Under the pieces are notes generated by a model, which was given only the letters and a program-made list of their open reading frames with translations, ran no database searches and was not told the origin of the DNA. DNA of 64,000 nt, from assembly GCA_964016885.1 (NCBI GenBank), contig OZ024743.1, positions 226,486,001 to 226,550,000 of the forward strand. The letters are read 5' to 3'. Within the stretch, counting starts at the first letter, position 1. Every line of letters begins with the position of its first letter. The stretch comes from Eledone cirrhosa. Lineage: Eukaryota. Both the position numbers and the translations under genes were made by a program. This document shows positions 1 to 64,000 of the stretch, one piece after another.

Positions 1-339
1 GAGCGAGAGGAGAGTGTGTGAGAGAGAATTGGTTTTGGACTACTTTTTTCTTCTCATGCTAAATAACTTATGGAAGGAGTGTTACACGTACGTGTTTTTC
101 GGTATTGGGGAGGAAGGTAACAATATCACAATTCTGTTGGTTTCTGCTATGTTGAAAATTTCGATAAATGATGTATTACAGTATTGTAATCTGTGTTAAA
201 AAATTTACGAGGAGGGAAAAAAGAAAAAGAAACTCAAGAAGCTGGCATTATCATCTTTATGCGTACGTGAATAGTATATATGAGAAAAAATTGTGTGTTG
301 TCGAGGCGGAGTAGGGATGGGGGACTATGTGTGCGCATA

Positions 340-850
<511 letters not shown>

Positions 851-1159
851 CCACATGCCCAAATATATTGAATGTAAACAAAAAACAACTGTATAAGTAG
901 ATTAATTGATAAATTGTTTGATCAATACTTATATTGATTGAAAGATAGATGAGGAGATATGTATAGAGTGAAAATGGAGAGTGAAATATACAAGACCAGA
1001 TAAAGGGGAAAAGAGTGTTCACACACACAATTCATACACACACACACACAACCCCCAACATATAGAGGTGATCACACACACGATAACAATTACATCGGAT
1101 GTGCATGCAAAATGTACACACATATACACACACACACGCACATAACACACACACACTCA

Positions 1160-1191
<32 letters not shown>

Positions 1192-1200
1192 ATTATATAT

Positions 1201-1238
<38 letters not shown>

Positions 1239-1486
1239 ACACACATATATATAAACATATATATACACACACACACACACTCATATAAATATATATGTAT
1301 ATATACACACATATATATATGTATATATATATGTGTGTCTGTGTGTGTTTTAGGGTGTGTGTCGGTGTGTGTGTGTGTGTGTGTGTGTGCGTGTACATTT
1401 AAAGTGAGAGAAGGCGGGAGAGTTAATGAACCGTCTAAAAGAGGCTGACATTGAAGTAGATATTATGAATTCAAGTAAGTAACTAA

Positions 1487-1693
1487 ATAATGATTTCTCA
1501 TTTAGGCACAAGGCCAACAATTTGTGAGGGTGGTGAGAATTGATTAAACTAACTGTTACTGTTCGTTACTGGTGCTTTATTCTATCGACCACATAAGGAT
1601 GAATGGCAAATGGGGATTTGAACTCAGAAAGCTTGTGCCGGAACAAATACTGCCACGCAGTTTTCCGATGCTAAACGACATTGCTAATCCACC
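1487..1693 (-). mobile_element. tRNA-derived SINE family A, diverged copy
   Basis: Reverse complement matches the family: GGTGGATT..GCA head, GAGTTCAAATCCC B-box, TTCATCCTTA..GGTCGATA core, GGCCTTGTGCCTAAA tail. Confidence 0.85.
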
Positions 1694-1974
1694 ATTTATC
1701 GTACGATAATTATGCATCTAACTGAAACATCTCATCAGTTAACATTCGTGTAAAAATCCATCATTGTATAGAATCGGAAATTTGAATAAGAAAGTATAGA
1801 CATCGAATCGAAACTAAAGTAAGCCAAACAATCAATATGTTCACTTAGGTTTTTAAATAATCGATCTTCCACTCTAACGAACTAACATATGTGTGGGTGG
1901 TGAGATGAAGTAATGCTGCAAGAAAAAAAAAATTGGAGTAAAAGAGAATGGCAGATATTCATATGTATATATAC

Positions 1975-2069
<95 letters not shown>

Positions 2070-2399
2070 GCATATAATATATACCACTGTGCATTGATAT
2101 ATATTTAGTGTTACGTAAAGGGAAATAATTTGTTTTGATAAGAATATTTCACTTGTTTACTATATACTTAAATACACACACACGTGTATATATATTTCTT
2201 GTATTTCTAATTCATTCATTATTGGAAATGTTTTTCAAGGGGAAAGAATATTAGCAGGGTAGCAACGCAGATGGTTAAACGATTCTACCCAAATACCATA
2301 CAGTTTTCTTTTGCATTTAAGCTGTTCAGTTAGCAGTTTACGTTTCCGAGAATCTTCTATCAAAAAGTAGTGGTTAACCCTACTTTGTGAAAACTAGCT

Positions 2400-3100
2400 A
2401 TCTTTTGAGTCGATCTTAGACATACCAATATTGTTTTGCCAATTTGGGTACGAAATCTATCGATAGCTAGTCCTGGTAACCCCTAAACACAGCTACCATA
2501 GCTAAATTGAGCGTTGATGACTCGCGTTCTCAAATTAAAATGAAAGTGACTCGCATAATCTCAAATTACATAATCTTGTTGAGGTCATTTTTATTCAGTG
2601 AGTGCTTGAGATGAGTTTCCTACTTCAAGTCAGATTGTAACCAAATACCAAGGATCTTTATGGCTTTTTGCGGTATCAATATTTGATTCATTATGTATAT
2701 TTCATCACATTAATAATTGATAGTGTCAAGATTATGGAAATGGATCAATTAAAGGGAATAAATTGTGTTTTCAAGGAAACTTCAGTTGCAGTTTATCGAG
2801 CTGCGCATAATTTGTTTTATTGTTGATGATTCAAGATGAAGTATACAATTTGATATCATCTGCAAAACCTGACACTTCTATAATTTTATCCAGAGATGTA
2901 AACAAGGCCTTTGCAAGGTAAATAATTTAGCATTTCTCGTTTCCAAGAATCAGACTTGTAATACAATTAGAAAGAAAGCTTTCAACCCAGTTGCAAAGGT
3001 AGTTAGGAATTTCAAATTGATTTAATATTTTAACTAGAGTTTGCTGAACTACGGTATCATAAGCTCCCTTTATGACCAGTGAAATCAAACTGGTTAATAC
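2400..3100 (-). pseudogene. Decayed non-LTR retrotransposon reverse transcriptase fragment
   Basis: Manual translation of the minus strand gives LISLVIKGAYDTV..LCNWVESFLSN (RT domain 3 region), EVSGFADDIKLY (FADD catalytic motif) and KILGIWLQSDLK*ETH (thumb), with stops and a deletion of the PQG domain. Confidence 0.8.
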
Positions 3101-3185
3101 GGATGAATGTGGTACACGATTCTCAAACTCTCTCTATCTCTTTCTCTCTCTCACTCTCTCTCTCTCTCTCTCTATCTATCTATAC

Positions 3186-3216
<31 letters not shown>

Positions 3217-3339
3217 GGGAATGTAACGTGTAGTTATTGTAGGTTCACCCGAGTACGCACTGGATGCGTAGTTTTCAGTCTGTAAAGAGGTGTAGTACTA
3301 AGCAGAGTGCAATTTTAATGATAAAAGGAAGATTTGTTA

Positions 3340-3470
3340 TGTCTTCATTACGTTTATTGAGTAGTGACAAGCGTTTCGCTATTGATCATCTCTAAGGTTC
3401 GATCTGTATCGATCTAGCCCGACTCTGGAATCAAAGGCACGTCGGACCTCTGCTGTGGTAATGACAGAAT
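3340..3470 (-). repeat. Dispersed repeat (second copy 17232-17355 on +) with a degenerate hammerhead-like motif
   Basis: Reverse complement aligns with 17232-17355; motif GGT-CCGACG(A/T)-GC..GC-GAAAC....GTC-AC. Confidence 0.65.
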
Positions 3471-3893
3471 GAACCTGTAGGGTTTAGAAAGGTCTATAAC
3501 GATTCACGTTCATTTATGGTTGTCAGTTACTGTTGTTTTGATTGGTGGTTTTGCTATAAGGAATGATTTGATATGTGTGATAGGTTGAGGGAAGTATGAT
3601 AATGATGAGTGGTGGTGGGGAGCGATGGTTGGTGCTAGTTGCAGGGGTGTGGTGTTTTTGATGTTTTATAGCTATTGTGGCGTGTATGAGTTGAGGTGAA
3701 GGTGCCGAGTGTTGTGTGGAAGTGGTTATGGGCTATGCGTGATGTATTTATTAAAATAACAGATTAAAGTTTAAGCAAAGAATCGCTGCTTTCACCCTTC
3801 ATATTTGCTCTACGGTTCTTATATATTTTATATATATTTATCCTTATCGAGCCCTCTTTGGATTTTAATCTTCAAATTTATTATTATTACTAT

Positions 3894-3944
<51 letters not shown>

Positions 3945-4041
3945 CAGGGCACGGACGGTATTTGAGGACAAATTCATCGTTAAAAAGAACGCTTATATAA
4001 TAACAGAAAAAACATAAAGCTAAATTATCAATTTAATAATT

Positions 4042-5076
4042 TCATTCAATAAAACCACCATAAGCATCAATAACTGCCTCTACGCGGGGCCGAAATCGTT
4101 TACAAGCTCGTATTAAGTGGTCCTTGTTCATATCAGACATGACTCGAATTATGGCGGCTTTCAAAGAATCTTTGGTGTTATGGGTGTTCATTGACATTTT
4201 TCTCAACGATGCTCCATACATAGTCCGTGGATTGAGACCTGGAGAATTAAGAGTCCAAATGTTGGGTGTGATGTGATCATGCAAATTGTCGGCCATCCAT
4301 TCTTGTTTCAATTGAACCTTGTGTGATCGTGCAGAATCTTGTTGAAAGACATAAGGTCTTCCATTGTACACACTGTTGATCCAAGGCTTAACAACTTTAT
4401 CCAGAACCTCAATATATGTAGCAGCAGTCACCCTAAGGCCTTGTGGAAAAAGGTGAGGAGGCATCACATGTCCTTCAGTGCTAACCACACCCAAAATCAT
4501 GACACTTGCAGGAAATGTTGTGTGCATTATTCTTGGAACCTCAGAAGGGTCTGCATATAGCCACCTGTCATTTCTTCTGTTAGTTTTCTGATCCTGGTCA
4601 AAGCTTTTCTCATCTGAGAATAACCAAATCACACCATCTTCTGATGGTTTTTTAAGTTTGTTCAAAATTCTTTTGGATCTGATTAAATGCTTTTCTTTTG
4701 TTTTTTTCTGACATGAATTGACCTCTCCTCATCACGTAAGATTTGTATCTGATGTCTTCATGCACAACATTTCTGATTGTTTTTTCTAACACACCAACAT
4801 TTTTTTTGCAATTGACCTCATTGATTTTCCTGTATTGTCATCAATGTTTTGCTTAACTTCCTGAATAAATTCAGGTGTCCAGATGGAATCAGAGCATTTG
4901 GAATGTTTTTTACGTTTTGATACAGGTGATGCGCTTCCATCTTCTTTCTCTAACTCATACCGAATCTTGCGGACAAAAGATCTTGCAAATTTCAGAAAAC
5001 GAGAAATTTCTAAATCACCATGATTAGTCTTCAAAGCCACAATCACAGCAGGCCTTTTCATTTCATTAGTAATCAT
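4042..5076 (-). pseudogene. DD37D transposase, frameshifted
   Basis: N-terminal HTH-like ORF 4786-5076 (..KSMRSIAK) and catalytic ORF 4042-4665 with FSDEK, FQQDSA.SH and SPGLNP. The third Asp (P-L-D-Y-V-W) is recovered 37 aa after the second Asp by restoring 1 nt near 4226. Confidence 0.92.
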
Positions 5077-5132
5077 AGTTAGTTCCCTTGTTATTTTCTG
5101 AAATGGAAGTTCAATTAAAATTAGTTAAATAA

Positions 5133-5198
5133 AATAATTGTTTCTACTTTAGGCACAAGGCCAGCAATCACCAGTGCATTACTGGTACTTTATTTTAT
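5133..5198 (-). mobile_element. SINE family A 3' fragment nested inside the maT transposon
   Basis: AATAATTGTTTCTACTTTAGGCACAAGGCCAGCAAT..CAGTGCATTACTGGTACTTTATTTTAT matches the SINE tail. Confidence 0.85.
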
Positions 5199-5234
5199 TC
5201 AATACATGTGTCCTCAAATACCGTCTCCACCCTG

Positions 5235-5265
<31 letters not shown>

Positions 5266-5309
5266 CTTTTTAAATGCGTATCTATCTATCTATCTACCTC
5301 TCGCTCTCT

Positions 5310-5352
<43 letters not shown>

Positions 5353-5410
5353 CCGTTTTATGTCCATTTTTCCACGCTAGCGTTAGTTACACACACACAC
5401 ACACACACAC

Positions 5411-5484
<74 letters not shown>

Positions 5485-5926
5485 TTCTCTCACTCACACA
5501 CATACACACACACACTCTCTCTCTCTCACTCTCTCGCTCTATGTATATACGTATGTACGAATACATGTATGTAGCTATGTAAGTATTTATGTATGTATAC
5601 ATCACATAGCTCTCAATGGTATTCCTATCAACGATAAGTATTGAATGACAAATGACTATTTCAATGCTTCTATTGCTTCTATTATGGCGGCAAGATATTT
5701 GGAAGAGGATAAAATCTAGGATTAAAGTTATTGAAGGGACATTGTTTTAACTATTATCGAAACAACAATCTTTTGTTGTATTACATCTTTTTTGTTTCAT
5801 TTTACTTCTCTGTCTGCTGCCCTCTCTTATCCTTTATCTATCTCATCTCACCATCTCTCCTCGCTTGTTTACGTCTTGTATTCTTTTACTTAATGTTCTA
5901 CTGGAAGTCTTTATTTCAACGCAGTT

Positions 5927-5985
<59 letters not shown>

Positions 5986-6091
5986 TATATATATATATAT
6001 ATGTTCATATATATCTATATATCTCTCCCTCCCTCTCTCTCTCTATATATATATATGTATAAATATCTATATCTATATATCTATCTACATA

Positions 6092-6178
<87 letters not shown>

Positions 6179-6829
6179 ACGCATATAAATATGTCTATAT
6201 ATATATATGTATGTATGTATGTATGTATATTCAGTAGAGGAAAATGGAAAAAAATTGATTTAAGTTTGTTTTGACATAATGTGGTGTTAGTCGGCTGAGT
6301 TCAGTTTGATGGGGCTAGATAGTGGTGGAGGGATGGTTTCTTTAAATTCTTTAATCATCATCATCATCATCATCACCATCCTTCACACCAACATTATTAT
6401 TATTTTTTTTTTTTCAAAGACAATCTATCTCACCATCTTTTTCTCATGATATCACGGAATGTTATGTATGTCTTTGTTTCAACTCTTAGAAAGCTTTTCT
6501 GTTACGATATATGTTTTGTTCTTGTTTTAATTTGCTTACTTTTGATCACTTTACTTACAGTCTATTGTGTCTGGCCAAATCGATAATTTATCGATTTACA
6601 TCTTTATAATCGAAAACAGTTTCATTATATTACAGAGTTGTCGCTTAATATTTAAAAAAAAAACTATTTAAACCAAAACACTATATGTTGCTCACCTACA
6701 TTCGGCTCTAATACATCATTCTGTAGATAGATTTCATGAGTAAGTAACTCTTTTATCACATAGTCGTCTCTTCTGATATCATTCGGATAAGATTTATGAT
6801 ATGATGATAACATATTTCTGTGCCCTGTT

Positions 6830-7470
6830 TTCTCTTGTAGGAATCAAGCAGTCATTTGTCTATTCTTCTGTAGCAACATGTGCGTTTTGGTCTTTCTTTT
6901 TAAGCCAAAGGTGAGTCTCAGTTTCTTGTTTCTGTAGCAACCCGTTAGCCTTAGTATGTTATTCCCAGAGCAACTTGTGATTCATAGTTTATTATACCAA
7001 TAGCAACCTCTGAGTCTTATGCCATTCCTGAAGCAAACTATGTGTCCTAGTATGGTCTGCCTGTTACACATTGTGATGCTTAGTATGTTATTCTTGTAAC
7101 AACCTGTGAACCATACTTTGCGCTTGATCTAGCAACACGCGAGTCTTCGATTTTTCTTCCTGCAGTAGTGAGTAATTCATTTTTACCTCCCCTAACAGCC
7201 TTTGAATCTTCATTTATTCCGTATGTAAAATACTATGGGGTTTGGAGATATGGTCAAGTAGCAACCTGTCAATCTTAATTTTTTTGTATCCTATAGCAAT
7301 CTATAAATTCTTCTTATAACAACACACGAGTTCTGTATTCCTTCCTCCTGTAGCAATTATTGAATTTTGGTTTCGGACTCTTATAGCAACTCATGGATAT
7401 TGGTTTATTTGTCTTGTAGCAAACCTCGAAAGTTAATTTCTTGCTATTGTAGCAACCCACAAGTCTTGGT
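6830..7470. repeat. Diverged minisatellite, unit about 30-35 bp
   Basis: Recurring (C)TGTAGCAAC....GAGTCTT(A/G)G motif at roughly 30-35 bp spacing. Confidence 0.7.
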
Positions 7471-7623
7471 TTCTTTCTGCACTTTTACTCTCAATTAGCA
7501 AATTTTGGAGGATGGGTAAATGTTATTGACTACATTTGGTCACTGATGTAACCAATCAAAATGTATGTAAAGCATATATAGTTATCAATAGATATAAGCA
7601 AATAATCATAGTCAACAACAGTG

Positions 7624-8023
7624 AAAATAATTGTTTCTTTTTTTGGCACTAGGCCAGTTACTAACACCAGTGCATTACTGGTGCTGTATTTTATCGACCC
7701 CGTAAGGATGAAAGACAAAGTTAACCTCGGCGGGATTTGAATTCAGAACGTAAAGGACCATAACTCTTTGCTGCAAAGCATGGTGTCTGACGCTTACCGA
7801 TATTGTCAATTCCACCTTACTGTAGAACAAAATAATTGTTTCTACTTTAGGCACAAGGCCAGCAAATTACCAAGTGCATTACTGGTACTTTATTTTTATC
7901 GACCCCGTAAGGATGAAAGGTAAAGTCAACCTCGGCGGGATTTGAACTCAGATCGTAAAGGGACGTAACTATGCTGGAAAGCATGGCGTCCGACCCTCTA
8001 CCGATACTGCCAATCCACCGCCC
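7624..8023 (-). mobile_element. Two tandem SINE family A copies (about 7624-7816 and 7829-8023)
   Basis: Both carry CGGCGGGATTTGAA(C/T)TCAG (B-box reverse complement), ATCGACCCCGTAAGGATGAAAG core and family tail. Confidence 0.92.
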
Positions 8024-9797
8024 GTAGAACAAAATAATGATGTTACATATTGACCTTCGATGTGTGCTGTTTTAGTTGAACAACGGCTTTATCATGATAT
8101 TATCCCACATATATGCGATGAGTGCAATACAATGTCTATAACATTTCTCCGATACTGCTAAAAATCTACCAGATAAAAACAGTTCTACTGTCAATACAAG
8201 ACAACTACAATTACAACAATACAGAGTTGAGATGTTTTAACATCATTACCGACATCCCTAACACAAATGCCACGAGCACATATGCATAACAATCATAACA
8301 CATCGACAACCAACACAAACCTTAGCACATATCTAGAGCCAGGAGTCTCGTTTGCCTTAAAGGTGTGAGGGGGTGGGGACACACCAACATTTGTTGATTC
8401 TTAAAGTAGCATGTTAGTATTGCTTATGGTACCTTTCCCGGACCCTATCACATAAGCAACATTTTACGCTAATTAAATTTTATATATTCAAATGAAGTTC
8501 GGTTATAAAAAGATAAGCTTAAAAATAATTTATTATATCAAATAAACAAAAGATAAAACATAGTCGTTTGAAAAAGTGGTGGGGGAGGGGACTTGTCCCC
8601 TGGTACCCCCCTGAAACAAGGCCCTTGTCTACAGCCATCACAACACCCGTTAAACCAACATAAACTCGACTACTTAACTACAACTATTACAACACCTTTC
8701 AGCTGACACAGACTTCCATATATCTCTCGAATATCAGAGAACCTATACAGGTCATGCTGATGATGATGATGAGAACAACAACAACGTCAAAGACTAGGGT
8801 GATGGTGCTGGTGACTACGGCTCTGTTAACGATGGCGGAGATTATGGCGAGAATGAAGTTATACTGATGATGATGATGACTATGAAGAAGGGGATGTTGA
8901 TGATGGTGGTGATGGGGCTGATGATGGTGATGGTGGAGATGGTGGTGATGGTGATCACGATGTTGATGATGATGAATATGAATATGAAGAAGAGGATGTT
9001 CATTGTGGTGATGATGTTGATGTTGACAATCTAGAATCCTAAACATAATGTATAAAGCACAAATTGCATTCTATTAATCATGTAAGGTTATTTTTTTTTA
9101 TTGTTTCTTTCCATCTTGTTTCCTTTTATAAATCATCCAGCAACGAGAAGCCCTCATCAGTGTTTCTGATTCCATTTATCAAGAATACAAACTACCAACA
9201 TGCCATCCATGCCACCACCCACGGAAATCACAATAATAAAACATTCAAAAGAAGAAAGGTTTTTTACTCCTTTTTTAAATTTATTTCTAATCATTTTTAC
9301 GGGTGTTCTCTTCTTGTTTTCTGTATATCTTCTTCAGGTTGGTTTGGGTTGGATAAGTCTTGTAATACAGTAGACATCTAGACGTTTTGGCACTACATAA
9401 GTTCATGTATACATACGTACATACAAACACACACGCAGATATTCACTCCGCTATATACATATGGAAATGTGAGAATCCCAAACGAAGAAAATAACTGTGT
9501 TAACATTCGGTCACTGTAAATAATAGCTAAGAAAATCGGGAGAAATATTTGTAGAGACAGAAAAAATGTGGACGGATTTGAACTACGTACCTCTCAAATA
9601 CAGTTTGAGTACATTACATTTAAGTAAAGAGAGCAACTGACATACTTCTTTCCAATTATTTTAGGATGCTTTACTAAACAATTTAGGGCTAGAGCGTAGC
9701 TGGAATTAAACAAGCACACACACAAACAAATACACACACACACACATACATACATATATATATAAATATATATATATGAAAATAATCATGAGCCGTT

Positions 9798-10020
9798 GGC
9801 TGAGCTCCGGCCGTTTAGACAGCTAGATCGGAACTAACCCAGCAATATTAGGACGGCGGGGATGTAGTTAGATCCCCGCCGTCCTAATATTGCTGGGTCA
9901 GTTCGGATCTAGCTGTTGAAATGGCTGGAGCTCAGCCGTCGGGGTCCTGACTCTTTTCCTATTACCCACTCTGCTGCCCTAAGTATCGAGTACTCTGGTG
10001 CGTTATGGTCCACCTGGTTT

Positions 10021-10022
<2 letters not shown>
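9798..10022 (+). repeat. Fold-back element (66-bp arms, 9798-9937) containing an HHR 3' half; family also at about 23930-24055, 37060-37160 and 46010-46217
   Basis: Inverted arms around loop 9864-9871; GAAATGGCTG-GAGCT-CAGCCGTC-GGGGTC; shared tail GAGTACTCTGGTGCGTTATGGTCCA. Confidence 0.8.
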
Positions 10023-10080
<58 letters not shown>

Positions 10081-10083
10081 TAC

Positions 10084-10167
<84 letters not shown>

Positions 10168-10173
<6 letters not shown>

Positions 10174-10751
10174 AAAGTCACCCTCCTCACCAACGACCCA
10201 TGGTCGGGTCGTTGGCGACTAAACTGGCAACCCCACCAAGGTTTCTTGGTGAGGAGGGTGACTTTGGACATCCTGCAGGACTAAAAACAAAACCTGTCAA
10301 AGGGCAAAGGAGCTCTTAAGAGTCAATGGCCATCCAAAATCACCGGGAGAGATGACCCCTTAGCCTTTGTCAAGGCAGAATTCTAGGAGAAGGAAAACTC
10401 TGATATAACACCTGCAACCCTGATGGTATCCAATGATGTTGACTTGTTCTTCTTTTTGGTAAATATCATCTTGGTTAAGAGAGTGGGACTGGCTTTGTGC
10501 AGTGCCTTTGCTCACTATAAAAGCTTCACGGCACAGGCATTGCTTTATATCTGGAGATCTCTCTGCACTTGTCGTCACATGGTACCATGGGCCCAGCACT
10601 ATGTGTCAGTAATTGTCACAAGTGTAGTGTTTGTACCAGAGTTTTCAAGTCGCTGGCTGGACTAAAAAGTCACACTCGTTCAGCGCATCGGTAGGGGTTC
10701 TCCTACATGGATATAAAGTAGTGGCCGTACTCGAAAACGAGTTGGCAGCCA

Positions 10752-10755
<4 letters not shown>
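10168..10755 (+). mobile_element. About 560-bp non-coding interspersed element, possibly a non-autonomous RTE-clade derivative; second copy 44611-45183 on -
   Basis: Two highly similar copies in opposite orientation next to (TA)n. TCTAGGAGAAGGAAAACTCTGA resembles RTE 5'UTR motifs (from recall, not searched). Confidence 0.7.
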
Positions 10756-10809
<54 letters not shown>

Positions 10810-11000
10810 GTTTGTATTTGTAAAGCCAAAACAATGCAGGTATGGACATAGAATGAAAAATGCAAATGCAAAATATATTGTTGACAATTAGTCTTTTACC
10901 TTAGATTTATTTAAATGTCCTTAATTTTCGAGGTAATATCTCTTCTTCGGAAGGAAGTAAAGCGGTTAAACCAGTGTTCTAAATAGCTTGCCAAGTCATG

Positions 11001-11056
<56 letters not shown>

Positions 11057-12559
11057 TATATATATGTATATATTTTTAACTGGACGTTAAGCAGCCGAAG
11101 TATACGATCAATTCGTATCTGGTTATATACAGTATAGAGGTAACCAGAAGCTGCGTTAATGTGGATATACATTTACTGCTTAAGTATTTAGACAAGCAAA
11201 CATGTCAAATTCTACATGCTTCCTTTTAAATTGAAAAACAATTATCAATATATTCAATCGGCTTTCGAACCTTTTGTGTTTTTCTCAGAAGATATGTATC
11301 ATATATCATCTACACAACCACAAGGAAATACTTGACTGGTTAGCATATACACGGTATGTCTCATAGTAATATTCTAATTCGCATGTCAATAGCGTACGTT
11401 GTGTTAGTTAATTTGTTATATATATTTATTTGTGCGGTAAACACGCGAGATATATATATTAATTTTGTCTGTATATATGTGTACATTTTTATATAAATTA
11501 ACACATTGAGTATATCGATATAAACATGTCAATTGTTATGTACTTTCCTGGAAGTTGAATCGATTCTCGAACTTATTTTAATTCTCATCTGAATATACAC
11601 ACCACTTAATAAATATCAAAATTAAATATCAACCATATTGAATTGATGAATATTAAATGACGTCACAATTTGAAGATTACGCTTTTGAAATGCAAGAGCA
11701 AACGATAACTACGAATACTTGATTAATACAAAAGAATATGCGACTTAATGATCTTTTTAAAACAATACACTATGTTATCTGTAGGAAATAAAAACATTGT
11801 TTCCGTATAAATATAATAAATAACGTTGACGTTCAGTAAATTCTCACGTTTTAAACACTGTTGAATACAATGGAAAAATGTATAATGCATAATAAAAAGA
11901 GGATGATTAATAATAGTTGGTAAAATATGTTGATATTTCATAGACAGTCACTAGCATGTATCCTGTATAATCTTAACTGGCACTACGAGAGAGAAGGTAA
12001 TTCACCTAAACATGGTAATTGAATTTTCTTTACGAAACGCTAACCAGAAGCAAAATTCAATTAATTTCCACTACTACTTGAATATACTTCAAACAGCTAT
12101 GGAGACCAAATTGATATATTAAATTGACAAGCAATAAAATGAACACTTGTAGCTTGGCAGAAAAAATATAAACCCGTTTCTTGCCTAAACATTATGTATA
12201 AAACTTTAACCACATTGTTTTGCACTATGATCAATGTTAGTCAAACAGGTGAATGATCGCTGAGTAATATGGCTGAAACCTAGTGCGTGGAGATGATGCG
12301 AATAACTTTAGACATAAAGATCTCTTGCTTGACGTAAAAAAGAAAAGGAGAAAACAGACAGAAACTTAGTGGTAGTACCGTTTGTTAACAGAAAGATGTT
12401 GATACAACTCCTCACAGTTGCTGGAACTACTATATTTTAAATGTTACCTGCTTTATTAGTTATTGGTATTGTCATATTAGCTGGCATTGGCATATGTTTA
12501 AACATTGTTGGACTAATTCTTTGCTGTTGTCGTAAAACCACATCAACTTAATTTATTTC

Positions 12560-12760
12560 AGAGAGAGAGTCAATGTGAGACAGCATGTGAGAAGGTAGGG
12601 TCAATGAATTACAGATGCAACACATTTAATTTTTGGCAGTTCAATGGACTGGAGTAAGGTGATAAGAAATCACTTGCTCAAGGACACAACGTGCTACCTG
12701 GCACCAAATTCATTACCTTATGGTCGTGAACCAAGCGTCCGCTCCACGCTCTTCCATGGG
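12560..12760 (-). mobile_element. tRNA-derived SINE family B, diverged
   Basis: CTTGCTCAAGGACACAACG motif shared with 14385-14585, 18875-19130, 43335-43620 and 63590-63780. Confidence 0.6.
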
Positions 12761-13339
12761 TTATAATTATATTCCCCAAATCTCCCCTACACTTCCACAT
12801 ACTACCTTTGAAATGCTATCGTAACGTTCGCAGCATAGTTTCAGCCGCATTGCGCAACACTGTCATTCTTGGACACCTTTTGTTAAGAAAAAATATTTCT
12901 ATTCTAGCAACAGTCTTTTACTTAAGGTTTCCGGCTGTATTTCATTTTTACTTTTTTTTTTTTTTGTCTTTTGTCATTTCAATGACTTGATGTTCAATCA
13001 AAATTTCATCAAGGTGATTTTCACATATTACTGGCGAAAAAATAAAATAAAAAATAAAAAAGATGAGGGTGATTCATTGTGCATGATTATTAATCAAGAA
13101 CAGTCGCTTATCGGTATGTCAGTACGTGACAAACTATTGTCCTTGCCTTCACTGATAATGTAATTTTTTTGTAGTTAGATTTATCGCTTTTTCTTGTTGT
13201 ATTTTTTATTGTTTTTGTGTATGGTTTTGTTTTGTAAATGATTTGAAATTAGTTAAACTAAGGAGAAAATGATTGGTTCTTTTCTTAAATTCACTTATTC
13301 TTTATTTTCACCGCGTGGTTCTGAATACTTGTTGTGAAA

Positions 13340-13375
<36 letters not shown>

Positions 13376-13383
13376 CTTATTTC

Positions 13384-13459
<76 letters not shown>

Positions 13460-14195
13460 ATATACGCACATATATGTATATATATATATGTATATATATG
13501 TATATATGTATATGTGTGTGTATGTAAGTATGTGCATGCGTGTGTGTGCATGTAAATAGTATACATAAATGAATAACGAAGCAAAAAGTTTAAATGAATA
13601 ACTAAATAAGAATGAAATTGGTTTTGAATTAATCAAAGCTAAGAGGTTTAGATATTCTTTATCTTCAATGAAATCTACTTTAACTTCGGTGTGTGTGTGT
13701 CTGTGTGTGTGTATGTGTATGTGTGTGCATGTTTGTGTGTTTTTCTTTTCCTATCTCTATATCGTTAGAATTCTAAGATTGTCAGATTGGTTCGTTATGC
13801 TTGAATGATTTGAATTTCTAAGTGTTAAATATAAAAACTATCCAAAGAAACAAATGATGGGAATAGATGGTTTTTATAGTGTTACCTTTACAGATGTAAT
13901 TTTAATGACTATGAGAAAACACTTCTCTAAGATTTTCTTTACTATATCCTTTCAGTCAGAACTATAATTTATTTTAACTAGCCCTAACTGAAGTTAAACA
14001 AAGTTATGGAGAATATTAACAGATGTTATTGTTAGGAATGTAATAAAGTGAATTCAGAATCCCAGTCTCTCGCACCGCTGTATTACTAACTACTACTTGT
14101 ATTTTGAATATATGTTGAATCTACATCGCTTTCTTAAAGCCTACTCCAGAAATTAACGTGTATTAAGTAACTGAGCATTATCACTGACATGTATC

Positions 14196-14385
14196 GGTGG
14201 ATTGGCAGTATCGGTAGAGGGTCGGACGCCATGCTTTGACGCATAGAATTACGGCCCTTGCCATTCTGAGTTCAAATCCCGCCGAGGTTAACTTTTCCTT
14301 TCATCCTTACGGGATCGATAAAATAAAGTACCAATAGTAACACTGGGTAATTGCTGGCCTTGTGCCAAAAAGTAGAAACAATTAT
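14196..14385 (+). mobile_element. SINE family A
   Basis: GGTGGATTGGCAGTATCGG (A-box-like), GAGTTCAAATCCC (B-box), core and tail; abuts a family B copy. Confidence 0.93.
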
Positions 14386-14585
14386 CACTGACATGTAACC
14401 CTTAATGTAGTTCACAGCGAGACTCAACGTGGTAAAGCTGTCCTTTGGAATTACAAGTACAACTTATTTTTTGCGAGCTAAGTGGATTGAAACAATGGGA
14501 AATAAAGTATTTTGTTCAAGGTCACAAGTTGCCACCGTGCTCTTACGATTATGAGCAAAACACACTCACCGCTGAAACACGTGCC
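14385..14585 (-). mobile_element. SINE family B, diverged
   Basis: TTTGGAATTACAAGTACAACTTATTTTTTGC..TTTTGTTCAAGGTCACAA matches family B. Confidence 0.6.
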
Positions 14586-16297
14586 GTATATTACACCTGC
14601 AATTAAAACGCAAAAGAGATCAATACAATAAGAACGAGACCTGAAAAATATGTGCTCGATTCAATATGACTAAAATCAAAGTAGTGCTCCATCATGGCAG
14701 CAGTCTAATAACTGAAACCACTCAAAGCGTGTTGTAATATAATTGGTATGGCGGTCACCCCCCCACGCAATAAATACGTGTTTCTCTTTGCTGTCTCATA
14801 TTTTTTACTTCTATTAACTAATGCTTTACTAGTAAAGTTTTGCGTGAAGTTTGCATCTCAAGGTATCTAAACATACATAACTAATAATTTAACCTTTCAA
14901 CTGTTGTGTTTTCATCACGTTTAATATTTTTTCATGTATTTCTTTGTTCGTCGTCAACATATCTATATATATTTCCAGTAGTAGGATGACATAATAAAGG
15001 ATAACATTATTCTGCATTATTATTCCTGCATAAAAGGGTAAATTTGTTCTCATACATATCTGACCAGTGAATTTGAAAATCATATAAATTCGAGGAATAG
15101 ATTTTACTACAATGAATTGTGTTTGAATGTTAAGAAATTATTAGAGCTATAGTAAGCTGTGTTGATCTGAGATAATATACTTACATATCTCTATGAATGC
15201 TACCAGACTTTATTCTTTTATATCTAAAATGTTCTGTTCAAATTTCCTTTGTGCTATAAAACAATATTGCATCATATCCAGCGGAAATATAGGCGCGTGG
15301 TATAGAAGGCACATGCATGTCCTCTTGGTTAATAGTATAGAGATGCAGCTCTATGTTTAAAAGCTACACTTCAAACTCGCGTGGTTCTGTGTTTAATTAC
15401 ACTGCATGGTACAATTGACAAGTGTTGACCAATGCATTGTCAATGAAATCAGATAGACAGAAACTGTGCGGAAGCACATGGTGTATATATATATGCATAG
15501 CTGTTTGTATGCATGTGTATAACAGTAGCTGATGCAAATAAACAAGAAAACTGATAAACTGATTCTTCTGAACAAAAGTCCATTATTATGTTTGATCCCC
15601 AGGAAATGCCCGAGAAACTCCTTCATTATTCCCATTACTATAAATACTGTTTACCAGTAAATGTCCGGTTAGAAACCTATAAATACCGACGCTATAATTT
15701 ATAATATGTTATGTATAAGGAAAATAAGTAAAAAATTAAAACTTTATACTTAAACCAGAAAATTGCAACTATATAAAATGATATTTCTCAAAATTTAATT
15801 ATAATTTGTCTGACATTTAATTTTGACAACGATTGATTTGGCATTAGTGTTAATATCAGTTGTTCACTCCGTTGAGTCACTCGTTTCCTTTTTAATTACA
15901 TTAGATTGTCCCGAGGGAAGTACATTGGAAGAGGTATATGTCATATGGACTCTAGACTAATTTCTTGCTTCAACGTAATGTGACTTGAATGATCTATTAA
16001 CAGATAATCAATTCACGAAAATAAAATTGTGAATTACTTGGATTGAGAAGAATATGTTGTTGTTTAAGCTAATGAAAATTGTAACCCAAATTGGCAGTTT
16101 CGTTAAAATGTCGGATAGAATGCCTTGTTGTATGCGTCACAGCTCACTGCGCTCTGAGTTAAATTAACACTGAGATCAATATTGACTTTTATTCTACGTG
16201 GTCGTTAAATAAAGTACCAGTCCAATACTAAGTTTGATTCTTGTCTCTATATCATTTGCACCATCTCTTTCGCGTTTTCTCTTTTCCTCTGTCGAAG

Positions 16298-16437
16298 AAA
16301 CTGGCTGTGTTCAGACTTCGAAACGAATTGCTCCGCAAGGTTCATATTCGCAAAGAATATGCTATGACGGCGTTACTGCGACTCATTGTGGATTTAAGGA
16401 GCCATCTATGGGTGCATGGCTGGATGGAGAAAGGGAC
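16298..16437 (+). CDS. Candidate isolated internal exon of an unidentified host gene
   Basis: Polypyrimidine tract plus AG ending 16297, donor GTAAGC at 16438, GC-richer non-repetitive 140 nt, open in two frames; no recognisable domain. Confidence 0.3.
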
Positions 16438-17136
16438 GTAAGCCAAAAGACCTTGGTCGAAAAGCATCACAGTTACTGCTAACTTAGTCTTATTATCGAG
16501 TTTTATAACACTTTATGTGTCTTTTCTTTTTTAAGAATGTAGTCGATCAAGTTGCTAGTGGTTACTACCAATTGTATCGTTGTGTTACTGAATAGTTCTT
16601 AGCTTGACTTTGTTATTTCGCAATAACTGGAAAGGTTTGTAGATACCAGTCAATATGTAAGTAACCGTCAACTAAACGTGGACAGTCTATAGAAAATTCC
16701 AATATAAATCTAAAATGTATCTTTTTCATAATGCATAATCGAAGTAGACATTCTGTAGTTGGTCATTGGTATTATTAAAGGCATGCTAAACACAATAAAC
16801 CGTCAGAGGTTACGAAGAGTGTCCAGTAGTTAGAAGCATAACTTATTATATTTCTACGTTCACCTTTGATCAATGTAAATGTTCAGAAGTATCCGAGGAA
16901 AGGTTATATACCGAAAATGTACGTTTCTTATATGAATGAATCAAACTGCTAATATTTTAAGGTTGAAATGATATTAGACATAACAAGTACTATTTTGACA
17001 GAGAAAAGAGAAGCAGGTTTACTGCTGGTTTGTTTGTTATAAACTATTGTTATAAATTATACGATAAATAATGGTGTTTCTGTGGGAACAAAACTAGCGT
17101 TCTGATGTTCTATCTACAGAACAAAGCTTCACGATG

Positions 17137-17223
<87 letters not shown>

Positions 17224-17370
17224 CTATATATATTCTGTCATTACTACCACAGAGATCCGACGAGCCATTGATTACAGAGTCGGGCTAGATCGATACGGAT
17301 CGAACCTTCAGCTGATCAATAGCGAAACGCACGTCACCAACCAATACACGTAATGAAGGAGTAACCATTC

Positions 17371-17702
<332 letters not shown>

Positions 17703-17798
17703 CATATATACATATATATACATATATAATCAAGGTTTAGCAAATAAGAAAAAGTTTCAAAATAAATTTTAAAAGATTCACTGTACTCATTATGGTTA

Positions 17799-17883
17799 CC
17801 TTTACCGAATCGGTTTCGAGTCTCAAAAATAAATGGACAGTCCTTGCGGCCTTCCATTGAAAAGATAAACACTCGTCAGAAGG
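17799..17883 (-). ncRNA. Type I hammerhead ribozyme, solo
   Basis: Minus strand: CCUU-CUGACGA-GUGUUU..AGACUC-GAAA-CCGAUUCGG-UA^AAGG; stem I 4 bp, stem III 4 bp, imperfect stem II. Confidence 0.7.
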
Positions 17884-17971
17884 GTCTTTTCACTCGGAGA
17901 ATATAAAATTCCCGAGTTCAAATTACGAACTGGCGCTATTCAAAACTGTTCCCGAGATGAGAATGAATGAT

Positions 17972-18027
<56 letters not shown>

Positions 18028-18033
18028 CATTCA

Positions 18034-18067
<34 letters not shown>

Positions 18068-18874
18068 GTATCACGGGCACTGTATGAATTAGTATAATAA
18101 ATTACGTTTCTTTATGTTTAACTTTCTTCACCTTGTACATGACGGCACACTATTGCAGATGAGCTTCACAGAATCTTTGGCAGCGATCTTAAAACACATA
18201 CATCAATTAGATGGTAAATTTGTTTTTGCCTTATGTAGGTTAGTTTCAACGACGGATAATCAAGTTGTTTGTCGAACGGAACAGCTTGCAACGCTCTAGT
18301 GGCTGACCATTCTACAGACACGTACATCTTGAACGTAATTCTCAACGAGATTCAGTGTGTTACAATTAAACAAAAAAAAATAAAATGGTAATTTCAATAC
18401 ATATTTCATTGTGAATTAATATTGAGTCAAATTTTCTCGAGGTGAGCATGAGACTATATGTTAAATGCTTCCAATTATTTATTTAGTACATTATGATAAC
18501 TGCATATTCAAAAGCAACAATGGAATGGCAACAACCGTCACGATTGTTTAGAAGAACTAACAATGTGGGAGATAATAGTAGTCTATGTGAACGCATGTAA
18601 GATAAGTTTATTTATAATAAGCATACAAGAGACGCGCTATGAATAGTTTAAGTTGTGATCCTGTCACATCTATCTCGTATTTAGTTGAAAATGATAGACA
18701 TTTGTTTCTGAACTTTTATCCTTCATTGGTTACACTTATTCAGCGGATTCTGAAGCAAGAAGAAACTAATGTTTATATGAGTTTCTGTGTCTGAAGCGTC
18801 GGATGGAGGTGCTCATTTGCGATGAGCAACTGGACTCGCTGGATACCCGACATATCAAAATAAGTGTTCCAGTT

Positions 18875-19130
18875 GTGTAAACAATGGAACATTCCGTTTG
18901 TGAAATTAACGTACAAGTGGCTGAACATTATACTGACACGTATACTCTTAGCGTTATTCTCAGGGAGATTTACTCTCTGACAATCAGTCCTTTCAATTAT
19001 AGATGTATCACCTTGTGGATTGGCGCAGCATGAAATAAGGTGCTGTGCACATGGGCATAGCACACCGACGAGAATGGAAATCACGACATTAAGATCGTGA
19101 CACAAAGACCACCATAACCAGTAAGCTTTG
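18875..19130 (-). mobile_element. SINE family B, diverged
   Basis: TGAAATTAACGTACAAGTGGCTGAACA..GTTATTCTCAGGGAGATT matches the family body. Confidence 0.6.
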
Positions 19131-19385
19131 TACATTAACTACAACAGTAATGATTGTAGTAGGAGCAACTGAAGTAACCAAGGTAGTTACAGCAGCAGCA
19201 ATTAAAAGAAAAGTGTCAGCCGCTGCCATTTCAATGCTGCAATTAGGTCAGTTATTACAAGTCACAAGGTTGATCTTTGGCATAGATATTTATTTATAGA
19301 CACAGATACACGCACACACGTACACACTCACACGCACAAACGCGCACACGCACACGCATATATATATATATATACATATATACAT

Positions 19386-19467
<82 letters not shown>

Positions 19468-19642
19468 TATATATATATGTATATATATACATCTATATAT
19501 ATGTATATATATATATATACGTATATATTTATGTAACGATTTATTTTCCTAAGAACAAAAAGAGATCATAGTTACTTAAAGTGATCAAATAGAGAACGCA
19601 CATGATGTATTTCGTACAAAAATAACTCCTATAGGTCATACA

Positions 19643-19728
<86 letters not shown>

Positions 19729-19856
19729 AATATATATATACATACATATATATATATATTGCGTTCATATTCAATGCATATATATACATATATATATACA
19801 TTGCGTTCATATTCAATGCATATATATATATATGTGTGTGTGTTTGTGTATGTATG

Positions 19857-19940
<84 letters not shown>

Positions 19941-19956
19941 CATACACACACACACG

Positions 19957-20012
<56 letters not shown>

Positions 20013-20204
20013 TTGAATATGAACGCAATTCTGAAAGTTCCAGGAAATGTCTTAAATTAATACAGAAGAAAAATACACAGTTTCATGTTGGCACCAGTTG
20101 CTTCTATTTCATCACCTTCAGCTTTATCTTGATTCAATGTTATTTACACAATCAATTTTCTAATTAATCTAACTACAAAGTTTCTCTGTTGTTGTAATGC
20201 ATTT

Positions 20205-20400
20205 TGCTCTTCTGTTATTGTTGTTGTAGTTGTTGTTGTAGTTTTTGTTGCTGCTGTTGTTGTTGTTGTTTTTCTTCTTCTTCTTCTTCTTCTTCTTCTT
20301 CTTCTTCTTCTTCTTCTTCTTCTTCTTCTTCTTCTTCTTCTTCTTCTTCTTCTTCTACTTCTTCTTCTTCACCATCACCATCACCATCATTATTATCGTC
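20205..20400. repeat. (TTG)n/(TTC)n trinucleotide microsatellite
   Basis: Direct observation; source of the poly-C/S/F ORFs. Confidence 0.95.
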
Positions 20401-21321
20401 GCTATCGCCACTACTACGATCTGCTCGAACAGAAACGTTAGCCTTTGAAACTGGGAGTAATTCTAGCCAGTTTGTGAATGTGGTTACCGTTTCTTGGGCA
20501 TGTCTTCATACTGGCCGGCAGGATCATTGTAAGGCAGTCACTATTAGTTCTCTATTGGTCAGAACATGTTGCCAAAACTTTGAATTTATTGAAAGTTATT
20601 GAGAGTAAAACCGATGGTTTTGTGGAGGTATTTAGTGTCTAGAAACATTAACTAAACTGTCTAGTCCGTAGGGATTTCAGAAATCTCTGGTTTGGCAATA
20701 AAACTACTGATGAGGGGGCATTAAGAGAATTACCATCATACAGACATGAGTCGTATCCTTGACACCCGGACGAAATCTTTCTGCACGCAATTGGTCAACG
20801 TCCAAATACGGTTTACTTACGGATTTATGTCAAACATCTGTTGACCCATGTGGGCCGGATGCAGTTATCACCCAAATCCAAATCATGTGATTCCCTTAGC
20901 TACCTACTTTTGGCCAGGAATAGCATTATGTTTTTTATCTACCTAAAGACTATGCCGAAATATGTTGTATATAAAGAAGACTGAACAGCTCGTGCTAACT
21001 ATCTTCATCAGCCAAGCCCTCTTTCCTTCTATATATTCTGCAGGGATAAGAGGTGATGGTGTGAATCGAGGTTTGCCGTCGAATATTTCTCTAAGTTGGT
21101 ATAAATGTCGAATACGGACCGTGATAATAGACATAGTCTCAACATGAGTCTGTAGATAGGAGAACACAGCTGGTTGATGCTACATACCCATAAACCTAAA
21201 TACAATATTGGATCAGTAAAGCTTTCTGATTGATGTGAAGTATTGCCCATCAGCTATCTTGAGATGGCGGAAATTGTGGTAAATAAAGAATCAGGATTAT
21301 TAGTATATACTAGGTTAAAAG

Positions 21322-21960
21322 CAGTGGGTTGGCAGTATTGATAGAGCGTAAGGCTTGCTTTAGGGCATAGTGTTACGGCCTTACATATTCTGAGTTCAAA
21401 TCCCGTCGAGGTTAGCATCGCCTTTCATTCTTACAGGGTCGATAAAATAAAGTTCTAGTAACGCACTGGGGTAGATTTAATCGACATTCCTCTTCCTTTC
21501 AAAATGCTGGCCTTGTGACAAAAGTACAAAGAGTTATATAATGTGTGACGTGTGGTGGATGGGTAGTAGTCATAGAACGTCGGACAAAAGATTTTGCTGT
21601 TTTAGTTACGAGTTTCTACGTTCTGAGTTCAAATCCCGATGAGTTCAACTTTGTCTTTCATCATCCTGTGAACGATAAAGTACCAGTTAGGTAATTGGCA
21701 CGATATAATCGAATTTTCCCTTTCACCAAATTGCTGGCCCTGTGCCATTATTGTTTGAGCGAATTAATATGTGGTGGTTCAGCAGATGAGTGTACTGGAT
21801 TGGCAGAACGTTCAGAGTTCAAATCTCGCCAAGGTAAACTTTGCTTTGCATACTTCCGAGATCAATTAAATATAGTCTTAGCAAAATGGTGAGGTAGATT
21901 TAAACGAATTCTTCTCTGCCTCCTAATTACTGGCCTTGTGCCTAAATTGGAAACCATCAT
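21322..21960 (+). mobile_element. Cluster of three diverged SINE family A copies
   Basis: Three GAGTTCAAATC B-boxes (about 21392, 21625, 21815), each followed by core and GGCC(T/C)TGTG tail. Confidence 0.85.
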
Positions 21961-22246
21961 AATTATTATTTCATTTCAACTCAAATGGTGAAGAAAAAAA
22001 TATCGTACAAGTATACAAGTAAAGTAACAAACAAATAAAGTGATAAACACATACATTAGAAGCAGAATTAATTCCTATCACGTTTACATATTTAAATAAA
22101 ATAACTTCAGTCACCATAGCAATGTTTGGTTACGAAAGAATTTCGAATGAGTCGTTTAAAGGTTGTTTCTTTGATGACTAGATGCAAGCCATGGTTGGTA
22201 TTTATATTTTGATGTAAATCTGTTACTGTTTGTGTGTTGAAGTTTG

Positions 22247-22308
<62 letters not shown>

Positions 22309-23148
22309 ACTCTTTCTCTCTCTCGCTCTATCTGTTACTGTTTGTGTGTAGGTGTTTGCGAGCCCTCCCTCTCTCTCTCGCTCTCTGTTAGTATTTGTGT
22401 GTTGGTGTTTGCGCCTCTCTATATCTCTCTCTCACTCTCTCTCTCTCTCTTTCTCTCTCTTTGTTAGTGTTTGTGAGTTGGCGTTTGCGCCTCTCTATCT
22501 CTCTCTTTCTCTCTCTCTCACTTTCTCTCTCTTTCTATTTCTCTCTCTGTGTTAATGTTTGTGTGTTGGTATTTGCGTTTCTTTCTCTCTCTCCCTCACT
22601 CTCTCTCTTTCTCTCTCTCGCACTCTCTCTCTCTTTTCTCTCTTTCTCTCTTTGTGTTGATGTGTTGGTGTGTATGTATGTTGGTGTGCGTGTGTATTGG
22701 TATGTTGGTGTCTTGTTCTTTGTGTGTTCGTGTGTTGGTATTTGTCTCTACTGATGGCTCTTTGTTTGATTTGGTGTGTTGGTGTTGGGGTGTTGGTATA
22801 TTAGTGTTTGTGTTGATGTATGTGCTAGGTGTTAGATGTATAGACAAGATAAGTTCTGATCAAGCAGAGCTATGGACAAATAGATTTAAGGTACTTCTTG
22901 GTGAGTTATGCATGTCAATATTACCGCCGCCGTTGTTACGTACTAGAATACACATGTCTGAAATATGTTTAAGGCAAAGATTTATAAAAGGCCAGATCGT
23001 TTGGATAACATACTGTTTCTAATTAGTAGTCACCGAGGAAAAGATTAACTGGTTACTGGAACAATTAGAAACAGGGTGAGAATGAAGAAGAGGGAAAATG
23101 GAAAGAGGGATATATATGTAGATGTATATATATATATATATATTTGTA

Positions 23149-23339
<191 letters not shown>

Positions 23340-23760
23340 CTCGCTACTATATTGTTATATAATGGATGATCGCATTTAAAGTCCGTTAAAGGTTCTTGGC
23401 ACTACCATTGTTACCATCGCTTTCCTCTAGCCATGGGGTTTGGAGACATGAACCGAATGCTACCATTCTATTTTATATCAATGTGAACTGGTATTTCTAA
23501 TAGCCATTTTTTTACTTTTTTTACCCCTTGATAATTTGTGTGTGAGACACGTTGGCTGAGGGCTTCTGACAGGAACTAAAAGATTGATTCTTTTCAGCTT
23601 CCCGTCCCCACGTAAAAATTGTAAATCAGTGGCTAGTTGAGAGATAGAGACCTATCGGTTGCCAGTTAATCGCTTTACCGTGTCGGTTGTCACAAACAGT
23701 CATAACCGGCTCGGGCCGGTATTTGGATTATGTCGATCGATTAGTTATTGTTTTGGCGAT

Positions 23761-23872
23761 ACCCGCTGATGAAGCAGCATAAGCCGATTGTGCATTGTTT
23801 CATAATGTATGCAGACAGATGGTGCAGTGCACCTTACTGCTGCATTAGTGCGGCAGAAACTCGAGTCCGGGT
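23761..23872 (+). ncRNA. Type I hammerhead ribozyme, solo, with palindromic stem III
   Basis: ACCCG-CUGAUGA-A.GCAGCAU..GUGCGGC.A-GAAAC-UCGA-GUC^CGGGU; predicted cleavage after 23867. Confidence 0.8.
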
Positions 23873-24053
23873 GCCTCATAGGCACCCGTTTTACGTGTGT
23901 TGTGTTGAGGCAAATAACTATGTGTATTCTGGACAGAGAGCAGAAATAGCCGTCGTAACGGCTTGAGCTCTGCTGTCGGGGTCATACCTTTTCCTATTTC
24001 CCACTCTACTACCCTAAGTGCGTTATGGTCCATCTGGTTCCTTACCACATTTC

Positions 24054-24090
<37 letters not shown>

Positions 24091-24135
24091 AAAGGACTAT
24101 GTATATATAGGACTAAAGGACTCTGTATATATATA

Positions 24136-24894
24136 CTAGCAGAATGGCCCGGCGTTGCTTGGGCTTCTAAACATAGATTGGCATGTTTATCCTCCTTTCT
24201 GAAACAGTACAGAGAAGTACGGAATACCTCGGCCTGGGGATGGTGTCTACATGTTGTGCTTATAAAAAAATTTGTCGTAGATTACCAGGGGCTTACTTAA
24301 TTGGTGGACTGAGAGCAATATGTTCAACCCACGAAAGCCAAGACGATAGGTTTAAGTAAAAAGGCATTCGAGAAACCGAACATGTATTTGTTGTGCTATG
24401 GTACAACGAAAGCAATATTTACAGAACAGAAAGCATGTGGGAATGCAGTGGTGGACAGCATGAAGGAATTTAGTTGGATACTTTTAAGGTTACACAAGTC
24501 TACCGAATCTGATATAGACCGAACGGTTATATAGGATGCCGAATGTTTTGGAGTTACTATTGGGGTCACCATCAACAGTTTCAAGGGATGTACATTTAAG
24601 TAGGGATAATATAGTCTATAAAGAGAGGTAACTCTTTCAAAATACTAAACAGTTGTCTCTCTTGAACATTGTAGACAAAATTGCCGAACTAAAAGGGCTT
24701 AATGTTTTAGTGAAAAAAACGCCTTTAACAACATAAAATTAAAACAGAAAAGGTGCAGTTAATATCTTTAGACCACAAGGAACATATAAATGCAAGTTTG
24801 AAGTCAATCGGAGTTGAAATGTGGATTTGTATAGACTTTGCCAAATTCAGGGGACACACACACAGACAACTTCAGTTTTATATATATGTATAGA
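24136..24894 (-). mobile_element. Non-autonomous Helitron
   Basis: Minus strand begins TCTATACATATATATAAAA and ends with hairpin GCCCAAGCAACGCCGGGC followed by CTAG, in an A/T target. Confidence 0.75.
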
Positions 24895-24897
24895 TAC

Positions 24898-24951
<54 letters not shown>

Positions 24952-25531
24952 CGTGTGTGTGAGTGAGGGCGGGGAGTAACAATTTGCATGATAGATAGTC
25001 ATCACGCTACTTTCTCGATAATGCAATGAAGCAATGACACAGGTTGTGGATCAGCTGTTTTACAATTTTATAATCTTTGGATTAAGGATACGAGTAATCA
25101 TGTAATGTAATATTAGAATCTGTTTAATTCATACACTTCAACATTTCAACGTAACGTTCAAGTCCTCGTTACTGCAGAAATTAAGATTATCTCAGCTGAC
25201 GGTTTGAGATGTTTGTAAACTAAATGTAAGTAATAAATTAGATACCTTCGTCCACTTCATTGGGTGGTGCGCCTGTGGTATATAATATAATTTCGTTGAA
25301 AGGATCCCATCAAGTAGTTTAACAATATATTGTATACTGACCGAAACCATCACGTAGCTTAATAATACATCATATATTTAGAGGAACAAGCTCAGTTGAT
25401 CTGCTTATTGTACAACATAAAGAGCTGACCGTTACATTGAAATCGAATTGGATAAACACTTTTGGGCTTAAGGTTAAATCTAATAAGTTTCCCGTTAAAT
25501 ATTTCACGTGCTTTTACACTAGAGAGTACAC

Positions 25532-25611
<80 letters not shown>

Positions 25612-26088
25612 GGGGGGGGGGAGAGTTCCGGGTTCAATCAGGCGTAACCACAGTAAGTAAGGTACTCAATACATTAGTAGATGGCTTCTAGAGGACTAGA
25701 AATGTTTCATTCAATGGAAATCATCCTGAAAATTTCCTTCGAATGAAACAGTTCTAGTCCCGTAGTACCTATTTCTACACACACGCACACACACACACAT
25801 ACACACATATATATATATATACGAAATGTCGTATTAATTCATTATACGTTAAATTCATAGCATGTATTGAAACCGGGTAGTAAACATGTTATCATATCAG
25901 GTAATACATGTAACTCCATATCAGGCAAGCTGTAATAAATTTATTTTAGACAGTGCACGTTATTTGATATTTAGTACCACACGTAATTTTACAATATATC
26001 CATATATGTTATTTCACATTTGTTTGTAACAATGTAATATTTAGACATTGCACGTAATTACACATTGACCTACACGCAATTATTATCA

Positions 26089-26302
26089 ATTGGCAGTATC
26101 GGTAGAGAGTCGGACTCCATGCTTTGCAGCATAGAGTTACGACCCTTTATGATCAGAGTTCAAATCCCGCCGAGGTTATCTTTGCCGTTTATACTTACGG
26201 GTTCGATAAAATAATGTACCAGTCACGCACGGGGGTCGATTTAATCGACACTTCCCTCTCCCAAAATTGCTGGCCTTTTGCCTAAAGTAGAAACCATTAT
26301 TA
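26089..26302 (+). mobile_element. SINE family A inserted in a degenerate tandem repeat
   Basis: A-box, B-box, core and tail all present. Confidence 0.92.
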
Positions 26303-26900
26303 AGAATTACAGTATCGCGTATTAGTCAGTACACGTTGTTGCATCAAATATAGTACGTATAATTTCTTATTAGTTAATATTCCCCATCACATTATAAGTT
26401 TTCATATTAGTTAAGATAACTCATAGTATTATACAGTATACGATTTTCATGTTAGGGAATATGCTTAATATCCTATCAAAGACTAAACGAAATTTTATAC
26501 AAGGCATATACATAGTTTCATATTAGATACGTGAAATCACCAGATTGATAGCCAACAACCTGTGAAATATCTAGCCAATCCTACATTTTTTCATGTACGA
26601 AGTGAAGACCAAAACGCAAGATTATTTTTTACTTTGAAGAGAGCGTTGTAATGCCGAAATGAGAGCATAATTATTTAACTACAACAGCAATATATATATT
26701 GTTAACTAGTCGAATACTTTGCGGTATCTAATTTGGCTTTTGTGTTTCGACTTCAAACCGTGAATCCTTTTGCCAGGAATTACGAGAGGCAAAAACTATA
26801 GGCAATAGAAAGACTAACGGAAACATTGTTTCTCATTTCCTGACACACACATAAATACATATTTACACACATACACACACACACTCAAATACACACACAA

Positions 26901-26970
<70 letters not shown>

Positions 26971-27131
26971 ACACACATACACACACACACTCAAACACGC
27001 ACCCATCCACACATCCTCACACACACACACAAATGAGCCGATTTTCGTTTGGGACAAGGGAAACAATGTTTCCATTGGTCTTTCGATTGCATATATTATC
27101 TGCCCTTGTATATATATAAATATAAATATAC

Positions 27132-27163
<32 letters not shown>

Positions 27164-27437
27164 ACGTCCAAATACCAATGTGAGAAGTCAAAGTTATTTT
27201 CGATTAAGGAAATTTTCCATAACAAACAAAATTATGTTATATTCGATAGTGATTTTCTTTTCGAAACATAATTAAATAAACGAATAAATAAAAATATAAG
27301 TTATTTTAATATGATTTAGAATGTTGAATAATTTTATCTTTGCTTCAATATTATTATTATTGGCGTGGCTAATTTTGTTGTCGTTATGGCTGGCGGTGAT
27401 GTGGATATTTACATTTTCGTATATTTGCCTCTTTTCA

Positions 27438-27491
<54 letters not shown>

Positions 27492-27714
27492 CTCGCTCTC
27501 TCTCTCTCTCTCTCTCTCGCTCTCTCTCTCGCTCTCTCTCTCGCTCTCTCTCTCTATCATTCTCTTTCTTCTCTTTTTTCGACCTTTCCTTTCCGCTTTG
27601 CGTCTAATTTTTGAAATTTGCATAAAATTTACAAAAAATTACACAAAAATTACAAGACCAAACATTTGCATTCACATATGCACACACAGGCACAGACACA
27701 TTATATACATACAC

Positions 27715-27800
<86 letters not shown>

Positions 27801-27838
27801 ACATACATGTATACAAACGTGTATATAAATATACATAC

Positions 27839-27886
<48 letters not shown>

Positions 27887-28104
27887 ACAAACGTGTACAT
27901 ATCTCTCTCTATATATATATACGTGCACACATATAATCATTATTAGGAATGACCGACCTACCTCTGTTATCGAACAGAAAATTAAGTTCCGACACCGCAA
28001 CCTACCAGCAAATTTAGTGTTTATCATTGATTCTAATCTGTAATGGCAGAAGCTAAATACATAGCGGGAAGCATCATTTAAAATGAATAATTAATAATAA
28101 TAAT

Positions 28105-28468
28105 AATGGTTTCTGATTTAGGCACAAGGCCAGCAATTTTAAGGGAAGGGGAAGTCGATTAAATCGACACTCGTGCAATACTGGTACTTTATTTTATTGA
28201 CCCCTTAATTATGAAAGGCATACCTAACCTTGGTGGAATTTGATCTAAGAACGCAATGGGTCATAAGTCTATGGCGCATAGCATGGTTTCTCATGCTCTA
28301 CCGATTCCTTCAACCAAACGCCCTAATAATACTGATTTCTTTATTTATAATAATACTAATACTAATATTAATGATTCTTTCTAGCATTGGCACAACGCCA
28401 GCAGTTTTCGGAAAGATGAATCTCGATTATATCGACCGCAGTATGTTACTGGTACTTTATTTTATCGT
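28105..28468 (-). mobile_element. SINE family A, one full copy plus one partial copy
   Basis: TTTAGGCACAAGGCCAGCAATTTT tail and core, with a second tail from about 28375. Confidence 0.85.
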
Positions 28469-30948
28469 AGCAACTAGAGCCGAAATTATTAACGAAAATA
28501 CAATGAACAGGTTCAGTGATGATTTATATATAAACACTCCTGTAAGGGAAGAAAAGAGGCAAAAATTAACAGTAAACTGATAACAATAATAGAGATGATC
28601 ACCATTTAGAGGTAAATTAAGAATCCCACAGATATGAAACAAACTGGATCAAAAAGAACATCATAGATCAACTTTCCTCTTCTTTCCCTATAACAAAGAC
28701 ACGCCTAGCAAAAGGCAATTATACCCATTCACCATTTAAGGACCATCTGTAAATGTCATGGTCTGCTACTCCTCAACTTACAGTACTGGGAATTATTCCG
28801 TCTTTTTCTTTCTATTCGACCGTTTATCTCTTTCTCACTTTCTTTTCAAAATCGACTGCCCCATGCTGTGAGAAATGCGTCGATAATCACACAAAATATA
28901 TCTTTCAGGCAAGACAACCACTTCCCCTTTCTCTTAGTGGACGAATATCATTACTTTGGCTCTTGTAGCGTGCAAACCATCGCGATGACGATGGCTATCT
29001 CAAAACAATAGGATATATTTGATAATGTATGGTTATTACTAGAATGACTTCATTCATATATCTAAACGATAAGGTCTTATGTGGAACTAAAATCAAACAA
29101 ACAGGCAAAAGACAATCACAACATCATTACAGGCACCGTCTACCTTACCATATACCGCTACTGTAAACATAGCAACATACTATATTATTACCGCCACTAC
29201 AGCTACCTCCAATTTCCTCATACATAGTATCAAACAACTCTATGACCACCACTTCAACCAGCAGCTTTCGCTACCACTAGATTAAAACGACGATTCATAC
29301 AACACTGTCACTACAGGCCTCAGCTGCAGACCCCCACATACAGATCTTAATGTGATACAAACACCAGTGCCATCACCACTACTCCCACAAACATATCCAA
29401 AACATTACTTAAATTACGACAAGCGCCAATTACACATCACCCCCTCTACCACCACCACTCTCACCCCACCACCTCTACATCACTGTCGCCATTATCAACA
29501 ACAGCAACAACAACCATATCACCATCAATAAACAACTATAATCAACAGTACCATAACACCAAAACTAGCAAGATCGGCACAAGCACCGGAACCACCATCA
29601 CTACTAGTTCACAAACAACATTACCAGAAGCACATTTTACAGCCGAAACATCAACACTATCCTAACAACAACCATCAACAACGACGTAGTTCTAGCCACC
29701 ACAATGATATACACCCAACTTTACGAAAGACAACGGCAGCAACACCATAACTATAAAAAACCTCCCCAAATCATTACCACAAACATGAACAGCCGTCGCC
29801 ACCATAATGGCCACCATGAACACGACTTCCAACATTACAATCTCCCGCCAACACCATATACTAACATCTCCAACATCACCACAACTATTACTAATAACAA
29901 TAACAAAACAAACAAACAATCCCCGTAAAAAAATACAATAAGATTAAACCTTCCCATCAGTATTCATGAATCTAAATATGCAAATGCGATGCACTGTTTG
30001 TCAAGAGATAGAGAGAACAAAAGACCAATGTTTTCACAAGTGAACATTTCTTCCTTATAAAACCGAAGAGTGCTTGCAACTTTTCATAAAATTTCTGGTT
30101 TAATATTCAATGCAAATTGCTTTAAAATGTTTCACAACAGTGTGCCTCCATTAATGTAAAATTTATCAGGGAGGCACGAACGTTTGAGAAGGCCAGTGAT
30201 TAGCGCAGGACACATACAGTTGCATAGAAATAAACATGTGTTTTCATTGCGTAGAAAAAGAAAAGATGATGACCATGAGATCGAACTTAAGAAATAGATT
30301 CCTCTGGTGTTTCCTGTACAGATACTGTTTCCCAGTTACATATACTGGCAAGAGGAGACGGGATTTGAATTCAGAACGCACTGACCCCTACTCAGCCGAA
30401 TCATCACCCTTCCAATGGTAACTAATTTATCGACTCCGAAAGGATAAAAAGCAAATTTGATCTCGATGGGATTCGAACGCAGAAAACAGTGAGCCGGAAC
30501 AGAGGTGTTTACTTCACATCTCTCAAATTGTAGAGGGTCCAACTTTGCAGTTCATCTTATTGTGGATGATAAATAAACAACCAGGGATGGCTGGTTGATT
30601 AGTAGAATATTTGAAAATTAGAATGCGATTCATTGCAGAATTCTATTCTGTTGCGTTCTGAATTCGCCTATCGAAACTTTGATGTCAAGCACTCGTATCG
30701 AAGTCGTTCCTTTGCTTTGAAAAAATGGGGCCAGGAGAAGGAAGACTTTTATGCAGGACTGACAGACGATGGTTCGAAAGACCTTGACCTGACATGTATC
30801 GTAGAGAGGAATTTTCTATTTCCATATGCATGGCCTCATGATAGATACACAGGTACCAGACACAGGTTAAAATTTAATTACTTTCATTACTTTCTGAGTA
30901 TTCAAAAATTGTTTCTCCAGAAATAACTTATAATTAAAACAAACTCTC

Positions 30949-31025
<77 letters not shown>

Positions 31026-32139
31026 TACTTTTAGAGGACTAGAATTGTTCGATACGTAAGACAGCATCAGTTCTAGTCCTGTAAATATCATTTCTATAAT
31101 AAAATGAATATATAGATAGATTGATATATATATATATATATATATAATATATATACCAATTTTAGTACACCATTAACGAAGCTTTAGATTGCGGCCAAGC
31201 TAACGAATCCAAATTTGGTATGTAGCTTTAGCACTCGATAGGGAATAGTACCCCAGAGTAATAACAATACATTTAGACAGCTTTGCAAATCAAATATAGC
31301 AATCGGCAGTCCAGCCGCATTGCCACAACAACGAAAATGGTTGGACTCAGGAAAAGATTTTAGACTGCCCTGGACCAAGCGCGGAAACCGAATCCAATAT
31401 ATAATGCATATCGTAAAGCATACGATATACATCACATACAACACACACCATCCACACTAGGTTTCTGTAAATCCGAAATCGACTAATTCCGCTTGCAGGC
31501 GTCTGCAAGTTAATGGTCTTTGACGACAGAACAAAAGATTTACTTCTTCAACAAGTCTTGCGTTCTTTAGCCTCTGCGGGTGTGTTCTAGCAGTAAATTT
31601 CGCTATAGACACGTGGTTTTCTCCACGGGAGGTAACCCCCGTTTTGGCGGTGAATTCGAAATTTGAGACAAAAGAATGAAATTCCCAGAGAGAGAAAGAA
31701 AGAGAGAAATAGTAAATGTATCAATATTTCGGACATAAGAGGGAGCATGGCCGGTTCTATTCAATTGGCAGTAGAACTAAGACAGCGTTTAAGCGTAATA
31801 GAGGTGTATATGACAGCATATATGAACGTATATAAAACAATCTTATGCAATAAATATATGGGGAGCCTAGCTGCCGAAGAGAAATACAGAAAACAAAAAA
31901 ATAAATGATTATATTTTTCTCAAGAGAAAATAGAACCGCCATTTAAGTATGACAGGCAAATCTCGCAGTATAATCAATTGGCCACTTCCAGCCGATATTT
32001 TCTGCTTTGCCATATGCAAATGAGCAGCCCGAGCTAGTGGAAATCACGCAAATTTCTATATAGACTATAAGTCAAATTCATGCCAGAACGTTCTGTGTGA
32101 GTCTCTCTGATGAAAGATTAACAAAGCTTGAAACAGTTG

Positions 32140-32932
32140 TATGAAAAGTTCATAGGCTGACTATGAAGGAGTGATGCTAGAGCTAAGAAAACTTGCATGC
32201 ATTAATTTTAACTCTTCGTATTAATAACTGAATTGTTCTATTCCAGGTGAACTGGCATCTAATTGTTCAAAGAGGACGTCAAATGTAACTAGTAGTGAAT
32301 TCTTTTGAAAATGGACAAAATTTGGCAGTGGTGTTTAGAAAAAAGTGTTTAGCCCCCAAAGACATTCTTGCTGAATTGGTGACTACATTAGAAGAGGGTG
32401 ACCTCAATTTGGGGAGTATACTAAAGGCATTGTGTATATTGACTATGTTCAAAAGCTCTACACCATCAATCGAGAGTACTATGCCAAATTGTTGCGGCAG
32501 TTACAAAAGGCTATCAAGAACAAATGAGCAGGAAAACTGACGAAAGGAGTCTTGTTTCATCAAGACAATTCTACAGCGCACAAGTCATTGGCTTCAATAG
32601 GTGCTGTGCATGACTGTGTCTTAGAATTGGTTGATCCTGGTCCCTCTCCCCATTCTCCTGATTTGGCCGCATTTGACTATTATCTGTTCCCCAACATGAA
32701 ACATCACTTGGCTGAGAACCAGTATGACAGTGATGATGATGTCATAACTTCTGCTGATGAATGTTTTCACCAACGGGATGGAATCTTCTTCACCAATGGG
32801 ACCCAAGCATTACAACTCCGATGGAAGAAGCGTGTAGATTGCAAGGGAGAAGATGTTGAAATATAAGCCTCATTTATTCATATTCCATGAGAGTATCTTG
32901 GTCAGCGAATGAACAATTCAGCCGCCCTCGTA
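32140..32932 (+). mobile_element. Internally deleted mariner element with transposase remnants (32295-32866)
   Basis: FHQDNSTAHKS..PHSPDLAAFDYYLFPNMK resembles mariner HDNA..HPPYSPDLAPSDY; partial TIRs TGAAAAGTTCATAGGCTGAC and GTCAGCGAATGAACAATTCAGCCGCCCTCG-TA. Confidence 0.88.
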
Positions 32933-33054
32933 TGTATAAGCTTCTCTGAATTAGATATATTTTAGTGAACTTTACATTCTGATGATTTCTATACTCGTGA
33001 AAAATACAGATGATATATATGATATATGATATATGATATATATATATATATATA

Positions 33055-33285
33055 TATTAGAAAATGAGGTTTTTTTACGAAATGAAAAAAAGATGAGATG
33101 TCCTATACGATTGAAAGTAGTTTTGAGATGGAACGTTTGTGGTTTTTCTCGAGAAAAACCACAAATCCTCCATCTCAATTCTACTTTTGAAAAGCACAAG
33201 AACTGCGAAACCGGTAAAGGAACCAAATAAATATTCTTTAAAAACACTCCAGTTGAATTTCCGATTTTATTTTTTTTTCCTTTAT
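33055..33285. repeat. Rearranged palindromic fragment of the family also at 40508-40908
   Basis: Shared CTACTTTTGAAAAGCACAAGAACTGCGAAACCGGTAAAGGAACC; internal palindrome centred on TTTTTCTC|GAGAAAAA. Confidence 0.8.
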
Positions 33286-33550
33286 ATATATATATATAAA
33301 TGAAAGTTATAGAAAGTATTGTAGCAAGAAGCCAACAGTATCCCATAGTATATAAGTGACTATAGCGTCAAAATGGGAAAATAGTTAACGTAAGATGTGG
33401 GAAAAATAATTCAAACTCAATTCAAAAAGAATCAGGATATAGATTTATCCAACAGAATTTAGTGAAATCCAGGGAAAAATCAATAGAGCCTTAACTCATG
33501 ATAAAATAAAGTTTAAAATACTTATCCGTCAATTTGGAACAACTACAAAT

Positions 33551-33633
33551 GCTCTGTATAGTCTTGAAAAAGACTATTTCACGTAAACTTTCAGTGGAGA
33601 TGGTCACGGTTGGAATACGATCCTCAGCAGAGC
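33551..33633 (-). ncRNA. Type I hammerhead ribozyme (637-bp unit, copy 1)
   Basis: GCUCUG-CUGAGGA-U.CGUA..UACG.U-GAAA-UAGUCUU-UUUC-AAGACUA-UA^CAGAGC; 6-bp stem I and 8-bp stem III. Confidence 0.85.
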
Positions 33634-34187
33634 TCAACACGATAGCCAGATTCTCACTGATTAATATGCCAAAAAGAGAATTTAAAAGCAGGCTAGTTTA
33701 CCATCATGCGTGATTATGAAAATAAAACGCACATGTGGAAAAACAGGGCTGGTGACGTCATAATGAGACGAATGTTTGTTTACATGAAACAACAGTCAAA
33801 AACATTCCGAAAAAAAACTCTACAATAAGGAGTTCAGCAAAAAGCAATATTATCGCGGTTTTAAAAAAAAAAATACCGGGATTAGTCACAAATAATTTAA
33901 GCACTCTAGGAAAGAAATCCGAGTATAAATATATAAATGAAAGTTATAGAAAGTATTGTAGCAAGAAGCCAACAGTATTCCATAATATATAAGTGACTAT
34001 AGCGTCAAAATGGGAAAATAGTTAACTTAAAATATGGGAAAAATAATTCAAACTCAATTCAAAAAGAATCAGGATATAGATTTATCCAACAGAATTTAGT
34101 GAAATCCAGGGAAAAATCAATAGAGCCTTAACTCATGATAAAATAAAGTTTAAAATACTTATCCGTCAATTTGGAACAACTACAAAT

Positions 34188-34270
34188 GCTCTGTATAGTC
34201 TTGAAAAAGACTATTTCACGTAAACTTTCAGTGGAGATGGTCACGGTTGGAATACGATCCTCAGCAGAGC
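34188..34270 (-). ncRNA. Type I hammerhead ribozyme (637-bp unit, copy 2)
   Basis: Identical to copy 1, offset by 637 bp. Confidence 0.85.
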
Positions 34271-35278
34271 TCAACACGATAGCCAGATTCTCACTGATTA
34301 ATATGCCAAAAAGAGAATTTAAAAGCAGGCTAGTTTACCATCATGCGTGATTATGAAAATAAAACGCACATGTGGAAAAACAGGGCTGGTGACGTCATAA
34401 TGAGACGAATGTTTGTTTACATGAAACAACAGTCAAAAACATTCCGAAAAAAAACTCTACAATAAGGAGTTCAGCAAAAAGCAATATTATCGCGGTTTTT
34501 AAAAAAAAAATACCGGGATTAGTCACAAATAATTTAAGCACTCTAGGAAAGAAATCCGAGTATAAATATATAAATGAAAGTTATAGAAAGTATTGTAGCA
34601 AGAAGCCAACAGTATTCCATAATATATAAGTGACTATAGCGTCAAAATGGGAAAATAGTTAACTTAAAATATGGGAAAAATAATTCAAACTCAATTCAAA
34701 AAGAATCAGGATATAGATTTATCCAACAGAATTTAGTGAAATCCAGGGAAAAATCAATAGAGCCTTAACTCATGATAAAATAAAGTTTAAAATACTCATC
34801 CTTCAATTTGGGACAACTACAAATGCTCTGTATAGTCTTCAAATACAATATATAGAGGGGAAAGACACAGAAGAGTGTGTTTTTCTTACACGAATTTCAA
34901 ACCACCAGCGTGAAAAGAATATAAGCTAATAGAGGCATAGGAAAAACATTAAAATTAAAAGTATAAATTAAAATGAGAAACCAACCTCATACCTAGGTCA
35001 CACATGTACAAACTCACCAGGAATGTTTCGCCATTGAAGTTGGTTCCAATTCGGCCCTGTGTGTCATCAGTATGTGGAAGGCCAATATTGTCCGCACTAC
35101 TAGAGAGAACTAAAGTAAACTACCTGTCGCACGTGTAGATATGAGGGAAATGCGTGCGCGAGACAGTAACCGGTGTCTTTCCCTTCTATATATTGTATTT
35201 TAAAGTGCCCAGGAAAACTATTTCCTTTGAGCCCATTTAATTACAGGATTAGACGCGAGTCCTTTGCTCTGTTATTTT

Positions 35279-35315
<37 letters not shown>

Positions 35316-35323
<8 letters not shown>

Positions 35324-36114
35324 AAGTTAGTCCTTCATCAGTGATCTTCCAACCATCATTGGTATTTCATCGCTTTAAAGACCATATACCTCCGGTTGGT
35401 GCGAGCAACGGCTAAAAAAAGTCGTTGGGACACGTAAATAAAGGGGACACGAGAGTGTAAACAAACAAAGATGGTGAAGCAACGAAAAGTGAGGAAGGAA
35501 GAGTCAAGTCCCAAATTTCCATGAATATAAGTTCGGTGAAATCGTGAACGAGAGAGAATAAAGACCATCAAACCTGGTTGGAATGTGAGCAAGGAAGGAA
35601 TTCCGTACAGGTCTAACGGGATGAAGAAGGAATCTAGTTTGTGAATTCGGTGAACATAAGTTCTGTGAAATCGTAGACGAGAGAGAGAAAAACAGCGAAC
35701 CTGCCTGACCAAGGGTGCGAAAGAAAAGAATTACGCACAGGTCAAACGGGAAGAAGGAGGAGGAGGAGAGGTAGTAACAGAGAGTGAGTGAGTGAAGGGC
35801 GAGGAAGAGGCTAACAGAGAGAGTGACTGTTAGAGAGGGTAAAGATATAGAGAAAGAGGAAGCAGTAAGAACGAAATAGACGGGTCACAGCAGGGGAAAA
35901 AATATGTGTAAATATGAGAATAAACGTGCTGCGTGGTTGCTAATGGGTTACATATGAAAAAGTTAGTCCTTCATCAGTGATCTTCCAACCATCATTGGTA
36001 TTTCATCGCTTTAAAGACCATATACCTCCGGTTGGTGCGAGCAACGGCTAAAAAAAGTCGTTGGGACACGTAAATAAAGGGGACACGAGAGTGTAAACAA
36101 ACAAAGGTGGTGAA
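35316..36114 (-). repeat. Partial tandem (636-bp period, about 160-bp direct repeats); related fragment at 50810-50948
   Basis: ATATGAAAAAGTTAGTCCTTCATCAGTG..GGTGAA at 35316-35478 and 35952-36114. Confidence 0.85.
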
Positions 36115-36600
36115 ATATATATAAATGGAATAGAATGAAACGAAATTTCATTTCTCACTCTTAGTACGGCACTTACTTAAATGTAAGTATGTATGTATAC
36201 GTACATACATATATGTATACAGACGTACAGTAGTATGTATATATATACATACATGCACACATATATATATGCACGTATCGGTTTACCGAACATTTATTAT
36301 AATGCTCGGCTTGTTTGTTTGTAAACAAACAAAGAGCCCGAATTACGCTGTACAGTGTTTAGGCAACCACGTCACCTTTTTGCTCAGCACTGACACAGGA
36401 ACGATGTACTAGTTTGAAGCTTATTAGCTATCGTCAGCATCTTATACCTTCCTGCCATATGGTTGAACGTCTGAAAGTATATACTTTCCTTATGCATACT
36501 AACGGCTGAGCAGCCTAATTTGCATATCGAGTGAGTTCAGTCGGCCGGGCGCACCGAAAACGATATATACATACGTCTGTATACATATATGTATGTACGT

Positions 36601-36668
<68 letters not shown>

Positions 36669-36940
36669 TAAATCATGTCCTTAGAATTATTAGATAAAGT
36701 ATATACCATTTCCTCTCCCAATTAGCATAATTAACCATATAAAGAATCAATTAGACCAAGCTATAAGAAGAAAGGCTCCTATGAAGAAATCTCCGACAAA
36801 TAACCGAAAGTGGCTTTATCTAATAATTCTAAGGACATGATTTATGATATATTGCTCTGATTATTTAATTTATTAATTCTTCATAGAGCCCAAAAGTGAC
36901 CGGTTGCAACATATATCTATAACTTTATGTATATGTAAAC

Positions 36941-37020
<80 letters not shown>

Positions 37021-37357
37021 ATATATATGTATATATCAGAAAGGATGTGGCAAATAAACATGTGGACCATAACCCACCAGAGTACTCGATGTTTCGAGTA
37101 GTAGCGGGTGATAGGAAAAGATTCAGGACCCCGACAACTGAGTTCCGGCCGTTTCGACATATATATAGAATGTTGAGAAGTGACTCAAGAGTTGATATAT
37201 ATTAGGAAAATAAGAAAAAAAGTAGAAAATAATAATAGAATTTTCTCATTGAAAAACAAAAACATTTAAAAAAAAAAAATGATTTAAAAGAAAAATTGTT
37301 TTTCTATTTGTCAATGAGAAAATTCTATTAGAATTTTCTACATTTTTTCTTATTTTC

Positions 37358-37419
<62 letters not shown>

Positions 37420-37902
37420 CATATACGTATATGTATTCTTATATGTATACATATATGTTTGGTTGTCTGTCTGTATGTATGCGTGTGTATGTGATCGTGC
37501 GTGTGTTATGACCATCATCATTATAATCGGCAACATTAGTTTTCTATGCGCAAGCTAAACCATGCATATAAACCATTTAGAATATATTCTCATTCAATGA
37601 TAGGAAGATAGCGTCTATGTTAACACTGGTATTGCAAGAGCAGCCAACAAGTTAGAAACAGTGTATCAAACACGTTTGTATCTCAGGTACCTATCTCGCT
37701 TCATGTCAATTTACATATATATACAGGATAACTTTTATTTATGGCCAGATAGATAGATGGATCGATAGATATATGGTTTGGTACGGAGATCAATATAGAC
37801 ACATTAATACATACATATATGCATGTGTTTATATATCTGTCTAACTCCATGCATATTTATACCAACACACACACAAACATATATGTATATATCTATATGT
37901 TC

Positions 37903-37963
<61 letters not shown>

Positions 37964-38106
37964 TATGTATGGATATACGAAAATGTCGTACCAATACGGC
38001 TGCAGTCGAATGACTGATAATAGTAGACGGATAGAATATACATATATATATATATGTGTGTATGTTTGCGTGTATCAGTTTGTCTTTGTGTGCATGCATG
38101 TGCCCT

Positions 38107-38138
<32 letters not shown>

Positions 38139-39699
38139 TATATTTCCTGTATGTTAGAACAGCACACTATAGCCAACTATAAATTTAGTAGATAGAAAGA
38201 AGCCACATCTGGAATATCAATCATGTGATAAATGTTGATCCAGTCTGATACACAGGATATCGTATATCTGCATATCTGCTTTTCGAGGATGTCTGGAATT
38301 TATCGAAGAACTTGTTTGATTACATCCATATTAGAAAACTGGTCAAGCGATATTTATTACGACTGCTCAATAACATTATCATCACTATAGTCATATTCCT
38401 TACATCCTCCCCTTCCTCCACCTCCTCCTCATCATCATTATCATCATCATCCTCATCATCCACATCATCATCATCCTCGTCGTTGTCGCCGTCATCCTCT
38501 TCATCATCATCATCATCTGTATTATCGTCGTCATCGTCATCATCGTTATCATTATGATGATCATCATCGTCGTCATCACAAGTCGCCATCTTGAATATAG
38601 TTAATTCAGCAACAGTACAAGACTGGATTGGACGCCAATAAAACGCAGGGATACTCTCCAAGCTACTAATGGTAATTATTTTCTGTTCAGTTGTGTGGAC
38701 TCGAGCAACGTGTAACGAACCGTCTTACTGAAGGCAAAAAAAAAGCCACCAAGTTAGTGAATCAAACCAAAGACATTGCGATCTTATTTCAACAGTGGAA
38801 CCAGTAGCCTACCATTTATAGGTAGATATTCAAATATTGCCAAACCCTTACTCTATTTTATATGCCAGATCCACTTCAATGAAAATGTTCTGTTTTATTA
38901 TCCTAGAAAACACCCAAAGGTATTCCCAATATTCAATTCAAATCTCGTTAGATTTGAGACATTAGAAGAAGGTATGCCCATATATTCCAAGGAAAATCGC
39001 TTACCAATCACGTGAATCAAGAATTGTTGCCACTGTTTGATACCTTAGTGTCGATTCAATTTTGAAACTTGCTAGAGAAGTTTGTTAGATGGAAGCTACG
39101 AAAGAACATCGGATGGAGTTTAACTGCTCTTGCGCAGCAAACTGAATTGATTATCAGGTGAAACACCACCACATGCAAAAACGATCCCTTTAACAGTATC
39201 CGCACTGGTCTAAGTTTTCGGATCATGTTTCTGCTCTAAGAATATCAATATCTTCTACCCTTTATCACATCAATCTAAGAGTTCAAGACAGAGTTATCAC
39301 AACCAAATATGGGTTCAAATCTCATCAAGGTTGATTTTCATTCTATTTCCTATCGATTCAGAGACATTTCACATATATCAGTGTATTATTTGGAATATAT
39401 TATAAAAGTTAACAGCCATCCAATAGTGTATAAAAAAAGCAGGTAGACTGTACACGTTAGCCTTGGTAGTATGTCTAGGAGAATGATAAATCTGCCTTTA
39501 AACCAGGGCAGCCGCAATTGCTTGGTCTCTTTGGTGACAATCATTAAAGGGATCACAGGCTTTATCATTATGATGAAGGCGTATGTGTTGCGACACGATA
39601 GCCAGCTTCCGAGAAATTGTCGGACGAAGATTCGAGACCCACCGATGTCATATTTCTCCCAAAACGTGTGTCTAAAATCCTGTGCAAGCTTCGACTCCT

Positions 39700-39912
39700 A
39701 AGTGAAAGACCATACTAATCAGGTACTGTATTGGCACCCACATCGAAAGAGGGGAGGGGACATGTCAAGATGAACTGGCGGCAATTGAGAGAGACCTGGA
39801 ACTTTTCAACATAAGTTGGAACAATGTATTGACATATGCAACTGAACATGGTTTCGGATAACTTTGGCTGCCTCATGTATCACAAGATGCTGAAGCAGCT
39901 AAGTCTAAGTCT
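39700..39912 (+). mobile_element. Decayed 3' end of an RTE-clade LINE
   Basis: VLYWHPH..KRG-like C-terminal remnant (compare ALxWxPxGKRxRGRP) followed by a (CTAAGT)2 tail. Confidence 0.5.
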
Positions 39913-40316
39913 ATTGTCCATGGTCCTCGAGCAATGAGGATGGGAAGAGACCAGACCATACCAAATATATTCGAGACATATTTGTCTCTTATCAATAAAA
40001 AAAAATCAATAATTACTTGATCAGACATTTTGGATTTAAAGTTGATTAATAAATTGCCAAGTGCCAGATTTTTCTATAATTCTTATGTTTTTCTTTGAGA
40101 AATAAGTAGCTTATAAATAATGCCGTAAGGAACATTAAATCTATAAGCAGACAAATAAGTTTTACTCCGGTGGCAGTCAGTTTTCAGTTTATTTAATCAA
40201 ATATCGGAAGTACAGATACACATTCTCGCAAACACTCATACATACATACTGGAATGCATATATCTGAATGAATATATCTGAATGAATATATATGTATAGA
40301 CATATAAGTGTATACA

Positions 40317-40352
<36 letters not shown>

Positions 40353-40450
40353 CTGTATATATATATGTGTGTGTATGTATATACATATATATATATATAC
40401 ATACATACACATACATACATATATATGTGTATATTATATATATATATATG

Positions 40451-40506
<56 letters not shown>

Positions 40507-40507
40507 T

Positions 40508-40908
40508 ATAGGAAAAAAGATGAAATCGAAAATGCAACTGGAGTCCTTTTAAGAATATTTGTTTGGTTCCTTTACCGGTTTCGCAGTTCTTGTGCTTCCA
40601 AAAGTAGAATTAGGAAGGAGGGTTTGATGGAGGGCTTACCGGTTTCGCACTTCTTGTGCTTTTCAAAAGTAGAATTAAGATGGACGGTTTGATGGAGGGT
40701 TTACCGCATCAGATGCGAGAAAAACCACAAACCTTCTATCTCAATTCTACTTTTGAAAAGCACAAGAACTGCGAAACAGGTAAAGGAACCAAATTATTCT
40801 TAAAAAGACTCCAGTTGCATTTTCGATTTCATCTTTTTTCCTTATAGTTTCACTCATGTAGGACAACTCGCTTTTTTTCATTTTGTAAAAAAAACCTCAT
40901 TTTCTAAT
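40508..40908. repeat. Inverted and tandem rearranged repeat containing the HHR-like 3' half GAAAC-CG-GUA^AAGG
   Basis: 40510-40612 is the reverse complement of 40742-40843; 40573-40633 is duplicated at about 40636-40700. Confidence 0.8.
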
Positions 40909-40911
40909 ACA

Positions 40912-41852
40912 TCTGTATATATATAAAATTAAGTATGTGTGTGTGTGCAAGTGTGTCTGTGTGTCTGTGTATTACCAATAGGGGCCTACATCTTACGACC
41001 GATTTTCATGAAACTTTACAGGCTCATAGATTAGTCACCGGGGAGTGTTTTCTATGTAGCAGCGTATCATCTTTTTATTCCGGGGTCATTCTGCAGTTAA
41101 AATCGATAGGGGGTCACCTATTTTTATGTATCGAATAATAAGATTTTTGGCTCTGCTCCCACATTTTTCCACCGATTTCGTTTAAAATTTAAAGCAAAAT
41201 AGAATTTATCATTGCAGATCCTGTAATTGCTTTATATTTTGCATTTGTTGTTCAGGAACGGCTTGGCAGCCGCTTAAATATTCAAAAATACCACTTTTAG
41301 ACTCAAATTTCCACTTTTTCGGCTCTATCTCCAACATTAATCAACCTACTTTATTCAGATTTTACACTACGCTAGATCTGATAATTTAACGCCTTAAAGT
41401 GGCTTTACATTTTAGATTTTTTGTTCAGGAACGGTGTGGCAGCCGCTTAAATATTCGAAAATACCACCTTTTCTCTCAAATTTCCGCCTTCTCGGCACTA
41501 GCTCAGGCATTTTTCAACCGATTTCGTTCGAATTCGAAACTTCGGCTCCCCCTCACACATAAATGAATTGATTTGGTTCAACTTTTATACTACGATAGAA
41601 CCTATCATTGCACATCTTATAGTAGCTTTATACTTTGCATTTTTTATTCAGAGACTGCGTGACAGCCGTTTAACTCTTCAAAATACGATTTTTTCCACCT
41701 CCCATATATTCCATACGATTTCACTCAACATTTCGCCATTTGCTACACATTACGACCGATTTTCAAGAAACTCGCAGTCACTAAGATCAACACCTTTTCA
41801 TCAAAGCAGATATTATTTTACCTACCCAGGCAACGCTGGGTACTGCTGCTAG
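40912..41852 (+). mobile_element. Non-autonomous Helitron (copy 1)
   Basis: 5' TCTGTATATATATAAAA; 3' hairpin TACCCAGGCAACGCTGGGTA plus CTAG, between A and T; internal subrepeats. Confidence 0.85.
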
Positions 41853-42182
41853 TATATAAATATAAATATATATATTACACAAACACAAACACACACACCC
41901 ACACATTCACACACACATATACACACACACACGCACATATATATATATATATATATATATACTTGCATATATTTGTGAATCTAACATGATTTTTCGATAT
42001 CAACGAAGATTCGACAAGAAATATAATTTTATAAATATTAGTTATTCACATTACCCAAATCTGACTGAGTGAACTGCCATACCAGTGGCTTAGACAGAAG
42101 TATTTTGACGTTAGATTCTGTGACCATGTGGTACATTTATGATATATTATCTTTGTAGCAGTAATGTAATCATCCACGTCAC

Positions 42183-42220
<38 letters not shown>

Positions 42221-42402
42221 TCTCTCTCCTTCTTTATCTTTCTCTTTCTCCGTAAGCCAACGGCTTATTTTAAAAATAAAAATATCCAATACTAATAATA
42301 ATATAATTAAAGCTACAACTCCACTATCCGGGAGCTTCCAACAGTAATGGTTGTATTTTTTAAGGGTATGTCAATATTTATTTATAAAACTGATCTATAT
42401 TG

Positions 42403-42467
42403 TATTTTATCTGATGAAAGCACACCATAATTTAACTTGGTGTCCTTGAAATATGTATGATGAAATA
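42403..42467 (+). ncRNA. Decayed type I hammerhead (G at position 17, probably inactive)
   Basis: UAUUUUAU-CUGAUGA-AAG..ACACCA..UGGUGU.CUU-GAAA-UAUGUA-UG-AUGAAAUA; paralogue at 52459-52519. Confidence 0.6.
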
Positions 42468-42509
42468 AATATGGTTTTATAAATATAGTTTCCATTTGTT
42501 AATATATTG

Positions 42510-42572
<63 letters not shown>

Positions 42573-43199
42573 ACTATCATTAATACGACAACCACTAAGA
42601 TCATTAATAAAACTACAACTCTTATCACCATGATAATGATCATAAGTACAAGGATCCTTATCATCCTTGTTATCATCATCACCATTATCACGATCGTTGT
42701 CATCAGCATCTTCACTACTGTCATCAACGTTTTCATATTCACCATCATCATCACCATCAATAGTAGAAGCAATAGCCAAGCAGTTATCATCATTCGCATC
42801 GTCATCCATTCTTGTTTTTATCTTCATCAATAACGGCATTATAATCCATCAGTGGCGCAGCAATCCTCTTCCTCTAGCACCTCCTACTCTTACACTGCCC
42901 CTTCACTCCTCCACTTCCTAGTACTCTTGTTAATATCATCATCATAACCAGCAGCAGCAACAACATATTCATTGTCGTTATCATTAGCACAATAATCAGG
43001 AAATATTAATGAAGTAGAAATTATAGATCATTATAAAAGATTTAAAAAATATATAATCAAACCGACAGCAAGATGTAACACACATACTTGTAAACAAAGA
43101 AACATACATACACATAAATACATATTTACACACACATACACAAACACACACACATATATATATATGTATGTATGTATATATATATATATATATTATATA

Positions 43200-43291
43200 C
43201 AGGGTGTCCCCAAATATGTATACATACTTTGATTACCTGTTTATCTATTTATTAGATTAGTGTTGAAGTATATATACATTTTTTGGGACAA

Positions 43292-43295
<4 letters not shown>
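43200..43295. mobile_element. Tc1/mariner-type MITE of about 96 bp
   Basis: TA-CAGGGTGTCCCCAAATATGTATA..TATACATTTTTTGGGACAACCTA-TA; similar copy 46446-46546. Confidence 0.75.
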
Positions 43296-43332
<37 letters not shown>

Positions 43333-43334
43333 GA

Positions 43335-43620
43335 TGAGGCATGGCTCAGTGTTTATGCTGTTCGAGACCCACGATCCTAAAGTCGTGAGTTCCAATTCTC
43401 ACTGTGTGCTATGTTTTCTTTAATACTTTATTTCATACAGCTCTTGTACAATTATACCTCGAAGTGAAGGACTTGTCACACACTGTCATGTTAACATTGC
43501 CGGAGAATAAAGTCAAGCTTACACAAGTTTGTGGAAAGCTCAAATACATACACGTACATTTCACTGGACAGCTGTTCCTTTCTTTGAACAACTAGAACAC
43601 ATCGTCACAACCGAAGAAGG
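43335..43620 (+). mobile_element. SINE family B, near full length, diverged
   Basis: TGGCTCAGTG (A-box-like), GTGAGTTCCAATTC (B-box-like) and family body. Confidence 0.65.
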
Positions 43621-44610
43621 TCCTTAAAGGAATTTAAACTTACAGGAATATATAGAAACAGAGAAATAATACAAAGTACTTTACCCACCATTTAACTGAA
43701 TCTGCCAAAGTGCCACATACACATTCACTGACACACACACTCACTCTCACCCATACACACGCTCACACACACATGCGCTCTCACTCCCACACCCACACTC
43801 ACCCTTGCCCACACATGCACTCACACACACACATGCACTCTCTCACACAAGCACTCTCATTCGCACACACGCACATTCACAAGCACAATTTTTTTAAAGA
43901 GAAGCTACATCCGACATGGTAGCTCAATTAATGTCAGTATAATTAAGGTTCTTCTGCATATGATACTGAAACAATGACAACAGCAGCATTAATACCAATA
44001 ACAATTAATAGCCACAGCTCAGTGAAAGGAAGATATTTTCAACAACTATGTACACATATTAACCAGAGTTAAAACAACAGCAACAACATAATGACAACTG
44101 TAACATCAACCACAAAAATAGTACATGAATAACACTAATAGCTAAAACAACTACAAAAACACCAAAAACATCCTCAACAATAACATTAGCATTAAGAACA
44201 ACAGCAACAGCAATAGTACAAATAACTCAACTCTTATTTACTCTACACACACACACACACACCTATATCTAAGTATGTGCATATGTGGGGCTGTGAGCAT
44301 GTACACAGATATACATACATATACATATAGTATGAAGAACAATCCGTCAACCACACGCTTACTTGTATTTGCACACACACAAGACACACACACACAGACA
44401 CACACGCACACACACACACACACACACACATACACACACACGCACACACACACACATATATAAATGTATGTAATGCCTATCTACTAAATCAGAAACAACA
44501 GCATCAACTGCAATAACAGAAAAATAGTCATAGTAATAACATGTAACACACTATCTATTTATCTAACTATACACACATATATAGGATTGATATATATATA
44601 TATATACTTA

Positions 44611-45183
44611 CATGGTGGCTGCCAACTCGTTTTCGAGTACGGCCACTACATTATATCCATATACCTATATATATATATACTTTATATCCCTACCGATGCG
44701 CTGAACGAGTGTGACTTTTTAGTCCAGCCAGCGACTTGAAAACTCTGGTACAAACACTACACTTGTAACAATTATTGACACATAGTGCTGGGCCCATGGT
44801 ACCATGTGACGACAAGGGCAGAGAGATGTCCAGATATAAAGCAATGCCTGTGTCGTGAAGTTTTTATAGTGAGCAAAGGCACTGCACAAAGCCAGTCTCA
44901 CTCTTTTAACCAGGATGATATTTACCAAAAAGAAGAACAAGTCAACATCATTGGATACCATCAGAGTTGCAGGTGTTATATCAGAGTTTTCCTTCTCCTA
45001 GAATTCTGCCTTGACAAAGGCTAAGGGGTCATCTCTCCCGGATTTTGGATGGCCATTGACTTTTAAGAGCTCCTTTGCCCTTCGACAGGTTTTGTTTTTA
45101 GTCCTGCAGGATGTCCAAAGTCACCCTCCTCACCAAGAAACCTTGGTGGGGTTGCCAGTTTAGTCGCCAACGACCCGACCATG
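44611..45183 (-). mobile_element. Second copy of the 10168-10755 element
   Basis: Reverse-complement match over about 560 bp, also seen in near-identical spurious ORFs. Confidence 0.85.
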
Positions 45184-45262
45184 AGACAGGTTGTACTGGG
45201 ATACATGTTACCAGTAGCACCAACTGGTGACCTGACATATACTTATATACATACATATATAC

Positions 45263-45346
<84 letters not shown>

Positions 45347-45794
45347 TTATACACACATATATATATGTATATAGGAGAGAGGAGTGGGAGAGGTTGAAAT
45401 CGGGATGCAGTGAACCTGACATACATATACATTCATACATACATGCAATTACATGTATATATATATTTATAATGAATAATTTCATACATATATATATATT
45501 TATATATATATGATGTTTTGATCCTCCACACCCTTACCAAACCCCAACGTCAACTAACTATACCCTCACCACACATCCTCTCTTATCAGGTTTCAGGTAT
45601 GTATTAAATGAGGAAATAATTCTTAACGAATGAGTGTATAATTAAAAGAGTGATTATTTGAAATATTGTCAAATAAGCTTACGAATTAACATATTTCCAT
45701 AAATAATTAATTACATAGTATTATCTATTAGTCACTCAGAAGTATGTGCACGTGCTAGGAAGTGTTCGCATGTCCAATGTGTATATATACATAC

Positions 45795-45865
<71 letters not shown>

Positions 45866-45880
45866 TATGCCAGATCTCAA

Positions 45881-45933
<53 letters not shown>

Positions 45934-46057
45934 ATAAAGATTTGTATATGTATTTACATGTATATGTATATATATAACAAAGCAATTGTGGTAAGGACTC
46001 AGATAGTCTATAACGCACCAGAGTACTCAATACGTAGGATAGTAGAGTGGGAAATAG

Positions 46058-46213
46058 GAAAAGGTATGACCCCGACGGCAGAGCTCAAGCCGTTTCGAAG
46101 GCTATTTCTGGACTAAATTAGAATTTTTAGCCTGGTGAATCAGGCTAAACATTCTAATTTAGTCCAGAAATAGCCTTCGAAACGGCTTGAGCTCTGCCGT
46201 CGGGGTCATACCT

Positions 46214-46217
<4 letters not shown>
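46058..46217. repeat. Near-perfect 77-bp-arm hairpin made of an HHR 3' half
   Basis: Arms 46058-46134 and 46141-46217 with one mismatch seen; GAAACGGC-TTGAGCTCT-GCCGTC-GGGGTC. Confidence 0.9.
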
Positions 46218-46262
<45 letters not shown>

Positions 46263-46268
46263 ATATAT

Positions 46269-46339
<71 letters not shown>

Positions 46340-46445
46340 TATATATATATATATATATATCATATATATATATATATATCATATATATATATATATATAT
46401 CATATATATATATATATATATCATATATATATATATATATATATA

Positions 46446-46546
46446 TAGGGTGTTCCCAGAAAATGTATACACTCTTTGATTAATTGCATAGTCAATATTT
46501 ATTAGAATGCTATTGATGTGTGTATACATTTTTGGGGGGACCCCTG
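46446..46546. mobile_element. Tc1/mariner-type MITE of about 100 bp
   Basis: Imperfect TIRs (T/C)AGGG..CC..AAAATGTATACAC in a TA tract. Confidence 0.75.
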
Positions 46547-46799
46547 TATATAAATCCTTTGTATGTATGTGTATGCGCGTGTGTGCGTGCGTGTGTCTTT
46601 GTGTGTATGTACAATTTCACCTGGAATCACATTTTAGAAGTCTTCCAAATAAGGGTTGGTGTATTCCGTTCATGTAATTGAGTTTGTATTATTTACTAAT
46701 TTACACGACTCAATATAATTATTTCTACTTTTGGCACAAGGCCAGCAAAACTCAATATAATGGTATGTGATTATACACACACACACACACTCTCAGTCT

Positions 46800-46903
<104 letters not shown>

Positions 46904-47700
46904 TGTGTGTGTGTGTTTGTTTGTGCGTGCGTGTGTGCATGCTTGTGTGGGTATGTACATACATATATGCATGCGTACATATACATTAGTGTATAACTCC
47001 TATAGCTAATTGGTATTAAGTACATAACAAAATTATCAATAAATATAAGAGAAGTTTGAAGTATTGAAATTTGCTTGAAGCATTGTGGAATAATAAAATG
47101 TTTTTTTTGGGGGCGGGGGTCGTTTTGGAAGCCTCAACAATGCAGATGGGTAAATCTCCGGGTAACAGAATTCGGTGTGAAATTAAATTTACTAGAGTTT
47201 ACTTTTTTAGTTATTACTATTCCCTTTCATTTACTCGACAAGGAATAACTGCAATATTCTGTTACCTCAGGAGTCTTAATTTTTAGGGTGTTTGGCTCAG
47301 GATCTAAAACTGTTACCCCTTTAATTCAAAGTGTTATCTTTGTCACATATTATGAATCCTCATGAAATATGACGGTAAAGACACATGGTTCTAAAGCACT
47401 CGGGCGCTTGCATGTTAATTTCAAGAACAGGATGCTCCTCCTACTGAATCAACAGGGACACTCCTCGTCGGAACCGAAAGAAGTGCATCACACACCTTGT
47501 TTTAATTGTTTCAATTCAACCGGTTTCAGTTTCCATGACAAGCCCATGCCACTTAGTACGATGTCTCCTTTTCTCTTCTATGTATAACGTACACATAAAC
47601 ATACACAACCGTACACACACACACAAATATATATATATATGTATATATATTTATATATATGTACGTGTGCGTGCTGTGAGTGTGTGTAATATATATATAC

Positions 47701-47754
<54 letters not shown>

Positions 47755-47858
47755 CACAGACATATATGTATATGTATATTTATATACATATATATATATT
47801 TATACATATGTGTGCGTGCGCACGCGCGCGCGTGTGAAATGTATATATATATATATAT

Positions 47859-47938
47859 TCCCTGATGACGCAATGAATTCTCGACAGTTATATTACGTAA
47901 CTGTCTTTATCCCATTGCAGAAACTAATTTGTTGGAGT
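47859..47938 (+). ncRNA. Type I hammerhead (543-bp unit, copy 1; stem III substitution)
   Basis: UCC-CUGAUGA..GAAACUAAUUUGUU^GGAGU. Confidence 0.7.
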
Positions 47939-48399
47939 GAAAATTGTAGTAAGTAAGTTAATTTTTTTAATTTTTTAAAATTTTCTTATTTTACGTCTTT
48001 TGTATTATTGTTCTGCATCCTCCTGCATTGAACCACCTAGGTACTATGACATAACCTGTGTATTTGCTAGCATTAGCGTACATCTGTACGCATATGTTAG
48101 TAGATATACTAAATTCTCTATATTTATCTCCAAATTACTTATTTGTTGAGCAAACCTGACAAAACCACTACTAATTTATTGGCGTGGTAGTAGGCTTCTG
48201 TCATCTTACCATCCCACTCCTACCGACTAGCCTCAGTGTCACGTGATTGATTCTTTAGAATCTGCCATTTGACCAGAGACAGCGAGCTTTTCAGTGCATG
48301 AAATCCAGTCCCCGATAGCTGTTCCATCTACCGAATTATTATTATTTTTATATGAGTCCCCAGTGTCCGCGCATTGCCTGGAGACTTAGCTGAGAATAG

Positions 48400-48481
48400 A
48401 CTCCCTGATGACGCAATGAATTCTCGACAGTTATATTACGTAACTGTCTTTATCCCATTGCAGAAACTAATTAGTTGGAGT
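48400..48481 (+). ncRNA. Type I hammerhead (543-bp unit, copy 2)
   Basis: ACUCC-CUGAUGA-C.GCAAUG..GACAGUUA/UAACUGUC..CAUUGC.A-GAAACU-AAUU-AGUU^GGAGU; predicted cleavage after 48476. Confidence 0.85.
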
Positions 48482-48942
48482 GGAAATTTTAGTAAGTAAG
48501 TTAATTTTTTTAATTTTTTTAAATTTTCTTACTTTACGTCTTTTGTATTATTGTTCTGCATCCTCCTGCATTGAACCACCTAGGTACTATGACATAACCT
48601 GTGTATTTGCTAGCATTAGCGTACATCTGTACGCATATGTTAGTAGATATACTAAATTCTCTATATTTATCTCCAAATTACTTATTTGTTGAGCAAACCT
48701 GCCAAAACCACTACTAATTTATTGGCGTGGTAGTAGGCTTCTGTCATCCTACCATCCCACTCCTACCGACTACTCTCAGTGTCACGTGATTGATTCTTTA
48801 GAATCTGCCATTTGACCAGAGACAGCGAGCTTTTCAGTGCATGGAATCCAGTCCCCGCTAGCTGTTCCATTTACCGAATTATTATTATTTTTATATGAGT
48901 CCCCAGTGTCCGCGCATTGCCTGGAGACTTAGCTGAGAATAG

Positions 48943-49024
48943 ACTCCCTGATGACGCAATGAATTCTCGACGGTTATATTACGTAACTGTCTTTATCCCA
49001 TTGCAGAAACTAATTAGTTGGAGT
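48943..49024 (+). ncRNA. Type I hammerhead (543-bp unit, copy 3)
   Basis: As copy 2; an A>G change in the stem II extension keeps pairing as G-U; predicted cleavage after 49019. Confidence 0.85.
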
Positions 49025-49086
49025 GAAAATTTTAGTAAGTAAGTTAATTTTTTTAATTTTTTAAAAGTTTCTTATTTTACGTCTTT

Positions 49087-49220
<134 letters not shown>

Positions 49221-49761
49221 TATATGTATATATATATTACACATACACACACACACACATATACATACATATATATATAAAAGTGGTAACCGCTTGCTTT
49301 GCTACTTTTTATATTGTCACGAATTAGTACCATTGAACCACAAATATTATAAACAACTTGCATATTTCTACAAGTACATTGTACCTGTTGAAGTATTCAT
49401 CCACTTTTATAATTTTTCTCCTTATGTAGAGAACAAAACGTTGAATAATGCTGCTAATTCGAGTGGCAATATCAACATGTTTATAATAAACAGCTATTAT
49501 CAGCGACCTGATTTTGCGTGTGTGTCATTTTAAAGGCTTGACCGCATGCGTTGGGCAGGAAGCGAAATATTTACTTATTGTAGGGCTTGCAACCTTATGG
49601 TGTGGAAATAGGCTGTCTGAAGATTCATTTCTTTCCATTGGAAATTCTCTGGATTTCCAATCTTTTGGAATGATAAAACCGTCGGTAACAGCAACAGATC
49701 AGGTGATTATTTAAATCGTTTTTTAATTTATTTCGAGAATTGTTCGATAACGGCTTGCTTT

Positions 49762-50293
<532 letters not shown>

Positions 50294-50528
50294 TTTGACC
50301 TTCGTCACAGAAATAATATCATTTCCTGTTAATGGACAGTTTAGTAGCTGAACTATGTTATGATCAAAGACGGTTTTTTAAAACCATATATTTATTTTAA
50401 AAAAAAAAGCAACAAAAGGACAGACATCATCCTTGAAAAACGGATAGGATGGTCACAGATGGTATATCTCTGACAATAAATCTGTTTCATCAGAAGCAAC
50501 CTGTTTAGCCTGGCTTGTGGCTAAACAA

Positions 50529-50705
<177 letters not shown>

Positions 50706-50716
50706 TATATATATAT

Positions 50717-50812
<96 letters not shown>

Positions 50813-51663
50813 ATGAGAAGAATGAAGAATACTGCGTGGTTGCACATGGGTTACATATGATAAAAATACTCCTTCGTCAGTGATTTTCCAACCATCATTG
50901 ATATTACATCGCATTAAAAATCATATACCTCAGGTTGGTGCGAGCAATATATATATATATATATATAAGCAAAAGGGATATTCAATTTGTTGGTAACAAA
51001 TATAAATGTTTATAACCGATTCAGAGCACTCGATAGTTTTCTGGATATTGCTTTTTTGATATATGGCTTTCTCAAGATTCTGTAACTTGTGTATCGAGGA
51101 CATTTTTTATATAATTAACTCTCAAAACTCTATTAATCTTAAAACAGAATTATTTTCTAGTTGCAGACATCGCCAAAATTCCACTTTCAGATGTATTTTT
51201 AATTTATGATATTCATTACACTTGACTATATCTTATACACCTTTAAAATGATCCTATTTTTTACTCAGTATTTTCTTTAAAAATTTAAATTTAAATGTTT
51301 TTAGTGATATTCCTTCTTTAATTTTTAATATTTAAAAAAATATTTTTACTATTTTTACCATTTCACATTATTTTCTTAATGATACTCCTCTAAATATATA
51401 TTTTTTGTAGATGTAGATTGATAATCTTTAATTGACATTCTGAAAGTTATCCTCTTTACGATAGTTCTTTTTTCGTCTTCTTTGATCTTCAAACTTTCAC
51501 ACATCTTTCGACTAAAATAATATATAATTGAAATTAATCTCACACAAAATAATATATAACTTTCTTTATATATTTTCTGAGTAAATCATTCATCAAATTT
51601 AACGGTTAGCAAACAAGATTGGAGTTATCTTTTCCTTTTCAATCGTGCAAACATAAACATAAT

Positions 51664-51783
51664 ATTCTGAGTTCAAATCCCGCCGAGGTTAACTTTGCCT
51701 TTCATCCTTACGGGGTCGATAAAATAAAGTACCAGTAATACACTGAGTAATTGCTGGCCTTGTGCCAAAAGTAGAAACAATTA
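51664..51783 (+). mobile_element. SINE family A, 5'-truncated
   Basis: Starts just before the B-box; core and tail intact. Confidence 0.9.
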
Positions 51784-52458
51784 TAATATAATATGTATGA
51801 TAAACTATATAACTTCGTTAAATTAAGAATATTCTGAAAACATGTTCAATGTCGGAACAAAATATTTGAATCTATAAATTGTTCTCCTCTTACAACTTGA
51901 ACTACGTGTTTTTTTATGTAAAATGCACAACCAACATCCTTCGTAAATCATATTAGAAATGTAAACAACTAATAATTGTCACTTATTTCTATTTCTACAA
52001 TACTTATACATGCACAATTACTAATCTATGTAGATATTTATATACTTACAACCTGTTGTATAAGATAAAATCTACTTACAACCATAATTCTTCATATAAT
52101 CTAATTGATTATATATACGATATTATAACTCATAATATAGCTAAATAAATATTAAATTCTGGAATCATATTCCAACATTCCTGCAAATTGTTAGTTCATT
52201 TTAAATTAACGTAAATACAAGCTCTTCTTTCTTTTTATCTTCTTCCTACTTATACATACATATATCATAATTATTTAAATTCTGCATAGCGTCTAAAAAT
52301 AACGTTCTTTCAGCCGTATACTTCAACCGCATTTGCATATTCATCTTAATAATTTGAAATATCTGATTTTCTTCTCTTTTCCTTCACTATCCAGGAAAAA
52401 ACTTGAACCGTTAAGGTATTTTTTCTGGGTTATGTCAATATTTATGAAACAAACTTTG

Positions 52459-52519
52459 TATTTTATCTGATGAGAACGTAACAAAGTTTTGGTACCCTTG
52501 AAATATATATAATAGAATA
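52459..52519 (+). ncRNA. Type I hammerhead with decayed stem II
   Basis: UAUUUUAU-CUGAUGA-..GUACCCUU-GAAA-UAUAUA-UA^AUAGAAUA. Confidence 0.6.
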
Positions 52520-52558
52520 AATATGTTTTTATAAATATAGTTTCCATTTATTTAATAT

Positions 52559-52626
<68 letters not shown>

Positions 52627-52729
52627 ATGGTGAAGTAATCCGTCTTAACTACTTTTAATTTGATATATCTATATATCTATCTATCTATCAATCTCTCTCT
52701 ATATATGTATATACAGAGAGAGACAGAGA

Positions 52730-52812
<83 letters not shown>

Positions 52813-52954
52813 TCATTAGTACAACAGCGCAACGTGTTGGGCACCATGAGCTTTCGGCAAAGAAATAGTCTATATACATTATTACCAATATCTCCAGATA
52901 TTACAAAGAACTCTCCCCCGAAGACAGAAGAATGTACTTTCATTATTGGTTGTG

Positions 52955-53135
52955 AATTGGCAGTATCGGTAGAGGGTCGGACGCCATGCATTTCAGCATA
53001 GTTATGTCCCTTTACGGCCTGAGTTCAAATCCCGTCGGGTTAACTTTTCCTTTCATCCTTAAGAGGTCGACAAAATAAAGTACCAGTAATGCACTGGGTA
53101 ATTGCTGGCCTTGTGCCAAAAGTAGAAAGAATTAT
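52955..53135 (+). mobile_element. SINE family A
   Basis: A-box, B-box, core and tail. Confidence 0.92.
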
Positions 53136-53467
53136 TGGTTGTACCAATAATTTGAAAAACACACTATTGTTTCTTTGTTTCAGAAACCATGGTAGTGAGA
53201 CGATTATATGACTTAGACAAACTTACTTTAGACGGTCTGACTTATAGTCCCCGAAATTGAGCTTTTGGCATAAGTTTATATATTATTTCTCTGAGTGATA
53301 TTTTATCTATATATTTTATCCATTAATTGATGAGAATGAGATGTCTACGTATTAGAGAAAACAAAAAATTTAAAATTAGTATATATATTTATATATAATA
53401 CATTATAAAGAAAGAAGAAACATTAGATATAAATAAAAAGATATAATATACCTAAATTCCTTCATTA

Positions 53468-53559
53468 TCCTCGACTACGTAGTTTTGTGGCTATTATGCA
53501 AACACATTACATCATAGAGATGCAGTATTTTTGTGAGGTTTGCCGACTTATCAAGAGGA
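53468..53559 (-). ncRNA. Variant hammerhead (U3-A8 core, G12>A damaged)
   Basis: UCCUC-UUGAUAA-GUCGGC..GCCAC-AAAA-CUACGUAG-UC^GAGGA. Confidence 0.6.
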
Positions 53560-54366
53560 AACCTCATTTAGAGTTTCAAAACACGTCCGTAGGACGCGAG
53601 ATAGAATCCCAAAATCGGAGGGGGAACTTATCACGTGATACAGTGGTCAAGAAACAGAGCTAAGCCTCTTACAACCAAGAGAAAAATACCACAAAAGGCG
53701 GAGGGGGTATTTATGTCAAGGCCGTAGAAGAATTGGCTAGGAGGGCGAGAAGTATGAGTAGTGTAAGCTTAACAGCTGTCACTATACTCAGTGGTTACTC
53801 TACCGTAGGGAGTTATAAACAATACAAAGAAATACACAGACACATGCGAATACATACATATACATGCATATATCCACATATATATCTGAATTTGTGTGGT
53901 GCCAACGTCAACCGTTATTGCTCTATGAATAATAGGGACAAAATAATCTGAATGGATTAGATTGATTCAATATCAGAGTTATATAATACATTATAAAGAA
54001 AGAAGAAACATTAGATATAAATAAAAAGATATAATACACCTAAATTCCTTCATTATCCTCGACTACGTAGTTTCATGGCTATTATACAAAAACCTTACAT
54101 CATAGAGATGCAATATTTTTGTGAGGTTTGCCGACTTATCATTTAGAGTTTCAAAACGCGTCCGTAGGAGACGAGATTGTGTCCCGAAAGGCGGAGGGGG
54201 AACTTATCACGTGATACAGCCTCTGTGGTCTTTTGTGGTATTTTTCTCTTGGTTGTAAGAGTCTTAGCTCTGTTTCTTGAACGCTGTATCACGTGATAAG
54301 TTCCCTCTCCGCCTTTCGGGATTCTATCTCGCGTCCTACGGACGTGTTTTGAAACTCTAAATGAGG

Positions 54367-54462
54367 TATCCTCTTGATAAGTCGGCAAACCTCATAAAAA
54401 TACTGCATCTCTATGATGTAATGTTTTTGCATAATAGCCACAAAACTACGTAGTCGAGGATA
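54367..54462 (+). ncRNA. Variant hammerhead (U3-A8 core, G12>A damaged), inverted copy
   Basis: UAUCCUC-UUGAUAA-GUCGGC..GCCAC-AAAA-CUACGUAG-UC^GAGGAUA; the sister copy at about 54061-54080 retains GAAA. Confidence 0.62.
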
Positions 54463-54675
54463 ATGAAGGAATTTAGGTATATTATATATTTTTATAAATA
54501 TCTAATGTTACTTCTTTCTTTATAATGTATTATATAACTCTGATATTGAATCAATCTAATCCATTCAGATTATTTTGTCCCTAATATTCATAGAGCAACA
54601 GCGGTTAAGGTTGGCACCACACAAATTCAGGGATATATGTGGGTATATGCATGTATATGTATGTATTCGCATGTG

Positions 54676-54711
<36 letters not shown>

Positions 54712-54713
<2 letters not shown>

Positions 54714-55715
54714 TGTATATATACAAAATTAAGTATGTGTGTGTGTGTGTCTGTGTGTCTGTGTATTACCTATAGGGGCCTACATCTTACGACCGATTTT
54801 CATGAAACTTTACAGGCGCATAAATTAGTAATCGGGCAGTTTATTTCTATATATCAACGTATCGTTTTTTTTTAATCCGGGGTCATTCTGCAGATAAAAA
54901 CCGATAGGGGGGGGGGGGTCACCTTTTTTTAGGTATCGAAAAACAAGAATTTTGGTTCTAGCTCACACATTTTGCCACCGATTTCGTTAAAATTTTAAAG
55001 CAAAATACAATTTATCATTGCAGATCCTGTAATGGCTTTATATTTTGGATTTGTTATTCAGAAACGGCGTGGCAGCCGATTAAATATTCAAAAATACCAC
55101 TTTTAGACTCAAATTTCCACTTTTTCGGCTCTATCTCCCACATTAATCAACCTAGTTTGTTCAGATTTTACACTACACTATATCTGATAATTTCACGCCT
55201 TAAAGTGGCTTTACATTTTGGATTTTCTGTTCAGGAACGGCGTGGCAGCCGCTTAAATATTCGAAAATACTACCTTTTCGGCTCTAGCTCCCACATTTTT
55301 CAACCGATATCGTTCAAATTCGAAACTTTGGCTCCACCTCACACAAATCAATTTATTTGGTTCAACTTTTATACTACGATAGAACCTATCATTGCACATC
55401 TTATAAATGGTCAAAGGCAAAACGATGGCCACTGACGTCGTCTGAGCTTTTAGTTGTGTATTTGAGAATACATCGGTTTCCAATCAAGTAGCGTGAGGAA
55501 ATTTGGCTTAGTGTTATAAGTCATTCCCTCTCCCCCAGCATGCACCTTCATCAGTCACCTGCGTTTATCAGTGATAGAGGTTATCACCACCCTCCCCCGT
55601 ATGGCCTGTGTGTGGCCATAGATGAATCATCGAGAAGCAGTCGCTAAGATCAATACCTTTTCATCAAAGCAGATATTATTTAACCTAGCCAGGCAACGCT
55701 GGGTACTGCTGCTAG
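54712..55715 (+). mobile_element. Non-autonomous Helitron (copy 2 of the 40912-41852 family)
   Basis: Same 5' TC start, body, and 3' CCAGGCAACGCTGG hairpin plus CTAG. Confidence 0.85.
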
Positions 55716-56460
55716 AATATATATATAATTGTGTATGGATGTCCGATGGGACTTGGGAGATGACTTCAGTTAGAAAAGGCACTTATTTTCTGGGTCGAGT
55801 ATAAGCATATTTATTTTATATAGAAATGACTTCTACAGGACTAGAACTATTTCCTTGATAGGAAATATCAGCAATTTCATGATGATTTCATACGGTTATC
55901 AATGCGGCTGTGACGCGTCTTATAGAACTGTCAATGGTTGGGAGGGGGTTTTGGTCTAGTTCAGCGTTAATTCTTGTGTCCTAATCATGAACTGAGCAGA
56001 ATTCATTCTTCTCCGGTTGTCCTGCAACAGTTTTTTACTAGTTCATTCTGCAATAGTTGATATCACATTGAAGTGAACTTATGAGGGATTAGTCTAATAA
56101 ACAATAGTGACGAGATAATGTGATCCGATCCATCGATGTTTCAAAGCTAGCCTCTCATAACCTATCGTTCCATCCAACTACAGCTGCTAAAAATACTATG
56201 TACATAGGGCAATAATTTAACTTTTATATTATTACCTTATTAGGATTTGATATATCGATATATGCGTACATACACAAGTATATATTATATATATAATATT
56301 ATAGGTGCACACACACATGCACAGGCAACCAAACACACACTCACAAATAGACGCACATAGGTATGCAAAACAAAACATATATATATAGGATGTTTATTTA
56401 CATGTACATTTCGTATATAATTTAATATATAACCGCGGTCGAATATATATATATATATAT

Positions 56461-56508
<48 letters not shown>

Positions 56509-56517
56509 TTATATATA

Positions 56518-56682
<165 letters not shown>

Positions 56683-57531
56683 ATATATATATATATATAA
56701 ATATTAGAAGAGGGAAACATATTTCCTGATTTGGCACGCTGCAACCTACCATCACTCTATAAAACCAGCGCGCACCATATTATTACAAAACCTCGATAAA
56801 TTACTAGAATATGTCTTTCATTGGAAAGAGTCACCTAACTAAAACAGATGAAAGCTGTACACTTACAGTACTTTATTACTAAATAAATTGCAGCAAAAGA
56901 GTAAGAAAGATATATACATATACAAAGGGAGGGAGAGAGAGAGAGAGAGATGGGCGAGAAAGAGCGTTGATGAGAAGGGGAGTGTGTAGAAGACAGAAAG
57001 ATAGCAACATTATATTTAGTATGTAAGTTTGGCATCAATGATAGGTGGTGGTCGTGGGAGGGTGACCAGAAATTATGTTAAAGTGAAGTGGAGCTACGCA
57101 GTTCTATGGGGAAGAGGTGTGAAGAGAAGAAAATAGACAGAAAAAGAGAAAAGGAAATAAAAATATTTCCTCAGAGGTTATTAGTTTAGTTTTTAATGTC
57201 GTTTATAGAACTGGCAGTTAACCTACTCGGTCTGATAACATGTTTCAGCTTTTCACGATAATTATCATACACACTCGCATAGACACACACGTGTGCACAA
57301 TCACACTCACATAAACACACACTTGTGCACACTCAGATATACACACACTTGTGCACACTCACACAGACACACCGTTTCACACATACATACAGACACAAAA
57401 TTAATTCATATACACACATGTGTACACTTTAGTACAGATTGGGATAAATATATGTACATAAATACAAAATTATATATGAATTCATACACATTAAAAACAA
57501 AAGTGATGCCGAAAGAACACGTGTGTGTCTA

Positions 57532-57607
<76 letters not shown>

Positions 57608-57892
57608 CGTACATACATGTAGTAGTAATAATAATGATAATAATAACAATATATAGAAAAACAAGGTTGAAAATGGAATTTGAATGAATCTTTAAGAAGA
57701 TTTATTATAAAACGGTGCACATCACCACATAGGTACCCAACTCTCCACTTCACTGAATATTTGAAAATCATTCAAACGTGAGACCGGTAAAGTTATTATT
57801 AATACATTTTCTTGATATATACGTATATGAGCATATAAATCTATATATGATACTTATGTATATATGTATATATATAGATATATAGATACTTA

Positions 57893-57959
<67 letters not shown>

Positions 57960-58012
57960 ATCTGTATATGCACGTGTATGTGAATATATGCATATATATA
58001 TATATATACATA

Positions 58013-59288
<1,276 letters not shown>

Positions 59289-59312
59289 TGTGTGTGGGGT
59301 GTGTGTGTGGGT

Positions 59313-59960
59313 GTACCTGTTTGAGGTTCTCAGTGCAGTCGGTTTCGGATCCATTCTCAGAGGATGCCTCGCTCGATTGTCAGAGTAAACGGTCTTCTAT
59401 CAATCTGGGGCAGTGATAGGAGCAACATTTAACCAGGAAAAGTCACTGTGCCTTCGACGCGGTACTTGGAAAGACATATTCACCGTTATCAGGCGCTGAT
59501 CATATGGGCCGGTTCAAATTCTTGCGCTCTGGTATGGTCCAAACCTCTAGATGAGGAAACGCTGGTATTAGGTAACGAGTACGTTGTCGACTTTCACCCA
59601 ACAATGGGTCGAGTGGAATCTATCCCCAAAGATCCGGCGGAAGTGGCTAACGAGAACTTTGCATCCACCATCTACTGCCATGTAAATATTGTGCCATGCG
59701 CTGTTACACATCTGACTGCGCTGGGCCGTCTCTTCGCTGCCAACTTCCACTGCATGGATAACTGGGCATGAAGAAGCCCAGACATTCACTGAATATACGA
59801 TATATCTAGATTTTCTTGGACCGTGAACATTTGTAGTCCCTGCTTGCTAGACGCAGGATTTGGAAAAGTTGCAGTCCTGGGTCATGTAAACACTGATCGG
59901 TAGAACTTGGAAACTGGAATGGCTTCAGGTTATCACAGCTCCCTGCCAATTGAAGGCCTG
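59313..59960 (+). pseudogene. Decayed L1/Tx1-clade LINE ORF2 fragment
   Basis: YLFEVLSAVGFG.., VRVNG, GATFNQEKSLCLRRGTW, GPVQILALWYGP; central RT domains deleted. Confidence 0.72.
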
Positions 59961-60254
59961 ATAAACCTTTTCCTGTTACGTGCAAATCATACTTTGTATT
60001 ATCTTGTATCGTCCTGAGCCGTCTTTAATATTTTCTTAATGTTAGACATACCTGACTAATAAAGAAATTATTACTATTATTATCGGTGCAGCGTCGGATA
60101 TCATGCTACATGCTTCACAGCATGGAGTTATGACCCTTCACGTTCTGTTTACTCGATTTACGTAAATAACTCGCTGACACTGTTCATTTGTATTGACCTT
60201 TGTATTTCAGATCTAATGGCCAATAACTCGATTACTATAAAAGAAATCAGTAGA

Positions 60255-60870
60255 GTGGCAGTATCGGTGGAAGGTCGAACATATGCTTTGCGTCATATTG
60301 TTACTGCTCTTGAAGTTCTGAGTTCAAATCCCGAGGTTAGCTTTGCTTTTCATCCTTACGAGGTCGATAAAATAAAGTCTCAGTGATGCACTGGGGTCGA
60401 TTTAATCGACTTTCCCTTCCCTCCGATCATTATCATTTCTTTATCGAGCGGTGGATTGGCAGTATCGGTAGAGGGACGGACGCCATGCTTTGACGCATAG
60501 AGTACAGGCCCTTGCCATTCTGAGTTCAAATAACGCCGAGGTTAACTTTACCTTTCATCTTTACGGGGTCGATAAAATATAGTACCGGTAAAGGCCTTGT
60601 GCCAAAAGTAGAAACAATTATCATTTATTTATCAGACTTATCCATCAATTCTAATGCAGGTAGATTGGCCGACTGGTTACATTGTGAGATAAAAGGCTTT
60701 CCGGCATTTAGTTACGTTCTTTATTTCTAAGTTCCCAGCCCGCTGGAATAAGCTTTGCTTTTCATCCTTAACTCAATAACATAAGGTACCAGTAACAAAC
60801 TTAGTGTCGATCTAAAGGACTTCCTCCTTCCTTTCAGGTTGCTGGCCTTGTACTAAAAGTAGAAACAATT
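60255..60870 (+). mobile_element. Three SINE family A copies in tandem
   Basis: Copies at about 60255-60425, 60450-60622 and 60657-60870 (degenerate). Confidence 0.88.
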
Positions 60871-61409
60871 GTTATTTATTTTATTTGACAAAAAGGCATC
60901 GACTGTTTATATTTATATTTATATGCGTCCCTTTTTATTATTGATTGTTAAACTCCTTTTTTTTACGCAGTGTTAACTTGCTAACCTTGTGACTATTAAA
61001 AACCATTATTGTTGTTGCTGATGTTGCAAGGGAATATGGAATGCCAATTCGTAAAACCAGTCCAGAAGAAAGTCCTTGTTGTTGTAACACTGCACAATTT
61101 CTACAGCCTAATGACTAGTTACTTTTTCTTGTATTCTATGAGTTTAACAGTTATTTTTATGTGAGTTTAACATTTCTTATGAATTAGCTAGTTCTAATGC
61201 TATGTAATTACTATAGCTCTATAATTAATGTTTCCAAGGGCTTGATTCTTTTCATTGACACTATAGAGTCTTTATAAGAAAGCATCGAACAGTTGTATTT
61301 TTAGAAAAAATATTTAATTAGACGTGATCCAAGATATTGTTTTTGTTTGTAGTATCGATATACATCAATTAATTATTGCAGCTATAATAATAGTTATAAT
61401 AATAATGAT

Positions 61410-61816
61410 GATGATTGCTGATTTAGGCACAAGGCCAACAATCTTTTGGTAAGAAGAGAAAGTCGATTATATCGACCCTAGTTCGTGACTGGTACTTTAT
61501 TTTATCGACCCCGTAAGGATGAAAGGCAATGTTAACCTCAGCGGGATTTGAACTCAGACAGTAAAGGGGCGTAACTATATGCTGCAAAGCATATCCACCA
61601 ATAATAATGATTGCTGATTTAGGCACAAGGCCACCAATTTAGAGGGTAGGAGAAAGTAGATTAAATCGACTGCAGTGCATTACTTTTACTTTATTTTATC
61701 GACCTCGTAAGGATGAAATGCAAAGCTAACTTCTTCGGGATTTGAACTCAGAACGTAAAGCGCAGTAACAGTAAGCCGCAAAACATATGTCCGACGCTCC
61801 ACCGATACTGCCACTC
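61410..61816 (-). mobile_element. Two tandem SINE family A copies
   Basis: Two ATGATTGCTGATTTAGGCACAAGGCC tails, each with core and B-box. Confidence 0.9.
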
Positions 61817-62097
61817 TACTATTTTTTTTAATAGTAATCGAGTTATTGGCTAGTAGAAATTAAATACAAAAGACAATACAAATCAACAGTGTCAGCGAGT
61901 TATTTTCATAAATTGAGTAAACAGAAAAATAAGAAAACATTGTAAAAAAAATTGATAACAATAGAATTTCCAATAAGTGGGATAACCACCTAATTATAAT
62001 TAAATCCACAGATCCAAAGTGGACCACATAATGATGTACCTCACTTGCCCCAACTCTTTCCAGCCTATAGGATCATATTTAGAATACATTACGGTAA

Positions 62098-62490
62098 ATT
62101 GGCAGTATCGGCAGATGGTCGGACACAATGCTTTGACGCATAGAGTTACGTCCCTTTATGATCTGAGTTCAAATCCCGCCGAGGTTAACTTTGCCTTTCA
62201 TCCTTACTAGGTCGATAAAATAAAGTACCAGTAATGTACTGGGGAATTGCTGGCCTTGTGCCTAAAATAGGAACAATTATTTTATAAGGGCGGTGGATTG
62301 GCAGTATCGGTAGAGGGTCGGACGCCATGCTTTGCAGCATAGAGTTACAGCCCTTTATGATCTGAGTTCAAATCCCGCCGAGTTTAACTTTGTCTTTCAT
62401 CCTTACGCGGTCGATAACATAAAGTACCAGTAATGCACTGCCTTGAGCCAAAATGCTGGCCTTGTGCCAAAAGTAGAAACAATTATTTTA
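62098..62490 (+). mobile_element. Two tandem SINE family A copies
   Basis: About 62098-62283 and 62290-62490, with full A-box, B-box, core and tail. Confidence 0.93.
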
Positions 62491-62569
62491 TAAGAGCCAC
62501 CCATCTAAGAATTTCCCTCTCTACCTTCAATTACCTTTCGAAGTTAAACTTGAAAAACACGATGATAGC

Positions 62570-63130
62570 TTCGATGCAGATGAATGAGCATGTTTCTTCA
62601 CCTTTCAGACACGTCCATCACATGCCCCATTTCAGCTCAGCCCCCAGAGAAAAACAATTAAAAAAAGAAATGTCTGCCTTCACTTGTCGGTGCCCCCCGC
62701 TCCCAAGGCGACGTGGAGACGTTTAGGATGGAGTTGTCTGACAGTCAGATCCGTTCTACTCGTGAAAATATCTATTCGACAAAACTGCCTAAGTGTGTGC
62801 AGATAAGTTTCATCACTCAGTGCGCATCTCAGCTTGGGCCATCTGACAGTTCGTTGCTTGTAAATTTAAATTCGCACTAGCAGTAATCACCTCATAGCCG
62901 CTGCCACTGACAAACCATGGATATTTGGAATTTGTCCATAGTTGCCAGGCTGAATATCCTGGGTACAGACAGACGCTCATACCCACCACTAATCCTGTAT
63001 AAAATCCTAACACGGAATATCCACCGATCACATTGCCCAATTGAACTGGGTGGTAGTGAGCACGTGACAACATTCCAGTCACGCTTTTATCTCGATCTAT
63101 GTTTTTAGCTCAGACAAAGTGACGAGTGGT
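62570..63130 (-). pseudogene. Decayed L1/Tx1 ORF2 C-terminal (zinc-knuckle) remnant
   Basis: LGFYTGLV, MDKFQIS and LRCALSDETYLH resemble Tx1 ORF2 C-terminal motifs (CxRCxxxxETxxH). Confidence 0.5.
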
Positions 63131-63175
63131 GGAAAGATGTGTCTCACAATGAGCAACTAAATTTGTTCACCGTTT

Positions 63176-63238
<63 letters not shown>

Positions 63239-63256
63239 TGAGAGAAAGACGGAGAG

Positions 63257-63483
63257 AATGAGTAAATCGAATCGAAGTCAGTGTTGTAGCATATCTACAA
63301 ACTTTATTGGTATATAACAATTGTTTCGATATCGATCAGCTCAGAGTTCAATCAAGATGACGGGGCCCGAGTTGGGCTCTGCCATTGTAATTGTACCCTG
63401 AGCTGATCGATACCAAAATAATTGTAATAGGTGAATAAATGTTCTACATATGCTGCAGCACTCATTTCGATTTTACTTACTCT
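63257..63483. repeat. Diverged fold-back with HHR 3' half (GAAAC-AAUU-GUU on -)
   Basis: Arms of about 95 bp, for example ATCGATCAGCTCAG / CTGAGCTGATCGAT. Confidence 0.75.
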
Positions 63484-63589
63484 ATTTACACTCAGCACAC
63501 TACAATCGCCATAACTCTGCAATAAAACCAGCCATGCGACGTACCTCGTAACACACACACATTATATATATATATATATATAACGAACT

Positions 63590-63780
63590 TTTCAGATTCA
63601 ACCTGTAACAAGTGTGGCAAGACTGGCCTTTTGAATTGCAGATGCATTTCTCTTTTTTTACCATCTGAGTGACCTAGAGCAACTTAAAATATATTATCTT
63701 TTTCAAGGACATAACGCACCGCCCGGAATCGAACTAGTGACCTTTCGATTGCATTAATAGGTTAACACGTGGAGCCACAA
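63590..63780 (-). mobile_element. SINE family B, diverged
   Basis: TTCAAGGACATAACGCACC..GGAATCGAAC (B-box reverse complement). Confidence 0.65.
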
Positions 63781-64000
63781 AGTAATCTTGTCGCATAGAC
63801 ACTCAGTAAAATATGCATTCACACAATATTGAACACATCTGTTTCCATATACATAATGTTTCATACTCACTTTCCGAAGACAGTCGCACAAAAAGAAAAT
63901 CTCTATGTGGTTATGTGACTTAATAGAAATAGCGAAGTCGTCACAATTCCTACGTTTCAGATTTAAGAAAAAAAAATGATAAATCTATATTCGACAATGC

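What the first reader, a model, noticed from the sequence alone, without database searches (positions are those of the whole stretch)
53393..54680. 588-bp unit with a U3-A8 variant hammerhead and an inverted copy that crosses the monomer junction
Seen: the core reads UUGAUAA instead of CUGAUGA, a double change that preserves the known 3-8 tertiary base pair. It has stem I (UA)UCCUC/GAGGA(UA) and palindromic stem III ACUACGUAGU with a GUC site. Two copies have CAAAA and one has UGAAA, both derivable from CGAAA by CpG-type transitions. The UGAAA copy has lost its 5' half by a 13-bp deletion, so only the consensus is intact. The inverted copy 54230-54680 reads through the unit junction, implying a multimeric or circular template. 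Standard CUGANGA searches would miss this family.
Basis: partly seen in the sequence, partly recalled or inferred. Interest (0 to 1): 0.8.

Follow-up and report, generated by a model that had tools for sequence, protein, structure and literature searches.

The report
Hammerhead retrozyme with two-site inverted insertions
This is a decayed copy of a 590-base mobile element, present thousands of times in this genome, that carries a rare but already known variant of a predicted self-cutting RNA motif; its insertions end at two fixed points and repeat the same private changes in every tandem unit, which likely records a Penelope-type enzyme copying one circular RNA round and round.

Summary
Observation confirmed. 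The locus is one aged insertion of a non-coding, dispersed 590-591 nt element. There are 6,870 intact type I hammerhead cores genome-wide; 99 of 100 listed are U3-A8, and none of the 8 with C3 is canonical C3-G8. All three window copies are damaged. U3-A8 and inverted head-to-head copies with a one-sided tail are already published for Penelope-like elements (PLEs).

What I did not find in print: 44 of 48 inverted young insertions end once at S1 and once at S2 (165 nt further), none at the same site twice. An autonomous Neptune-type PLE (10,850 copies) has a U3-A8 minimal hammerhead, the same 80-nt spacing, the same (TA)n target and mostly the same rule. Tandem units (up to 4.9 per arm) and both arms share one haplotype, enriched for sense-strand A>G changes (27 vs 9 T>C). 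Best reading: rolling-circle reverse transcription of one, likely ADAR-edited, sense monomer by a PLE dimer. Cleavage, expression and circularity are untested; no RNA data were available.

The parts
53392..54219 (-). Left arm, about 1.4 turns of the unit in ribozyme sense (starts at unit position ~418, ends at priming site S1, position 81 after the cleavage site)
   Evidence: (L001)
53468..53566 (-). Hammerhead copy 1: predicted pseudoknot strand 53561-66, stem I 53555-59 with 53468-72, UUGAUAA 53548-54, stem III palindrome 53474-83, predicted cleavage 53473/53472; G12A at 53486, likely inactive
   Evidence: G is the majority letter at 53486 in three public runs
54056..54140 (-). Hammerhead copy 2: TGAAA; 13-bp deletion near 54140 removes pseudoknot strand, stem I 5' strand and U3
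54220..54229 (.). 10-nt junction insert CCTCTGTGGT, an imperfect repeat of the start of the right arm
   Evidence: sequence seen directly
54230..54679 (+). Right (inverted) arm, unit positions 365-590 then 1-~225; ends about 22 nt short of priming site S2
54362..54460 (+). Hammerhead copy 3: UUGAUAA 54374-80, G12A at 54442, predicted cleavage 54455/54456
54537..54679 (+).
53380..53391 (.). Short TA-rich left flank (target remnant)
54680..54710 (.). (TA)n right flank (target microsatellite)

Best explanation
The locus is an aged, damaged insertion of a dispersed non-coding 590-591 nt hammerhead element (a non-LTR retrozyme) that is likely mobilised by a Neptune-type Penelope-like RT/GIY-YIG protein, which likely nicks both strands of a (TA)n tract, primes one nick at RNA site S1 and the other at S2, and would copy one circular sense monomer round and round to give two head-to-head tandem arms. 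Shown: copy number, intact family core, (TA)n flanks, two fixed ends, S1+S2 pairing, one haplotype per insertion, sense-strand A>G excess, read-through of the cleavage site, a co-resident autonomous element with the same end geometry. Inferred: transcription, self-cleavage (as monomer or as dimer through the palindromic stem III), ligation to a circle, ADAR as the source of A>G, and which PLE family supplies the protein.
For: Ends: 44 of 48 inverted insertions of young subfamily B are S1+S2, 4 have one end elsewhere, 0 are S1+S1 or S2+S2 (p about 1e-13 against independent choice). One-armed B insertions end at S1 (15), S2 (24) or elsewhere (1) of 40, so both sites are used. Partner: RT plus GIY-YIG ORFs with a CX4CX2C linker; family N1 carries a U3-A8 minimal hammerhead, 10,850 exact copies, S1 80-82 nt after cleavage as in the retrozyme, and 8 of 11 inverted pairs S1+S2. 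Single template: 2,066 of 2,096 multi-unit observations at 46 polymorphic sites agree within an insertion, family heterozygosity 0.21; 67 of 74 variants confined to some units of arrays of 3 or more are singletons. L111 has 7 A>G among 9 rare changes in all 7-8 units of both arms; two of its markers occur nowhere else in the assembly. All-unit variants: A>G 27, T>C 9; some-unit variants 11 and 31 (Fisher 3e-5; range 0.012 to 3e-5 over four frequency cut-offs). N1 control shows no excess (6 vs 13). The unit folds better than all 100 shuffles (z -4.45) and has no stop-free stretch over 86 codons.
Against: No RNA evidence either way; cleavage untested. No 5'-truncation hotspot at the cleavage site (19 vs 17 at a control position), which fits a circle but equally an uncleaved RNA; in the only in vitro PLE system cleavage was dispensable (Frangieh 2024). 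One of 73 multi-unit insertions (L239) is a haplotype mosaic. In the window itself copy 1 and the inverted copy share G12A while copy 2 does not. Older subfamily A obeys the rule less well: 11 S1+S2, 6 S1+other, 2 S2+S2 of 19 (sample chosen by similarity). ADAR context is not significant (5' G 3 of 27 vs 28 of 132, p 0.19; pairing 18 of 27 vs 79 of 132). The source copy of L111 is not in the assembly, so edited and unedited versions could not be compared. No sequence similarity links the unit to any sampled PLE end. Covariation does not exceed shuffles (66 of 500).
Confidence: 0.65

Rival explanations
1. Same element and same PLE partner, but the template is a linear, uncleaved, terminally redundant RNA; the RT jumps back repeatedly within one molecule or copies a multimeric transcript. 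The hammerhead is then inherited from the PLE end and dispensable.
For: Cleavage site is read through with no truncation hotspot; HHR mutants did not affect insertion for PAc; autonomous N1 makes partial tandems too (4,979-nt unit in L091); mosaic L239 and the window's discordant copy 2.
Against: A transcribed multimer should carry unit-specific edits and unit-specific old mutations, yet units agree at 98.6% of polymorphic observations; repeated jumps would need exact 591-nt register each time; the hammerhead fold is kept between subfamilies only 74% alike.
Confidence: 0.2
2. Arrays and their uniformity arise after insertion by unequal crossover and gene conversion between tandem and inverted units (satellite model).
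For: Proposed for vertebrate retrozymes (Li 2026 preprint); shared G12A in two of three window copies.
Against: Variants confined to some units are nearly all singletons (67 of 74); arrays are bounded by S1/S2 and random 5' breaks; DNA processes give no sense-strand A>G bias.
Confidence: 0.06
3. Inverted arms come from self-priming or fold-back (on an antisense template, as hypothesised by Arkhipova 2013), not from two priming events on a sense RNA.
For: 7 of 48 junctions are symmetric within 15 nt against 2.5 expected; passage in PMC3846280.
Against: 41 of 48 junctions are asymmetric; fold-back copying would return to the same end site, which is seen in 0 of 48; shared changes are A>G in ribozyme sense.
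Confidence: 0.05
4. The unit is merely the solo pseudo-LTR of an autonomous PLE family that I did not sample.
For: Only 50 of about 10,600 GIY-YIG candidates were inspected; retrozymes resemble pLTRs in Xenopus.
Against: The unit closes on itself in arrays of up to 4.9 turns with no ORF; 49 of 50 GIY-YIG loci had no match and the one match (L086) is an ordinary inverted insertion.
Confidence: 0.04

Closest known systems
Metazoan non-LTR retrozymes (Cervera and de la Pena 2020, PMC7229834; Li et al. 2026 bioRxiv 10.64898/2026.07.22.740005)
   Same: Non-coding tandem unit with one type I hammerhead, GC below 45% (0.37-0.43), thousands of dispersed copies, co-resident PLEs; circular template giving tandem cDNA was proposed there.
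   Different: 590 nt against 170-400 nt reported as RNA (51-972 bp in the preprint); U3-A8 core; 50-nt loop II with predicted pseudoknot; about half of insertions inverted with fixed S1+S2 ends ('inverted' has 0 occurrences in PMC7229834); strict (TA)n target; circular RNA not shown here.
EN+ Penelope-like elements, Neptune type (Craig 2021 PMC8557442; Arkhipova 2013 PMC3846280)
   Same: Partial tandems, inverted 5'-truncated copy, tail on one end, microsatellite target, hammerhead near the end.
   Different: No ORF; tail 165 nt (65 nt in N1) against 30-40 nt; the tail is described as optional or 'often' at one end, here it is near-obligate pairing in inverted copies.
Poseidon PAc of Anolis (Frangieh 2024, PMC11167929)
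   Same: Two internal RT start sites downstream of the hammerhead define the tail; both target strands are nicked and extended; predicted dimer.
   Different: PAc start sites are AC-rich with no homology to target and no strand difference in vitro; here both sites end in TA-like sequence that merges with the (TA)n flank.
U3-A8 hammerheads (Perreault 2011 PMC3088659; Cervera and de la Pena 2014 PMC4209133)
   Same: C3-G8 replaced by U3-A8; palindromic stem III; pseudoknot between stems I and II known in type I motifs.
   Different: Here a homogeneous family of about 7,000 in tandem retrozyme units plus about 11,000 in an autonomous element, rather than heterogeneous single minimal motifs.

Membership tests
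Type I hammerhead ribozyme | Core C3 U4 G5 A6 N7 G8 A9, G12 A13 A14 A15, U16 H17 | tested here: met
   Met in the family with the known U3-A8 covariation (138 of 141 UUGAUAA, 136 of 141 GAAA, 140 of 141 ending GTC or ATC); not met in the three window copies
Type I hammerhead ribozyme | Stems I, II, III around the core, stem I open | tested here: met
   98.2% of cells paired in 10 copies; slid controls 33-51%; constrained fold within 1.1 kcal/mol of the minimum
Type I hammerhead ribozyme | Covariation supporting the fold and the loop I-II pseudoknot | tested here: inconclusive
   One pair changes UA, UG, CG; score reached by 66 of 500 shuffles
Type I hammerhead ribozyme | Match to an Rfam hammerhead model | tested here: not met
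   No hammerhead family among matches for the window region or for intact copies
Type I hammerhead ribozyme | Self-cleavage after H17 | not testable with these tools
   Needs in vitro assay; no genomic truncation hotspot
Non-LTR retrozyme | Tandem non-coding units, each with a type I hammerhead | tested here: met
   591-nt period, up to 4.9 units per arm; longest stop-free stretch 63-86 codons
Non-LTR retrozyme | Dispersed insertions showing mobility | tested here: met
   Hits on many chromosomes with unrelated flanks
Non-LTR retrozyme | Expressed as linear and circular monomer RNA | not testable with these tools
   No RNA holder listed; only indirect genomic signs
PLE-mobilised element | Head-to-head inverted copy, tail on one end, AT-rich or microsatellite target | tested here: met
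PLE-mobilised element | Sequence shared with the end of an autonomous PLE | tested here: inconclusive
   No alignable similarity to 50 sampled loci; shared U3-A8 core and 80-nt spacing only
Autonomous PLE | RT plus GIY-YIG ORF | tested here: not met
   Unit has no ORF; no tblastn hit of 11 PLE proteins in the window

The most novel reading that the evidence does not exclude
These insertions are a genomic record of double-primed rolling-circle reverse transcription: a PLE dimer primes two programmed sites on one A-to-I-edited circular ribozyme RNA, one per target strand, and copies it for up to five turns in each direction, so RNA edits become heritable and drive the element's evolution. This would settle that the PLE template is the sense strand and that retrozyme circles are true transposition intermediates.
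Probability: 0.45. Interest if true: 0.8.

Novelty: new variant of a known kind. Interest (0 to 1): 0.62.

Why it matters
How PLEs make tandem and inverted copies, and whether retrozyme circles are really the templates, are stated as open in the papers read. This family gives a countable rule (one S1 end, one S2 end), a natural barcode (shared A>G changes in every unit of both arms) and a young, abundant candidate partner protein, so the mechanism becomes directly testable in the existing in vitro TPRT format. It also shows that about 18,000 hammerhead motifs in one genome escape CUGANGA descriptors and Rfam.

Tried and rejected
Rfam: only microsatellite-driven microRNA matches below gathering score. 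RNA runs: no RNA holder listed; three contig runs of unknown kind from one sample hold the family and say nothing on expression. Earlier findings: none. Truncation hotspot at the cleavage site: 19 hits (several duplicated) vs 17 at +12; the -5 control (3 hits) is biased because a TA flank matches the motif, so I set it aside. Three arms that seemed to begin at the cleavage site among my loci are therefore not evidence. Search for an unedited source of L111: not in the assembly. Parent PLE by similarity: none among 50 GIY-YIG loci. ADAR neighbour preference and pairing: not significant. Within one young sub-haplotype alone, private all-unit changes were too few to show a bias (A>G 2 of 11). Covariation: not above shuffles. 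Loci left out of the 100-insertion count: subfamily A loci, two intermediates (L130, L133), a segmental duplicate (L119), a double insertion (L207) and overlapping duplicates. Host species was not determined; Atlas neighbours of the N1 protein are mostly molluscan or other animal PLE clusters. Tandem satellite and plain pLTR readings are kept as low-odds rivals.

Full report
Observation. In ribozyme sense, a left arm runs from 54219 down to 53392 and a right arm from 54230 up to 54679, joined head to head by a 10-nt insert. Each window hammerhead is damaged: G12A in copies 1 and 3, and C11.1U plus a 13-bp deletion in copy 2.

The family. The window lies in a 3.0-Gb animal assembly. A 20-mer from the 3' half of the motif has 7,620 exact hits, reversed control 0. 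The full core pattern has 6,870; 99 of the first 100 listed are U3-A8 and one is U3-G8. Only 8 have C3 and all 8 keep A8. There are an older subfamily A (the window's, about 95% alike) and a young subfamily B (591 nt, 96-100%), 74% alike to each other, with the same core. In 141 near-complete copies from 78 loci, selected with a tolerance of 3 and 5 mismatches, 138 read UUGAUAA and 136 GAAA. The predicted fold has a 5-bp stem I, a 5-bp stem II extended by a long hairpin, a palindromic stem III that is unstable alone but gives -12.9 kcal/mol between two copies, and a 6-bp pseudoknot between UGAGGU and loop II. Pairing is kept in 98.2% of cells, but covariation is not above shuffles. Rfam finds no hammerhead here.

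Ends. Insertions sit in (TA)n tracts and their 3' ends fall at two sites counted from the cleavage site: S1 at 80-81 and S2 at 245-247. Target duplications cannot be read in such flanks. In B, 44 of 48 inverted insertions have one S1 and one S2 end, 4 have one end elsewhere, none is homotypic (L207 counted as two). One-armed insertions use either site (15 S1, 24 S2, 1 other). These loci came from the first listed pattern hits on C1, partly chosen for several units or for one haplotype. Subfamily A, chosen by similarity to the window, gives 11 S1+S2, 6 S1+other and 2 S2+S2 of 19. The window insertion is S1 plus an end about 22 nt short of S2.

Partner. GIY-YIG has about 10,600 candidates in the genome. 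Of 13 long ORFs scanned, 8 hit both RT and GIY-YIG in Pfam, and most show a CX4CX2C linker, the Neptune or Nematis mark according to Craig 2021 (passages); I call them Neptune-type without a tree. Family N1 has a minimal hammerhead with UUGAAAA, that is U3-A8, in 10,850 exact copies. Its S1 lies 80-82 nt after cleavage, S2 at 145-147, and 8 of 11 inverted pairs are S1+S2, 2 are S2+other, 1 is S2+S2 at 3.5 kb. No alignable similarity links N1 or the other sampled families to the unit, so the partner is inferred from geometry, not shown.

Template. Units in one insertion, on both arms, share one haplotype: 2,066 of 2,096 observations at 46 polymorphic sites agree in 73 multi-unit insertions, where random draws would differ 21% of the time; L239 is a mosaic. 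Opposite arms differ by 0-1 nt per unit, apart from one L111 unit that carries junction sequence, against a median of 13 between insertions. Variants in only some units are singletons in 67 of 74 cases, so arrays look born at full length. L111 carries 7 A>G, 1 C>G and 1 C>A in all 7-8 units of both arms; two markers of it occur only there, 7 hits each. Over 100 insertions, distinct all-unit variants at frequency up to 20% are A>G 27 and T>C 9 in ribozyme sense, with 132 A and 212 T in the unit (binomial 2e-5); some-unit variants are 11 and 31. The N1 end region shows no such excess (6 vs 13; at sites seen in two or more loci 0 vs 5, against 21 vs 12, p 0.012). A-to-I editing of a structured RNA (z -4.45) is the simplest source, but neighbour preference is not significant and RNA was not seen. 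That the host looks like an octopod, a group with heavy editing, is my recall from genome size and repeat content, not a test. Identical edits in every unit are expected if one monomer was read repeatedly, and not if a multimeric transcript was edited unit by unit.

Cleavage. 5' breakpoints exactly at the cleavage site number 19, against 17 at a control position. Thousands of copies read through it intact. This fits a religated circle and also an uncleaved RNA. In the window, copy 1 and the inverted copy share G12A and one private change, while copy 2 differs; this can be CpG decay, conversion or a mixed template, and it counts mildly against the pure model.

Mechanism. Likely: tandem transcript, hammerhead cleavage, ligation to a 590-nt circle, editing, binding by a PLE dimer, nicks on both strands of (TA)n, priming at S1 and S2, strand-displacing synthesis for 0.1 to 5 turns, joining of the two cDNA ends; failure of one primer leaves a one-armed copy. 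7 of 48 junctions are near-symmetric, so fold-back may explain a minority.

Literature. Cervera 2014 (parts 1-2 of 4 read) reports U3-A8 in about 1,300 Schistosoma motifs and proposes circular templates. Perreault 2011 (passages) reports natural U3-A8, pseudoknots and palindromic stem III. Cervera 2020 (passages) shows retrozyme circles and names PLEs as candidates. Li 2026 (parts 1-3 of 5; supplements not seen) links retrozymes to pLTRs in vertebrates. Frangieh 2024 (parts 1-2 of 4) shows two internal start sites, both strands extended and cleavage dispensable. Arkhipova 2013 (passages) proposes antisense self-priming. Searches listed nothing whose title or abstract start describes this family, an obligate S1+S2 rule or edited haplotypes shared across units; the library lacks most subscription journals and Repbase.

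Verdict. Real feature; a non-LTR retrozyme by every genomic criterion tested, untested for cleavage and circular RNA. The end-pairing rule and the shared A>G barcode make it a new variant with a directly testable mechanism. Interest 0.62.

Noticed in passing
L091 (G000:C1:145868500-145878400) and relatives L092, L096, L099, L100, L102: Young Neptune-type PLE family N1, 4,979-nt unit in partial tandem, with a U3-A8 minimal hammerhead in 10,850 exact copies.
   Followed up: partly
L098, L103, L109, L110, L094: Other PLE families also have UUGANAA cores; L098 and L103 read GCAA in place of GAAA; the L094 family keeps C3-G8.
   Followed up: no
L111:5206-5264; window 54220-54229: Junction inserts that reiterate the start of one arm: an 11-nt unit repeated about six times in L111, a single imperfect 10-nt repeat in the window. 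Repeated realignment by the RT or by repair polymerase.
   Followed up: no
L123:3620-3730: The 5' end of a retrozyme arm is joined directly to a small inverted N1 end fragment; chimeric insertion or nested insertion at a TA edge.
   Followed up: partly
L239: Four-segment array whose units differ at 9 polymorphic sites: a mosaic of haplotypes.
   Followed up: no
window 52460-52518 (+): A separate C3-G8 hammerhead-like motif seen by eye: ATTTTAT CTGATGA ... GAAA TATATA TA ATAGAAT; a similar sequence lies in L101.
   Followed up: no
window 33040-33297 and 40258-40925: Diverged inverted fragments of N1-like 3' ends (70-88% alike).
   Followed up: no
window 4045-5124 (-) and 32528-32863 (+): Open frames that look like Tc1/mariner transposase remnants; the label is recalled, not from a family search.
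   Followed up: no
L096:2033, L096:292, L104:4962: Another repeated C3-G8 type I hammerhead with an 8-bp stem I and TGCGCA palindrome.
   Followed up: no
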